Shown: piece after piece, positions 1 through 64,000 of the stretch
Position numbering within the stretch: position 1 is the stretch's first letter
Layout: the number at the start of each line of letters is the position of its first letter
NCBI GenBank assembly: GCA_050251055.1
Contig: JBFWNL010000006.1
Coordinates: 1-64,000, forward strand
Source of the DNA: Bacteriovoracia bacterium
GTDB taxonomy: Bacteria > Bdellovibrionota > UBA1018 > JBFWNL01
Direction of reading: 5' to 3'
Length of the DNA: 64,000 nt
Program-made: the position numbers and the translations under genes
Notes under the pieces: generated by a model
Told to the model about the DNA's origin: nothing
Seen by the model: the letters and a program-made list of their open reading frames with translations, nothing else
Databases searched by the model: none

Positions 1-634
1 CCCGCCGCGTCCGGGCGGCTGGCGTCGTGACCGGCGTGGGCACCGCGGCCGCCGCCTCGCCGGGCGTCGCTACTGCGACCGGCGTGGGAATCGGCTTGGG
101 CTTAGTGATGACTTCGATCGGCGGCAGCGAGACCTTGATTTCTTCCTTGGGCTTCGCCTGGGTGATGGTCACCGTCTGTTCCTTGGACTTCAGGATGATC
201 TTGTCCGTTTTAGATTCCCCGCTGACCTGACCGGCGACGACGTCGATGGTGCGGGAGCGCGAGATACCGCCAAGGGAAAGGCGGGAATCGAAGACCAGCT
301 TGATCATGGTTTTCGGGCTCAGCTGGATGGCGCTGCCGTCCTTCAAGGTGATGGTCGCCGTGCTTTCGGGTCCCGTCACCAGGGTATCGTAGTTGTAGAG
401 ATCGGTGTTGGCTTCGACGGGTTCAAACGAGTTTTGATTGGTCGTCTTGCGCTTGATCGTCCCCGCCTTGATCGTGAGCTTTCCGATCTGCTCCTGGTCC
501 TGCTCGAAGCGGTTACCGAAGATGTACTTTTGCAGCGGGAAGTTCGTGACGTAAATGTAGGACGCGCCCGAAAAGAGCAGGAACGCAAAAATCAGGATGA
601 GTACTTCGGATGGCTTGAGTTTTAGACCTTCCAT
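1..634 (-). CDS. FecR-domain membrane protein (3' end runs off window)
   Basis: Not in ORF track; hand translation from ATG 634: MEGLKLKPSEVLILIFAFLLFSGASYIY (TM) then DLYNYDTLVTGPESTATITLKDGSAIQLSPKTMIKL (FecR-like), then a Pro/Thr/Ala-rich linker; no stop before position 1. Confidence 0.7.
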   Translation of the reverse strand, partial: MEGLKLKPSEVLILIFAFLLFSGASYIYVTNFPLQKYIFGNRFEQDQEQIGKLTIKAGTIKRKTTNQNSFEPVEANTDLYNYDTLVTGPESTATITLKDGSAIQLSPKTMIKLVFDSRLSLGGISRSRTIDVVAGQVSGESKTDKIILKSKEQTVTITQAKPKEEIKVSLPPIEVITKPKPIPTPVAVATPGEAAAAVPTPVTTPAARTRR

Positions 635-649
635 CTCGTTTCCAGGTAA

Positions 650-2551
650 TCAGCCGGGGAAGAGCGTGGCCGCCGCCAGCGTGATGTCGTCGTCCAGGGG
701 TTTTTTTCCGTTATGCTTCGAGAAGTCTTTAATGAGAGAGTTAATGATCGATTCCGGTCCGGCCGAAAGATTCGCGTTAATCATGTTACGCATTTGCTTT
801 TTCCCGTACATCTGGCCGTCGGTGTTCTTGCCTTCGATGATTCCATCCGTATACAGAAACAGCACGTCGCCCGGGGTAATCGCGATGGATTTTTCCTCGT
901 AAGGCGGGACGTCGGTGTTCTCGCCCAGGCGCTGGCCCTTGGCGGTTAAGCTCTGCAGCTCGAATTTCGCGCCGGTTTTCTTGAAAAGCCAAGGCGGGTT
1001 GTGTCCGGCGCTCGCGTAGGTGAGCGTTTTTTTATTGAAGTCGATCACGCCCGCGAAAAACGTCATCATGATCTTGCCCGAGGCGGCGTCGTGCACGACG
1101 CGATTGGCGTAAGCCAGCATCGCGCCCGGCGAGAGCGAGAACTGCGGGTTTTCTTGCGCGATTTTATGCATGACGCTGAAGCAGCTGCGGGCGGAGGCGG
1201 TGATGAGCGCGCTGGGCAGTCCGTGGCCGGTGGCGTCGGCGATGAAGAGCGCCACGCGGTTATTCACGCTGAAGAATCCCCACCAGTCGCCGCCGCACTC
1301 GGACGCCGACTGATAGTGGCTTTGGATCAGGATGTTCTTGTCACGGAACTTGGGTGGGGGAAGCAGGGTCTGCTGCACGGTTGAGGCGATGGCCAATTCC
1401 CCTTCGATCCGCACCTTCTCGACGCTCTCTTTGATCAGCTCGCTGATCTTGGAGGACATGACGTTGAACGAGGTGGAGAGCGCGCCGATTTCGTCTCGGC
1501 TCGAGGCGCGTAGCTGCAGGCTGAAATTCCCGGCCGCTACTTCCTTCGTGGCGTCGTATAGCTTCTTGAGGGGCGCCGTGAGCGTTTTCGAGAAGAAAAG
1601 CGCGAAGACGATACCGATGCCGATGGCGGCGGCGGCGAGCACGAGCGAATTGATGATCAGCGTATAGGTCGATTGAATGGCTTTTTCCCAGCTGATCCGG
1701 GTCATGACCACGAGGTTGAAACCCAGGCGTTTGAAGCTGCCCAGGAAGTGACCGCGGTCGGTGGTGTATTCCTGCGCGCCTTCGTTCACCGGTGATTTGA
1801 CGGCGCTTAAAAAGAGGGGGTCTTCGGAGACGTTTTTGTTGCCGACCATTGCTTCGGGATCGGTGTCGTACAAGGTCCAGCCGGCCATGTTGGCGATGGT
1901 GATGTCGGCGCCCTTCAAGTCGGCGAGGAAGCCTTCGAGTTGAATGAATCCGATGGCGATCGGCATGCCGTTGGGGTTGCCCTTGTTCGTGCTGTCGGCG
2001 ATCACGATGCCGAGTAGTGGTGCGCCGACGTTGGAGAGGTTGAAGAACGCGAACTTGATCTTGTCCTGATTTTCCTTGTTTTCTTGGGTGAGCTCTTCCT
2101 TGGCGATTTTGAACCACTCGGGTTTGATGTCCCAATCCTCGTCCTTAAAAGTAGAGGCCCCGGAAGTTTTGCGCACCACGCGGGTAATAAGTTTCGAGTC
2201 GCCGCTCTCGGGCTTCAGGAGCTTGAGCGTAACGGCGGACAGCTCGCTCTGGTTGGCGATGACGTTGTCGAGCGCCGCCTTGTCTCGCTCCGTGGGTTGC
2301 CGATAGGGATCCACCGACGCCAGGGACTGCTTGAGCGTATCGAACGCCTTCTGGGCGATGTTTTTGAATTCGTTGGCCGCGAGCAAGCTCTGCGTTCCCT
2401 GGACCTGGTAGATGTAGGCGCGCTTGTCTTCCGTGATGAGAAAACGGAACGAAAGCGCGAGGAAGCCAATGACTATGACTAAGAGCAGCACTACGCTGAT
2501 CAGAAGTTTGGTACCCAGCGAGAAGGATACTTTAATTTGGTCTTGCTCCAC
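650..2551 (-). CDS. Membrane HAMP + SpoIIE/RsbU-type PP2C serine phosphatase
   Basis: Two TM helices flanking an extracytoplasmic domain, HAMP (LTAPLKKL...DEIGAL), PP2C motifs GGDWW, IADATGHG, SAGHNP, LYTDGI, DDDIT; start moved to GTG 2551. Confidence 0.9.
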   Translation of the reverse strand: MEQDQIKVSFSLGTKLLISVVLLLVIVIGFLALSFRFLITEDKRAYIYQVQGTQSLLAANEFKNIAQKAFDTLKQSLASVDPYRQPTERDKAALDNVIANQSELSAVTLKLLKPESGDSKLITRVVRKTSGASTFKDEDWDIKPEWFKIAKEELTQENKENQDKIKFAFFNLSNVGAPLLGIVIADSTNKGNPNGMPIAIGFIQLEGFLADLKGADITIANMAGWTLYDTDPEAMVGNKNVSEDPLFLSAVKSPVNEGAQEYTTDRGHFLGSFKRLGFNLVVMTRISWEKAIQSTYTLIINSLVLAAAAIGIGIVFALFFSKTLTAPLKKLYDATKEVAAGNFSLQLRASSRDEIGALSTSFNVMSSKISELIKESVEKVRIEGELAIASTVQQTLLPPPKFRDKNILIQSHYQSASECGGDWWGFFSVNNRVALFIADATGHGLPSALITASARSCFSVMHKIAQENPQFSLSPGAMLAYANRVVHDAASGKIMMTFFAGVIDFNKKTLTYASAGHNPPWLFKKTGAKFELQSLTAKGQRLGENTDVPPYEEKSIAITPGDVLFLYTDGIIEGKNTDGQMYGKKQMRNMINANLSAGPESIINSLIKDFSKHNGKKPLDDDITLAAATLFPG

Positions 2552-2606
2552 GCCTCTATTTTCACTAAAATTTTGCGGAGATACAACCCACTTGAGGCAA
2601 ATAACC

Positions 2607-3071
2607 GTGCTAAATGTCGTCAAAGAACAAAAAGGCAATGTCTTACTGGTTCGGCTCACCGGATCGATCGAAGAAAGTGTGGATTTCGCTCAACTAATTG
2701 GTCAGATTGGTAACGAACTCCATGTTCATTGCAAGGGTGTACCGCGGATCAATTCCGTTGGCGTTAAAGCCTGGATCCAATATTTCAAGGGGTTGCAAGC
2801 CAAAGGCGTGAAGCTGAAGTTCATTGAGTGCTCCACCGCCATAGTTGAGCAAGTTAATCTTATCTCGAACTTCACCTGCGGCGGCGAGGTCGAATCCATT
2901 TACGTTCCCTTCTCCTGCGACAACTGCAAAAGCGAGCTCGTGGGATTGTTCAAGACCGATGCGTTGAAGAAGGTGGAATTCCAAATTCCCGGCTTGAAGT
3001 GCACGAAGTGCGGCGGCCAGGCGGTTTTTGACGACATTCCGGAAGAGTATTTTAACTTTTTAATGAAGTAG
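2607..3071 (+). CDS. STAS-like (anti-anti-sigma-like) protein with C-terminal CxxC-x24-CxxC zinc ribbon
   Basis: GTG 2607 preceded by GAGG; LTGSIEE and CKGVPRINSVGVKAW resemble the STAS phosphoacceptor region; CDNC and CTKC. Confidence 0.7.
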   Translation: MLNVVKEQKGNVLLVRLTGSIEESVDFAQLIGQIGNELHVHCKGVPRINSVGVKAWIQYFKGLQAKGVKLKFIECSTAIVEQVNLISNFTCGGEVESIYVPFSCDNCKSELVGLFKTDALKKVEFQIPGLKCTKCGGQAVFDDIPEEYFNFLMK

Positions 3072-3093
3072 TGGCGGGGACGCGGGATTCGGA

Positions 3094-4068
3094 TTGAGCA
3101 ACAAGCTACTAGTCGTATCAGATAACGCCGGCGATCTAGAGTTCGCCAAGGCCGCCGCCGAAACGAGCGGGCTGGAAGTCCAGAAGGAAGCCAACCCTGA
3201 ACGCGCGGCGGAGATCATTCGGGACGAAAACGTGCGCGTGATCTTCGTTGATTGCGCGGACGAAGCGACTTTTTTTAAATTCGAAGCCGCGATTCGCGAT
3301 AAAGTCGGCCTTTTTTCCGACAAGATCAACGCGAATTCGATGCATTATCTCAGTTCGCAAGACTTGCAGAATATCCAAGGCATTTTCCAGAGCCCCATCT
3401 TCGGCCACTATATTTTCCGTAATTTCGGGGATCCGCCGACGGCGGGTCGCCGTTACGGACAGATTTTAAAAGCGACGCTGCTCGATCGCTCGTTCGGCCT
3501 GCAGCACTTCTTTCCGGAAGCCACCAAGGTACAGCGCGTGGTGTTTGAGCACTCCCTGAAGAAGCAGGAAGGCGTCGAAGCGGTTAAGAATTACCTGCTC
3601 GCGGCCAATTTCAAGACGCGCATGGCGACCGTCATCGCCAACGCCGTGGACGAGCTCTTGATGAACGCGATGTATGACGCTCCCGTCGACGCGATGGGGA
3701 AAGCCCTTTATGTCGCCACCCCTCGCAACACGCCGATTGATCTCAAGGATAAGCACGCGGTCGAAATGCACGTTGCCTTCGACAAGGACTATGTCGCGGT
3801 GACCGCGGTCGATCATTTCGGAAGCTTGGATAAGGTGAAACTCTTTTCGCATATGTCCAAGCGTTACATCGAGGAAGAGTACAAGGTGAAGACCTCGGTC
3901 GCGGGCGCGGGAATCGGGTTGGCCACGGTTTTCCGTTCGGGCGGTAGCTTCTGTTTCGCCAGCGAGGCGGGGGTGAAAACCGAGGTTACGGTGTTCTTCA
4001 AGCGCACGGACAATTTCCGTGAATTCAAAGACCAGTTCCGCTTTATTTCCACTCAGTTTTACTTTTAG
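3094..4068 (+). CDS. Receiver-like N-terminus fused to RsbW-like GHKL ATPase/Ser kinase
   Basis: KLLVVSD...VIFVD receiver-like start; DELLMNAMYD N-box, VDHFGSL, GAGIGL G2-box. Confidence 0.65.
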   Translation: MSNKLLVVSDNAGDLEFAKAAAETSGLEVQKEANPERAAEIIRDENVRVIFVDCADEATFFKFEAAIRDKVGLFSDKINANSMHYLSSQDLQNIQGIFQSPIFGHYIFRNFGDPPTAGRRYGQILKATLLDRSFGLQHFFPEATKVQRVVFEHSLKKQEGVEAVKNYLLAANFKTRMATVIANAVDELLMNAMYDAPVDAMGKALYVATPRNTPIDLKDKHAVEMHVAFDKDYVAVTAVDHFGSLDKVKLFSHMSKRYIEEEYKVKTSVAGAGIGLATVFRSGGSFCFASEAGVKTEVTVFFKRTDNFREFKDQFRFISTQFYF

Positions 4069-4070
4069 GC

Positions 4071-4670
4071 ATGAAACCGGGAAAGCCCGCATTGATATTG
4101 GCGTCCGGCTCCCCTCGGCGGATGGAGTTGCTGCGCGCGGCGGGGTACCGTCCGCGGGTGTTCGTGCCCGACGTGGATGAAAATCCCAAACGGGGAGAGC
4201 GTCCGGTGGCGCTGGTGCGGCGGCTTTCGCTGGCCAAGGCGCGCGCGGTAGCGGCGCGTTTATCGGGCGCGAGCGTGAAGGGACGGCAGCGCGTGCTCGC
4301 GGCCGACACCATCGTCGTTATTGGTGACGAGATCCTGAACAAGCCCGTGAATCGCGCCGACGCCGTACGGATGATCCGCAAGCTCGCGGGCCGCTGGCAC
4401 GAGGTTTTTTCGGGCTACGCGATTTTGCATCTGGAAAACGGCCGGGAAGTGCGCGCAGTGAACAAGGTCGTCCGCACGCGCGTGAAGATTCGGCGCATGG
4501 GGCCGAAAGACATCGCGCAGTACCTGGCTATGGGCGAGTCTATGGATAAGGCCGGCGCGTATGCCGCCCAAGGCGCGGGGATGGCGCTGATCGAGGAAAT
4601 CTGGGGCAGTTACACGAATGTGGTGGGCCTGCCGCTCGCGCAGGTGAAGGCGGATCTCGAACGTGGTTGA
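4071..4670 (+). CDS. maf: Maf family nucleotide pyrophosphatase
   Basis: LILASGSPRR, AADTIVV, ILNKP, DKAGAY, NVVGLP. Confidence 0.93.
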   Translation: MKPGKPALILASGSPRRMELLRAAGYRPRVFVPDVDENPKRGERPVALVRRLSLAKARAVAARLSGASVKGRQRVLAADTIVVIGDEILNKPVNRADAVRMIRKLAGRWHEVFSGYAILHLENGREVRAVNKVVRTRVKIRRMGPKDIAQYLAMGESMDKAGAYAAQGAGMALIEEIWGSYTNVVGLPLAQVKADLERG

Positions 4671-5337
4671 AATTTCAGCGAAGTACCGCGAAGTGCAGAA
4701 GAAGGTGGAGCGCGCCAAATCGGCCCGGTTGGGTTCCATGCCCGTGGTCCTGATCGCGGTTTCGAAGACCCGATCCGCCGACGAGATCGAAGTGCTTTAT
4801 CATCTCGGGCATCGTGACTTCGGCGAGAACTACGTGCAGGAGCTGGTGGAAAAAGCCGACGAGCTAGCGGCGCGTGGATGCAAAGACATCCGTTGGCACT
4901 TCATCGGGCATTTGCAGCGCAATAAAGTCAAAGTCCTTCTACCGCACGTGGCGGTGATCCACGCCGTGGATCGAGAAGAGCTGGCGCAGGAGATCTCCAA
5001 ACGGGCGCAGGAGCTGGGTCGGGCCGGCGTGCCCGTCTTCATCGAAGTCAACGTCGACGAGGAGCCCTCCAAAGCCGGGATCCTGCCGGCGGTGTTATCG
5101 AGCGAAGCCGCCAAAATCGCCCGTGTGCCGGGGCTTCAACCCATGGGCATCATGTGCATCCCGAAGGCCGGGGAGGGCGCGGCCGGATTTAAAAAACTGC
5201 GCAAGCTTTCCTATACGATTCGCGATTTCGTGGGACCCGATTTATCGATGGGCATGTCCGACGATTTCGAGGCCGCGATCGCCGAAGGGGCCACCCATAT
5301 TCGTGTCGGGACCGCCATTTTCGGGCCTCGCGCCTAG
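4663..5337 (+). CDS. yggS: YggS family PLP-binding protein
   Basis: IAVSKT, DFGENYVQE, WHFIGHLQRNK, LSMGMSDDF, IRVGTAIFG. Confidence 0.95.
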   Translation: MVEISAKYREVQKKVERAKSARLGSMPVVLIAVSKTRSADEIEVLYHLGHRDFGENYVQELVEKADELAARGCKDIRWHFIGHLQRNKVKVLLPHVAVIHAVDREELAQEISKRAQELGRAGVPVFIEVNVDEEPSKAGILPAVLSSEAAKIARVPGLQPMGIMCIPKAGEGAAGFKKLRKLSYTIRDFVGPDLSMGMSDDFEAAIAEGATHIRVGTAIFGPRA

Positions 5338-5349
5338 TCAAAGCCCCCT

Positions 5350-5379
5350 TTGACATCGCACCTAATTCCGCATACTAAT
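5350..5379 (+). promoter_or_regulatory. Probable sigma70 promoter of tRNA-Arg
   Basis: Perfect TTGACA at 5350-5355; weak -10 candidates (CATACT/TACTAAT) at 5371-5379. Confidence 0.5.
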
Positions 5380-5398
5380 GATGGGTCTCGTTCCATGG

Positions 5399-5475
<77 letters not shown>

Positions 5476-5877
5476 CTTTTGCGTGACGCAAATGTGGCCG
5501 GGCCACAGCGTGTCCCCAGTGGGGACCGCTTGGGCAGGAGCCCAAGCGAGCGAGGACCGCCCCTGCAAAGCGCGCCAGCGCCCCCGAAATAAAGTTCATC
5601 ACCAAAAACCGCGACCACGCCAGTGGGAGCCCGCCAGCGAAGCAAAGCGGAAAAGCGATCCGCGAAGCGGGAGCAAAGAAGAGAGCAAACGTCCCCCAAA
5701 AGAAAAAGAGGCGACCTGCGAAGCAGGAGCCCGAAGCCAAAAGCCCCAAAAAAAGCGCCCTGCGAAGCAGGAGCAAAACCAAAAATACTCCCCCCTCGAT
5801 AAACCACCCAACGTCAAAAATCCGTCACCCGGCCCCCACCCCTCCAGCCCCCCACCCAAACAACCGAAAAGCCAAGC
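5476..5877. repeat. T-depleted array of short hairpins each followed by GAGC
   Basis: CCTGCGAAGCAGGAGC exact at 5715 and 5759; variants CCGCGAAGCGGGAGC at 5660 and CCACGCCAGTGGGAGC at 5615; further hairpins at 5473-5497, 5512-5526, 5527-5548. Confidence 0.75.
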
Positions 5878-6795
5878 GTGATCCTCCGCGCCTTAGTCAT
5901 CCTTTCTCTCCCCGCGCTCGCTGCGTACGCCCAGGCGGACCCGCCGACGCTCGAAGAGCAGCTGGAAATCATTTTTAAGCAGTCCGAGCTGTTGCCCGTG
6001 CTCGCGGGCGTGAAGCCCATCAGTACGATCGAGCTCCCCATCTACGCGACCGCGGAACCCGCGTCGCAGGACGCGGCTTTTCAATTCACCCAGCTGGATC
6101 TCACCGATCCGATCGACCGCCAGCGGTTTTCCGCCAGCAACGAAAAGTACGCCGCCCACGTGCGGGCGTTTTACGCGCGCCTAGCCGAGGCCCAGCAGAA
6201 CGGGCCGCTCCGAAATCCCGAGGTGGAATTCATCTACTTCCTGGAGCACAACGGGCTAAAGCCCAACGTCGCCGTGGTGAACCGCTCGGCCTTGCAGCGA
6301 TTGCTTGAGGATCCGGCGGCCATGAAGGTGCTGGCCGAATATGGGGACAGAACGCCGAAAACCGTCGACGAGGCGTTAAAGATGTTCCGACAGGCGGCAG
6401 ATTCGGGTGGATTTTATCGAGGACCGGCCAGCGCTCAGGCAATGGTTGGGATCCTATTGGGTTACCCGCCGGCGGACGTTCGCTTGTATGCGCAAGAAGT
6501 CAGTAGCAACGCGAAAAATTCCTTTCCCCGCTTGGCGCATCCGTCTGGGAAGTCGGGTTTCGGTCCGCGCGATTCCGAGGCTTACCTGGGAAGTTTCGCG
6601 AATCTTACGCGGGAGAACTCCGCCGATAAGGCCTTGCTGCACGAATCGGGCAGCCGGGCGTTGGCGCATTTCAAGCGGCTACGCGGCCAGGGACAATCTT
6701 ACGTGCAAATCTTCAACCGAGGTCCTGAAATGCGAACGGAATTGAACTCGATCTTCCGGTCGCAGTGCGTGCGAAGTCGCCTGGGCTCGCCTTGA
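5878..6795 (+). CDS. Hypothetical secreted protein
   Basis: 305-aa ORF, signal peptide MILRALVILSLPALAAYAQA, GILLGYPPADV motif; no clear RBS. Confidence 0.65.
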   Translation: MILRALVILSLPALAAYAQADPPTLEEQLEIIFKQSELLPVLAGVKPISTIELPIYATAEPASQDAAFQFTQLDLTDPIDRQRFSASNEKYAAHVRAFYARLAEAQQNGPLRNPEVEFIYFLEHNGLKPNVAVVNRSALQRLLEDPAAMKVLAEYGDRTPKTVDEALKMFRQAADSGGFYRGPASAQAMVGILLGYPPADVRLYAQEVSSNAKNSFPRLAHPSGKSGFGPRDSEAYLGSFANLTRENSADKALLHESGSRALAHFKRLRGQGQSYVQIFNRGPEMRTELNSIFRSQCVRSRLGSP

Positions 6796-7326
6796 TCAGG
6801 GTTTTTCGACGATACCCTTGAGCTTAGTCAGGCCTTTTTCGAACATCCCGCCCACCATCTTGTCCATATCCATGAACACGCACATGATTCGGCCCATGAA
6901 CGAGTTCTTTCCCCGCACGAGCCACGTCACGGTCGTTTCGCCGCCCGAAGTCTTCACCAGGTATTCCGCGTCTTGGGTCATCTGAAAGGGTTTTTGGTAG
7001 TCGAGCTTGATCGCGACTTTTTGGTTCGGAATGCTTTCGACGATCGTGGCGCTGCCCGTGCCCAGCTTTTCTCCGCCGTCCCAGCTCGTACGTGAGCCCA
7101 CCCCGGCATCCGGTCCCGTGTACGTCATCGAAGCCTGGGGATCTTCCTCCTGCCAGGGGCTCCAGGCACCGGCTAACTTGGAGTTGTTGAGATAGGGAAA
7201 AACCTTATCCACGGGAGCCTGCATCGTCATCTCGCGCGAGATCACGTAGTCCGCCGGTTGCAACGCGACGTAACCCAAGAACAAAACTAAAACCGCGATT
7301 AATCCGAAGGCGATCTTTTTTCCCAT
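6796..7326 (-). CDS. SRPBCC (polyketide cyclase/START-like) family protein
   Basis: N-terminal TM, ISREMTMQAP, WSPW, GVGSRTSW, FEKGLTKLK; GGAGAG RBS. Confidence 0.88.
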   Translation of the reverse strand: MGKKIAFGLIAVLVLFLGYVALQPADYVISREMTMQAPVDKVFPYLNNSKLAGAWSPWQEEDPQASMTYTGPDAGVGSRTSWDGGEKLGTGSATIVESIPNQKVAIKLDYQKPFQMTQDAEYLVKTSGGETTVTWLVRGKNSFMGRIMCVFMDMDKMVGGMFEKGLTKLKGIVEKP

Positions 7327-7426
7327 TTTCTCTCCCTGTGTTTTTTCCCATTATACTTGAAATTCCAGGTTTCGCTTGGGCAATTTCCGGGGAAGAGAAA
7401 AACCATCCGTAAAGAGGGAGCGTGCT

Positions 7427-7912
7427 TCACGCCGCGCGTAGGCGTGGGCGATGTTTGCGAGTGGCGTAGGAACCCGCTAATTCGGCTTTGGCCAGTACGT
7501 GACTTTCCATCCGTTCCGCCACTACGCCGGGATCCAGGCCCGCCGGAAGCGCGAGATTCGCATCGAGCGCGTATAAGGTAAAAACGTAGTGATGAGAGCC
7601 TCCTCCTAGGGGTGGCTGCGGACCGCGATAACCCACCCGACCGAACGAATTCACGCCTTGGTCGGCTTGGATCGGTGATTCAAGATGTAAAAAGGTGGGA
7701 ATGTCGGCCGGCAACGACTTAATCGCCGGGGAAATATTGTAAATGATCCAGTGATTGAAAGCCTGATCGGTGTCCTCGCAGGTTAAGACCAAGCTGCGAC
7801 AGCCTTCGGGCAGATCGGACCACTCGAGGCGGGGAGAGATGTTTTCGGCGTCGGAAGTCACGTGGTTCGGGAGCTCGTATCCGTCGTTGAATTCTGGGCT
7901 GGTGAGTTTCAT
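7427..7912 (-). CDS. YbhB/YbcL Raf kinase inhibitor-like (PEBP) protein
   Basis: MKLTSPEF, ENISPRLEW, FNHWIIYNI, YRGPQPP, HHYVFTLYALD; AAGGAG RBS before ATG 7912. Confidence 0.9.
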   Translation of the reverse strand: MKLTSPEFNDGYELPNHVTSDAENISPRLEWSDLPEGCRSLVLTCEDTDQAFNHWIIYNISPAIKSLPADIPTFLHLESPIQADQGVNSFGRVGYRGPQPPLGGGSHHYVFTLYALDANLALPAGLDPGVVAERMESHVLAKAELAGSYATRKHRPRLRAA

Positions 7913-8021
7913 TTCTAGTCTCCTTGGAAAGGGCGTATCTGTCCTTTTGTTTTCAAAAATTGTCCCAAACTTTCCCGGAAAACGGGGGTGATGGGATCCC
8001 GATGCGTGCGGGGAGGAAATC

Positions 8022-8037
8022 TGCAACTCGGGTGCCA
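8022..8037 (-). promoter_or_regulatory. sigma54 (-24/-12) promoter for the YbhB gene
   Basis: Minus strand reads TGGCAC-CCGAG-TTGCA, matching TGGCAC-N5-TTGC. Confidence 0.7.
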
Positions 8038-8074
8038 GAAAATGAAAAGGCCCCGGATCCGCACCCGGGGCCTT
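8038..8074 (-). terminator. Rho-independent terminator of 8104..9186
   Basis: AAGGCCCCGG/CCGGGGCCTT stem followed by a U-rich tract on the minus strand. Confidence 0.75.
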
Positions 8075-8103
8075 CCCAATAAAAACAGATTGATTCAGGG
8101 CGA

Positions 8104-9186
8104 CTATTCGGCGCCGTTCATGACCATGCTCGTGATGGCCCCGGCGTCGTCATGGACCTGTCCGAGGTATTCCGAAATCGCCTTGGCCAGGCGATCCGAG
8201 ACGTTGCTCATGTTCGGTGGCGATTTTTTGCTGATGAAGAACTTCGCGATGTCCGAAAAGATGTTCTTGCTCTTGCGGACGCCGATCAGGCGCTCGACGT
8301 CGGCCAGCAGCTGGCGGCCGCGCTCTGATTCGCGCGAATAGAGGGTGATAAACTCGCCCATCTTCTCGAAATCGCGGCGGGTCAGGTTGATGCCGCTGCG
8401 GTTCGGATCGTTCTTGCTCCACTGCCAGTACTCACGCATGCGGGCCTGGCGTTTGTCTTTTCCGGCGCGGTTCTCCGGTTGTTTGTAGGCTTTCAAGCTC
8501 TGGTCGTACACCTGGCTGGTGAACTTGCCTTCATAGAACATGCGGTGATCGCTTTGGCCGCCGTGGAACGCACCGATTAAGGTGACTTGCAGGAGAGCGT
8601 CGTCCCACTTGAAGGAACCGAGATTTCCCACCAGGTGACGTTTCTCTTCCGCCGCGTAGACGGAGATGAAGTCGGTAGCGACCACTTGGGTGAAGTCGTT
8701 CAGGTTGCGGTACCCCGAGGTATCGCAGTTGGCGATGACCTTGATAATGGCCGCGTAAAACTCCTTGAGTTCGTCTGGATTGCCGTGGATGACCTTATCA
8801 AGGAAGTCGAGATACTCTTTATCGGAAGGGTCGTTGACTTTGCCGCCGGGCCCGAGGCTGTAGCTGCGGCCGCCCATTTCGCTATCTTTCGGATAGTTCA
8901 CGTGCCAGGTGCTGTTCTCACGGTTCAGGCGAATGGTCACGCAGCGTCCCTTGTCCAAGGCCTCTTGGTTGCCCAAACGGCCACGGTTGCCGTCGGCCAC
9001 GCGATCCATGGCGGGTTGGACTTCATCTTTCATCAACTCCAGGAAGGTTTTCTTCCCGGTGTAACTGCCGAGTTCGAACCCTTCCACGCAGCTAAAACGA
9101 TCGCCGGGTAGAGTGCCGGCGAACGCGGTCGACATCCAGGCGCCGGCCGCGGCCAGCGCAAAAACAGAAAACTTCTTCTGAAACAT
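8104..9186 (-). CDS. Hypothetical secreted protein
   Basis: MFQKKFSVFALAAAGAWMSTAFA signal peptide, AAAGGG RBS, own terminator, genome-like codon usage. Confidence 0.8.
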   Translation of the reverse strand: MFQKKFSVFALAAAGAWMSTAFAGTLPGDRFSCVEGFELGSYTGKKTFLELMKDEVQPAMDRVADGNRGRLGNQEALDKGRCVTIRLNRENSTWHVNYPKDSEMGGRSYSLGPGGKVNDPSDKEYLDFLDKVIHGNPDELKEFYAAIIKVIANCDTSGYRNLNDFTQVVATDFISVYAAEEKRHLVGNLGSFKWDDALLQVTLIGAFHGGQSDHRMFYEGKFTSQVYDQSLKAYKQPENRAGKDKRQARMREYWQWSKNDPNRSGINLTRRDFEKMGEFITLYSRESERGRQLLADVERLIGVRKSKNIFSDIAKFFISKKSPPNMSNVSDRLAKAISEYLGQVHDDAGAITSMVMNGAE

Positions 9187-9333
9187 TGAAATACCCTTTC
9201 CTAACGGTTTAACCCTTAAATCTAACGGCGGTATAACGCGTAAGGTCAACCAAATCAACTCGCCGCATAAATATAAATGACAGGATTTGCTGACGTATTG
9301 CGTCAAAAATGTCAGCTTTTGGAAACTAAAGGG

Positions 9334-10053
9334 TTATTTAGACCGCTTGGCGGGTTGTATCGCCAGGTACCGCTTCCGCTTTATTTCCGGCATCCGTTCG
9401 ATCGCGTACCGAAGCATCGTGCGTGGCATGCGCGGCCCGTGCTTGCGCAAGAACTGCTCGAGCACGGCTTCGTTACGTTTGCCTACTTCCCGTAGCATCC
9501 AGCCGCAGGCTTTGTGCAGTAGATCCTCTTCGTCGTCGAGCAGGGCTTCGCAGATCTCCAGGCACTTCCGGAAGTCGCGCTGGCGAATGGAGTAGAAAGT
9601 CGAGACGATGGCGATGCGCCGATCCCACAGCGTGGGGGACTTCGCCAGGCGATCCAAGACGGACGCATCCTTGCCGTGCAGATGCTCGCCCAGGATGTAG
9701 GGCGCGGAGGCGTCGACCAGGTTCCAGTTGTTCACCCGTCGCTTATGCTTAAGATAAAGCTGCGCGATGCGAGCACGTTGCGTGGGCGTACCGCGCTGAT
9801 AGCTGTCCACCCAAAGCAAGAGCGCGAGCAGTCGATCTTCGTTGACCGGTGAAGAGAGGATTTTTACCGCGTCATCGGGAGGAGTGCCGCGGAAGCGTTT
9901 GACGACGGCGCGAACCTGCGGAACCACCACGCCGATAAACCGATCTCCCTCGCCATACTGACCGGGACCGGTTTTAAAGAACCACTCCAAAACATCTTTT
10001 TTCTCGGGCTTCGCGTACTCGCGCAAGGCGGTCTGGGCGGGATGGAGCTTCAT
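9334..10053 (-). CDS. AlkD-family DNA alkylation repair protein
   Basis: FFKTGPGQYGEGDRFIGV, NNWNLVD, LWDRRIAIV, DLLHKACGWMLREVGK, MPRTMLRYAIE. Confidence 0.9.
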   Translation of the reverse strand: MKLHPAQTALREYAKPEKKDVLEWFFKTGPGQYGEGDRFIGVVVPQVRAVVKRFRGTPPDDAVKILSSPVNEDRLLALLLWVDSYQRGTPTQRARIAQLYLKHKRRVNNWNLVDASAPYILGEHLHGKDASVLDRLAKSPTLWDRRIAIVSTFYSIRQRDFRKCLEICEALLDDEEDLLHKACGWMLREVGKRNEAVLEQFLRKHGPRMPRTMLRYAIERMPEIKRKRYLAIQPAKRSK

Positions 10054-10106
10054 GGCTGGCATTAAAACAGAGTGGCGCGGGGTTGAAAAGTTGGTAAAAG
10101 ATCCAA

Positions 10107-10550
10107 GTGAGTGAAGTAAGGAATATCTTCGTGCCGCCGGGAGGCCCCCCCCAAGGGCCCTGGCCAAGCCCCGAGCTTTATCAGGCGATGGGGGAAGAAA
10201 ATATTTTTAAGATGTTAGAGGATTTTTACCTAGAGCTGGACCGGTCCTCCATTCGGGAGCTTTTCCCACCGGGTACGGACGCGATGCGCGAAGCGTCTAA
10301 GAAGTCGGCTGCTTTCTTCGTGGGCCTCATGGGAGGGCCACCGCTTTTTCACCAGCGTTACGGCGACCCGATGATGCGTAGGCGCCATTTCCGGTTTAAA
10401 ATCGACGTGAAGGCCCGAAATGTGTGGCTCGAATGCTTCGAGCGCGTGCTCGTGGACGCGGAAACGAAATACGCTTTTCCGCCGGAACACCTGCCGGACT
10501 TTCGGAAATTTCTCGACGGATTTTCCATGTGGATGGTGAACGCGGAGTGA
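10107..10550 (+). CDS. Group II truncated hemoglobin
   Basis: LYQAMG, DFY (B9-B10), GLMGGPPLF, RRRHFRFKI (F8 His), G8 Trp in NVWL. Confidence 0.88.
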   Translation: MSEVRNIFVPPGGPPQGPWPSPELYQAMGEENIFKMLEDFYLELDRSSIRELFPPGTDAMREASKKSAAFFVGLMGGPPLFHQRYGDPMMRRRHFRFKIDVKARNVWLECFERVLVDAETKYAFPPEHLPDFRKFLDGFSMWMVNAE

Positions 10551-10557
10551 AGAAAAC

Positions 10558-11415
10558 TTGAAACAGTACAGTTCTCGATTACTCAAGGCGGTGGCATGCG
10601 TGTTCATGTTCTTCCCCCTGCTTTATCCCGCCTTCATCGCCGTATTTTTCGATATTCCCGTTGGGAAGCTCGTAACCGTTTTGCTTTCGCCGGTTTTTTA
10701 TCTACTGAGCGCGGTAGTGGTCGCCGCCGGTTACGGGCTTTGGGAGATGCATCGTTGGGGCTGGTACGTGTTCCTCTTCGCCAGCGGCTTGATCGTTTAC
10801 GAGAACGCGGTCATGGTCACCAATTACGGGGAAACGCACCACAAGGTGGTTTCGTTCGTGCTATCCGTCCTGCCGCTCATTCTCCTGGTATACCGCATCT
10901 ACCGCGAGATCTTCGTGCCCTACTTCATGCCGCGCATCCGCTGGTGGGAGAGTAACACTAAATATCGCATCTACATTCCGGTGCAGATGAAGCTCGAGGA
11001 TGGATCCCAGCTAGACGGACGTATCCTGGACCTTTCGCTCAAGGGATGCTTCATCAAGTTGCCGATGCAGATCCGTGCGAACGCTCCGGTCAACCTCACC
11101 TTCAAAGTCTTTGGCCAGGATATCGAATGTTACGGACGCGCGGTTTGGATTACCTCGAGCACGGTGACGCTCCCGCGCGGCGCGGGCGTTAAGTTTTTCA
11201 AGCTGCCCCGTCCGGTAAAGGCGCGGTTGAAAACCGTGGCCGCGCGGCTGCATAAGCTGTCGAACCTTTACCGACGCGAGCGAAATCAAGATCAGCAAAA
11301 AGAGTTTCTCCAGCTCCTGGACGAACTTCAGTACGCGCCGAGCACGACTAAGGCCGAAGCGAAATCGGAAACCAAGCCCGATTCGAAAGACGACGTGTCG
11401 TCGGGGCAATCATGA
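10558..11415 (+). CDS. Membrane protein with C-terminal PilZ domain
   Basis: About 4 TM helices, then PRIRWWE and ILDLSLKGCFI (DxSxxG), GAGVKF. Confidence 0.78.
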   Translation: MKQYSSRLLKAVACVFMFFPLLYPAFIAVFFDIPVGKLVTVLLSPVFYLLSAVVVAAGYGLWEMHRWGWYVFLFASGLIVYENAVMVTNYGETHHKVVSFVLSVLPLILLVYRIYREIFVPYFMPRIRWWESNTKYRIYIPVQMKLEDGSQLDGRILDLSLKGCFIKLPMQIRANAPVNLTFKVFGQDIECYGRAVWITSSTVTLPRGAGVKFFKLPRPVKARLKTVAARLHKLSNLYRRERNQDQQKEFLQLLDELQYAPSTTKAEAKSETKPDSKDDVSSGQS

Positions 11416-11867
11416 CCGATTCGGATTCAGGCCTAAGTTACATGGAGCAGGCCCTGGAACTCGCCGGCCGGGCGGCGAACGAGGACGAAGTACCCGTGGG
11501 CGCGGTGGTTGTGCACGAAGGGAAAGTGATCGGCACCGGTTATAACTTGCGCGAGACCCGACAGGATCCCACGGCCCATGCCGAGGTGATCGCGCTCCAA
11601 GCCGCCGCGACGGCGATCGGAAGTTGGCGATTGATCGATTGCGATCTTTACGTGACGTTGGAGCCCTGTGTGATGTGCCTGGGCGCGTGCAGCCTCGGGC
11701 GCGTGCGCAAAGTCATTTATGCCGCGCAGGACCCCAAGGGTGGGGCGATTTCCCTCGGGTATTCGATCCCGGGTGACGTACGGCTCAACCATCGTTTCGA
11801 AGTGGATTACCAGCCGCATCCGCGCGCGCGCGAATTACTGCAGGATTTTTTCCGTAAAAGACGGTAG
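11412..11867 (+). CDS. tadA: tRNA adenosine(34) deaminase
   Basis: EVPVGAV, DPTAHAE, LYVTLEPCVMC, LQDFFRKRR. Confidence 0.93.
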   Translation: MTDSDSGLSYMEQALELAGRAANEDEVPVGAVVVHEGKVIGTGYNLRETRQDPTAHAEVIALQAAATAIGSWRLIDCDLYVTLEPCVMCLGACSLGRVRKVIYAAQDPKGGAISLGYSIPGDVRLNHRFEVDYQPHPRARELLQDFFRKRR

Positions 11868-11876
11868 TCTTCGGGC

Positions 11877-12329
11877 ATGGCACTCGCGCTTCGTTTTTCG
11901 GCCCTTTCCCTGGCGGCTTCCGTCGATCAACAAACCGGCAATCTTTCGGTCTTCGAGGTATTGGAAGAAATTCGCACACCCCAGATTCCCATCCATATCC
12001 AGACGCTCGTGATCAGCCTGGCGCTGGAAAATACCCAGCCTGAAAACTTCCAGGGAAAAGTATTCATTCATCACCTTACTCCGGATGGAAAGCAGCATAA
12101 GATCGGTTCGGGGGACTTGAATGTCCCGGACGCTCAACGCCGGATCAAGGCCGTGTTCCGTTTCGGCGCCTTTCCGATCACGGCGTTCGGCGCGCACCGG
12201 ATCGTGGTTTCCTGGCTGGACGCATCGAACACGAAACAGGGAGAGGCGATTTTTGACTTCGAAGTGATCCAGGCCGCGCAAGTGGCGCCGAAGGCCACAC
12301 CTTCCGATAAGCCGAATGTTACTCACTAA
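11877..12329 (+). CDS. Hypothetical beta-rich protein (DUF6941-like)
   Basis: VDQQTGNLSVFEV, GAHRIVV; operon context. Confidence 0.65.
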   Translation: MALALRFSALSLAASVDQQTGNLSVFEVLEEIRTPQIPIHIQTLVISLALENTQPENFQGKVFIHHLTPDGKQHKIGSGDLNVPDAQRRIKAVFRFGAFPITAFGAHRIVVSWLDASNTKQGEAIFDFEVIQAAQVAPKATPSDKPNVTH

Positions 12330-13110
12330 CGCCCTTCGCTGGTTCCGCGAGAACTTACTGCGGTGGCTCGTGCTCGGTTCGATTTACGCCGTCACCTTGG
12401 GGGTTGTGCTCCAGCCTTTTCTCGAAAAGATCTTGGAAACGCGGGTCTCCGTCGCGAGGTTGGGCGCGATCGTGCTCGGGCTGATTGGCGCGGCCACGCT
12501 TTTGGAACGCGTGCGCGGCTATTTCGGCTTTTTTTCCGCTCCGCTGCGCTGCTCCTCCTTGGCGCGGCTGTATCTCGCGCATCAGTTTCGCCGTATCAAT
12601 CCTTGGTTGACGGTCGTGATCGCTGGGGCGTCGGTTATGCTCTTTCCCGAGGGACATGAACGTGCTTGGGCATTCGCGGTCCAAATCCTCGTGCAACGCG
12701 AGCTCATGAGCGTGCAGCGCTGGAGGAATCTCGTGCATTTCGCCGGCACGGCGGACGGTCCGGGCGGCATGTTGGAGGGTTTGTGGGTTTCCCAAGGTTG
12801 GCAAGCGGCGGCGGCTTGGATGCTGGCCGCTATCTGCGGATTGGGTTTCGGCGTGGATAGCTGGGAGATTGCGGCCGCGGCGTTGGGCGGGGCGATGGCG
12901 GGAATTTCGGTGGCTTGGGAAGGCGACGCCGGTCGGCCGGGATTGGTGAACTTTATCTCGCTCGCCGCGGGCTGCCTGGCCACCGCCGTTTGCCTGGGAT
13001 CGCCCTGGGCGTTACTCGCGGTCGCGTATTTCGCCGCCAAGTGCCGGGGCCTGGCCGCCAACCGATTTAAAAGCGTGGACTCATTTCATGAAGACTTCGT
13101 CATCCCATAA
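12316..13110 (+). CDS. Multi-pass membrane protein, possible ABC permease
   Basis: Several hydrophobic segments; overlaps both neighbours, upstream of an ABC ATPase. Confidence 0.6.
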   Translation: MLLTNALRWFRENLLRWLVLGSIYAVTLGVVLQPFLEKILETRVSVARLGAIVLGLIGAATLLERVRGYFGFFSAPLRCSSLARLYLAHQFRRINPWLTVVIAGASVMLFPEGHERAWAFAVQILVQRELMSVQRWRNLVHFAGTADGPGGMLEGLWVSQGWQAAAAWMLAAICGLGFGVDSWEIAAAALGGAMAGISVAWEGDAGRPGLVNFISLAAGCLATAVCLGSPWALLAVAYFAAKCRGLAANRFKSVDSFHEDFVIP

Positions 13111-13795
13111 CATCACTTTTCATGACTGGCAGGTAGGCTACGTGGCCGGGCGCGCGCTGATTCGCATGAACTCCGTCACGGGCTCGCCCAGCTTCGGGCC
13201 CGGAATTCACGGTATGGTGGCCCCGAATGGAATCGGCAAGACGAGCTTCTTGCAAACCCTGGCGGGCGTGCTGAGCCCACTTGCGGGGTGGGTAGAGTGG
13301 GACGGAAAGAAGCTCAATCCGGGAGCGAACGTGCTCTATTTTTCCGAATACCTCAGCTTCCCGAAATACATCTATCCCACCGAGTGGATCGAGTTCGTTT
13401 CGGGAAAAAAGTGGGACGACCGCCTGCAACCCTGGGTGGATAAGTTTCGCCTCACGAATCGGATGCAGGTTTTCCTGGGACAGATGAGTCACGGCGAGCG
13501 GCGGAAGGTGAATTGGCTCGCGGCTCTCGCGTCGCCTAAACCCATTGTTTTGCTCGATGAGCCCTTTAATGGCTTGGACCTGCTCGCCTTTGCGTCCGCC
13601 CGCGAGGCGATCACACGGTTTCGCGAAGAGGGCCGGATCGTGCTCCTGGTAAGCCACCAAATCATCGATATGGCGGGTGCCTGTGACGCGATCTACGTCA
13701 CCCGCGGCGAGGCGTGGCAGCTTTGGCCCGCGCAGAAAGACATCGCCGATCCGACGGCTTTGCGTGCCGGGCTGCTCGAGTTCTATCGGCAGTAG
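13088..13795 (+). CDS. ABC transporter ATP-binding protein
   Basis: Walker A APNGIGKT, signature MSHGE, Walker B VLLDEP, H-loop VSH. Confidence 0.9.
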   Translation: MKTSSSHNITFHDWQVGYVAGRALIRMNSVTGSPSFGPGIHGMVAPNGIGKTSFLQTLAGVLSPLAGWVEWDGKKLNPGANVLYFSEYLSFPKYIYPTEWIEFVSGKKWDDRLQPWVDKFRLTNRMQVFLGQMSHGERRKVNWLAALASPKPIVLLDEPFNGLDLLAFASAREAITRFREEGRIVLLVSHQIIDMAGACDAIYVTRGEAWQLWPAQKDIADPTALRAGLLEFYRQ

Positions 13796-13838
13796 GCGAA
13801 CGAGAGATTGCACGAATCCCGCCATTTAATTGACATGT

Positions 13839-13866
13839 AAAAGTTCCGTCCGGGGTTTACCGATAG
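13839..13866 (+). promoter_or_regulatory. Candidate sigma28 (FliA) promoter
   Basis: AAAAGTTC-N12-ACCGATAG, 7 nt before ATG 13874. Confidence 0.5.
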
Positions 13867-13873
13867 GAGTGAC

Positions 13874-14395
13874 ATGGAATTATCCCCGCGCTACGCGCGT
13901 TTTGTCAGCTATATCGTCGATAACCTGCTCATCCAGCTCGTGGCCCTCGCCGGAGCGGCGGTAGGTGGATTGATCGCGACCTTAGTCGTGCAAACCCGAA
14001 ATTTTCCGCCGGACACGGTGGCTAGCGCCGTGAACGCCGGCCGGGTGATGGGTGGATTGTTCTGGGGGTTCGCGGCTTGGATTTTAAACTGCGTGGTGCT
14101 TCAAGGACTGACCGGCGCGAGCGTCGGTAAGCAGGTGTTCGGTTTGCGGGTGCAAGGAGCAATGGGCGAGACCCCGAGCTTCGGAAAGATGGCGGGCCGG
14201 GCGATCGCGCAAGCGATCATGAGCACGCCCTATTTCGTGCTCTCGCATCTGGTGATTTTCTTCACGAAAAACAAGCAAGGGCTGCATGATTTGATGTGCG
14301 GCACCGTTGTCGTGCGCCGGCCGGTCGCGAAGGTCATCCCGCTGCTTGCGCCTGCCGCAGTTTCCTCGGCGGATGCCGAAAGAAAAGCCGCTTAG
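13874..14395 (+). CDS. RDD family protein
   Basis: RFVSYIVD, GASVGKQVFGLRV, KQGLHDLMCGTVVV. Confidence 0.9.
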   Translation: MELSPRYARFVSYIVDNLLIQLVALAGAAVGGLIATLVVQTRNFPPDTVASAVNAGRVMGGLFWGFAAWILNCVVLQGLTGASVGKQVFGLRVQGAMGETPSFGKMAGRAIAQAIMSTPYFVLSHLVIFFTKNKQGLHDLMCGTVVVRRPVAKVIPLLAPAAVSSADAERKAA

Positions 14396-15030
14396 ATCGG
14401 GGATTCGGGGATCCCGCGTACACCTAGGACGCGGTCGAAGTTCTTGAATGTTTCGGCGCCGTCGTCGAGTAGGCGCCGTCCGTTGCATAATAGGGGCTCG
14501 TCCGGAAAGTCGAGATTCTCCGTCGCATTTACGTCCGTGAGCGGATGTCTATCCATTTCGGACAGCACGAGTTCCACCCAGCGCGCGAATTTCGGGTCGC
14601 TCGGAGTCTCGAGCTCCGCGATTCCCTCGGGGAAGTATCGATAAAATCGGGGGTAGTCCTTCGACCAAAGCAGCGGCGGTGAGTACTGGGGATGGATATC
14701 GGGATTTCCCCCGCGTTTTTTGTAAGAGACGGCGGCGGTGAGATCGACGGTTTCGCCGAACTGCGTGGCCACCCAGAAGTGCGAGTGGTCCTTCCAGGCA
14801 CCGGTCCAGACGGGGGTCGAATTCTCTAGCACTTCGACCCACGCCGCGCGACCGTACATCACATCGGCGCGAATGTCGTACTTCGCCAGGCGCCTTGCTG
14901 CGGCTAGCGCGACGAGCAACGGGAAGTCGGCGCGGTCTCCGGTAATGCGGTCTACTACGCGCGTGGCAATACGACTCACGTCGGCTACGACGGCAAGCGG
15001 GGTTTCTGAATATACTTTTTGATTCGACAT
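14392..15030 (-). CDS. Hypothetical protein
   Basis: 212-aa ORF in an operon downstream of DUF423; HFWV...VDLT motif. Confidence 0.7.
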   Translation of the reverse strand: MSNQKVYSETPLAVVADVSRIATRVVDRITGDRADFPLLVALAAARRLAKYDIRADVMYGRAAWVEVLENSTPVWTGAWKDHSHFWVATQFGETVDLTAAVSYKKRGGNPDIHPQYSPPLLWSKDYPRFYRYFPEGIAELETPSDPKFARWVELVLSEMDRHPLTDVNATENLDFPDEPLLCNGRRLLDDGAETFKNFDRVLGVRGIPESPI

Positions 15031-15037
15031 GATTCCG

Positions 15038-15409
15038 TCACATTCTCCAAAATGAAATGGCAAACAAGGACCAGCCGACTAGGAAGAGCACCCCTCCGAT
15101 CGGGGTGATGGCCCCTAGAATTTTAATGTCGGTCAGTGCCAGCGCGTAGAGGCTGCCGGAAAACACGAAAATTCCCGTAGCAAAAGCAAGCCCCGCCCAA
15201 CGCAATCCGGCGGGAGGAGTGGAGGTGCGCAGCGAGAGCGACGCAATCAACACCAGCGCCAACGCGTGAAAGAACTGATAGTGGGTGGCGGTTTGAAAAA
15301 TCTCCATCGCGCGTGGTGATAGCCGTTCGCGCAGCGCATGCGCGCCAAAGGCGCCCAGCGCAACGGCGAGCAGCCCATACACCGCGCCAAATACGCCCCA
15401 AATTCTCAC
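15038..15409 (-). CDS. DUF423 (YgdD/TMEM256) membrane protein
   Basis: GAFGAHAL, FQTATHYQFFH, FSGSLY, GAITPIGG. Confidence 0.92.
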   Translation of the reverse strand: MRIWGVFGAVYGLLAVALGAFGAHALRERLSPRAMEIFQTATHYQFFHALALVLIASLSLRTSTPPAGLRWAGLAFATGIFVFSGSLYALALTDIKILGAITPIGGVLFLVGWSLFAISFWRM

Positions 15410-17169
15410 GCGTGACCTCGCACCGTCCCGAGCAGCTGCATGCCCCGGGCGACTAGCTCCGCGTGGGGAGCGGATTTTTTCGATAGATCCGCCAGTTGTT
15501 CCCGAAGCTGGGTTTCAAGCGCGGGGTGCTTCTGCGAAAGATCGTCGCTGAGAAGGATTTCCAGGATTTCCAGCCGGCTGAGCCAGTCGTCGGGGTAGCG
15601 GATGGCGAGCTTGCCCACAAGGCTTTCCAGTAGGGTAACTTGAGATTTGCGTTGTTCCCGGAATTCGCGGATCTCGCGATAGATGCCGTTGAGCTCGCGA
15701 TTCTCCGGCGTCAGGTTGGTTTTTTGGCTCTGGGGCGGCTGCTGGTAGCCCCCCGTGGCCCGCAGGTATTCGGCCCGGTCGGCCGCGCCACCAAAGACGG
15801 ACGTGATTTTTTTTCCGCAGGCCATGTCGTAAGTTCCCCAAGCCGGGTCAAAGAGCAGGGTTTGGCCCAGCTTCACCGAGCAGTCGGTGAAGGGGAGGAC
15901 GAGGTTGCGGCCCTGAGCTTGAATCGGATTCTGTAAACGCCCTTCCACCACGATGCCGGATTCGAATTCGAGCCGGCCTTTTTCACCGTTGGTGAACCCC
16001 ATCTGCTTGAGGTCCGCGTCCGTTAGCTCGGCGGGGGACTTAGCCAATCCACGCACTTTGCCGACGGGGGATCCAAATCCGTGCTGGTGATACTCCGGGC
16101 CTTGGCCTTGAATCTGCCGATCGCCGACCGAAAGTTGCGACGGGCCCTGGTAGCTCAAATAGATCGGCTGGCCGTCGGACCCCGCGTGGAAATCTTTCAG
16201 TACGCCGCTTATCTGCAGACCGCTGTCGTAAACGGCCGTGGTAAGGGTGCCCGCGATCTTGGCTTTGGCAAGAGCTTCCGATCCGCCCTTGCGGAAAGCC
16301 ATGGTGGAAGCGAACTCTTCCAGAACGTCGTTGAGTTTGTCGAACGATGGAGTGACGAACAGTTGAGGCTGTGGACGGGTGATGTCGTAGCTCATGTTCA
16401 GCAAATCAATGGAGATCGGAATTTTTTTTACCGACTCCTTCAAGCAATTATGGCTTTCGGACACCGATGAAAGCAGGCCGGCTCCGTAGATCAAGGGTTG
16501 CCGCAGATCGCCCACCAGGCCGTATTCGACCGTCCACCAGTTCATGCGGGCGAGGTAGGTCGCCTCGCTTACGTAGTCGAGCGCCGCGATCGCGTCGTCC
16601 AGCTGGTTTTGCGCGCGCGCGATGTCGTCGGCGGTGGACCGCGGGTCTTCCTTCACGTCGGAGAGCTTGCGGACGGCGTTGTACACGTTCATGTCTTTAT
16701 AAGAGTAGATCGCCTTGCGCGCGACCTCCCCGTAATGACGAAGATACGTGGCGTATTCGGGATCAGCGAGGATGGGGGCGTGCCCGGCGGCTTCGTGTAC
16801 GATATCGGGCGCCGGCGTATAGGCAATATGATCGATCTGGCGCATGTCGCAGGCGATGGGGAGAATGCCGAGGGACTGGAACTCCATGAATACGGAAGGT
16901 GGGATGAACCCGATGACGCCGACCGCGCGCCAGCCAAATCGGCGCAGGCAGCCGTCCATTTCCTCGATGAGCGGAATGCGCTCGACCGAGATGCCGGTTT
17001 CGGCCAAACCCGCCATGTACTTCTGATGCGCGTGATCTCGAAAGAAGGCCCGTGACACGCGCAGGATGTAGCGCCACGAGGCGTGATCCATCGGTGTGTA
17101 GAGCGTCGGATCCTGCTTGGACACGAACGGCAGCAAATGCTCGGGAATGCTCTCGAGTGGCTTCAACAC
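15406..17169 (-). CDS. phhA: Phenylalanine 4-monooxygenase (long-form aromatic amino acid hydroxylase)
   Basis: YTPAPDIVHEAAGHAP (Fe ligands), WWTVEYGL, IYGAGLLSS, YDITRPQPQLFV. Confidence 0.9.
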   Translation of the reverse strand: MLKPLESIPEHLLPFVSKQDPTLYTPMDHASWRYILRVSRAFFRDHAHQKYMAGLAETGISVERIPLIEEMDGCLRRFGWRAVGVIGFIPPSVFMEFQSLGILPIACDMRQIDHIAYTPAPDIVHEAAGHAPILADPEYATYLRHYGEVARKAIYSYKDMNVYNAVRKLSDVKEDPRSTADDIARAQNQLDDAIAALDYVSEATYLARMNWWTVEYGLVGDLRQPLIYGAGLLSSVSESHNCLKESVKKIPISIDLLNMSYDITRPQPQLFVTPSFDKLNDVLEEFASTMAFRKGGSEALAKAKIAGTLTTAVYDSGLQISGVLKDFHAGSDGQPIYLSYQGPSQLSVGDRQIQGQGPEYHQHGFGSPVGKVRGLAKSPAELTDADLKQMGFTNGEKGRLEFESGIVVEGRLQNPIQAQGRNLVLPFTDCSVKLGQTLLFDPAWGTYDMACGKKITSVFGGAADRAEYLRATGGYQQPPQSQKTNLTPENRELNGIYREIREFREQRKSQVTLLESLVGKLAIRYPDDWLSRLEILEILLSDDLSQKHPALETQLREQLADLSKKSAPHAELVARGMQLLGTVRGHA

Positions 17170-17233
17170 CCCCGTTTTATACCCGAAAGATTGGGGGATC
17201 GCCAGGCTTTCGGGTTTCTGATAGGGTTCGGCT

Positions 17234-17425
17234 ATGGAGCCTCAAACACCCGAAAAAACCCAACCCAAGCAGGTATTGGTGGAGCCCGAGCATCAGGGTT
17301 CAATCTGGACCCATCCTTACATGGTGTACGTATTACTCACGATCGTGCTCTTTTCCGTGCTGCTCGTGGTCGGATACCTGGCGCTAAATAACGACTGGAT
17401 CCCGAATCGGGGGATCGCGAAGTAA
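17234..17425 (+). CDS. Small single-pass membrane protein
   Basis: 63 aa, one TM helix, abuts the DUF2905 gene. Confidence 0.6.
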   Translation: MEPQTPEKTQPKQVLVEPEHQGSIWTHPYMVYVLLTIVLFSVLLVVGYLALNNDWIPNRGIAK

Positions 17426-17426
17426 G

Positions 17427-17660
17427 ATGCCGTCCCCCCTCGGAGTTCTGCCAAAGGTGTTGATTTTCTCGGGCCTCGCGCTAGTGATCGCGGGTTTGCT
17501 CCTGCATTTTGGCGGGAAGTGGTTGCCGTGGGGAAGGTTACCCGGCGATGTAGCCTACGAGCGAGGCGGCGTAAGAGTTTATTTCCCCTGGGTCACGTGC
17601 TTGATCCTGAGCGCGCTTCTTACTTTGGGCGGATATCTTTATCGTTATTTTTCGAAATAA
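17427..17660 (+). CDS. DUF2905 family protein
   Basis: GRLPGDV, VYFPWVTCLILS. Confidence 0.9.
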   Translation: MPSPLGVLPKVLIFSGLALVIAGLLLHFGGKWLPWGRLPGDVAYERGGVRVYFPWVTCLILSALLTLGGYLYRYFSK

Positions 17661-17661
17661 G

Positions 17662-17699
17662 CAGGCCTGGCGTCTCGTTTACTTGAAACGCCAGGCCTG
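17662..17699. terminator. Hairpin between convergent genes
   Basis: 12-bp perfect stem CAGGCCTGGCGT/ACGCCAGGCCTG; no clear U-tract. Confidence 0.55.
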
Positions 17700-17729
17700 G
17701 CCTACGAAGATGGAGAATATTGCTAAATT

Positions 17730-18221
17730 TTACTGATGGAAGACTTCCGCTTGCACGGCTTCACCGACCTGCGTGCCGTTGGTCGCCTGAATAATCAAGG
17801 TGTCGCCTTCGGGTAGCCCCAGATACTGGGGATACGTGAAGGAGAATTCCGCTTGGTTTCCATTGAGCACGTTTTCGCTGACGGTCACGCCAGGGGCCAG
17901 ATCTAGCGTGCACTGCGTGCTGCCCATGCAGTTCACGGTCATGGAAGGAACGCAGGCTCCGCTTGAAGTCTGGCAAAGGTAAATACTGAAGTTCGAGCGT
18001 CCGAGGCGCGGGGTCGTCCAGGTGACCTGGGTGGTTTGCGGCGTTTGCGCGTCGACCACGCGGAACGTGCAGACATCCAGGGCATCTTTACATTCACTCG
18101 AGCCGCTGGCCTGACCGAAGTTCTTGGCGCCGTTGCGGTTCTTCAAAGGAGCCCCGCAAGCCGCTAGGACGGCAACGGTCAAGAACGCAGACATCGTTAG
18201 TTTAGTGAGGTAGTTTTTCAT
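17730..18221 (-). CDS. Cys-rich hypothetical lipoprotein
   Basis: MKNYLTKLTMSAFLTVAVLAAC lipobox; six further Cys. Confidence 0.75.
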   Translation of the reverse strand: MKNYLTKLTMSAFLTVAVLAACGAPLKNRNGAKNFGQASGSSECKDALDVCTFRVVDAQTPQTTQVTWTTPRLGRSNFSIYLCQTSSGACVPSMTVNCMGSTQCTLDLAPGVTVSENVLNGNQAEFSFTYPQYLGLPEGDTLIIQATNGTQVGEAVQAEVFHQ

Positions 18222-18235
18222 ATATGACCTTTCCA

Positions 18236-19642
18236 TTACTTCGCGCTTTCGGCGATTTTTCGCAGCTCGGCGGCCGCGGCAGTGGCAGTTTCGACGACCT
18301 GTTCGGCATTTTCGGGCTTCGAAACTTCGCGCGGATCCACCTTCAGGAGTTGCTGGTCGATCGCGGCGACGCTATCGTGGCAAGTCGTCACTTGCGCCAG
18401 CTGTTGCTCGAGTTTCTTCTTGGCTTCGGCGAGCTCACGGCGCTTGCCCACCAGGTCCGATGCCGCCTGGTGGTCGGCGCCGTAAACGGCGGCCACGCGA
18501 ATCACCGACGGAATTTCCTTTAGGTAAGACAGCTTGTGGGTCTCGTTGTAAATCTCATGCGCGGCTTCCGGCTCGATCTGGCCGAGAATCTTGTCACCCT
18601 CCTTGATATAACCATACGGGCCGTCGATGGGGTGATGGCCGTCCGCATCCATGTGCCGGCCGTTGGCGAGCACGAGGGTGCGCCGGTCGTCGAGCTTCAC
18701 TTCACCGGAGAATTTTTCCGAAGCAATTAATTTTTCCGCGAGCGGCACATATACCGACTCCGGTAGTTCCTTGCCGTCCGCGGCGGTCAAGGCCAGTTCC
18801 GATTTCAAAACCGCAGTTACGCCCTCCAAGGCATCTTTTCGAGCCACCTGACCCAGGCGGAGGGAGTCGAAATAAATCGAAAAAGGATCACGGCCTTCGG
18901 TCGGGACTCGGAAGGTGGCAAGCATCTTGTCGATATCTTGCTTAAGCTCTGGCGAGACCGTAATCTTCGCGACGCGATCCGCGATTTCCTTCAGGCTCTT
19001 TACGATGGCTTCATCGTCCGTGGCGTTCTTGGCGATGGATTGCTTGATGGACTCCGCGCGCGCGGCCATTTCACTCAGTGGTCCGCACGAACGGCGAGCG
19101 TCGAGCAGATCATCCAAGGCGTTGATGGGACCCAAGAATTTTGCGATGTCTTCCGGCTTGGCGGCTTCTCTTTTCGAGATGTCGTGATTTTCCTCGAAAA
19201 AAGTTTCTACGTTCTTGGCGCCGATAGCGGAGAAAGTGGGCTGTCCGTCGTTGCGCGTGCGTTTTTGCAGCTTCACAACCTTATCGCGCACGAGGTTATA
19301 TTGCTCGGGCGTGAGGTCTTTCAGGAGCGCGAGGACGTTCGAGATCACGCTGTCGAGGGCGACGCCCGTGCTGTTTTTGTCCTTCATGGATTTATTGAGG
19401 CTAAACACGAGCTTCGTTGGGTTATCGAAGCTTAAGATCCCGCGACGAATGTGCTCGAGCACGGGGTCGTTGTTGGTTTCGGTTAGCACCTGGACCAAGC
19501 TGTCCAGCTGGCCTTGCTTGTCGTTGGCGGCGGGGATCTTCCACTTGGGTTGGGCGACTTTCGGCTCATCGGCGAACGAACTCGCGGCGGCCGTAAAATA
19601 AGCCAGAGACAAAACCAGGGCGAATAAAGCGTGTTTCTTCAT
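18236..19642 (-). CDS. Hypothetical secreted alpha-helical protein
   Basis: MKKHALFALVLSLAYFTAAASSFA signal peptide, AGGAGAG RBS, coiled-coil-like C-terminus. Confidence 0.8.
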   Translation of the reverse strand: MKKHALFALVLSLAYFTAAASSFADEPKVAQPKWKIPAANDKQGQLDSLVQVLTETNNDPVLEHIRRGILSFDNPTKLVFSLNKSMKDKNSTGVALDSVISNVLALLKDLTPEQYNLVRDKVVKLQKRTRNDGQPTFSAIGAKNVETFFEENHDISKREAAKPEDIAKFLGPINALDDLLDARRSCGPLSEMAARAESIKQSIAKNATDDEAIVKSLKEIADRVAKITVSPELKQDIDKMLATFRVPTEGRDPFSIYFDSLRLGQVARKDALEGVTAVLKSELALTAADGKELPESVYVPLAEKLIASEKFSGEVKLDDRRTLVLANGRHMDADGHHPIDGPYGYIKEGDKILGQIEPEAAHEIYNETHKLSYLKEIPSVIRVAAVYGADHQAASDLVGKRRELAEAKKKLEQQLAQVTTCHDSVAAIDQQLLKVDPREVSKPENAEQVVETATAAAAELRKIAESAK

Positions 19643-19692
19643 TTTCTCTCTCCTAAAAGGTCTACTCCCGAACAAGAATTACGCTTTAGAAG

Positions 19693-19708
19693 AGCAAGCC
19701 GGGTGCCA
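19693..19708 (-). promoter_or_regulatory. sigma54 (-24/-12) promoter
   Basis: Minus strand TGGCAC-CCGGC-TTGCT, about 50 nt upstream of ATG 19642. Confidence 0.75.
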
Positions 19709-19726
19709 TTTGACGCACCAGATAAT

Positions 19727-19739
19727 AATCAATAATTTA
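19727..19739 (+). promoter_or_regulatory. IHF-binding consensus
   Basis: AATCAATAATTTA = WATCAANNNNTTR, between the sigma54 site and an upstream repeat cluster. Confidence 0.6.
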
Positions 19740-19780
19740 AGTGAGTTAGCCAGATGTTTGCTGAGCGTTGCCTACACAGA

Positions 19781-19807
19781 TGACAGACACCTGTCAGGAT
19801 TCTGACA
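19781..19807. promoter_or_regulatory. Phased operator/UAS TGACA-N6-TGTCA-N6-TGACA
   Basis: Three pentamers at exactly 11-bp spacing (19781, 19792, 19803). Confidence 0.6.
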
Positions 19808-19863
19808 GTGCCGCACCGCATTTTTTGAGGGAGATTTCGCGGCGATCGGGGTAAGTCAGAGGC

Positions 19864-21498
19864 ATGAAAACCGATACCCTGGTTCCCGTCCCCGCGCCGA
19901 TCAACGAGCCCGTACGAAATTACGCCCCGGGCGATGCCCATCGTGCATCATTAAAGAGCGAGTTAAAGCGGATGGCGGGTGAGAAGCTCGAAATTCCGTG
20001 CATCATTGGCGGCAAGGAAGTGCGCACCGGGAGACTCCGAAAAGTCGTGATGCCGCATGATCACGCGCACGTCTTGGCCGAGTATCACGTCGCCGGGCCC
20101 GAGGAGTTGAAAGCTGCGGCCGCGGCGGCGACGAAGGCAAAGGGTGAGTGGGAAGCCATGAGCTGGCGCCAACGTTCGGCGATCTTCATCAAGGCCGCGG
20201 AACTGCTGGCGGGACCGTGGCGCGACCGGATGAATGCCGCGACGATGCTTGGACAATCCAAGAGTGTCTACCAGGCCGAGATCGACGCCGCCTGCGAGAT
20301 GATCGATTTCTTTCGCTTCAATCCCCACTACTATGAACAGATCCTCGGCATGCAACCGGTCTCCGGGCCGGGCGTTTGGAACCAGCTCGACTATCGTCCG
20401 CTCGAAGGATTCGTGCTGGCGGTGACTCCATTTAACTTCACGGCGATCGCGGGCAACCTCACGGGAGCGCCCGCGATGGTGGGCAACACCGTCGTGTGGA
20501 AACCCGCGAATACGCAGATGCTCTCGGCGTACTACATCATGAAGCTTTTTGAAGCCGCCGGGCTCCCGCCGGGCGTGATCAACCTGGTTTGTGCGGACGG
20601 CGCGACCGTGGGCGATGTTTGCCTGCCGATGCCGGATCTCGCGGGCGTGCACTTCACCGGATCGACGGGCGTATTCCAATCGATTTTCAGGACCGTAGGC
20701 GCGAATATCGCAAACTACAAAACCTATCCGCGCCTCGTGGGCGAAACGGGTGGAAAAGATTTTATCTTCGCGCACCCTTCGGCCGAGGTGGATGCCTTGG
20801 TCGCGGGCTTAGTGCGGGGCGCGTTCGAGTATCAAGGTCAAAAGTGCTCGGCTTGTTCACGCACTTACATTCCGAAGAGCCTGTGGCCCAAGGTGAAAGA
20901 GCGCCTGGTCGGCGAGATCAAAACGATTAAAATGGGCGACACGCGCGACTTTTCGAACTTCATGAACGCCGTCATCGATGATCGTTCGTTCAAGAATATC
21001 CAAGGTTACCTCGAATATGCTTCGGGATCGAGCGAGGCCGAAATATTAACCGGTGGTCGCGGCGATTCGTCCAAAGGTTACTTCGTCGAGCCGACGGTCA
21101 TTCAGACCACGAATCCGAAGTTCAAGACGATGGCCGAAGAGATTTTCGGTCCCGTGCTCACGGCCTTTGTTTACGATGATGCCAAGTTAGCGGAAACCGT
21201 CGAGCTTTGCGCGAATACTTCGCCTTACGCGCTCACCGGAGCCATTTTCGCGCAAGACGCGACGGCAGTGACCGCTTTGACGAATTCTTTCCGGAATTCG
21301 GCGGGTAATTTCTATATCAACGACAAGTGCACGGGCGCGGTCGTGGGCCAACAGCCGTTCGGTGGGGCCCGGGCTTCCGGCACGAACGACAAGGCGGGCA
21401 GTCACTTGAACCTGCTGCGGTGGATGTCGCCGCGGACGATCAAGGAAACTTTCGTTCCGGCGCGGGATTATCGGTATTCGTTTCTTCAGGAAAGTTAA
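19864..21498 (+). CDS. pruA: L-glutamate gamma-semialdehyde (P5C) dehydrogenase
   Basis: INEPVRNY, TPFNFTAI, FTGSTGVF, GETGGKDF, FEYQGQKCSACSR, EEIFGP, GQQPFGG. Confidence 0.95.
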   Translation: MKTDTLVPVPAPINEPVRNYAPGDAHRASLKSELKRMAGEKLEIPCIIGGKEVRTGRLRKVVMPHDHAHVLAEYHVAGPEELKAAAAAATKAKGEWEAMSWRQRSAIFIKAAELLAGPWRDRMNAATMLGQSKSVYQAEIDAACEMIDFFRFNPHYYEQILGMQPVSGPGVWNQLDYRPLEGFVLAVTPFNFTAIAGNLTGAPAMVGNTVVWKPANTQMLSAYYIMKLFEAAGLPPGVINLVCADGATVGDVCLPMPDLAGVHFTGSTGVFQSIFRTVGANIANYKTYPRLVGETGGKDFIFAHPSAEVDALVAGLVRGAFEYQGQKCSACSRTYIPKSLWPKVKERLVGEIKTIKMGDTRDFSNFMNAVIDDRSFKNIQGYLEYASGSSEAEILTGGRGDSSKGYFVEPTVIQTTNPKFKTMAEEIFGPVLTAFVYDDAKLAETVELCANTSPYALTGAIFAQDATAVTALTNSFRNSAGNFYINDKCTGAVVGQQPFGGARASGTNDKAGSHLNLLRWMSPRTIKETFVPARDYRYSFLQES

Positions 21499-21528
21499 GG
21501 CGGGCCGCAAACTAGAACGGGATAGGGA

Positions 21529-22569
21529 TCAGTTTCTGAGTTGGGCCAGCTTCTGACTCACTAGGCACCACCCCGTAAGCTTATATAGCATCCGCATCCC
21601 GACGTTCGCGTCCCACTCTTCCCCGCCCACTTCGTTGAGGTCAAAGCCCACGATCGTACGTCCGGAGGCAACCAGCTCGCGCAACACGAAGTTTGCTTCG
21701 TGAAAACTGATCCCGCCCGGCACCGGCGTGCCCGTGTGCGGACAGAACGCGGGATCGAGCCCGTCGATATCGAACGACACCCAAACTTCCTTGGGCAAGC
21801 CCGCGATAATCTGCTTCGCCTGCGTGACCCAGGGCACGCCGGCGGCCTTGTGCCGGGCCATTGCCAGATCGAAGAAAACCTCTACGCGATTCCCTTGGCT
21901 CTCGGCGAACTGAAGTTCTCCCTCCGAAAAGTCACGGATTCCTACCTGTACGAGCTTCTTCACCTGGGGAATGGTTTCGAGCACGTTGTTCATGATCGAG
22001 GCGTGCGACCACGTGAAGCCTTCGTAGGCTTGGCGTAAGTCCAGGTGCGCGTCGAAGTGAAGGATGCCGAGTTCGGCATGCCGTTGGGCGGCGGCTTGGA
22101 TCGCGCCGTAAGGCGTGGAATGGTCTCCACCCACGAGGCCGACGATCTTGCCTCGCTTCATGAGTCGGTCGCATTCCTTGAAAACCACGTCGTTGAGTTG
22201 ATTGCCTAGCGCATTCACTTTCTTTAGCAGCGCGGCCGCTTGCTTTTGGCCAGCCTGGGTCGTGGGTTTTTCGCGCACTTGCTTGGCCATTCGGCCGGCT
22301 TCCCGGTTCCACGCCTTGATTTTTTTGTGGTGGGGAAGCATGTGCAGCCCGGCCGCGTAGGGCTTTTCGATCTCGTAATCAAAGAGATCGAGCTGGTGGC
22401 TTGCCTCTAGAATCGCGTCCGGACCGTTGGCCGTACCTTGGGCGTAAGAGGTGGTGGCGTCCCAGGGGACGGGTACGTAGACGACCTTGGCTTCTTCTTC
22501 CGTATAGGGCAGGCCGAAGATGCCGGAATCCTCAGTCGCCGCGGCATTGGGATCAAAATTTTGACTCAT
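21529..22569 (-). CDS. Agmatinase/arginase (ureohydrolase) family protein
   Basis: GGDHS, FDAHLDLR, SHAS, SFDIDGLDP, TGTPVPGG, DLNEV. Confidence 0.9.
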   Translation of the reverse strand: MSQNFDPNAAATEDSGIFGLPYTEEEAKVVYVPVPWDATTSYAQGTANGPDAILEASHQLDLFDYEIEKPYAAGLHMLPHHKKIKAWNREAGRMAKQVREKPTTQAGQKQAAALLKKVNALGNQLNDVVFKECDRLMKRGKIVGLVGGDHSTPYGAIQAAAQRHAELGILHFDAHLDLRQAYEGFTWSHASIMNNVLETIPQVKKLVQVGIRDFSEGELQFAESQGNRVEVFFDLAMARHKAAGVPWVTQAKQIIAGLPKEVWVSFDIDGLDPAFCPHTGTPVPGGISFHEANFVLRELVASGRTIVGFDLNEVGGEEWDANVGMRMLYKLTGWCLVSQKLAQLRN

Positions 22570-22590
22570 ATCCGAGATCTCTATCACCGC

Positions 22591-22618
22591 TCAGGTTTTG
22601 GCGCCAGGGGCCCGATAA
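22591..22618 (+). promoter_or_regulatory. Candidate sigma28 (FliA) promoter
   Basis: TCAGGTTT-N12-CCCGATAA, 7 nt before ATG 22626. Confidence 0.55.
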
Positions 22619-22625
22619 AGGGGTT

Positions 22626-22877
22626 ATGAGCCGTATCGACTTTATGGAAATATTGAAAGAACAGTACGCCGAAGAGATCCACACGGTCTACGTGGAATCC
22701 AAACGCGGCAAGACCGTGGATTTGCCCGAATTCACGATCAAACTTTTGAAACTCTTCAAATGCGCCAAGGCGGAGGGGATGTCGGAGCAGGATTATTTCG
22801 ACCTCGTCCAGGCGGAAGCGCCGCAGGTCTGGTCGCAAATCAGCTCCCAATTCACCACGGATCGCCGGGCGGCCTGA
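22626..22877 (+). CDS. Small hypothetical protein
   Basis: 83 aa, fills the gap between two minus-strand genes, AAAGGGG upstream. Confidence 0.7.
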   Translation: MSRIDFMEILKEQYAEEIHTVYVESKRGKTVDLPEFTIKLLKLFKCAKAEGMSEQDYFDLVQAEAPQVWSQISSQFTTDRRAA

Positions 22878-22880
22878 ACT

Positions 22881-24155
22881 TTACTCGCGGCCGGGCAATG
22901 CCGCCGCGGATTCAATCATCCCCCGCACGCTGACTTGTCCCGTGTAGTTTCCGAAAAGAACCCGTCCGGGTTGAGCGGCCCAACCACGCGCGGCATCCCA
23001 CGTTTCTAGTAACGCGTGATTGTAAATTGGGATCGCCGCTGGCCAGCGGAAAAGGCGGGCTTCGAGGACTTCGATCGCCGTCCCGAAAAGTCTAGAAGTT
23101 TCTTGGGTGGCGATCTGTACCAGGGTTTCGTCGGATTCCTGAAGGGCTCGGGGATCACCGGTGCCTCCGATCATCACGGTATACGAGGCGTGCGCATCGT
23201 CGATGACCCGATCTGGAAACGCGCTCGAGTTAAAAAGCACGCCTAAAATTCGATACCCTTCTCCCCGGGGGATCAGCACCCCGACGCCTCTCGGGTGCGC
23301 GCGATCTTTTCGAACAATCAAGGTAAGGCTGATCAAAGGCGCGTACTGGACTCGTTTGAGAGCGGCGACGATCGCCCCCGAGTCTGGGAACCTCAAGAGT
23401 GGGATCGTGGCGGCCGGCGCCGAGGTGCAGATCGCCACGTTATGCAGTGGGATCGCGGATAAGGCGCTATGGGCGAGCTGGATTTTGACCCCGGAGGCTT
23501 CTAGTGCGGCTTGGAGCTTTTTTATAATTTCTCCCATTCCGCCGCGAGGAGTAACCATGGGCCCGCGAGCCGGGCGTGAGGATCTGGGTTTGGTTAACTG
23601 CGCGCGCGCGAGGCTACGCCCGGGAGCGACGCTCAGCCGTGGAAAAGCCGCCGCTTGCGCTAACTCGTCGGGGGTACAGGCGTAGATTCCCGTCACCATT
23701 GGACCGACCAGATACCGTAAGGCCTTCTCACCCAGATGGCGGCGGGTCCACTCCGCGAGGGTGGGGCCTCCGACGGAGTCGGTCATGGGAGCGGTGTGGG
23801 ATAGGGCGCGTATTAACAGGCCACCCATTTCCAGAACGCCCAAAGGGAACTTGCGCAGCCGGCCTTCGCGCAGGATGTAGCGAGCGGTGGCTTCGGGATG
23901 GACTCCCGTGAAATTCACTCCGATCTCGCGCATGAACTCCATAACAGACGGTGGCGCGAGCAGGGAGTGCGCGGCCTGCTCGGCGATTCCGGTCGCCAGC
24001 GAATCCGTTTGGATCATGCCGCCGAGACGGTCGGATTTCTCGATGAGCGTGGCTTGGTAACCCCGTTTTTGCGCGTAGAAGGCAAACAGCATCCCCGCGA
24101 TCCCGCCGCCGATCACCGTGACTTCACGTTGCCGGGGATCGAGGGTGCCGATCAC
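22881..24155 (-). CDS. hemG: HemY-type protoporphyrinogen oxidase
   Basis: VIGGGIAG FAD motif, RLGGMIQT, GIYA, GVLFNS, AIPIY; last gene of hem operon. Confidence 0.88.
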   Translation of the reverse strand: MIGTLDPRQREVTVIGGGIAGMLFAFYAQKRGYQATLIEKSDRLGGMIQTDSLATGIAEQAAHSLLAPPSVMEFMREIGVNFTGVHPEATARYILREGRLRKFPLGVLEMGGLLIRALSHTAPMTDSVGGPTLAEWTRRHLGEKALRYLVGPMVTGIYACTPDELAQAAAFPRLSVAPGRSLARAQLTKPRSSRPARGPMVTPRGGMGEIIKKLQAALEASGVKIQLAHSALSAIPLHNVAICTSAPAATIPLLRFPDSGAIVAALKRVQYAPLISLTLIVRKDRAHPRGVGVLIPRGEGYRILGVLFNSSAFPDRVIDDAHASYTVMIGGTGDPRALQESDETLVQIATQETSRLFGTAIEVLEARLFRWPAAIPIYNHALLETWDAARGWAAQPGRVLFGNYTGQVSVRGMIESAAALPGRE

Positions 24156-25105
24156 AGCGCCGGTTCCGCCAGCGCCTTGAGCACTTCGGCGAACTCAGGA
24201 TCGTCATTGAACGAGCGCGAGCGACTGTAGTGAGTAATTCCTGCATTTTTCGCATGATCGGCGAAGAGCATGTCGATCTCATAAAGCGTCTCAATGTGAT
24301 CGCTCACGAAGCTGATCGGGACGATTACTAGGTTGCGGCAACCCTCGGCGGCCAGCCGGTCAATCTCGTTTTCCGTGTAAGGCTGTAGCCAAGGTAATCG
24401 ACCGTTGCGCGATTGAAACGCGAGCGACCACGGAGCCCGTAGTCCTTTGCTTACAGCTTGCACGGTTTTATTCACCTCTTCCGGGTAAGGATCGCCGCGT
24501 TGGATAATCTTCATGGGGAGAGAGTGTGCGGAAAAGAGCACGTGTACGGGCTCGGGGTGGCGCGAGGCCTCCGCCACCGCTTCGTCGACGGTCCGGCGCA
24601 AAAGCGCGATATAAGGAGGGAAGTCAGGCCAACTCGTGATCGTGGTTCGCTTCGGCCGCCAGTCCATCTTTTTGAGCTGGGTCTCCACTTCCTCCAGGCA
24701 AGTCTTGGAAGTCGTGGTCGAGTACTGAGGGAAGAGCGGGAGCAGGATTAAATGCTCGATCCCGGCGGCGCGCAACTCGTCCAGGGTTTGGCGGATCGGC
24801 GGGCGCCAGACCCGCATGCCGACGCTCACTGGCACGTCTCTTCCGGTTTTTTTTAGTGCGTGCCGCAGACCATCGACTTGTAGACGCGTCCAACGCAGCT
24901 GTGGGGATCCGCCTCCGATCAGAGCGTAGCTCCGGCGCGAGGAAGGCCCTTTGATCCGTGAAATCAAGTAAGCCAGGATCTGGCGAACGGGCGCGGGGAT
25001 TCCCACCAGCACGTTCGGGTCGGAGAAAAGATTATAGAGGAACGGCACGACTTCGTCGTTCGTGTCGGGTCCGCCGAAATTCAGGAGGAGAATGCCGGTT
25101 TTCAT
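24152..25105 (-). CDS. hemH: Ferrochelatase
   Basis: LLNFGGP, IGGGSP, LFPQYS, FSAHSLP, PWLQP, FVSDHIETLYEID. Confidence 0.95.
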   Translation of the reverse strand: MKTGILLLNFGGPDTNDEVVPFLYNLFSDPNVLVGIPAPVRQILAYLISRIKGPSSRRSYALIGGGSPQLRWTRLQVDGLRHALKKTGRDVPVSVGMRVWRPPIRQTLDELRAAGIEHLILLPLFPQYSTTTSKTCLEEVETQLKKMDWRPKRTTITSWPDFPPYIALLRRTVDEAVAEASRHPEPVHVLFSAHSLPMKIIQRGDPYPEEVNKTVQAVSKGLRAPWSLAFQSRNGRLPWLQPYTENEIDRLAAEGCRNLVIVPISFVSDHIETLYEIDMLFADHAKNAGITHYSRSRSFNDDPEFAEVLKALAEPAL

Positions 25106-26484
25106 ATCGTTTTGCTAAAAAGTTGCGTGCCTGGGGCCTTGGCCGTCAGGCGTGCGTCGAAGGCCATGCAGATGTTGCGTAAATAAGGCCGGCCGCTTTC
25201 GGTGATTCGGCACGTTTTTCCGTCAATCTCCACCAAGCCATCGCTCAAGAGCTCGGCGAGTCTTCCGGGAACGCTTTCGAGATAGGGGGTGTACTGGGCG
25301 GACTGCTCCCATCGGGTCTCGAAGCGGGTCATGAGGTTGAGGATGTGGCGACGGATCACGAGGTCTTCTTCAGTGAGTAGATGTCCGCGAATCAGCGGCA
25401 CCTCGCCGGACTCCACGCGCTGGGTGTACTTTTCCAATAATTTTTCGTTTTGGGCGAAGGCGGTTGTGGAATCGCCGATGGCCGAAACGCCCAGGCCGAT
25501 CAAGGGCGAAACCTGCTGGGGAATGTAGCCCATGAAGTTACGGTGGAGCCGGCCGCTTTGAGTGGCCTGCCAGAGGGCGTCGCTCTCTAGCGCGAAGTGA
25601 TCCATGCCGATCTCGCGGTAGCCCGCCTCCTCGAGCATCGCGCGCCCCAGCTCGTAAAGCGCGCGCTTCTCATCGCCGTCGGGCAGGTCGGCCTCCGTGA
25701 ACCGGCGTTGGCTCGCCTTGATCCATGGTACGTGCGCGTAGGCGTAAAACGCGATGCGGTCGGGGCGTAGGCGGATGACGGTTTCGATCGTGTTGCGGAC
25801 GCTGTCACGCGTCTGGAACGGTAATCCGTAGATCAAGTCATAATTGATGCTTTGGAAGCCCTTTTCGCGTGCCTCTTTTGTGAGGGCTTCCACTTGTTCC
25901 ACGCTCTGCACGCGGTTCACGATCTCTTGCACCTTGGGATCAAAGTCCTGGATGCCCAAGCTTAAACGGGTAAAGCCGAGCCCGCTGAGTACCCGTAGGT
26001 GGTCTGGATTCGTGACCCGGGGGTCGGCCTCGATGGAGAATTCCGAGTGCGTCGCGCGTTCGCAGGTGGCGAAGAGGCCTTCGAGCAACTCTTTCAACTC
26101 TTCCGGAGTATAAAAGGTGGGCGTTCCCCCGCCGAGGTGCAGCTCCGCCAACGGGTAAGTCGAAATTCCCAGACGCTCGCGGTAAGTTGCCCATTCCTTC
26201 AAAAGCGTCTTCGTATAGGGCTGGCTGACCCCGTGATTGCGCGTGATGCGGGTGTTGCAGCCGCAGTACGTGCAGAGCCGCTCGCAGAACGGGATGTGGA
26301 GGTAAAGCGCGCCGCCTTGCTTTTCCTGCTTGGCCGTCGACAGGGCACTGGAAAGATGCCCGATCCACTGCTCCGGCGTGGGATTCGTCTCCCAGTAAGG
26401 CACCGTGGGGTAGCTAGTGTAGCGAGGACCCGGGACATTATACTTCTTCAGGAGCGGCGTGGCCGCGTGAGAAGGTCGGTTCAT
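25102..26484 (-). CDS. hemN: Oxygen-independent coproporphyrinogen III oxidase
   Basis: GPRYTSYPT, HIPFCERLCTYCGC radical SAM motif, GGGTP, HRNFMGY; ATG 26484 overlaps hemE stop. Confidence 0.95.
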   Translation of the reverse strand: MNRPSHAATPLLKKYNVPGPRYTSYPTVPYWETNPTPEQWIGHLSSALSTAKQEKQGGALYLHIPFCERLCTYCGCNTRITRNHGVSQPYTKTLLKEWATYRERLGISTYPLAELHLGGGTPTFYTPEELKELLEGLFATCERATHSEFSIEADPRVTNPDHLRVLSGLGFTRLSLGIQDFDPKVQEIVNRVQSVEQVEALTKEAREKGFQSINYDLIYGLPFQTRDSVRNTIETVIRLRPDRIAFYAYAHVPWIKASQRRFTEADLPDGDEKRALYELGRAMLEEAGYREIGMDHFALESDALWQATQSGRLHRNFMGYIPQQVSPLIGLGVSAIGDSTTAFAQNEKLLEKYTQRVESGEVPLIRGHLLTEEDLVIRRHILNLMTRFETRWEQSAQYTPYLESVPGRLAELLSDGLVEIDGKTCRITESGRPYLRNICMAFDARLTAKAPGTQLFSKTI

Positions 26485-27545
26485 GCGAAAACCTCCCGTA
26501 CGAGCTGCACGAAGCGGCGTACGTTCTCTTCCGGGGTCTTTGGGAGCACTCCGTGCCCTAGGCCGCAGATCCAACCGGCGCGGGCGGACGCCGGTAGCTT
26601 CGCCACCTGGGCGAAGACCGCGCGCAGTTTTGTTTCAAGTTCCGGCCAAGGCAGGAACATCCACTCGGGATCCACGTTGCCTTGGATCGCCCAGTGCTGG
26701 CCCCAGTCCCGGAGCGTAGCCGCCAAATCATTGTGCCAATCAATTCCGAGGCAATGGATGGGTAGGCCCACGAGGTGTCGCCAGTAATCGGCATTCGTAC
26801 CCTTGGAATAGTAAGTGACGAGGGTGTCGGGAGCGCCGCGCTTGAAGGCTTCGAGTACCTTTTGGTTCGCCGGCACGACGAGCTTGCCGTAAAGGTCGGG
26901 GCTGATTTCGCCGCCGCAGGTGTCCAATAGCGCCACGCAATCCGCCCCCGCCCGGGCTTGCAGAAGCATGTTTTCCACGAGCAACGGAATGAGTTTTTCC
27001 AGGAATGGCTCCCAGCGACCATCGGTTAAGGCCGCGCGAGCATCGGAAAGATCCCCCCGGTGGGAGCCGCTAACGGCGTAGAAAAAAAGCGTGAGCGGAC
27101 CGCCGACGAATCCCAGTAGTCCCTTATGCGCCGGCAGGGTCCGGCGAATGAGCTTCATGGCGTCGCCCTGGAACTGCAGGTGTGAGACCAGCTCCGGGCC
27201 TGATCGCAGGCGGCCCACGTCCGCCGCGGATTTGATGTGCCAGCCCAGTTTCGGTCCGGCGTCGCCATATTCGAGTCCCGTTCCCATGACTTCCAACGGA
27301 AAGAGCAAATCAGAAAAGAGAATCGCGGCGTCGAAATCGAAATCGCGGATGGGGCCCATCGTCGTTTCGCAGGCGACTTCGGGCAGCTTGCATAGCTCCA
27401 TGAACGAATAGCGCTTACGGAGATTCTGATAATGCGCATGATAGCGCCCGGCCTGGCGCATGAGCCAGACGGGCGGCGTGCCAGTGGTGTTTTTCTTTTG
27501 GGCCGCGAGGCGGAACAGGTTTTCGGATGGTTTTGGATTGGTCAT
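26481..27545 (-). CDS. hemE: Uroporphyrinogen decarboxylase
   Basis: PVWLMRQAGRY, AILFSDLL, QGNVDP, LGHGVLP. Confidence 0.95.
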   Translation of the reverse strand: MTNPKPSENLFRLAAQKKNTTGTPPVWLMRQAGRYHAHYQNLRKRYSFMELCKLPEVACETTMGPIRDFDFDAAILFSDLLFPLEVMGTGLEYGDAGPKLGWHIKSAADVGRLRSGPELVSHLQFQGDAMKLIRRTLPAHKGLLGFVGGPLTLFFYAVSGSHRGDLSDARAALTDGRWEPFLEKLIPLLVENMLLQARAGADCVALLDTCGGEISPDLYGKLVVPANQKVLEAFKRGAPDTLVTYYSKGTNADYWRHLVGLPIHCLGIDWHNDLAATLRDWGQHWAIQGNVDPEWMFLPWPELETKLRAVFAQVAKLPASARAGWICGLGHGVLPKTPEENVRRFVQLVREVFA

Positions 27546-28237
27546 ATCAGTTGGTATCCCACGCCGCGCACGCTCTTGATGGCGACCGGATTTTCCGGAT
27601 CAATCTCCACGATTTTTCGCAGTTTCAAGACGAAATTATCCACCGTGCGCGAGGTCGGGAACTCGTTCTCCGACCAGACGAAGTTTAGAATTTCGTCGCG
27701 GCTTACGACTTTTCCACGGCGTTCGGCTAGGAACTTCAGCAGCGCGCACTCCTTGTGGGTCAAGGGATGGGTTTCCTTGCCCACGTGGGCTTCGAATTTC
27801 GAAAAATGGATGGTGGCGCGGCCGATGACCGCGGCTTCTTCGGTGCCGGGCAGGTCGGAGAAAAATTTCGCGCGCTTGAGGGCGTTTTGTATGCGTAGTA
27901 ACAGCTCCTTGAAATGGAAGGGCTTGACGACGTAGTCTTCCGCGCCGAGCTCGAGTCCGCGGATGCGATCGTCCGGGTTGGCGAACGCCGTGAGAAAGAT
28001 GATGGCGGTTCCCTTGCTTTGCTGACGGACGATTTTCGCGAGATCGAAGCCGGATCCGTCGGGCAGGCCCACGTCGAGCAGCGCCAGCTGGAACTTGCGC
28101 TGGCTTACCTCGTGATGGGCTTCGGCAAAGGTTTTGGCCCAAGCGATGTCGAAGCCTTCCTGTTTCAGGCGCTCTACCAGCGTCGAGCCCACGTTTTTTT
28201 CGTCTTCCACGATGAGCAGTTTCACGGCATCAGCCAT
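27542..28237 (-). CDS. OmpR-family response regulator (HemR-like)
   Basis: LLIVEDE, LLDVGLPDGSG, DYVVKPF, winged helix RTVDNFVLKLR...VRGVGY. Confidence 0.92.
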   Translation of the reverse strand: MADAVKLLIVEDEKNVGSTLVERLKQEGFDIAWAKTFAEAHHEVSQRKFQLALLDVGLPDGSGFDLAKIVRQQSKGTAIIFLTAFANPDDRIRGLELGAEDYVVKPFHFKELLLRIQNALKRAKFFSDLPGTEEAAVIGRATIHFSKFEAHVGKETHPLTHKECALLKFLAERRGKVVSRDEILNFVWSENEFPTSRTVDNFVLKLRKIVEIDPENPVAIKSVRGVGYQLI

Positions 28238-29195
28238 GGCTTTCTCCGTTGTGCAGTGAAATGTCGGCTTGAAACCCGCGGTGGCCGGCGGCATCGGCGC
28301 GCGTGTTCGCCCGCCGCCGTTCGAATGAGATCTTTCCCTTCATCTTTTCAACGAGATTCTTGCTGAGGTAAAGACCCACCCCCGCGCCCTGGGATTGGGC
28401 GCCTTTGTGGAAAAGCTTCCCGAGCTCGGCGCCTTCGGCGCCGATGCCTACGCCATCGTCCTCAAAATGAATTTTCACGAGGCCGTTGGATTGTTTCACC
28501 CGGATTTGTACCAATACTGGCGAGCGACCGGAGTGGCGGATGGAATTCTCCACCAAGTTTTTGAGCACGATCTGCAGCGCATTCGGATCGGCGTAGAGAT
28601 GGCAATCGTCCACGTCCACTTCCAGCCGGATGGAGTCAGTGTACATCTCACGCCAGCCCTGAACGAGACGGTCGAGCCAAGGTCTCACGCGAAAGACTTG
28701 ATTGAATAGGGCGCCACCGCCCTCCACGCGCGCGAGCTCGAGCGTGCGCTCCACCTGGGACTCCAGGCGGCTCGTGTCCTCGAGTAGACGCCGGGCAAGA
28801 TTGCGCTGGGGGCTGTCGGCCGCCACCCCATCGGCGATGGATTCGGATTGCAGGCGGATGCTGGTCAGCGGGGTTTTTAGTTCATGGGTGACGGAAGCGA
28901 AAAACGCCTCGAGCGAACGCGAGCGCCGCACATCGCGCCAGTAGTACCAAATCAATCCGCCCGATACGAGCAGGAGGAGCGCGATGAAGGTGGCCGACTC
29001 CCAAAAGAGCATTCGCTGGGTTTTCGCCCACTGGTGATTGGCAATATCGGTGGCGATGCCGGCCAAGGCTTCGAGCTCGGCGATACGCTGGGCTTGGCGC
29101 CACATCACGTAACCCCACCACGCCGAAAGCACGCATAGGATCCCCAGCCACGCGAGCTGCAGGATAAACATGGTGCGGAGGCGAGGTTGCTTCAT
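28230..29195 (-). CDS. Sensor histidine kinase (HemK-like)
   Basis: Two TM helices, THELKTPL H-box, NLVENS N-box, DDGVG, GAGVGL. Confidence 0.92.
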   Translation of the reverse strand: MKQPRLRTMFILQLAWLGILCVLSAWWGYVMWRQAQRIAELEALAGIATDIANHQWAKTQRMLFWESATFIALLLLVSGGLIWYYWRDVRRSRSLEAFFASVTHELKTPLTSIRLQSESIADGVAADSPQRNLARRLLEDTSRLESQVERTLELARVEGGGALFNQVFRVRPWLDRLVQGWREMYTDSIRLEVDVDDCHLYADPNALQIVLKNLVENSIRHSGRSPVLVQIRVKQSNGLVKIHFEDDGVGIGAEGAELGKLFHKGAQSQGAGVGLYLSKNLVEKMKGKISFERRRANTRADAAGHRGFQADISLHNGESHG

Positions 29196-29203
29196 GTTTT
29201 GCC

Positions 29204-30499
29204 TTAGGCGCCCTTCTTTAGGTAGTTTTCGAGGGTAGCGAGGAACTGATCCACGTCGCGGGGGGCGTGGGGGGTCGCTAAAAACCCGACTTCGTAACCG
29301 CTCGGGGCTAGGTAGATTCCCTGGTCCAGGAAGTAGTGAAAGAGCTTCGCGAAGCGTTCTTTCTGCGCGCCGGGAATGGCTTCGATCGCGCGGACGGTGT
29401 CGCCTTGACGGGCGGCGACCATCCAGAACATCGAGCTCTCCGATTGCGCCCGCAGCTCGGCGCCGTAACGAGCGGCCAAGTTGTTGATGCCTTTCTCCAG
29501 GCTCTCGGTCAGCGAGCGCAGGCGGGCATAGGGGTTCTCGCGCTTTAGCTTCTTCAACGTGGCGAGCCCCGCGCACATGGCGACGGGGTTCGCGCTCAGG
29601 GTACCCGCCTGGTAGACGGCGCCCACGGGGGCCACGTGATCCATCAGGTCCGCCCGGCCGGCGTAAGCTCCGACGGGAAATCCTCCGCCGATGATTTTAC
29701 CGTAAGTCACCAGGTCCGGCACGATGCCGGTCACTTCGGCCATGCCGCCGAGAGCCGTGCGGAACCCGGTGATGACTTCGTCGAAGATCAAAAGCGCCCC
29801 GTTTTGCTTGCAGAGTTCGGCGAGCTTTTTCAAAAAGCCCGGGGTCTGCGGCAGTAGCCCATTATTGGCGGGAATAGGCTCCACGATCACGGCCGCGAGT
29901 TCTTTCCCGTGCTGGGCGAAAATCTTCTCTAAGGCGACGGGTTGGTTCAACGGCGCGACGAGGGTGTCTTTGGCGCAGCCTTCGGTGACGCCCGCGCTGT
30001 CGGGACTCGCCATTTCGGCCAAGCCCGAGCCCGCGCGCACCAGCATGGAGTCGGCGTGACCGTGATAGCACCCGTCGAACTTGAGAATCTTACTACGGCC
30101 GGTAGCGCCGCGGGCCACGCGTAGGGCCGACATCACGGCCTCGGTTCCGGAGTTCACGAAGCGGACTTTTTTTACGTGCGGTAGGTGCTGGGTCATCCAT
30201 TCCGCTAGTTCGAGCGAGTAGGGTTCGGCCGCGCCATATGTCCAGCCCCGGTTGATGGCCGAATGTACGGCCTCGGCGACATCGGGGTCCTGGTGGCCCA
30301 GGATGAGCGGGCCCCACGATAAGCAGTAATCGGTGTAAGTCTTTCCTTCCACGTCGGTGATCTGCACGCCCTTGGCGCCTTGGATGAAACGGGGGTGTCC
30401 GCCGACGCCGCGAAAGCCGCGCACGGGCGAATGCACGCCGCCTGGGGAGACCGCTTTGGCGCGTTCGAATAACTTCAAGGAGTCCATTTTTGTCGTCAT
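29204..30499 (-). CDS. hemL: Glutamate-1-semialdehyde 2,1-aminomutase
   Basis: PGGVHSPVR, SWGPLILGH, NSGTEA, FDEVITGFR, GKIIGGG, QAGTLS. Confidence 0.96.
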   Translation of the reverse strand: MTTKMDSLKLFERAKAVSPGGVHSPVRGFRGVGGHPRFIQGAKGVQITDVEGKTYTDYCLSWGPLILGHQDPDVAEAVHSAINRGWTYGAAEPYSLELAEWMTQHLPHVKKVRFVNSGTEAVMSALRVARGATGRSKILKFDGCYHGHADSMLVRAGSGLAEMASPDSAGVTEGCAKDTLVAPLNQPVALEKIFAQHGKELAAVIVEPIPANNGLLPQTPGFLKKLAELCKQNGALLIFDEVITGFRTALGGMAEVTGIVPDLVTYGKIIGGGFPVGAYAGRADLMDHVAPVGAVYQAGTLSANPVAMCAGLATLKKLKRENPYARLRSLTESLEKGINNLAARYGAELRAQSESSMFWMVAARQGDTVRAIEAIPGAQKERFAKLFHYFLDQGIYLAPSGYEVGFLATPHAPRDVDQFLATLENYLKKGA

Positions 30500-30504
30500 T
30501 TTAT

Positions 30505-31515
30505 CTATTCCTCTAACCATTTTTTCGCTTCGCGCGCGCCGTAGGTGATGATCATCTGCGCGCCGGCACGCCGGAACGCCGTCCACGCTTCCACGTGCGC
30601 GGCCGGCCCCGTCATTAGGCCTTGCTTTGCCAGTAGCTCGATCGCGGCATACTCTCCGCTCACTTCGTAAACCGCCCACGGCAGTCGAATCTCCTGCGAC
30701 AGCCTTGCCAGCATATCGAGATACGGTAACCCCGGTTTCACCATCAAAATATCGGCGCCCTCCTGGGCGTCCCGCCAGGAGCTGGCCACCGCATCCGTCG
30801 GGCGTCCCGGATCGATTTGATAAGTCGCGCGGTCTTTTAGCCCGCCGCCTTTCGGTGCCGAGTCCGCGGCCACGCGGAAGGGTCCGTAAAACTTCGAATG
30901 AAACTTGGCTGAATAGCTCATGACGAGGGTTCGTTCGAGGCCGGCGCCGTCAAGCGCGCCGCGGATCGCGCCCACGCGGCCATCCATCATGTCGCTCGGG
31001 GCGACGCAATCGGCGCCCGCCTGCGCGTACTCCAGAGCCTGGCGTGCGAGCTCTTCCACGGTCGCGGAATTCTCCAGGTGATCGCCCTCGGCGTTCAGGA
31101 TGCCGCATTGCCCGTGGGTCGTGGCTGAGCACAGGCACACGTCCACGCCGATCCAAATGTCTTTTCCGAAACGCTGGCGCAGGGCCGCGATCTGGGTGGC
31201 GGTGAACGAAAAATCAAACTCCTCCGGGCGCTTGTCCCTGGGTACGCCGAAAACGAGGAACTTCGACACGCCTTGCTCGAGGTCGGCCTCCACCTGTTTG
31301 AGTAAGCTGTTCGGCGTCTCGCGGTTCACGCCAGTAAGCCCCGGCACGGATTCGGGCGATTTCAGGCCGTCGACGACGAAGCAGGGTTGAATCATCTGCT
31401 TTACGGTGGGTTGGTGTTCGCGCGCGAGCTCCCGAATCAACGGAGACTGCCGAAGTCGGCGCAGACTCATCGGGAATCGGTTCGGATTACCAGGATTACT
31501 CTTTGCATCACTCAT
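30505..31515 (-). CDS. hemB: Porphobilinogen synthase
   Basis: DVCLCSATTHGQCG zinc ligands, APSDMMDGR, SYSAKF, YGPFR, MVKP, YEVSGEY. Confidence 0.95.
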   Translation of the reverse strand: MSDAKSNPGNPNRFPMSLRRLRQSPLIRELAREHQPTVKQMIQPCFVVDGLKSPESVPGLTGVNRETPNSLLKQVEADLEQGVSKFLVFGVPRDKRPEEFDFSFTATQIAALRQRFGKDIWIGVDVCLCSATTHGQCGILNAEGDHLENSATVEELARQALEYAQAGADCVAPSDMMDGRVGAIRGALDGAGLERTLVMSYSAKFHSKFYGPFRVAADSAPKGGGLKDRATYQIDPGRPTDAVASSWRDAQEGADILMVKPGLPYLDMLARLSQEIRLPWAVYEVSGEYAAIELLAKQGLMTGPAAHVEAWTAFRRAGAQMIITYGAREAKKWLEE

Positions 31516-33088
31516 GGCTGGACACCCACTTTCTCCATTCTTCCACCGAGGGAAACACCAGGGCGGGCACCGACGCGTCGGCCAAGGTCTCGGCGGTTTG
31601 TCCGGGGCCGCAGGCGTGGACGGCGTTCTTCGCGCATTTGCTTCGTAGAGCCCTGAACTGCGAGCCGCTACCCCAAAACACATGCTTCGCTTGGCCGAGG
31701 GACGCGATCGCCGCGTCGTTCGCGTGCGTGGTATCCACGTGGTAGGTCGGGATCACGTGGGAGCCTGGCCAAGCCGTACCCCAGCTGTCGGCCGCGTCGT
31801 CGTGCGTGAGGACCACCCAATGCGAGGCCGCGGGCATCGACAACACCGGCTGCTCGAGTAGCGGGCGCAGGAAATCAAAGCCCATTTGCTCGGCCGAGCC
31901 ATTGACCCAGTAACCCAGCTCCGCGAGGCGAAACCAGCTCGGGGTGCCAGAGGTAAAAAAGAAAAGTTCTTCGGGATGTGGCCAAGTAACCGGCCATGGC
32001 TGCGGCATCGCGCGCGAGTGGGCGACGAAAACCGCACCGGCTTTCCAGCCGGTGTCCCAATGTCGAAGATCCGTTAGGCGGTTTTCGCCCATGGACTTGG
32101 CTCGCGCCTGCGTGCCGTCCCAGCTCACCCCCCCAGCCTCCCGCGCGGGTGGCGCCGGCCAGCGGACTTCGTCGCAGGGCTCTCCGTTGGATTTTTTCCC
32201 TTGGATATAAAGGATGTTCCCGAGCCGCGCGTGCGCCACTGCGGAAGCGCCGAAGCGCTGGTGGCAGCCACCGCCGTATTGCGCGAGTACCGCGCGTTCG
32301 CGACTTACTTCCTGCTCGGTGGGGACGTGATGAATCTTCCGCAGCATCGCCCAGGTGGCGTCGTCGTCCGCCCGGCATTCGATGGCGAGCGCGCCTTGCG
32401 CCGGCGCGGTCGGATTCTCCTTCAGCGGCAGCACCATCCAGCGCAAGCCGCGCAGTAATTCGGAAAGCTCCCGGCGCCCGGCCTCGTCCGCCCAGAGGCG
32501 CGCCAATCCCGCGAGCGCGAGCACCACGCCGTCCAGCGCGCGCGGCGAGCTAGACGGTTCACGCACGCGCCGTAACCGGGTGTTGACGTTGCCGCGGATC
32601 TCTTCGAAAGCTAAAAGCGGCGGCGTCCCCGTCGATCCACCTGTGCTGAAACGAGGAAGCGCCTGGCGTAAAAACGGCGGGATATTCTCCAATCGCCGCG
32701 GGGAAGAAGTGCCGATCTGCAGGGTTTCGCCGGCGCGGAGCTTTTCCATGACCTCGGGGCGGAACAAAACGATGTCGCGCGAGTTTTCGCGCTGGGGGAT
32801 CGCGCCCAGCCGAATCGCCGTCGGACGCTCCAAGCTTAGGTCCTTCATGGAGTGCACGGTGAAGTCGACCTCGCCGCGAGTAAGTGCCTGGTCGAGTTCG
32901 GCCACGAAGAACTCCTTGCCCTCAACCTGGCGCAACGGCACGTCGACGATGCGGTCGCCTTGCGTCTCAATGCCCACGAGTTCCACGGAGGTGGCGGGGT
33001 TTGCCCGCTCGATTTCTCTCGCCACCCAGGCGCTTTGCGCCATCGCCAGGAGCGAGCGGCGGGTACCGAGTTTCAACTTTTTCGTCAT
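31508..33088 (-). CDS. hemC: Hydroxymethylbilane synthase with C-terminal HemD-like extension
   Basis: GTRRSLLA, VHSMKDL, GTSSPRR, IRGNVNTRL, GGGCH; about 200 extra C-terminal residues. Confidence 0.88.
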   Translation of the reverse strand: MTKKLKLGTRRSLLAMAQSAWVAREIERANPATSVELVGIETQGDRIVDVPLRQVEGKEFFVAELDQALTRGEVDFTVHSMKDLSLERPTAIRLGAIPQRENSRDIVLFRPEVMEKLRAGETLQIGTSSPRRLENIPPFLRQALPRFSTGGSTGTPPLLAFEEIRGNVNTRLRRVREPSSSPRALDGVVLALAGLARLWADEAGRRELSELLRGLRWMVLPLKENPTAPAQGALAIECRADDDATWAMLRKIHHVPTEQEVSRERAVLAQYGGGCHQRFGASAVAHARLGNILYIQGKKSNGEPCDEVRWPAPPAREAGGVSWDGTQARAKSMGENRLTDLRHWDTGWKAGAVFVAHSRAMPQPWPVTWPHPEELFFFTSGTPSWFRLAELGYWVNGSAEQMGFDFLRPLLEQPVLSMPAASHWVVLTHDDAADSWGTAWPGSHVIPTYHVDTTHANDAAIASLGQAKHVFWGSGSQFRALRSKCAKNAVHACGPGQTAETLADASVPALVFPSVEEWRKWVSSHE

Positions 33089-33112
33089 TTCTTTACTGTC
33101 CTGAGTATCCAG

Positions 33113-34078
33113 TTATCCAAACGCGGCCAGGTCTTCCCAGCCGTGGGGAAGATTAGCCGAATCGCCGGCCGCCAAGAAGCGCAATTTCGCGCGTTCGGCG
33201 CAGGCGGCGAGCGCCTTTTGGACGCGCTGGGACTTCGCCGAGTGCAGTGAGTTTTGCAGGGCAAACAGATCGTCGATCGAAAGGAAGCGGGTGACGGGCG
33301 ACCAAACCGCTTTCTCGGCCGCGGCGCAGCCAAGGTGGAGCACCGTGCCCATGAACTCGCCCAGGCCTTCGGCGCGCGCCTGGTCGGCCTGCGCGTCATG
33401 AGGAATGCAGAGCAGGGCATGGCCGCTTTGCTCCCAGCCGTCCTTTTCGTCTTCCACGACTGAAACCCTGGCTTGGGGCTGGAGGCTCTTTACTTTCTCC
33501 GCCAGCGCGAAGGCTTTATCCAAGCTGCGATTCCAGATCACGAGCTCGTGCTCCAGTAGATAGGGCACGACCGAATACGCGATTTTTCCCGCGCCTAGAA
33601 TAAAAAGTTTGCCCTCGCTCGGCGCGGGCAACGCTTTGCGCACGAGCGTGCCGTAGGATCCTCCGCCCAGGCCTTGCAGATGAGTAGAACGAATCTCCTT
33701 CGTGTCTTCGAATAGCCGTTGCATGCGCGGGCGCAGATCGGTCAAAACGACGTGTGATTGGCAGGGAACCGGGCGGGTGTGTATTTTCTCGAATTTCGCC
33801 CAGGCTTCCTTGATTTGGCCGAAGATATCGGTTTCGCCGATGACGGCGCTTTCGAGTCCGCACGCGATGCGCAGCAAGAAATCGTAGGCGGCTTCGCCCT
33901 CGAAGAGATCGAAGCCTTCGAAACCCTCCGCGAGCCTGCGTGCGAGCAAAGGGTCGTTGCCCAGCCAGAAGTAACGCTGGCACGTATCGACGAAAAAAAG
34001 CCCGTGCGTGCCTAAATTTAAAGGACGTGCTTCTTGATTCTTGCGATAATGGAGAAGCACGAACTTGGAATCAGCCAT
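33113..34078 (-). CDS. hemA: Glutamyl-tRNA reductase (short form)
   Basis: DTCQR catalytic Cys, CGLESAVIGETDIFGQIK, ILGAGKIA, WNRS; first gene of hem operon. Confidence 0.85.
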   Translation of the reverse strand: MADSKFVLLHYRKNQEARPLNLGTHGLFFVDTCQRYFWLGNDPLLARRLAEGFEGFDLFEGEAAYDFLLRIACGLESAVIGETDIFGQIKEAWAKFEKIHTRPVPCQSHVVLTDLRPRMQRLFEDTKEIRSTHLQGLGGGSYGTLVRKALPAPSEGKLFILGAGKIAYSVVPYLLEHELVIWNRSLDKAFALAEKVKSLQPQARVSVVEDEKDGWEQSGHALLCIPHDAQADQARAEGLGEFMGTVLHLGCAAAEKAVWSPVTRFLSIDDLFALQNSLHSAKSQRVQKALAACAERAKLRFLAAGDSANLPHGWEDLAAFG

Positions 34079-34084
34079 GCTCTT

Positions 34085-34125
34085 AGTGTACGTAATCCAG
34101 GTTTTCATTTGTCACCCAAAAGTCA
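34085..34125 (-). promoter_or_regulatory. hemA promoter with HemR-type box
   Basis: Minus strand TGACT-TTTGGG-TGACA (34125-34110) at the -35 position; TACACT -10 at 34090-34085, 6 nt before ATG. Confidence 0.65.
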
Positions 34126-34132
34126 CCGCGCC

Positions 34133-34876
34133 ATGAATGACAACATATTGAAATTAAAAAGAATTTTAGCTTACACCGACGGCTCCGCCCTCGGAAATCC
34201 CGGTCCCGGGGGGTGGGGCGTGCTTTGCGTGTTGCCGACGGGCGAGGTGATCGAGCGCGGGGGATCTGAGCGCATCACCACGAACAACCGGATGGAGCTA
34301 AAGGCGGCGATCGAGACGTTGATCGCGGTGGCCGAAGTTCCCGGTCCGGTGGAGATCCTCACCGATTCAAAATACCTGATTGAGGGTTCCACGCGCTGGA
34401 TTTTTTCGTGGCGTAGGCGCGGGTGGAAAACGATGGAAGGCCAGCCGGTGGCTAACCGGGAATTGTGGGAGCAGCTGGGCGAGCTGATCGCCGGCCGCAC
34501 CGCGGGGCTCACCTGGACGCACGTCGATGCCCACCGCGGCGTGCCCGGCAACGAGCGCGTGGATCAAATCGCGCAAGGCTTCGCGGCGGACAATCACGTG
34601 GATCTCTATGCGGGACCGCTCGAGAACTATTCGATCACCCTCGATGACTTATTGAACACCGATCCCCGTCTGCTCAAAAAAACCACGGGCGGATCGAAGA
34701 ACAAAGGACCGGGTTTCTCGTACCTGAGCCTGGTCGATGGTAAGGTCATGCGCCATGCGACGTGGCCCGAATGCGAAGCGCGCGTGAAGGGACGCTCGGG
34801 GGCCAAGTACAAAAAGGCGATGTCGCCGGCCGACGAACAGGAAATCCTGAAGGCCTGGGGCGTCTCGCTTGCCTGA
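34133..34876 (+). CDS. rnhA: Ribonuclease HI with C-terminal hybrid-binding (viroplasmin-like) domain
   Basis: YTDGSALGNPGPGGWG, TTNNRMEL, TDSKY, NRELW, GNERVD; tail TWPECEARVKGRSGAKYKK. Confidence 0.9.
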   Translation: MNDNILKLKRILAYTDGSALGNPGPGGWGVLCVLPTGEVIERGGSERITTNNRMELKAAIETLIAVAEVPGPVEILTDSKYLIEGSTRWIFSWRRRGWKTMEGQPVANRELWEQLGELIAGRTAGLTWTHVDAHRGVPGNERVDQIAQGFAADNHVDLYAGPLENYSITLDDLLNTDPRLLKKTTGGSKNKGPGFSYLSLVDGKVMRHATWPECEARVKGRSGAKYKKAMSPADEQEILKAWGVSLA

Positions 34877-35789
34877 GCCGATTCTCGCGCCGGCCCACCA
34901 AAAACCGTTGAAAGAAGCCGAAAATGCGTGGCGTGCGTTCGGCTGGATGCTGCTCAGCTGCCTGCTGTTCACGGGCATGACGATCGTGGTGAAGGTCATG
35001 CCCACGGGCCTGCCCATCTTCGAAATGGTTTTCTTCCGCCAGCTCATCAGCTTCGCGATCGTGTTTCCCCTGGCCTGGCGAAAGCGCCCCGACTTTTTCC
35101 CCGCTACCGGGAAATCTATTTTATTCATGCGCGGCCTCGCGGGCTTTGTTGGGTTGGCTTGCTTCTTCTTCACCATCCGCCAGTTGCCACTTGCGGCCGC
35201 GAACATGTTCGTGCAGCTCGCCCCGCTCTTCGTGCTGATCTTGTCCGTGATTTTCCTCCAGGAAAAAATCCGCGCGCAGATCTGGCTTTGGTTTTTTCTG
35301 GCGTTCCTGGGTTTGTGCCTGGTGCTCGGCATCGACTTTGGCACTGGCTCGATGCATTGGCCTTGGCTACCGGTCATCGTGGGAACTTTGGGCTCTTGCT
35401 TTTCGGCGGGCGCGTATCTCGCCGTGCGCGCGGCCACCGCGCGTTTCAGTAACTCGCTCATTCTGACTTACTTCTCCGTGACGGGCGCGGTCCTCGCCGT
35501 TCCTCCGATGCTCTGGTACGGATACCGGGTTCCGAGCGCCGCGCAATGGGCGGGCTTGTTTGGGATCGGCGTCTTCGCCACGCTCGCGCAGCTGGCGATG
35601 ACCGAGGCCTATCGCCATGCCCGGGCCTCAAGAGTGGCGCCCATGGGTTTGATGAGTGTGGTTGTTTCTTCGATAGTTGGGTGGCTTACTTTCCAAGAAG
35701 TATTGAATACGGCGCAATGGGTCGGCCTTGGGCTCATCGTGCTCGGGGTGAGCGAGGTAGCGGCCCAGGGAAGTAAGAAAACTAAATAA
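34869..35789 (+). CDS. DMT/EamA family transporter
   Basis: About 10 TM helices with duplicated EamA pattern. Confidence 0.88.
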   Translation: MPEPILAPAHQKPLKEAENAWRAFGWMLLSCLLFTGMTIVVKVMPTGLPIFEMVFFRQLISFAIVFPLAWRKRPDFFPATGKSILFMRGLAGFVGLACFFFTIRQLPLAAANMFVQLAPLFVLILSVIFLQEKIRAQIWLWFFLAFLGLCLVLGIDFGTGSMHWPWLPVIVGTLGSCFSAGAYLAVRAATARFSNSLILTYFSVTGAVLAVPPMLWYGYRVPSAAQWAGLFGIGVFATLAQLAMTEAYRHARASRVAPMGLMSVVVSSIVGWLTFQEVLNTAQWVGLGLIVLGVSEVAAQGSKKTK

Positions 35790-35891
35790 TTTCAATTCAT
35801 TATAAACATAACGCGTAACATTATAATCAGTTATTTGGCGTGATTCTAAACTTATTCTGAAACCCGCGTTAACTTGCGGTATTAAAAGGGG

Positions 35892-36347
35892 ATGCTTCAA
35901 ACGGGTTTGAATCCGGCCACGCCAGTTTGGGTGGACCCTGGGAAGGGTGTCCTTCGCTCCGCCGTGGAGTTCCTTGCTTCGTCATTTCCTCGTTTCAACT
36001 GGGTGGGCGTCTACGTTTTGAAGGGTGACGTTCTGGAACTCGGACCGTTCGTGGGCGAGCCCTCCCCGCACACCCGGATCCAGGTGGGCGTGGGTGTCTG
36101 CGGGACGGCCGTGGCCGAAAACGCGGATCAGAACGTGCCAGATGTTCGGGAGCGGAAGAACTACCTCGCTTGTAGCCTGACGACGCGGTCGGAGCTCGTG
36201 GTGCTCGTCCGGGACCGGGCGGGAAAAATTTTAGGTCAGATCGATATCGACAGCTACACGGTCAACGCTTTCGGTTCCCGCGAGGAATCGGTCGTGCGTG
36301 AAGTCGCCCAATACCTGGGCGGAGTTTGGCCCGAATCATTGGCGTAG
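35892..36347 (+). CDS. msrC: GAF-domain free methionine-R-sulfoxide reductase-like protein
   Basis: NWVGVY, LGPFVG, GVGVCGTA, YLACS, SELVV, IDIDS. Confidence 0.8.
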   Translation: MLQTGLNPATPVWVDPGKGVLRSAVEFLASSFPRFNWVGVYVLKGDVLELGPFVGEPSPHTRIQVGVGVCGTAVAENADQNVPDVRERKNYLACSLTTRSELVVLVRDRAGKILGQIDIDSYTVNAFGSREESVVREVAQYLGGVWPESLA

Positions 36348-36358
36348 AGGGGATTAAG

Positions 36359-36937
36359 ATGGAGAGAGTACGGAAGTCGAAAGCGAAGCCCACGTTGGAA
36401 TCTATCTTCTTCGTGACCCCCGAACAGCGTCTCCTGCGCTTCCTCGTGTCGGAGTCCACGAGCTCCTTCACGCCGCGCGTGCTTTCCTCCAAGCTCAAGG
36501 GCGTGCGTGGTCTGGGTGGCGCCGACGGCATCTCCCGCATCTTGAAGCTTTTGCAGGAAGTCGGCATGGTTTCGTTCGTGAACAACAACCAGGCCGTGAT
36601 GTGCCAGAACGACAGCGTCTACATCCGGGCGCTTAAAACTTTTTCCGCGCTATGCGATCTCGAGGGGTTGCAGCTGCAGCTCGAGCCGCTGTCCACGAAG
36701 GGCGTGCTCTACGGCAGTCGCGCCAATGGTACCTCCCGCACCGATAGCAATTACGATCTCTTCATTGTGACCGACACCCCGGACGAAGTGACCCGGATCG
36801 TGGAAGGCCATCCGCTCGGCAAGCGGCTGGGCCTCGAGACCATGACTCTCGACGATTACCTGCAGATCGAATCGAAGCAGCCTGAGTTCGCCAAGAAGCT
36901 CGCCAAGGGCATCGTCATGTGGGGGTCGAGCTGGTGA
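36359..36937 (+). CDS. Winged-helix + minimal nucleotidyltransferase-domain protein
   Basis: N-terminal HTH-like region, then [22 protein letters not shown], ends GIVMWG; GAGGGG RBS. Confidence 0.78.
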
Positions 36938-39774
36938 GCGGACCCGGGAAGGAGGGCGCGGGCGCGCCCGACTACAAAGACACCTTGAACTTGCCCGTCA
37001 CCGACTTCGCCATGCGGGCTTCGCTTCCGCAGCGCGAGCCGGAGCAGGTCGCGCGCTGGCTGCAAGATCGCGTTTATCAGCGCATGGTGGAGAAAAACCG
37101 CAAATCGGGCAAGGGACGTTTCATTCTGCACGACGGCCCCCCTTACGCGAACGGCGACATCCACATCGGCCACGCGCTCAATAAGATTCTCAAGGACATC
37201 GTCGTTAAATACAAAAACATGTGCGGCTTTGAGGCCCCCTACGTGCCGGGCTGGGACTGTCACGGTTTGCCGATTGAGCTGGGTGCCGAAAAAATCCTGA
37301 AGGATCAAAAACGCGAAAAAAGCACCGTGCCGGTGGTGGAACTGCGCCAGATTTGCCGCGATTACGCGAAGAAATACATCGGCATCCAGATGGAGCAGTT
37401 CAAGCGGCTGGAAATCTTCGGCGACTGGGAAAATCGTTACGCGACCATGGATGACTCGTATGTCGCGTCGATCCTGCGCGAGCTCGGTCGCTGCGCGAAG
37501 GCGGGCGTGCTGTATAAGGGCAACAAGCCGGTGCACTGGTGCCCCTCCTGCGGCACCGCGCTCGCGGAGGCCGAGATCGAGTACGCGGACAAGAAAAGCC
37601 CTTCGATTTACGTGAAATTTGATCTGGAACCCGCCGCGATCGCGGCCGTGCCGGAGCTGGCCGCGGCCGTGAAAAAGCACGCGCCGAAGCGTACGGCGAT
37701 GCTTATCTGGACGACGACTCCCTGGACGCTACCCGCGAACTTAGGCATCTCGCTGCATCCTGATTTTGAATACACCGCCGTCAAGACGAGCGACGGCGAG
37801 CTATGGGTATTGGCCGAAGGCCTCGTCGAAGGATTCTCGAAGGCCGTGGGCCGGGAGGGGCAGCTTGAGGTGGTGGCGAAGTTCGCCTCGACGCAGCTTG
37901 AGCGCCAAAACGCCCGCCACCCCTTCATCGATCGACCGTCGCTCATCATGCTCGGTACGCACGTGACTTTGGAAGCGGGCACGGGCGCCGTGCACACGGC
38001 CCCGGGCCACGGCGTGGACGATTACAAAATCGGCCTGCGTTACGGTCTTCCGATCGTCGCGCCGGTGAACGGCAAGGGTTGTTACACGGCTGATTTCGCG
38101 CCCATGCAGAGTCAGTTCGTATTCAAGGCGAACGAACCCATTGTTAACCTGCTGCGCGAGTCGGGTCACCTCGTCGGCCATCAAGACATCCAGCACAGCT
38201 ATCCGCATTGCTGGCGCTGCCACAATCCCGTGATCTTCCGCGCGACTCCCCAATGGTTCATCGGCATGGATCAACGCCCGGGCATCTCGCGCGATCTACG
38301 CAAAGAGGCGGTGCAAGGGATCCATCAAGTTAAGTGGGTGCCGGCTTGGGGTATTAACCGGATTTTAGGGATGGTCGAAGGACGCCCGGACTGGTGCATC
38401 TCGCGTCAGCGCGCCTGGGGCGTACCGATCACCGTGTTTTACTGCGCGAGCTGCGAGGAGCCGGCCGCCGGGCAGGAAGTTTTCGATCACGTCGCGGGAT
38501 TGGTGGAAGCGCAGGGCGCGGACGTCTGGTTCAAGGAATCCGCGGAAAAGCTGCATCCCTCGGGACTGACGTGCGGCAAATGCGCGGGCACGAAGTTCAC
38601 CAAGGAGACGGACATCCTGGATGTCTGGTTTGATTCGGGCGTGAGCCACGCCGCGGTTTGCGAAGAGCGCGAGCTGGGCTGGCCGGCGGATCTGTATCTC
38701 GAAGGAAGCGATCAGCATCGCGGTTGGTTCCAGACGTCGCTGCTTACCGCGGTCGCCACGCGGCGCGAACCGCCGTTCAAGGCCGTGCTCACCCACGGTT
38801 TCGTGAACGATGCCCAGGGCAAGAAAATGTCCAAGTCCAAGGGTAACGTCACCTCGCCGCTGGATTTGATGAAGACCCACGGTGCGGACGTGCTGCGCCT
38901 TTGGGTGGGCTTGGAAGATTATCGCAATGATCTGAGCTTTTCGAAGGAAAGCTTGGAGCGCGTTTCGGAAAGCTACCGCAAGATCCGCAATACCGTGCGC
39001 TTCCTGCTCGGAAATCTCAATGACTTCGATCCTGCGAAGGACGCGGTTCCACGCGAGAAAATGGGCGAACTCGACCGCTGGGCGCTCTCGCGCACGGCCC
39101 ACGTCATGAACCGCGTGACCCAGGCATACGACGACTACGAGTTCCATACGGTTTACCACCAGGTCGTGAACCTCTGCGCGGTGGATCTCTCGGCGGTTTA
39201 TTTCGACATCTTGAAGGATCGTCTGTATACCGCCGGCAAAAAATCAGCCGAACGTCGCTCTTCGCAGACCGCGATGTTCCATGTCTTGAGCGCGCTCCTG
39301 CGCGGCTTGGCCCCGATCCTGTCGTTCACCTCGGAAGAGGCCTGGCAGATGATCCCGGGCCTTCCGCGGGAGTCCATTTTTCTGCAACCCTTTCCGCGGG
39401 ACACGCAAGGCTTGGCGGATTGGCTCGATGAGAAGGTCGAAGCCGCGTTCGCCCCGGTTTGGGAAACGCGCGAGATCGTGATGAAAGCTTTGGAAGAGGC
39501 CCGCGCGCAGAAGGTCATCGGTCACCCGCGCGAAGCCCACGTCGTGCTCACCGTGCCGGCCGACACGCAGACCAAACTCAATGGCGTGCGGGAAGACCTC
39601 TCGCGCTTGTTCCTGGTTAGCCAGTTTACGCTCCAGGCCGGTTCCGCCGTGAAGGTCGAGATCAAGACCGCGACCGGCGAGAAATGCGCGCGTTGCTGGG
39701 TTTACAAACCCGAAGTAGGGAAAGATTCCCGGCACCCCGCGCTCTGCGCGCGCTGCGTGGAGGCCGTCGGGTGA
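36934..39774 (+). CDS. ileS: Isoleucine--tRNA ligase
   Basis: [39 protein letters not shown]-terminal CARC..CARC zinc finger. Confidence 0.98.
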
Positions 39775-40286
39775 GAAAGTGGAAGGTCTTGGTGGGCCTT
39801 ACCCTGGGCGTACTCGTTTTGGATCAAATCACCAAGTGGTTGGTGATGGTCAACTTTCGGCTACATGAAACCCGTCCTATCATCGAAGGATACTTCAATC
39901 TGACTTACATTCGGAACACGGGCGCCGCTTTCGGGATCTTCGCTAACGCCGATCCCGCCTTTCGCGTGCCCTTTTTCTTGATCATCCCGCTAGCCGCGCT
40001 GGCGGTGATCGCCCTGGTATTCCGGCGCCTTCCACCGGAGAACGTCGGCGTGGCCTCGGCGCTGTCGCTCGTGATCGGAGGAGCTGTCGGAAACCTGATC
40101 GACCGGGTTCGGTTTGGCTCGGTCGTCGATTTCCTGGATTTTCACTGGCAGTATGTGAAGCATTTTCCGGCGTTTAACGTCGCGGATATGGCGATTTGCG
40201 TCGGCGTCGGCATCCTGATGGTGGATTTACTTTTCAATAAAGAGCATACTGAAAGCAAGGAAGCCCATGTATCCAATTTTATTTAG
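39771..40286 (+). CDS. lspA: Lipoprotein signal peptidase
   Basis: LDQITK, NTGAAFG, GNLIDR, VVDFLD, FNVAD. Confidence 0.95.
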
Positions 40287-41055
40287 CATCGGATCCTTCT
40301 CCGTCCATACCTACGGCGTATTCGCCGCCATCGGCTTCTTAGCCGGGGTGGCCGTCGTGAAGTATATGTCGCGCGAGCTGAAGCTCGACGTCGAGACCAT
40401 GGTCGATTTCACGTTCTGGAACATGCTCTTGGGCTTCGTGGGCGCCCGCATCCTATTTGTGTTCACGCGTCTCGAGTATTTCATGGGCGATCCGCTCGCC
40501 ATCTTCCGGATTTGGGAAGGCGGGCTCGTGTTCTACGGCGGGCTGATCCTCGATATCGCGTTTTCATTCTGGTATACGAAAAAGAAAAATATCTCGATGT
40601 GGACCGCGCTCGACGTTATGACGCCGGCTCTGGCGATCGCGCACATGTTTGGCCGCTTCGGGTGTTTCAGCGCGGGTTGCTGCTATGGCCGTCCCACCGA
40701 CTCCATTTTCGGCGTGCGTTTTAACTCGGAGCTGGTTGACGTCTCCCTGCGCGGGGTTCCGTTGCATCCGACTCAGCTCTACGAAGCGTTCGCGCTCTTC
40801 GTCGTTTTCCTGGGCCTGATGTGGGTTTTCAAGCGCCGCCGATTCGTGGGGCAGGTGGGCTTGACCTATATGATCGTTTACCCGATCGTTCGTATCTGCG
40901 TGGAGTATTTCCGCGGCGACCAGATCCGCGGGTTCGTCATCCAGGACTATCTTTCCACCAGCCAGTTCATTTCCGTGATCTTAGTTTCGATCGCGATCGT
41001 GGTTTTCATCCGCCGCGCCGGCTCGGCGATGCGCGCTTCGGGAAGGCCCGCTTAA
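40267..41055 (+). CDS. lgt: Prolipoprotein diacylglyceryl transferase
   Basis: MYPILF, GARI, WEGGLVFYGG, GRFGCF, HPTQLYE. Confidence 0.95.
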   Translation: MYPILFSIGSFSVHTYGVFAAIGFLAGVAVVKYMSRELKLDVETMVDFTFWNMLLGFVGARILFVFTRLEYFMGDPLAIFRIWEGGLVFYGGLILDIAFSFWYTKKKNISMWTALDVMTPALAIAHMFGRFGCFSAGCCYGRPTDSIFGVRFNSELVDVSLRGVPLHPTQLYEAFALFVVFLGLMWVFKRRRFVGQVGLTYMIVYPIVRICVEYFRGDQIRGFVIQDYLSTSQFISVILVSIAIVVFIRRAGSAMRASGRPA

Positions 41056-41069
41056 ATGAGGGTCGGTCG

Positions 41070-41615
41070 ATGATGGATAGTCCGCTCTGGCTCGCCGCTT
41101 TGCTGATTTTTGCTTACCTCGTGGGCAGCTTGCGAACCTCGATGCTTTTCCGTAACTTAAAGCCCGGATTCGTCTTTTGGAGCTTGGATTTTCTTCGGGG
41201 CGCGCTCGCGGTCTTTTGCCTTTCGGAAATCGGCCAACCCTTGTTCCAGCCTTGGCTGGATTTTGGCTCCGCCGGAATGGGCGTCACGGCCGCGTTCGCC
41301 GCGCTTTTCTTGGCCGTGGTCGGGCACGCTTACTCTCCGTGGAAGCGTTTCCAGAGCGAAGTGCCGGATGTCGTTTTTTTGGGTGGGTTGGTATGGCTGG
41401 CGCCAATTCCGGTGGCGGGCTGGCTCGTGGCATGGTTTCTCGCTTTGCGAGTGACTGAGCAGGCGCCGGTTTCGCGCATGATCGGCTTGCTCGTTGCGTC
41501 CATTTTGCAAGTGTCCATCTATCCCCTCGACTACCGGATCTGGCTTTTCGGGGCTTCGGCATTCGCCATTCTTTGGGCTTTCGAGCCTGAGCTTGATTTT
41601 CTTTTGCAGGATTAA
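41070..41615 (+). CDS. Degenerate PlsY-like membrane protein
   Basis: AYLVGSL, LDFLRG, AVVGHAYSPW resemble PlsY, but the Gly-rich motifs are missing. Confidence 0.55.
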   Translation: MMDSPLWLAALLIFAYLVGSLRTSMLFRNLKPGFVFWSLDFLRGALAVFCLSEIGQPLFQPWLDFGSAGMGVTAAFAALFLAVVGHAYSPWKRFQSEVPDVVFLGGLVWLAPIPVAGWLVAWFLALRVTEQAPVSRMIGLLVASILQVSIYPLDYRIWLFGASAFAILWAFEPELDFLLQD

Positions 41616-42509
41616 ATGAAGAGGAAGTGGTTTAGGATTTGGGTGTTCGGCGCCGTGGCCACCGTCCTCGGTGCTTTCTCGGCCGTCGCTTACGAAGTCA
41701 CGGATGCGACCCAGACTCGCGTGGAGTTTCCACAGGCGCCGGCGCGGATCGTGACCTTGGCGCCGTCACTGGGCGAGCTTGCCGCCGATGTGCTGGAGCA
41801 GGACATCTCCCGTATCGTGGGGGTGAGCGAATATACTGATTTCCCGCCGGGCCTAAAGTCCGTGCCGTCGGTCGGCTCTTACGTTCGCCTGAATTTGGAA
41901 AAAATCGCCGTCCTGAAACCTGATCTGATCTTAGCTACGCGCGACGGCAACGAAAGAAGCCAGATCGTTCGCCTACGCGAGATGGGTTATCGCGTGGTCG
42001 TGGTCGAGACCGGAAATTTCGATCAAATCTCCGCTTCCTTTCGAATCGTGGCCGCCGCCTTGGGCCGGCCCGACAAAGGGATCCGCATGGCGGATTCGTT
42101 TCAGAAAGGATTGACGAAGCTCCGTCGGGCCAAGACCAGCTCCCGCGTGCTCTTACAGGTCGGCGACGATCCCCTGGTGGTGGCGGGGGGGGAATCTATC
42201 TTAAGTCGAGTCCTGGAGGTATTGGGCTTCACCAACGTCTACGCCGATCTTCGCCAGGGGTATCCGCGTCCATCGCGCGAGGATGTCTTTAAACGCTCTC
42301 CGGATACGGTTTTGATCCTGGCGCTCGGAACCGATCGTGCTCCTTATGAGCGGATGCTGAAGCGTTGGCGAGAGCTGGATTCCTTGCCCGCCGTCCGTGC
42401 GGGGCGCGTGAAGATCGTCGTGGCCGATGCCTTAGTGCGCCCGACGTTGCGGATGCTGGAAGGCATGGCTTTGCTGGAGCGGGAGTTAACCGCGGGGAAA
42501 TCGCCATGA
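41616..42509 (+). CDS. BtuF/FhuD-type ABC substrate-binding protein
   Basis: Signal peptide, VTDATQT, RIVTLAPS, NLEKIAVLKPDLIL. Confidence 0.88.
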   Translation: MKRKWFRIWVFGAVATVLGAFSAVAYEVTDATQTRVEFPQAPARIVTLAPSLGELAADVLEQDISRIVGVSEYTDFPPGLKSVPSVGSYVRLNLEKIAVLKPDLILATRDGNERSQIVRLREMGYRVVVVETGNFDQISASFRIVAAALGRPDKGIRMADSFQKGLTKLRRAKTSSRVLLQVGDDPLVVAGGESILSRVLEVLGFTNVYADLRQGYPRPSREDVFKRSPDTVLILALGTDRAPYERMLKRWRELDSLPAVRAGRVKIVVADALVRPTLRMLEGMALLERELTAGKSP

Positions 42510-43444
42510 AGCAAGGGCGTTGGTACTTGCTGAGCGCGTTGCTGCTCGGGTGCCTGTTTCTCATCTCTTGGCGGGTAGGCGGCGAGTCGGCGGGTTTGGA
42601 TTCTGCCGTGTTGACCCAACTGCGATTGCCGCGATTGCTCGCAGCCGTCGCCGTGGGTATGGGGTTGAGCTTGGCGGGCGCCGTAATGCAGTCCGTTTTC
42701 GCCAATTCCCTTTGCGAGCCTTACACGTTAGGAATTTCCTCGGGCGCGTCCCTAGGCGCGGTGGTGGGAACTAGCCTCGGGCTCAGTCTGGATTTTATGG
42801 GGATTGCCGGCGGGGCGTTCGTGGGCGCGTTAGCGTTCATGTTGGTTCTGTACGTCATGGCGTCCAAGCGGGACATCGGCAACGCCTCGCTTTTACTCGT
42901 GGGCGTGATGCTCGGGCTCTTTGGCTCGAGTCTCGTTACGTTGTGGATGGCGATGTCGGAGGCGAACGGGATTCAAGGCGCGATTTTTTGGCTGTTGGGC
43001 GATCTTTCCCGCGTGCGCCTGCACGGCTCCCTGCTGCTGGTGGCCGGCGTAATCGCACTGGGCGCGGCGGTCTATTCCCGGCATCGCGCGCTGGATGCGT
43101 TGATGTTGGGCGAGCAAGAAGCCCGCTCGTTGGGGATCGATTTTTCGGCCGAGCGCCGTCGTCTCATTTTCCTCGTTTCTTTGCTGGTCGCCCTGTGCGT
43201 CAGTGCATCCGGCATGATCGGCTTCGTGGGCTTGGTCGTCCCCCATTTCGCCCGCAAGCTCATGGGGGCCTTGCATGGCCGAATGCTGCCCCTGGCGGCG
43301 CTCTGGGGCGCGATCGCGCTTTTGCTGGCGGACTTTTCCGTGCGAAATTTCGCCCAGCCGTACGAGATCCCCGTGGGCGTGGTATGCGCGCTCGTGGGTA
43401 CCCCGCTTTTCGCTTGGATTTTTCTGAAACGGGAGGCGGTGTGA
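42506..43444 (+). CDS. BtuC/FecCD-type ABC permease
   Basis: LRLPR, EPYTLGISSGA, WLLGDL, ARSLG, IGFVGLVVPH, EIPVG. Confidence 0.92.
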   Translation: MKQGRWYLLSALLLGCLFLISWRVGGESAGLDSAVLTQLRLPRLLAAVAVGMGLSLAGAVMQSVFANSLCEPYTLGISSGASLGAVVGTSLGLSLDFMGIAGGAFVGALAFMLVLYVMASKRDIGNASLLLVGVMLGLFGSSLVTLWMAMSEANGIQGAIFWLLGDLSRVRLHGSLLLVAGVIALGAAVYSRHRALDALMLGEQEARSLGIDFSAERRRLIFLVSLLVALCVSASGMIGFVGLVVPHFARKLMGALHGRMLPLAALWGAIALLLADFSVRNFAQPYEIPVGVVCALVGTPLFAWIFLKREAV

Positions 43445-44232
43445 AGGAAACCCCCGCGCTGCTGGGCGCCTACGGCGTTCATTTTCAACGCAAGGGCGTG
43501 ACCGTGCTCTCCGAAATCACGGTGGAGCTACGTGCGGGTGAGGTTACCGCGTTCGTCGGACCCAATGGCTGCGGAAAAACCACTTTGCTGCAGGTACTCG
43601 CCGGGTGGATTGATTTTCGCGCCCGCGGTCGATCGGGGGGCGGAGGCGTGCTGACGTATCTCGGTCAGGACTTTACCCAGCTCTCGCCGGCCCAAAAGGC
43701 GGAACGCGCGGTTTATGTCGGGGCCGATTTTTCCACGGAGTTTCCGCTGACCGTAGAGGAGTTCGTAGGCTTGGGCCTGATTTGTCGGTCTTCCGGAGTA
43801 AAATCGGCGGCAGTAGCTATCGACGATGCGTTGAGGGACGCCGACGTTTCGGTATTGCGCGCGCGCTCCGTACGCTCTTTGAGCGGAGGAGAACGGCAGC
43901 GCGTGAATCTCGCGCGAGCTTTGTTGCAGGCACCCAAGGTGTTACTTTTGGACGAAGCATTTTCAAAAATGGATGTTGATCGGCTGGGTTACTTTCGTGA
44001 TTTGTTGCGACGCTTAACCCGCGAAGGCCGTGCGATCGGGCTGGTTTCCCATGATTTGAATTTCGCGGCCGAAACCGCGGATCGTTGCGTCTTGATGCGC
44101 GAAGGCCGCGTAGTGAAGGCGGGCGCGCTTGGCGAAATCTTTACGCGCGATGAGCTAGCCTTGGTCTATCCGCGCTCGGAGCTGCGCGTGGCGCCGGATC
44201 CGTTTTCTGGGAAGCCGAAACTCTTCTATTAG
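43441..44232 (+). CDS. BtuD/FecE-type ABC ATPase
   Basis: GPNGCGKTT, LSGGERQR, LLLDE, SHDLN. Confidence 0.92.
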   Translation: MKETPALLGAYGVHFQRKGVTVLSEITVELRAGEVTAFVGPNGCGKTTLLQVLAGWIDFRARGRSGGGGVLTYLGQDFTQLSPAQKAERAVYVGADFSTEFPLTVEEFVGLGLICRSSGVKSAAVAIDDALRDADVSVLRARSVRSLSGGERQRVNLARALLQAPKVLLLDEAFSKMDVDRLGYFRDLLRRLTREGRAIGLVSHDLNFAAETADRCVLMREGRVVKAGALGEIFTRDELALVYPRSELRVAPDPFSGKPKLFY

Positions 44233-44276
44233 ATTGGGGGGGTAAATTTTCGGCAAATCCAGGCAGCCAGCGGCGC

Positions 44277-45149
44277 CTAGAAATAAACGGTGGCGCCGAG
44301 CGTATGCGCCGTCGTCGCCGGATGCCCGGCCTTGGTTTCCGTCGCCCGGTAAAACGCGTAGTCGAGGGAGATACGCGGCGCGATCCAACCCAGGCCGAAG
44401 CCGAAACCCTTGCCGATGGTGTTCAGGTACGGGACGTTCGCGTTATTGAAAAATCCACCACGGAGAAAAACGTCTTTAAAGAGCGTGAGCTCCGTGCCGA
44501 ACTCGATGCCCCAGTTAGCGTCGGCATAAATGATGTCTGGCGTGTAGTGGGGGTCGATGTAAAAGAGCAGGATTCCCATTACGTTCGCCTTCGTGCCCAC
44601 GATGAATTCGCGGTACCAGCCGTTGGCCTGGCTGGAAGGCGACGAGAGCAAGTTGTCGATAGTGAACGAAAGCTGCATCCACTCGCTTAAAATACCGCTA
44701 AAGGAGAAGTTCAGATCGCGCGCGGCCTGGGAGGCGCTGCTGTTCGGCAGGTAGAATTTTGCGCCCAGGCCAAAGCCCGTGCGTTGGATGAAGGACTTGG
44801 CTGCGCCCATGTGAAGGTAGGCGCCATTTTCCTTCACCGTGTAGCCTGCGCCCGCGGCGAAGAGCGCGGAGCGGCCGTCTTGGACCGAAAGGTTGTAGAG
44901 GCGGCCGTAGTAGCCATTGTCGCCGGAATATTTCTGCAGCCCAAAGCCGATGCTCTGGGTTTGGATGAAGGTGCTGTACGAAGGATTCAAGTAAATGGAA
45001 TCGTTGAGTAGAGGCCCTGCGTGACCCGCGCCGCCCAGTGCGGCCGTCCGCGGCGAATGGTAATCCGAGCCCCACGCCGAAACGGAGGAGAGAGCCACGA
45101 GCGCGGCGGTAAATACCTGACTAATTACGGAAGATTGTGCGGGCCACAT
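44277..45149 (-). CDS. Outer-membrane beta-barrel protein (FadL/PorV-like)
   Basis: Signal peptide, SPRTAALGGAG..IYLNPS hatch-like motif, alternating strands, C-terminal TLGATVYF. Confidence 0.7.
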   Translation of the reverse strand: MWPAQSSVISQVFTAALVALSSVSAWGSDYHSPRTAALGGAGHAGPLLNDSIYLNPSYSTFIQTQSIGFGLQKYSGDNGYYGRLYNLSVQDGRSALFAAGAGYTVKENGAYLHMGAAKSFIQRTGFGLGAKFYLPNSSASQAARDLNFSFSGILSEWMQLSFTIDNLLSSPSSQANGWYREFIVGTKANVMGILLFYIDPHYTPDIIYADANWGIEFGTELTLFKDVFLRGGFFNNANVPYLNTIGKGFGFGLGWIAPRISLDYAFYRATETKAGHPATTAHTLGATVYF

Positions 45150-45193
45150 GAAGCACTCGATAAAATACAACTGTTTGGATAGAGTGTAAAGCG

Positions 45194-46066
45194 ATGTCGA
45201 CCTCCAAACGAATTCGCAAAGCCGTGATTCCCGCGGCCGGGCTCGGTACCCGCTTTCTCCCGGCGACCAAGGCCGTGCCCAAGGAAATGATCCCTATCGT
45301 CGACGTGCCGATGATCCAGCTGATCGTGCAGGAAGCCGTGCAGTCCGGCATCGAGGAGATCGTTCTCGTGACCGGGCGAGGCAAAGACGCGATCGAAAAC
45401 CACTTCGACTTCAACTACGAGCTCGAAGATACCCTCGAGAAGAAAAACAAGCCCGAGCTCGCCAAGATATCCAAGGACCTGGCCCGGATGTGCAAGGTCA
45501 TGTACGTGCGGCAGAAAGAACCGTTGGGCCTGGGGCACGCCGTCCTAGCCGCCGCCCCGCTCGTGGGCGACGAGCCGTTCGCGGTGCTCTTGCCCGACGA
45601 TCTCATCGACGCCAAGATTCCCTGCACGAAACAACTCGCCGACGAATACTTCGCGGGCGGTAAATCGGTGGTGGGCGTGATGGAAGTCGCGCCTTCGGAA
45701 GTTTCCAAGTACGGGATCGTCGCGGGTAAGATGATCGATCCGAAGCGTATGGCCGTCGCTGACGTGGTCGAAAAACCGGCGGCGGCGGCGGCGCCTTCTC
45801 GACTAGCTATCCCAGGCCGCTACGTGCTGCACCCCCGGGTGTTTGATTATTTACGGGAGTTGAAGCCTGGAAAGATCGCCGAAATTCAGCTCACCGATGG
45901 ATTGACTGCGTTAGCGCGGAATGAAGGTTTGACCGCGTATCTTTACGAAGGCGATCGTTACGATGCCGGCGATCGGTTGGGTTATCTGGAAGCCACCTTG
46001 GTCTACGCGATGAAGCGGCCGGAGCTGCGCGATGGCCTCGCTAAAATCGTTAAGAAATACTTTTAG
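45194..46066 (+). CDS. galU: UTP--glucose-1-phosphate uridylyltransferase
   Basis: AVIPAAGLGTRFLPATKAVPKEM, GLGHAV, VVEKP, EIQLTD. Confidence 0.97.
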   Translation: MSTSKRIRKAVIPAAGLGTRFLPATKAVPKEMIPIVDVPMIQLIVQEAVQSGIEEIVLVTGRGKDAIENHFDFNYELEDTLEKKNKPELAKISKDLARMCKVMYVRQKEPLGLGHAVLAAAPLVGDEPFAVLLPDDLIDAKIPCTKQLADEYFAGGKSVVGVMEVAPSEVSKYGIVAGKMIDPKRMAVADVVEKPAAAAAPSRLAIPGRYVLHPRVFDYLRELKPGKIAEIQLTDGLTALARNEGLTAYLYEGDRYDAGDRLGYLEATLVYAMKRPELRDGLAKIVKKYF

Positions 46067-46075
46067 GGGACGGAT

Positions 46076-46927
46076 GTGTTGAAGCGACGAATAGCTTTGA
46101 TTTCAGTTTTGCTTGGGTTTTGGGGAGGTGCGGCGCACGCGTACATTCCGCCTTCCGAATACCTAGTGACGAAAATCGCGGAAAAGCACAAGAACTTCGG
46201 CGCGATCCTGTTGACCTCCATTATTAGCGTTCCCGGTACTACCACGCCGCCCACGGGTCCGAGCGCGCCGGCGTCATTCCCCGCCAACGGGTTCAAGGAA
46301 GTCGCCCTGATTGATTTCAAGCGCAAGACGATCGAGAGCCATGCGTACGACGCCTCCGGGTACGAGGTTTTTTCCGTGAAGCGCAATTTGGGCGAAGGTC
46401 CCTCTAATCGCATCCCTCTGATGAATTTTCTGTTTTTCGAGGAAAACCCCGAAGAGGTCAACCATGCGATGATCCTCTCCGGCGTGAGCGTCATGCTCTC
46501 CCACAAGTTGCAGGCGATGGAGAACGAGATTGAACGCCGGGCCGCGGAAAAGAGCTACCTCGATCGTTGGAACGACCGCGTGGCTTGGGTGATCGGCGAG
46601 CGTCCAGAAGATAAGGGCTCCCTGGGGAAGCCGCGTATTTACATCGAAAAAGACTCGTTCCTGCCCCTGCGTTGGGTCGGCGCGCTCACTGCGAACCCCG
46701 ATCGGGTCTGGGACGTGACGTTTGACCGTTACCGTTTCGTGAAGGGTTATCAGTACCCGAACGACATCGTGCTTTTGGAAGACGGCGCGCCCGTGTTGAA
46801 GGCGGAGGTAAGCTCGCTCATCGTCGGTCCGGATCTTAAAAAATCGCCTTTCGACAAATCCGCGCAGACCGCTTCGGGCGGTGCCGCCTCGGATCTGCTA
46901 AAAAAATACTACACGGTCTTGCGGTGA
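46076..46927 (+). CDS. Hypothetical periplasmic protein (possible LolA-like fold)
   Basis: Signal peptide ending AHA-YIPP; [12 protein letters not shown] motif. Confidence 0.7.
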
Positions 46928-49002
46928 AACCCCCGTCTTCCGAATTATCCGGCGAAGGATCCGGGGATCTCATTCTTTCCGTCGCCATTCCGCGTCCGCT
47001 CGAAGGACTGTTTACCTATCGGCTGCCGCGGGAAATGGCGGGAGAGGTGAGTCTGGGCGGTTGGGTGAAGGTGCCCTTCGGCCGAACGGTGACCCATGCC
47101 TACGTGGTCGAGAACCCGGTGCCGGCGAGCGATACCCCCGGTCACCTGCAGGATAAATCCCTGAAAAACGTGCTCGCGGTGGGCGACCGGGAAACCATCC
47201 TGCCTCCGGAAGTCGTGAAACTATGCCGCTGGGTGCACGAATATTACCAAGCACCGCTAGGGGAAGTCATGAACGTGGCGCTCTCGGCCGCCGCGATGGG
47301 GTTGAAAGCGAAAAAGGAAAGGGCGTCCAAAGGCGAGGCGCCCCCGCCGACCGAACCGCGCGTGCTTACCTTGAGCGCCGACCAGGACCGGGTCGTGGAA
47401 GCGCTGGATCGCCTTAGGCTGGACGCTCCGGCGACGGACGGCCAGACGGCGCTTCTTCACGGGGTCACGGGGAGCGGAAAGACCGAAGTGTACATGGAAC
47501 TCGCGCGCCGTGCCTTGCGCGCGGGACGAAGCGTACTGGTGCTCGTACCGGAAATCGCCCTTACGCCGCAGTTGCACGAGCGGTTTGAGCAGGGCCTGGG
47601 CTGTCGGGTCGCCCTGTGGCACTCGGCGGTTTCTGACGGAAAGAAACACCAGCAGTGGCTCGCCCTTAAGCGAGGTGAGTTGAAGGTACTGGTGGGCGCG
47701 CGGTCGGCGATCTTCGCGCCCATGCGTGACCTGGGGTTGATCGTCGTCGACGAAGAACACGACAGCTCTTACAAACAGGAAGAGCGCGTGCGGTACCAGG
47801 CACGCGATTTGGCGCTCGTGCGCGGTCGCGCGGAAAAAACCTTGGTTTTACTCGGATCGGCGACCCCCAGCCTAGAGACCTTGGAGAAGGCCCGTGACGG
47901 GCGGCACCATTATTTCGAGCTTAAGGAGCGGGTTACGGGAGGCGGATTGCCCTCGGTGGAAGTCGTGGACATGACCGAGGAGGAGTGGGTGGAAGATCTG
48001 CGCGCGCCTTTCGCCAAGCGCACGTTGGAGGAGATCCGCAAAACCCTCGAGGCCGGCAACCAGGTCATGGTGTTTTTGAATCGACGGGGTTTCGCCGCGT
48101 TCCTCGTTTGCGCTGATTGTGGTGACGTGCGCGAGTGTCCCGACTGTTCGATCTCGCTGAGCATGCACAAGCGGCAGCGCAAGCTGAAGTGCCACGTTTG
48201 CGGGCACCAGGAACCCATTCCCGACATATGCGGAAAGTGCCAGAGCCTGAATCTTGATCCCGTGGGGGCGGGGACGGAAAGCCTGGAGGACGAGCTGCCC
48301 GCGGCGGTGCCGGGCTTGGTGCCGTTGCGGTTGGATCGCGACCAGGTGACGAGCGTGCAACGGCTGGAGCAGTTGCTCGATGACTTTCGAGCGGGTAAGG
48401 CGAATTGCCTGCTCGGTACGCAAATGCTCGTGAAGGGCCACGATTTCCCTAAGGTCACGCTGGTGGTCGTGGTGATGGCGGATGCGCTTTTTCGTTGGCC
48501 AGATTTTCGCGCGCCTGAACGCGCTTATCAGGTGCTGACCCAGGTGGCGGGCCGCGCGGGTCGGGGGAGCGAGCCGGGTCGTGTGCTGATCCAAACCTTT
48601 TCGAAAGACCACCCGGTCATCGGCGCCGTCAGCGGGAGTTTTCCGGTTGAAGATTTCTTGAAACAAGAGCGTGAGCTGCGCGAAACCCTGAATTATCCGC
48701 CGTTCGGTCGACTCGTGCGCCTACGCCTAGAGGCGCCCGAACCCGCCGAGGCCCAACTGCGCGCCGCCGCTGTTGCGCGCCACCTGCAAGGGACGCTGAC
48801 CGGCGTGTCGGACGGGGGGTTGCAGCTGCTTGGGCCGAGTGAGGCTTTTTTGGAGAAAATGAAGGGCACTTACCGCTGGGATTTGTTGCTCAAGTCCAAA
48901 GAGGTGAGGCCCCTGCAGCGGGGCGCGTTTGAAGCCCGTAAATTCTGCTATTCAAAAAAGTGGCCGCTGCTTGTCGACGTGGACCCTTCCGGGGTAGGAT
49001 AG
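46924..49002 (+). CDS. priA: Primosomal protein N'
   Basis: [20 protein letters not shown], four CxxC pairs, [21 protein letters not shown]. Confidence 0.97.
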
Positions 49003-49019
49003 ACCCTGGCGGGGGTGCA

Positions 49020-49757
49020 ATGAGCAAAGAACGCGAAGCGTTCTCCAAAAATCTTCGAAGTAAGATCAAGGCGCAGATCGATCTGGCGCAGGAAGAGCTC
49101 AAGCGCGATCTTTTTCGCCGCCGCATCGAGGTCGCGCGGCAGGGAATTCGCTCCTACGAAGACGGGCAGATTACCGAAGCCGTGAAGCATTTCCACATGT
49201 ACCTGCGCATCTTGGAAGAGTGGAAGAAGGTTCCCGAATGGGGACTCACGCCGGGTCTTTTCGATATGAAGGCCGATCAGGCGGAGCTGCTGCTCATTAG
49301 CGGCGTATACTGGGACATGGCCAAGATCTACGACCGGACGCGCACCGAAAGCGGGCAGCGTGATTTCCGTAGGTATCTCGAGAAATACGTGCTCTTTTCC
49401 ACCGGCATGCCGTTTCAGGCGCTTTGCGCCGAGGCGATTCGGAAGTATTCCGCGTTCAATAAAGGCAAGCACAAGGCGGCATTTAAGGCCGCATATAAAC
49501 GTCTGGCCGTTGGGAAATGTTTTGTGGCCACGGAGCTCTACGATGAACTCGCGCCGTCGACGTTGCCGAGCCTACGCGATTTTCGCGACGAAACGCTCGC
49601 TCGCTCACGCTCGGGGCGTGCGTTCACCGCCTGGTATTATCGGCACGGAGAACAAATCGCGGAATGGGTGGCGAGAAAGCCGGCTTGGTTCAGGTCTTGC
49701 CTGGCGAGGATTCTGGACTGGATGGCGCGTTCGGTGAGGCGCCCGACGTCGGATTAG
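49020..49757 (+). CDS. Helical protein with CFI-box-CTERM-like domain
   Basis: C-terminal CFVATELY...LRDFRD...GRAFTAWYYRHG. Confidence 0.75.
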   Translation: MSKEREAFSKNLRSKIKAQIDLAQEELKRDLFRRRIEVARQGIRSYEDGQITEAVKHFHMYLRILEEWKKVPEWGLTPGLFDMKADQAELLLISGVYWDMAKIYDRTRTESGQRDFRRYLEKYVLFSTGMPFQALCAEAIRKYSAFNKGKHKAAFKAAYKRLAVGKCFVATELYDELAPSTLPSLRDFRDETLARSRSGRAFTAWYYRHGEQIAEWVARKPAWFRSCLARILDWMARSVRRPTSD

Positions 49758-50523
49758 CGGCTCCGTGCAGGACCGTGCCGATGCGTCCGGGGCGGAAGTA
49801 GTAAAGGCCTTCCTTGAAATCCACCCAAAGCGAAAGCCAGATCACCATCGCCTTGCCTTTGATGTTCTGCATCGGGACAAAGCCCCAGAAGCGGCTGTCG
49901 TTGGAGTGGTCGCGGTTGTCTCCCATTACGAAATACTGGTCCTGCGGCACCGTGATCGGCCCGAAGTTTTCGATGGAATAAGTGCTGGAATCGACCATGA
50001 CGGTAGGCGTGTCGTTCTGCATCTTCTCGTGGAAGATTTTTAAGCTACTGAGGTTGTAGCTGCTGGGATCGATCGTGGCGGTTACCTGTTTGGCTTCGTC
50101 CGCCGAAAGCGGTTCGGAAGCGATGGGCTGGCCGTTAATGATCAGGCGCTTGTCCTTTAGCTCCACGGTGTCGCCAGAGGTCGCGACAATCCGTTTGATA
50201 TAATAGAGGCTTTCGTCCTTGGGGTACTTGAACACGATCACGTCGCCGCGCTTGGGGGGATCGCGTCGGATGAGATAGACCGGATCGCCGAACCACTCGG
50301 TAAAGGGGAGCTTGAAGCCGTAGGCAAATTTATTGACGAAGATGTGATCGCCGATCAACAGGGTGGGGATCATGGAGCCCGAAGGGATCTTGTAGGCTTC
50401 GATGATGCTAGAGCGGACCATGAGGACCAGGAAAAACGCGATCCCGATCGAGGTGACGTTCTCGATGAGCCACTTTTTGCGGGACTTGCCCGCCGAGGGG
50501 GTGGGCTGCTCCGGGTTTTCCAT
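49690..50523 (-). CDS. lepB: Signal peptidase I
   Basis: IPSGSMIPTL, RGDVIVF, YIKRIV, MGDNRDHSNDSRFWG. Confidence 0.96.
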   Translation of the reverse strand: MENPEQPTPSAGKSRKKWLIENVTSIGIAFFLVLMVRSSIIEAYKIPSGSMIPTLLIGDHIFVNKFAYGFKLPFTEWFGDPVYLIRRDPPKRGDVIVFKYPKDESLYYIKRIVATSGDTVELKDKRLIINGQPIASEPLSADEAKQVTATIDPSSYNLSSLKIFHEKMQNDTPTVMVDSSTYSIENFGPITVPQDQYFVMGDNRDHSNDSRFWGFVPMQNIKGKAMVIWLSLWVDFKEGLYYFRPGRIGTVLHGAANPTSGASPNAPSSPESSPGKT

Positions 50524-50589
50524 ATGGCGTTAACGATACTCCGAAATGAGCGCCAGTTATAGAAAAATCTGGTAAACTTCTGGGAGGTT

Positions 50590-51678
50590 ATGCGGATTCT
50601 CGCCCGGTACGTCTCCGAGGTTTTTATCAAGAATTTCCTGATGGCTCTGCTCGGCCTGACGCTCATTTACCTCTTCCAGGCCGTCATGGGGATGCTCTTC
50701 GATAACCAGTTCCCGCTGCACCAAATCCTCATTTATAAGGCCATGGAGCTGCCGGAGATCATGGTCCAGGTCTGTGCGCCGGCCGTCTTGGTGTCTACCG
50801 TCCTTTGCTTGGGGGGGCTGAACCGCAGTAACGAGCTCACGGCGTGTTATTCGATCGGGATCGGGTTCCGGCAGATCGTCGTGATCCTCCTTTCGCTTAT
50901 TTTCATGATCTCCTGCCTTACCCTCGCTACTCAAGACCGCGTGCTACCCATGCTCTTCAAGCGTAAGACGACTTACTACTGGCACGACATGAAGAAGCGG
51001 ACCGACTTCGTGCTGGATCTGCGCCAAGACAAGATTTGGTATCGTTCCAAGAACTTGATTTACAACCTACGCACCTTCGATCCCGCGAACCGCACGATTC
51101 ACGGCATGGTGATCTATACTTTCGACGACGATTTTCGCTTGGCGGAGGTGACCGAGGCGAAGTCCGCTACTTATAACGATGCGAACTGGAAGTTGATGGA
51201 TGGCACGGTGACAGTGTTCACGGGTTCCGAGGGCTTTCCTTTGACCAAGAAGTTCGAACAGAAGGAGCTCGTGATCGGTGAGACGCCGAAGGACTTCCAG
51301 GAAATCGAAAAGGAAGTGGGTGGGCTGCGGCTGAAGGAGTTGTATCGCTACATTCAGCGTACGCGCGAGAACGGAATCGACGCGCATTCATACGAGGTGA
51401 GATTTCATTCACGAATCAGTCAAAGCTTCGTGCCGATTGTGATGTGTTTTCTCGCGCTTCCTTTTTCGACCCGGAATCGTCGCGAAGGCGGCGCGGGTGC
51501 GGGCAAAGATGTCGTGATTTGCTTGGGATTTTCCTTTCTATATTTACTTTTCCAATCGATCGGATTATCCCTGGGGGAAAATGGCGCACTGCCCCCATTG
51601 GTCTCGGCGTGGTTGCCGAGCGTGATTTTCCTGGGCTTGGCGGTGGCGCTGATCACGTATCGTCGGAAGACGGCGTGA
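50590..51678 (+). CDS. lptG: LPS export ABC permease (LptF/LptG family)
   Basis: ILARY, SNELTAC..IG, 3+3 TM around a beta-jellyroll, AWLPSVIF. Confidence 0.85.
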   Translation: MRILARYVSEVFIKNFLMALLGLTLIYLFQAVMGMLFDNQFPLHQILIYKAMELPEIMVQVCAPAVLVSTVLCLGGLNRSNELTACYSIGIGFRQIVVILLSLIFMISCLTLATQDRVLPMLFKRKTTYYWHDMKKRTDFVLDLRQDKIWYRSKNLIYNLRTFDPANRTIHGMVIYTFDDDFRLAEVTEAKSATYNDANWKLMDGTVTVFTGSEGFPLTKKFEQKELVIGETPKDFQEIEKEVGGLRLKELYRYIQRTRENGIDAHSYEVRFHSRISQSFVPIVMCFLALPFSTRNRREGGAGAGKDVVICLGFSFLYLLFQSIGLSLGENGALPPLVSAWLPSVIFLGLAVALITYRRKTA

Positions 51679-51698
51679 GGCCGGCGTGAAACATTAAA

Positions 51699-52298
51699 AT
51701 GGCGAAACTGAAGATCTACACATTCCCCGACACGGTCTTGAAGCAAAAGGCCGCCCCGATCGCCCGGGTGGAGAAGTCTTATTTCAAACTCGCCGACGAC
51801 ATGCTCGAGACCATGTACCACGCGCCCGGCATCGGGTTGGCCGCGAACCAGGTGGGGCTGCTCGAGCGGATCGTAGTAATCGACACCGATTACAAGCTAG
51901 ATGATCTGCCCGAGGGCGCCCCTCCCCCTGATTTGGCTGAAGGCGGCGAGGTGGTGAGTGGCGGGATCATCACGAATCGCAAACCCATCGTGATGATTAA
52001 TCCGGAGATCGTGTATCGCGAAGGCTCCCAGATTTACTGCGAAGGCTGCCTTTCGGTGCCCGAGTACCAGGAAGAAGTAAAGCGAGCCGAAAAAGTAAAG
52101 GTCGAGTATCAGGATCCGGATGGACTGAAGCACACCCTGAGTGCGGAGGGATTGCTCGCCGTTTGCATCCAGCACGAGCTCGATCACCTGGACGGAAAGC
52201 TCTTCATCGATCGCTTAAGCACGATCAAGCGTGATCTCGTAAAAAAGAAACTCATCCGGGCGCGCGCCGAAAAAGAAGCCTCGGAGTCAGAAGATTAA
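51699..52298 (+). CDS. def: Peptide deformylase
   Basis: GIGLAANQ, EGCLS, QHELDH. Confidence 0.97.
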   Translation: MAKLKIYTFPDTVLKQKAAPIARVEKSYFKLADDMLETMYHAPGIGLAANQVGLLERIVVIDTDYKLDDLPEGAPPPDLAEGGEVVSGGIITNRKPIVMINPEIVYREGSQIYCEGCLSVPEYQEEVKRAEKVKVEYQDPDGLKHTLSAEGLLAVCIQHELDHLDGKLFIDRLSTIKRDLVKKKLIRARAEKEASESED

Positions 52299-52302
52299 GG
52301 AA

Positions 52303-53241
52303 ATGCTCAAGGTCGTTTTCATGGGCACGCCCGAGTTTTCGCTGCCCGCCCTGCGGGCGGTGGCGGGCGCGCACCAAGTGGTGGCGGTATACACGCAACC
52401 CGATAGGCCCGTGGGGCGAGGGCTGGAAGTTCGGTACTCTCCCGTGAAGCAGGCGGCGCTGGATTTGGGTCTGCCCGTTTTCCAGCCTGAGAAACTTTCC
52501 GATGTAGGTGAAATAGAAAAGCTGCGCGCGCTGCAAGCCGACGTGATGGTCGTCGTGGCTTACGGTCAAATCTTGAAGCGCGCCGTGATTGAAATGCCCA
52601 GACTGGGCTGCATTAACATCCACTCCTCCTTGCTTCCGCGCTGGCGTGGGGCCGCGCCAATCCAGCGCGCGATGCTCGCGGGCGACGCGGAAACGGGCGT
52701 GACGACGATGCTGATCGCCGAAAAGCTCGACGCCGGGGATATCTTGCTGCAAAAGCACACGCCGATTGCCGCCGACGAAACCGCGCAAACCCTGCATGAT
52801 CGGTTGGCCTCCTTGGGCGGCGAGTTGATCCTACCGACGCTCGCGGGGCGGGCGGATGGCTCGCTTCAGGCACAGAAACAGGACGAAGCAAAGGTGACCT
52901 ACGCGGCGAAGCTGACCAAGGAGCTCGAGCGCCTGAATCCCGTCGGCTCCGACGCTGCGAGTCTTGATCGTCAGGTGCGCGCGTTGAATCCGTGGCCCGG
53001 GACCAGCGTGACGCTCACGACGGGCGAGCGGCTGAAGATCAAGCGCGCGGCCTTGCGCCGTGATGTCACCGGCGGCGCGGGGACCTTGTTTGAGAAGCAA
53101 GGGCAAGTGTTTTTAGGCGCATCCGACGGCGCTTTGGAGCTGGTACGCGTGCAATGGGATGGGAAAAAGGAAGTTGATTCTTCGGCCTTTCTCAATGGTA
53201 TAAGGGGGGCAGGTTTGAAACTTCCCCTGCAACTCGCGTGA
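52303..53241 (+). CDS. fmt: Methionyl-tRNA formyltransferase
   Basis: FMGTPEF, TQPDRP, NIHSSLLPRWRGAAPI, LDAGD. Confidence 0.97.
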   Translation: MLKVVFMGTPEFSLPALRAVAGAHQVVAVYTQPDRPVGRGLEVRYSPVKQAALDLGLPVFQPEKLSDVGEIEKLRALQADVMVVVAYGQILKRAVIEMPRLGCINIHSSLLPRWRGAAPIQRAMLAGDAETGVTTMLIAEKLDAGDILLQKHTPIAADETAQTLHDRLASLGGELILPTLAGRADGSLQAQKQDEAKVTYAAKLTKELERLNPVGSDAASLDRQVRALNPWPGTSVTLTTGERLKIKRAALRRDVTGGAGTLFEKQGQVFLGASDGALELVRVQWDGKKEVDSSAFLNGIRGAGLKLPLQLA

Positions 53242-53250
53242 TCGGAGCCC

Positions 53251-53930
<680 letters not shown>

Positions 53931-53934
<4 letters not shown>

Positions 53935-55453
53935 ACCTTCTTGGAAAAAGCATGAAAGTCGTAAAGATCGGTCATGGAAAAATTAGTTTAGAGCAGGTCG
54001 AGGCGGTCGCCGCCGGCCGGCGGAAGGTCGATATTCACCCCGCCGCCGCCCGCCGAATTCAAAAAGCCCACGTATTTTTACAGAGGGAAATGAAAACCGG
54101 CCGCGCGATCTATGGCGTAAATACGGGTTTCGGCTATCTCTCCAACGTACGCGTCCCGGACGAAGACCTCGAAACTTTGCAATATAATCTCCTGCGCTCG
54201 CACGCGGTCGGCGTAGGGGATCCGATGCCTGATCCCGTCGTGAAAGCCATGCTGCTTTTGCGCGCGCACGCACTCGCGTTCGGGCACTCGGGGGTGAGTC
54301 TGACGCTCGTACGTCAGATCGTGAAGGTTCTCAATGCCGGTATCTGCCCGTTGATCCCACATCAAGGTTCAGTCGGTGCGAGTGGGGATTTAGCGCCATT
54401 GGCGCATCTGGCGCTCGTCCTCATCGGAGAGGGCAAGGCACGCCGAAACGGTAAGCTCATGTCTGGCGCAGCCGCCCTGAAGTCCGCCGGGTTAAAGCCC
54501 ATTCGCTTGGGGCCCAAGGAGGGATTGGCGCTCATTAACGGCACGCAATTCATGACGGCGATCGGCGCGCTGGCCGTGCTCGATGCCGAGTATTTGGCTG
54601 ATTTTGCCGACGTCGTGGGCGCGCTTACCTTGGAGGCCATGCGCGGGACGGTGAAGGCGTTTGATCCCGATATCCACCGCGTGCGCTCGCATCCAGGTCA
54701 GGCGGAGTCGGCCGCGCGTATTCGCAAGATGTTGCGAGAGGGTGGAGCGAGCACGATCAGCAAGAGCCATGTCAACTGCACCCGCGTGCAGGACCCTTAC
54801 AGCCTTCGTTGCATGCCGCAGGTGCACGGGGCCACGCGCGACGCGCTGAAATTTGTGCGCGGGGTATTGGAGCGCGAAGTGAATGCGGTTACCGATAATC
54901 CCTTGATTTTTCCCGAGGCGAAGAAAATCCTCAGTGGCGGAAACTTCCACGGCCAGGTCGTTTCGCTGGCCATGGACACGTTAGCCATCGCCGTCGCGGA
55001 GCTGGCGAGTATTTCCGAGCAGCGCCTGCACAAGCTCATTAACCCCGTCATGTCGGAACTGCCGGCGTTTCTCGTGAAAGAAAGCGGGCTGAATAGCGGC
55101 TTCATGATCGTCCAGGTCGCGGCCGCTAGTATCGTCTCCGAGAATAAGACGCTCGCGCATCCGGCGGTCGTGGATTCCATACCCACCTCGGCCGACAAGG
55201 AAGATCACGTCAGCATGGGTGCCTGGGCCGCGCGCAAGGCGAGTCGCGTGGTGAAGAATACGCGCCGGGTGTTGGCTATGGAAGCGCTGGCCGCCGCGCA
55301 AGGCATAGATCTTTTGCGCCCGCTACGGACGACGCCGTTCTTGGAGCGCACGCATCGGCTCATTCGCTCGCGCGTGCGCACGTACGCGCAGGACCGAATT
55401 TTTAGCGGAGATTTAGAGACCGCCGAGCGCATGATCGGCGATCGGGAGTTTGT

Positions 55454-55466
<13 letters not shown>
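53931..55466 (+). CDS. hutH: Histidine ammonia-lyase
   Basis: [17 protein letters not shown] (MIO), [23 protein letters not shown]. Confidence 0.95.
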
Positions 55467-57154
<1,688 letters not shown>

Positions 57155-57160
57155 TCGCGC

Positions 57161-58390
57161 ATGTCCCAGGTTTATATCCACGCGAGCGAGATCCTCACCG
57201 GCGAAGGCATTCGTCGCAAGGATGGCCGGCGCCCGGAGGAATCCGACCTGGGTCGTATCGAGGACGGCGCGATCGTGATCGCCGACCCCAAGCGGGATGG
57301 CCGCCCGGGGAAGATTGAATGGGTAGGTAAGACCTCGGATCTCCCGAAACGTTATGGGCGGGTCCGTAAAAAAAATCTCAAACGGAAGCACGCCGTTGTT
57401 CCCGGTCTAGTGGACTGCCACACGCACCTGGTGTTTGCGGGCGATCGATCGGAGGAATTTGCCGCGCGCTGCGGAGGCGCGACCTACGCCGAAATCGCGG
57501 CGAAGGGTGGGGGTATCCTCACCACCGTACGGGCCACGCGCGATGCTTCCGCGAAAGAGCTTTTCCGTCTGGCCAATGCGCGACTACGCGAGGCCTATAA
57601 CTACGGTGTGCGCACGATCGAAATCAAAACGGGCTATGGGCTCACGCCCGAGTCCGAGCTGAAGTGTCTTGAAGTGATTCGTGAGCTCAAGAAGAGCTGC
57701 CCGAAGATGACGATCCAATCCACTTTCTTGGGGGCGCATGCTTTTCCGAAAGAGCTGCCACGTACCGAGTATCTACGGCAGCTCACCGAAGAGATGATCC
57801 CGCAGGCTGCGAAGAGGAAGCTTGCTGACGCTTGCGACGTTTTCATCGACGAGGGTTACTATACGATTGAAGAAGGCCGTCAGGTGCTGGAGGCCGGCCG
57901 CCGTCACGGGATGGCGATTAAGCTTCACGGCGATGAGCTCGTCGACACCGGATCGGCCGCGTTCGCCTGCGAGATGGGCGCGCTCTCCGTCGATCACTTG
58001 CTGAAAGTTTCCCCCGAAGGGATCCGTCGCCTAGGCTCATCCGATACGGTGGCCGTACTCCTCCCGGGGACCGCGTTTTATCTGAAAGCTCCGCACGCCC
58101 CCGCCCGTGCGCTCATCGACGCCGGCGCGCGCGTCGCGCTCTCGACGGATTTTAATCCCGGCACCAGCATGACTTTGTCGCTTCCGACAATCCTCACCAT
58201 CTCCGCGCTTTATCTCCAGATGTCCCGCGCCGAGCTCTTCGCGGGCGTGACTTATAATGGCGCGCGCGCGCTGGGTTTGCACGAGCGCAAAGGGACGCTG
58301 GAGAAAGGCAAAGACGGGGATATCGCGGTATTGCCGTTCGCGCGTTTCGAGGAGATGTATTACCGATTCGCCTGGGCGCCAGGGATGTAG
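57161..58390 (+). CDS. hutI: Imidazolonepropionase
   Basis: DCHTH, GGGILTTV, EIKTGYG, FLGAH, STDFNPG. Confidence 0.95.
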   Translation: MSQVYIHASEILTGEGIRRKDGRRPEESDLGRIEDGAIVIADPKRDGRPGKIEWVGKTSDLPKRYGRVRKKNLKRKHAVVPGLVDCHTHLVFAGDRSEEFAARCGGATYAEIAAKGGGILTTVRATRDASAKELFRLANARLREAYNYGVRTIEIKTGYGLTPESELKCLEVIRELKKSCPKMTIQSTFLGAHAFPKELPRTEYLRQLTEEMIPQAAKRKLADACDVFIDEGYYTIEEGRQVLEAGRRHGMAIKLHGDELVDTGSAAFACEMGALSVDHLLKVSPEGIRRLGSSDTVAVLLPGTAFYLKAPHAPARALIDAGARVALSTDFNPGTSMTLSLPTILTISALYLQMSRAELFAGVTYNGARALGLHERKGTLEKGKDGDIAVLPFARFEEMYYRFAWAPGM

Positions 58391-59034
58391 TACGTGACTT
58401 TACGCGTGAGCAGCCAATAGACGGCCGCCGCGCAGCCCAGGCCCGCGAAACAATCGACGATGTAATGTTGCTTCGTCGTCAAGGTGGTGATCGCGACCGC
58501 GGTCGCCCAAAGAAAGAAAGCCCAGAATTTCTTGCGCGCAGCCGGGCTTGGGTCCTGTAGGAATACGAAAGACGTGATGTAGCAGCTGCCTACGTGCAGG
58601 CTGGGTAGGCAGTTCGCCGGCGTATCCAAGCTTCGAAACGTGCTGAATACCCAGTAAGTGAACATGTTCTCGTTTCCGGTGAGCGGGTAGAGATCGCGCG
58701 GATAAGTCGTGGGGAAGAACCAAAAGATGAGCACGCTAAAAGTCTGCAGCACCAGCAGACAATAGCAGAAGAGGTTCATGGATTTTCGGTCCTTGAGCTG
58801 GAGAAAAGCCAACGGGAACAGCGCGTACTCGCTCAGGTAGATCCAAATCGTATCGGGCACGAGCGGGGTGACCCGATCGATCCACCACATGGGCAGCATC
58901 GCGGGCTCGAAAAGGTGGACGCGGTTGGAGCTTACGTACATCGCGAGCATCACGAAGGTCAGGATCCATCCGGACTTGATCTTGTTCTCCGACGTGACGT
59001 ACATCGGAAGCGAAAGAGTCATTACTTCAGCCAT
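58360..59034 (-). CDS. PAP2-superfamily (Aur1/IPT-like) membrane phosphatase/phosphotransferase
   Basis: NCLPSLHV and KQHYIVD catalytic motifs, multiple TMs. Confidence 0.8.
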   Translation of the reverse strand: MAEVMTLSLPMYVTSENKIKSGWILTFVMLAMYVSSNRVHLFEPAMLPMWWIDRVTPLVPDTIWIYLSEYALFPLAFLQLKDRKSMNLFCYCLLVLQTFSVLIFWFFPTTYPRDLYPLTGNENMFTYWVFSTFRSLDTPANCLPSLHVGSCYITSFVFLQDPSPAARKKFWAFFLWATAVAITTLTTKQHYIVDCFAGLGCAAAVYWLLTRKVTYYIPGAQANR

Positions 59035-59609
59035 TCCTTCATCTGGGCGTGTACTTGTTGGCTATTCCAATCGCGGTCGCCACTCTCCGCCATCAACACC
59101 TTGCGATCCTTATCCAGGATCACCGTGAACGGGATGGCATGGACGTCGAAGAAGCGGCTTAACTCTTGGTCGGCATCGTAATAGGCGGCGAAGTCGATTT
59201 TAAATTGCTCAAGGGCCCGTCCCATGACGGCTTCCGGGTTTTCGTCGACATTGATGGTGATGACTTCAAATCCGTCCTTTTGGAACGCTTCGCGCAGTTT
59301 CACGATCGAGGGCATTTCGATCACGCAAGCCTCGCACCAGGTCGCCCAGAAATTAATGAGAGCGATCTTGTGCTTCAGCTTGGAGTATTCAATCTTTCCG
59401 CCTCGAAAGCGCGAGAGCGTGAAATCGGGGAGCGTAGCGCCCACGCGCACTTCCGCGTGCCCGTCTCCGTCCGCGCCCGGCGCGCCCACTTGTGACTTCA
59501 AAAAGGAAAGCCCCCCGATGGCGATCGCGATGATCACGACAATCGGCGCGACGATCGGAATGAACCGCTTCCAGGAGTGATTTCGTGTACTTGATGCGGG
59601 GTCTGTCAT
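59022..59609 (-). CDS. TlpA/ResA family thioredoxin-like protein
   Basis: N-terminal TM, INFWATWCEAC, IPFT. Confidence 0.92.
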   Translation of the reverse strand: MTDPASSTRNHSWKRFIPIVAPIVVIIAIAIGGLSFLKSQVGAPGADGDGHAEVRVGATLPDFTLSRFRGGKIEYSKLKHKIALINFWATWCEACVIEMPSIVKLREAFQKDGFEVITINVDENPEAVMGRALEQFKIDFAAYYDADQELSRFFDVHAIPFTVILDKDRKVLMAESGDRDWNSQQVHAQMKEWLK

Positions 59610-59639
59610 CTTCTGGAATTATACCTTAGAATGATAGTT

Positions 59640-59870
59640 ATGAAAGAGGGTAAAGCGGATCCTAAGGCCGGCCAGGCGCTCATCGAGTACATCCTCATGC
59701 TCAGCGCCGCCCTCCTGATCGTGGGCTTGGTGAACCAAGGTTTCTATAAGATCCGTAATTACCTTTGGCGGAAGATCACCTGCGAGGTCGCCGCTCCCTG
59801 TCCGGGTTGCGAAGCCCCCGCGGGGACGGATCGCGCGGTTAGTCGTTCATTCGGACGGGGCTGTAACTGA
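59640..59870 (+). CDS. Flp/TadE-like prepilin
   Basis: KAG-QALIEY class III signal, hydrophobic helix, CEVAAPCPGC. Confidence 0.7.
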   Translation: MKEGKADPKAGQALIEYILMLSAALLIVGLVNQGFYKIRNYLWRKITCEVAAPCPGCEAPAGTDRAVSRSFGRGCN

Positions 59871-60476
59871 GGGAGATGCCTCGCTCGGTTTAAACCCGAT
59901 TCCGATCAGAAAGATTTCTTTGCTCTCCTTACGGGTGCTTTGGGGTCGCAGGACTTCCACCCGGTTGAAAGCCTCCTTGATCTGCTTACGCAAGGGTTCG
60001 AAGCCTTCGCTGTGGAATAGCTTACAAACGAAGCTGCCTCCGGGCAGGAGGTACTTTCGGGCGGCGGTCAAAGCCATTTCGCAAAGCTCGAGCGAGCGGG
60101 CTTGGTCGGTCACTCGAATGCCCGTCGTCCGCGGCGCCATATCCGAAAGCACGGAGTGAAACTTCGGCTGCATATCGTACTGGCGGAACACTTCCGTGAG
60201 ATCCGTCGTGAGGAAATCCCCCTGGACAAAAACCGCGTTAGGCAATGTCAGCCGGACTTCCTGTAGGTCGATCCCCAGGAGTCTCCCCATTTTTCCGATT
60301 TTTCCGGAGACATACTGCGACCACGAACCCGGGGCCGCGCCCAAGTCGAGCACCTGATCGCCGGACTTGATCAGGCGGAATTTTTTATCAATTTCCTCGA
60401 GCTTGTAAACCGAGCGCGCGGCGAAGTTGTCTTCTTTTGCCTTGCGGAAATAATAGTCTTTTCGGTTGTAAGTCAC
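59847..60476 (-). CDS. rlmE: 23S rRNA Um2552 methyltransferase
   Basis: ARSVYKL, DLGAAPGSWSQ, LSDMAP, KESKEIF. Confidence 0.95.
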   Translation of the reverse strand: MTYNRKDYYFRKAKEDNFAARSVYKLEEIDKKFRLIKSGDQVLDLGAAPGSWSQYVSGKIGKMGRLLGIDLQEVRLTLPNAVFVQGDFLTTDLTEVFRQYDMQPKFHSVLSDMAPRTTGIRVTDQARSLELCEMALTAARKYLLPGGSFVCKLFHSEGFEPLRKQIKEAFNRVEVLRPQSTRKESKEIFLIGIGFKPSEASPSVTAPSE

Positions 60477-60488
60477 GCGGTCGTAGAC

Positions 60489-61421
60489 TTACCCGAATAC
60501 CTCGGAATAATCCAGTACGGGTTCCACGCAGCAATTCGCGGCTTCAAAATAAGGAGCCCAATCCGACCAGTCCCGTCTTCCGAAGGCGGCCTGGACGAGC
60601 TCAATCACCTGGGCGGCTTCCGATCCCCTCGCGTATCCTTGCCCCCGGAGCTCGTTTAGCTCGAGGACTTCACAGAGTTTTTCCCAGAATTTTTGTTCCA
60701 CGGCACCCACGGTTACGCGCCGGCCGTCACGGCATCGATAGATGCGATAGCAGGGGAAGGCGCCCGTGAAGAGCGTCGTATCGGGCGCGGGCAGGTGTCC
60801 GGTGCCGGCGTACTCGCGCGCGAAGTAGTGCTGCACTTCCCGCAAGGTGTCGTAGAAGTTGACGACCACGCGCGCTCCGCGCCGGGATTTTTCCGTCAAA
60901 CGCAGCTGGGCCAGGAATCGGATGGCGGCAGCGTCCACCGTGAAGAAATCCCCGAGCGGCAGTCCGGGTAGCTCGCGGCTCAACGAGAGAAGGCCAGTAC
61001 GGGCTTGGAAATTAATGTCATGCCCCGCGCGGTCTTTGAGTGCGCCGCGCTCCGGGTAGCCGGTGATGCTCAGGATGATCAAGCGCGGGTTGATCCGGTG
61101 CAAGCTCCGCTGGTCCAGGCCCAACTTCCGTTTTGCGGCGGGCCGAAACGCTTCAATCACGGCGTCGGCTTTTTTCACGAGCGTGGAAAACCGCTTTCGA
61201 TCGGCGGGTTCCTTTAAGTTCAACTTGATGATCTGCTTTCCGCGATTCAACTCCCGATAAAACGTCCTGCCTAGCGCCTTCACGCCGTCCGGCTGATCCG
61301 GATTCTCGATACGAATGACCCGCGCGCCCAAACCGCGGAGTTTTTGCGCGAGCGATGGCCCCGGCATGAGCGTCGCGCAGTCGATGACGGTTTTTCCGGA
61401 GAGAGGCTTACGCGCGGCCAT
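60489..61421 (-). CDS. CaiB/BaiF CoA-transferase family protein
   Basis: LGARVIRIE, NRGK, EAFRP, AGHDINF. Confidence 0.88.
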   Translation of the reverse strand: MAARKPLSGKTVIDCATLMPGPSLAQKLRGLGARVIRIENPDQPDGVKALGRTFYRELNRGKQIIKLNLKEPADRKRFSTLVKKADAVIEAFRPAAKRKLGLDQRSLHRINPRLIILSITGYPERGALKDRAGHDINFQARTGLLSLSRELPGLPLGDFFTVDAAAIRFLAQLRLTEKSRRGARVVVNFYDTLREVQHYFAREYAGTGHLPAPDTTLFTGAFPCYRIYRCRDGRRVTVGAVEQKFWEKLCEVLELNELRGQGYARGSEAAQVIELVQAAFGRRDWSDWAPYFEAANCCVEPVLDYSEVFG

Positions 61422-61423
61422 GG

Positions 61424-62170
61424 TTAAATAAACCGGCTAAAATACTTGCGGCTTTCTTCGAAAACGTAAGAAGCGATATGTTGGGCGTCCGCGGGTTTGA
61501 GATTTTGCAGCTGCAGGCCGATCTTCACGCCCGGGGGTTTGGCGTCTCGCGTGTTCGTCATCATTTTGATATGCTTCACTTCCGCGTCGCATTTAATATC
61601 ACGGCTACGGACCTGGAAGCGGATGTTCCGTAGCTTCAGGCCGACCGTGAACATCGCCTCCTCGTCGGTCTTGACGATGAACGAGATGCCGCCCGCACTG
61701 ATGTCATAGACTTTCTTCTGCAGCTTGTTTTCCGGGAAAAGTGGATCCTCCACCTCGATCTTGATCGCGTAGCCATCCGGCACGGGCATGCGGAAATCCT
61801 TGCGCCGCTGGACCTTATAGATCTGTTCCGGATACTCGAACGCCAGGCCCTCCTGGTTGATGTCCTTGAACTTAGTCTTAAAAAAAATATTGGCGCGCGT
61901 AAGCGAAACGCTGAAGTAGCACGAAGGATCCTTGATCTTTTGGAGTTCGCGGATGAACGCGTCGGGATTGAAGTTCTTGGGCATCCACGCGTAAATCGTT
62001 TTTTGTTCCTCGGTGTACCCCACGAGGTGGGTGTTCACGACCTGCTCTTGGTCCTTGGTCCAGATGATGGTGGACGCGAACACCTTGGCGCCTTCGCGCA
62101 TGAGCATGCGCGATTCCTTGGCGTCTTCAATCGGGACAAACGCGCGATTGGAATCTTCGCCTTTGGCCAT
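61424..62170 (-). CDS. YcgR-like PilZ-domain protein
   Basis: QRRKDFR (RxxxR) and DISAGG (DxSxxG) c-di-GMP motifs. Confidence 0.85.
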   Translation of the reverse strand: MAKGEDSNRAFVPIEDAKESRMLMREGAKVFASTIIWTKDQEQVVNTHLVGYTEEQKTIYAWMPKNFNPDAFIRELQKIKDPSCYFSVSLTRANIFFKTKFKDINQEGLAFEYPEQIYKVQRRKDFRMPVPDGYAIKIEVEDPLFPENKLQKKVYDISAGGISFIVKTDEEAMFTVGLKLRNIRFQVRSRDIKCDAEVKHIKMMTNTRDAKPPGVKIGLQLQNLKPADAQHIASYVFEESRKYFSRFI

Positions 62171-62176
62171 AGTCGG

Positions 62177-63208
<1,032 letters not shown>

Positions 63209-63235
63209 TCAGTTTTCACCGACATTTTACCGAGC

Positions 63236-64000
63236 TCACCACTTGTAATGCCGAATATGCTCACCGCGCTGGGCGATTTCGCTCATGGATTTGATGCCGA
63301 TTTCCAAGTGAAGATCCGTGAAGTTGCGGAACACCGACCGCGCGGATTTCTTCGTCTTGATCCCGCCGCGCTTGAGCGGCAAGTCCGAAACCAACAGCAA
63401 CGCCCCGATCGGGACTTTGCTCACGAAACCACCTACGAATAGGGTCGCACATTCCATTTCGATCGCCAAGGCCCGTTCTTCGTACAGTTCCGCCTTGAAT
63501 TGCTCGTCGAATTCCCAGAAGCGGTAGTTCGTGGTGTGGACCACGCCGGTACGGTAATCGTGCCCTTTTTCGACCAAAATCTCGGAAACGAATTTTTGAA
63601 TTTTGAACGTCGGCAGCGCCGGCGTTTGCATCGGCATAAAATGCCGGGACGTTCCTTCGTCGCGGATCGCGGCCGTCGGCACGATGAAGTCGCCGACCTT
63701 GAGCGAGCGATGCAGGCCGCCGCACATTCCGAGCAGCAGCACGGCCTTGGGTTCCACGCACGCGAGCAGCTCGATGATGAGTGCGGCCGTGGGCGAGCCG
63801 ATCGAGAAATCCACGATCGAAACCCCGGCGCTCTTGCTATGCACGACGCTCATCGCGGAACCTTTGGTCGTGCGGTCGCCGCAAATTTTCTCGAAGCGTT
63901 GGATGTAGTAATCAAAGTTGGTCAGAATGATCTGCTTTTGAAACATGCTGGCCGAACTTCCAGTGTAACGTTCCAGCATGTCGGCTGCGATTTTCGCCTT
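63236..64000 (-). CDS. amn: AMP nucleosidase, short type (5' end off window)
   Basis: LERYTG, ILTNF, IGSPTAA, AIRDEGTS, TTNYRFWE, IEMECAT, LLVSDLP. Confidence 0.9.
   Translation of the reverse strand, partial: KAKIAADMLERYTGSSASMFQKQIILTNFDYYIQRFEKICGDRTTKGSAMSVVHSKSAGVSIVDFSIGSPTAALIIELLACVEPKAVLLLGMCGGLHRSLKVGDFIVPTAAIRDEGTSRHFMPMQTPALPTFKIQKFVSEILVEKGHDYRTGVVHTTNYRFWEFDEQFKAELYEERALAIEMECATLFVGGFVSKVPIGALLLVSDLPLKRGGIKTKKSARSVFRNFTDLHLEIGIKSMSEIAQRGEHIRHYKW

Follow-up and report, generated by a model that had tools for sequence, protein, structure and literature searches.

Is a heme biosynthesis operon that carries its own two-component system a self-regulating unit, and is this system related to HemK/HemR of Leptospira? 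The question is raised by a 64,000-nt stretch of a Bacteriovoracia bacterium (Bdellovibrionota), here called the window, which contains such an operon on its minus strand. HemK/HemR (Hklep/Rrlep) are LEPBIa1423/1422 in L. biflexa and LB014/LB015 in L. interrogans; work on HemKR has been confined to Leptospira, where both its signal and the site of sensing await definition (PMC11426443). The comparisons described below indicate that the locus is very probably a self-regulating heme synthesis cassette run by a HemKR orthologue. It contains the following features.

34110..34125, minus strand: predicted hem-box operator TGACT-N6-TGACA, at about −47 to −32
34085..34090, minus strand: −10 element TACACT of a predicted leaderless transcript, with the box 19 nt upstream and the hemA ATG following after 6 nt
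33113..34078, minus strand: hemA, short divergent glutamyl-tRNA reductase, 321 aa, TCxR motif
31508..33088, minus strand: hemC with a C-terminal extension (probable HemD), TIGR00212 above cut-off
30505..31515, minus strand: hemB, porphobilinogen synthase, profile matches
29204..30505, minus strand: hemL, glutamate-1-semialdehyde aminomutase, profile matches and trees
28230..29195, minus strand: HemK-type HisKA sensor kinase, 321 aa
27542..28237, minus strand: HemR-type OmpR/PhoB response regulator, 231 aa, D55
26481..27545, minus strand: hemE, uroporphyrinogen decarboxylase, profile matches
25102..26484, minus strand: hemN, oxygen-independent coproporphyrinogen III oxidase, TIGR00538 above cut-off
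24152..25105, minus strand: hemH, ferrochelatase, TIGR00109 above cut-off
22881..24155, minus strand: protoporphyrinogen oxidase, HemY/PPO type, TIGR00562 above cut-off

The first-pass annotation had claimed a single operon from hemA to hemG, and order and strand of all ten genes (hemA-C(D)-B-L-kinase-regulator-E-N-H-G) bore this out, with neighbouring genes overlapping by up to 8 nt or separated by up to 24 nt when the true ATGs of the kinase and regulator genes are used. Two of its gene names need qualification. In “hemC(D)” the hemC part is confirmed by TIGR00212 but the HemD part is not, since the extension gave no Pfam HemD match; it also gave no BLAST match to free HemD and no PDB profile match. 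The product matches the bifunctional deaminase/uroporphyrinogen synthase of L. interrogans over its full length, and the extension is probably HemD. The gene named “hemG” does encode a protoporphyrinogen oxidase, but one of the FAD-dependent HemY/PPO type; such genes go by the name hemG in RefSeq Leptospira. HemA scored above the Pfam cut-off for GlutR_N and below the NCBIfam cut-off for TIGR01035, and is 28% identical to HemA of L. interrogans, with the start of which the ATG at 34078 aligns. This ATG was preferred over the longer open reading frame starting at 34108 because the latter leaves the promoter without room. The short HemA and the HemC(D) fusion are both shared with Leptospira.

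The kinase possesses a HisKA domain, two membrane helices with a short periplasmic loop of about 30 residues, the phosphorylatable H-box histidine H104 and a threonine at H+4, T108; HemK of Leptospira has the same two helices with a short loop, H-box His and H+4 Thr. Its best match among 72,556 records of a plasmid collection was the L. interrogans kinase (34% identity, 89% coverage), and the regulator is 44% identical to its Leptospira counterpart. A Foldseek search with the kinase model returned generic kinase cores only. In the regulator tree, a clade of 22 sequences with a support of 100/97 contains the regulator and HemR of L. interrogans, taken as LB015 by its position, and leaves out all seven paralogues of the genome as well as the 18 nearest outside regulators used, which came from the best 25 of 61. 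The regulator and its relatives have the recognition helix RT(V/I)DNxIxxLR in common, and the top PDB match of the receiver domain was 4q7e, which we take to be the HemR structure. Each of the ten corresponding L. interrogans proteins found its best match in the genome under study, G000, within the operon, and the pair sits between hemL and hemE, matching the gene order on chromosome II of L. interrogans. By sequence comparison, kinase and regulator are thus orthologues of HemK and HemR, as had been proposed earlier. In contrast to the present locus, hemH is separate from the operon in L. interrogans, and in L. biflexa the pair is found at a distance from the hem genes.

The linkage is less new than the first-pass annotation implied. 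The accessible part of Louvel 2008 mentions a hem-linked two-component system in Bdellovibrio bacteriovorus, of the same phylum and with the same linkage, in one sentence as “data not shown” and gives no box, tree or survey there. In the subclade that probably includes Bdellovibrio, which is a guess, most genomes have hemB outside the operon, unlike the locus studied here.

Evaluation of the operator needs to consider how often such a motif occurs by chance. On the minus strand, positions 34125-34110 read TGACT-TTTGGG-TGACA, with one mismatch to TGACA-N6-TGACA, and the downstream half overlaps the −35 position of the hemA promoter. The genome contains 28 one-mismatch matches and no perfect one, and the window contains 6 where 1.14 were expected. 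A one-mismatch match by itself is weak evidence, and it is conservation that carries the predicted site. With a scoring matrix built on 59 distinct boxes from other genomes, 34110-34125 was the best-scoring site of the genome (15.6 bits; runner-up, 13.7 bits). All 82 related loci had a box upstream of hemA, 62 times as a perfect match, whereas among shuffles 13 of 1,640 had one and among control windows 1 of 82; the set of 82 comprises loci with a hemA match, after removal of two with truncated upstream DNA. The motif TAnnnT followed the box after 19 to 20 nt in 66 of the 82 loci, and a start codon followed TAnnnT after 5 to 8 nt in 42 of 64. The box was also present in 9/9 loci of a divergent, deep-branching type. 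Conserved position and spacing consequently support the earlier claim of a box over the −35 position of a probably leaderless promoter. In L. interrogans, the box, there perfect, is likewise located 19 nt before the −10 motif of hemA with a leaderless start; the hemA transcription start was not found in the TSS supplements for this species. A generic promoter scan did not pick up the hemA promoter because it allowed only spacers of 16 to 18 nt. Inspection of the recognition helix by eye revealed no obvious change that would go with the variant CTACA-N6-TGACA. A further TGACA-N6-TGAAA at 34138 is in the coding start of rnhA and was taken as chance.

The repeat could instead be a look-alike of the sigma-70 −35 motif or the site of another factor, with the embedded pair controlling something else, because TTGACA has TGACA as its core and the genome has numerous one-mismatch matches. 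Both half-sites are conserved, however, and of the 82 loci only one has a T directly before the downstream TGACA. Across phyla, the box accompanies the kinase-regulator pair, and in the permuted operon L261 it is even positioned in front of hemE, still together with the pair. Long stretches around seven hemL genes outside the module lacked the hem cluster, and here the box was absent from the hemL strand. A look-alike is thus very improbable, and the repeat is best regarded as the operator of the regulator.

Most likely, by analogy to L. biflexa, the phosphorylated regulator activates the operon and an excess of tetrapyrroles turns it off. The kinase would be on by default and would phosphorylate the regulator (H104 to D55), which would bind head to tail to the direct repeat with its 11-bp period over the −35 position and activate a weak promoter with 19 to 20 nt between box and −10 site. 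The product would be a leaderless hemA-to-hemG transcript including the genes for kinase and regulator. When 5-aminolevulinate (ALA) or a later tetrapyrrole builds up, the kinase would turn into a phosphatase (T108) and synthesis would drop. That a tetrapyrrole precursor is sensed in this feedback is a proposal taken from the work on L. biflexa, in which P~HemR is reported to activate hemA, HemR represses hmuO, ALA lowers hemA, and external ALA switches HemK (PMC11426443). A hemKR double knockout of L. biflexa grows without heme, which single knockouts did not, and its change in hemA was not significant (PMC11426443), indicating that simple activation is incomplete even in this species.

Growth of the double knockout, repression of hmuO and overlap of the box with the −35 position would also agree with a regulator that is mainly a repressor, sitting over the −35 position and blocking RNA polymerase in its unphosphorylated or phosphorylated form. 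The fixed distance between box and −10 site without a good −35 motif at 17 nt nevertheless suits an activated promoter, as do the reported effects of P~HemR and ALA on hemA (PMC11426443), so that mainly repression is unlikely. The regulon may be the operon alone, because no heme oxygenase (PF01126) turned up in the genome (93.5% complete), nor a second strong box in the genome-wide matrix scan; in Leptospira, the HemR regulon is wider and includes hmuO, exbB1/D1 and a TonB receptor (PMC11426443). A triple TGACA/TGTCA repeat at 19781-19807 before a P5C dehydrogenase gene was rejected as a regulon member, since it was absent in 7 of 7 orthologue loci, one of them with only 61 nt upstream, while 3 of 10 genomes gave no match.

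HemK-type kinases were present in 259 of 401 Bdellovibrionota, 6 of 301 Acidobacteriota and 1 of 201 Myxococcota-phylum genomes and in none of the genomes sampled from four other phyla; these searches scored the top 5 to 23 candidates per genome at E ≤ 1e-42 to 1e-45, a cut-off that misses divergent members, as shown for families f18, f29, f31 and f33. The system is thus conserved across phyla, in Leptospira, Bdellovibrionota and some Acidobacteriota, as had been anticipated. Within the class of the host, kinase and hemL occurred together in 53 of 53 genomes and both were not found in 16 of 16, kinship and contig gaps making these cases not independent. A profile search of contigs with a mixed kinase alignment yielded at least 80 loci with weak kinases (at most 34% identical), used only as a source of outgroups. 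Distant relatives with a box occur among metagenome contigs. One clade of the kinases comprises 23 sequences.

The HemL proteins of the module form one clade (99 SH-aLRT in a quick tree, 100/99 in a second tree). Rooted on other phyla, the HemL tree nests Leptospira inside the Bdellovibrionota, and a Bdellovibrionota-only clade was rejected with p-AU 0.0006, in a test without the Acidobacteriota and G521 sequences and with a group chosen after viewing the FastTree trees. Five of five single-gene trees, with one Leptospira operon in the enzyme trees, placed Leptospira with one Bdellovibrionota subclade, in agreement with the lateral transfer suggested earlier. With rooting on other phyla, two Bdellovibrionota lineages that possess both operon and box (f18; f29/f31/f33) are deeper and branch below Leptospira. 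The cassette is probably old in the Bdellovibrionota and was probably handed on in one piece to the Leptospira lineage and some Acidobacteriota. The donor is not fixed, because family f13 and genome G217 carry the cassette type of another subclade, indicating movement within the Bdellovibrionota. An unsampled common donor, or transfer in the reverse direction, could have left the same shared cassette: the single Leptospira operon, the box-bearing metagenome relatives and the transfers that blur the tree all leave room for it. The lineages below Leptospira in the rooted tree and the kinase frequency, by far the highest in Bdellovibrionota among the phyla searched, make such a history doubtful in comparison to transfer out of the Bdellovibrionota.

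What the kinase may sense can be approached by residue conservation. W16, W26, W27, M62 and E66 are conserved residues; among 155 kinases, W26 and W27 reached 99% each, M62 98%, E66 100% and T108 97%, and no loop residue exceeded 79%. The W/W and M/E motif is kept in kinases with loops of about 20 to about 85 residues, and W26, W27, M62 and E66 also have their counterparts in the Leptospira kinase. The signal could plausibly be read by these four residues at the outer face of the membrane helices without involvement of the variable loop, an assignment held at somewhat less than even confidence. HssRS of Staphylococcus aureus provides an analogy, with no orthology claimed: according to the accessible part of PMC11237747, HssS is also a HisKA kinase and has its heme pocket at the boundary between membrane and outer face, but with an extracellular domain of roughly 110 residues and with Arg and Phe residues. 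Heme turns HssS on and leads to efflux (PMC11237747), whereas HemK is turned off and drives synthesis; the loop of about 30 residues and a biosynthesis operon as target rather than HrtBA efflux also separate the present system from HssRS.

Many Bdellovibrionota are predators. The kinase could for this reason sense heme or ALA released by prey, as the first-pass annotation considered, and the response of HemK to external ALA in L. biflexa (PMC11426443) would fit. The sensor residues are identical in Leptospira, however, the same system occurs in Acidobacteriota, and the co-presence of kinase and hemL in the class ties the kinase to synthesis rather than to uptake. A prey-derived signal is unsupported and quite unlikely; an internal tetrapyrrole is the preferred signal.

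In a HemK mutant of 2008, F31 to S62 were replaced and growth was restored, leading to a “dispensable loop”; in the accessible part of this report, growth was the sole assay. By their spacing from H98, M56 and E60 of that kinase correspond to M62 and E66, and both were removed. As a tentative, rather speculative proposal, HemK may be the type member of a family of minimal membrane tetrapyrrole sensors across phyla, whose ligand pocket would consist of WW, where helix 1 ends, and M-x3-E, where helix 2 begins, with the Met as a possible heme-iron ligand, and pathway plus circuit may have reached Leptospira as one self-regulating cassette from the Bdellovibrionota. If this pocket exists, the 2008 mutant would have restored growth as a signal-blind kinase that is stuck on.

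Within a widespread family, the locus itself is unexceptional. From the comparison, four residues emerge as targets for mutation, the 2008 mutant deserves another test under ALA, and a defined operator-promoter design now reaches across most of a phylum that has culturable, harmless models. Borrelia and Treponema pallidum are without heme synthesis (PMC11426443), and the cassette would offer an origin for heme synthesis in Leptospira.

The ten genes hemA-hemC(D)-hemB-hemL-kinase-regulator-hemE-hemN-hemH-hemG are all on the minus strand, tightly joined and in the order first described, which bears out the hem operon with embedded kinase and regulator of the first-pass annotation. The ten operon proteins are 25 to 57% identical to their L. 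interrogans counterparts, all ten of which find their best match in the genome of the window, G000, within this operon. The nearest named homologues of the kinase and the regulator are Bdellovibrionota/Oligoflexia proteins, on which basis the genome is taken as a member of the Bdellovibrionota. The gene order on chromosome II of L. interrogans is hemA-C(D)-B-L-kinase-regulator-E-N-x-G, with hemH separate from these genes, whereas hemH is inside the operon in the window. HemA of this module is short (median 307 aa; window copy, 33113-34078), has no dimerisation-domain match and carries a GWE(D/E) motif at its C-terminal end in 70 of 94 cases; RefSeq labels the L. interrogans protein hypothetical, and the divergent HemA types of families f18, f29 and f33 comprise about 400 aa or more.

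The window regulator and the L. interrogans protein form one clade (support, 100/97) that contains none of the 7 full-length paralogues or of the 18 closest outside regulators used, so that the regulator groups with HemR in the comparison chosen beforehand as the refuting test. Judged by sequence, the embedded pair is HemK/HemR. The accessible part of Louvel 2008 (PMC2266917) locates LB014/LB015 between hemL and hemE, reports complementation of an L. biflexa kinase mutant by LB014, and mentions the same hem linkage in Bdellovibrio bacteriovorus as data not shown. In genome G027 (loci L042 and L335), the kinase is outside the operon between hemH and hemG, and the regulator and the box stay with hemA-N.

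The region upstream of hemA contains the following features.

34125-34110, minus strand: TGACT-N6-TGACA repeat, the predicted operator ("box"), from sequence match and conservation
19 nt downstream of the box and 6 nt before the hemA ATG at 34078, minus strand: TACACT, predicted −10 element
34133-34876, plus strand: RNase HI gene, divergent, start 54 nt from the hemA ATG and 7 nt from the box

Taken alone, the box match is weak, as a scan of G000 gave 28 sites with one mismatch and none that was perfect. Loci were fetched around kinase orthologues, and the 82 with a hemA match and intact upstream DNA were counted (29 genomes of the same order, 34 other Bdellovibrionota, 12 metagenome contigs, 5 Acidobacteriota genomes, genome G521 and L. 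interrogans). The box was present in all 82 (62 perfect, 7 with one mismatch, 13 as CTACA-N6-TGACA), whereas shuffled sequences gave 13 in 1640 and neighbouring control stretches 1 in 82; the 82 loci are kin, and the counts indicate conservation rather than independent events. With a matrix built from other genomes, the window box was the top-ranked site in G000. These comparisons uphold the box proposed before hemA, which is a genuine conserved element and predicted operator. The 13 CTACA-N6-TGACA loci belong to family f22 (L148, L150, L163-165, L168-174, L179), in which this sequence replaces the symmetric box and the recognition helix has no obvious matching change.

In 66 of the 82 loci, a TAnnnT motif lies 19 or 20 nt downstream of the box, and L. 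interrogans hemA has a perfect box 19 nt before TATAGT. The window hemA ATG aligns with the L. interrogans HemA start. Since the start codon is 5 to 8 nt after TAnnnT in 42 of 64 loci, most commonly 6 nt, the hemA transcript is predicted to be leaderless; leaderless transcripts are frequent in L. interrogans according to the part of PMC5243855 consulted. A T directly precedes the downstream TGACA in only 1 of 82 loci, which argues against selection of this half as a TTGACA −35 motif. The RNase HI promoter must overlap the predicted operator, given the 7-nt distance. Of 64 related loci, 20 have an RNase H gene in the 1.5 kb upstream of hemA, and co-regulation with the hem operon is possible.

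In L. biflexa, as far as the available text of PMC11426443 goes, the cytoplasmic kinase is active by default, TGACA-N6-TGACA is bound by P~HemR, the proposed hemA activator, and 5-aminolevulinate (ALA) triggers a T102-dependent dephosphorylation, with ALA or a later porphyrin as the possible signal. The same source reports that a double knockout grew without heme with hemA barely altered, which counts against this simple picture. The window proteins possess H104 and T108 (kinase) and D55 (regulator), and the window pair would exert a similar negative feedback on heme synthesis. Its regulon is probably the hem operon alone because no heme oxygenase and, in the matrix scan, no second strong box were found in G000. 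A prey-derived signal, as suggested earlier, found no support.

The predicted kinase structure comprises two long helices and lacks a periplasmic domain. In a set of 155 kinases, conservation of W26 and W27 (99%), M62 (98%) and E66 (100%) matches that of the catalytic His, and the loop is variable; M and E are 42 and 38 residues before this His in 149 of the 155. The WW and M-x3-E motifs are shared by the nine divergent kinases and by distantly related kinases with long loops. These four residues are a candidate sensing site. Louvel et al., in the part of their paper seen, swapped out residues F31-S62 in the kinase of L. biflexa, obtained complementation and excluded the loop as the sensor. 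Judged by the spacing from H98, the replaced stretch covers M56 and E60, positions deduced from the sequences of saprophyte relatives, and the downstream primer of that paper codes for the residues that directly follow the conserved EGS, consistent with M56 and E60 being inside the swap. Since the signal switches the system off, complementation would also be expected from a kinase blind to the signal. HssS provides a precedent for heme sensing at the membrane boundary (PMC11237747, seen in part).

All 32 module HemL proteins formed one clade in a quick tree rooted on HemL sequences from other phyla, with the f18 and f29/31/33 types as the first branches. Leptospira joined one Bdellovibrionota subclade together with the acidobacterial module proteins, away from ordinary acidobacterial HemL. 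A careful 25-row tree concurred (99/98), and a Bdellovibrionota-only HemL clade was rejected (p-AU 0.0006). FastTree trees of HemE, HemC, kinase and regulator gave the same grouping, as did a 200-row kinase tree with about two dozen rows in the Leptospira-type clade. Lateral transfer of the operon, as annotated initially, is well supported by these phylogenies for the whole block. The direction was likely from Bdellovibrionota to Leptospirales, as judged from one Leptospira operon, and the block was also transferred within the Bdellovibrionota.

Within the phylum of the window genome, 259 of 401 genomes had a single match each to the kinase profile. This is a lower bound, as divergent versions in f18, f29, f31 and f33 scored below the cut-off; all nine loci fetched from these families had divergent kinase, regulator and box. 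In the samples searched, the phylum that contains a Terriglobales genome gave matches in 6 of 301 genomes; for the class to which a Pyrinomonadaceae genome belongs the count was 11 of 121, and for the phylum represented by a Myxococcota-labelled genome 1 of 201, there with operon and perfect box. No match was found among the genomes searched from the phyla of Thermodesulfobacteriota- (201), Nitrospirota- (101), Planctomycetota- (151) and Gemmatimonadetes-labelled (121) genomes. The Leptospira sample comprised one operon plus named kinases of numerous species. In seven loci of families f16, f19 and f23, hemL stood alone, with no box on its strand. In the class of the window genome, 53 genomes had both kinase and hemL, and neither was found in 16 (G009, G011, G018, G019, G021, G024, G177, G193, G196, G208, G211, G220, G223, G258, G273, G276), which are 88 to 97% complete and possibly heme auxotrophs or affected by assembly gaps. 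Distant kinases with loops of up to about 85 residues also adjoin hem genes (L238, L243, L246, L255, L256, L257, L261, L263); the operon of L261 (704-12508) is permuted to hemE-N-H-G-A-C-D-L-kinase-regulator-B, and hemE is preceded there by a perfect box 19 nt before TATAAT.

Other sites in the window are as follows.

19781-19807: triple half-sites TGACA-N6-TGTCA-N6-TGACA before the P5C dehydrogenase gene
About 22627-22877, plus strand: small unannotated ORF, convergent with the operon end, stop 3 nt from the hemG stop
36326-36937, plus strand: protein with weak nucleotidyltransferase domain, between a GAF-domain protein and an isoleucyl-tRNA synthetase-like gene; no toxin partner was seen

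The 19781-19807 repeat was rejected as a member of the regulon, as it was not kept in 7 orthologue loci, and is possibly the site of another regulator. In a Planctomycetota metagenome-assembled genome (L068, 9815-12770), a related regulator and a loopless kinase precede a triple TGACA-like repeat that lies in front of a fatty-acid desaturase-like gene; in L201, a desaturase gene is directly upstream of hemA. The wider regulator/kinase family may control membrane lipids.

Apart from the one sentence on Bdellovibrio, the literature found on HemKR was all on Leptospira; Morero 2014 may hold more, and the accessible parts of PMC7318608, PMC13402209 and a bioRxiv version contained nothing on other phyla. 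To this, the present analysis adds the promoter geometry, a probable donor lineage and a testable candidate sensing site.
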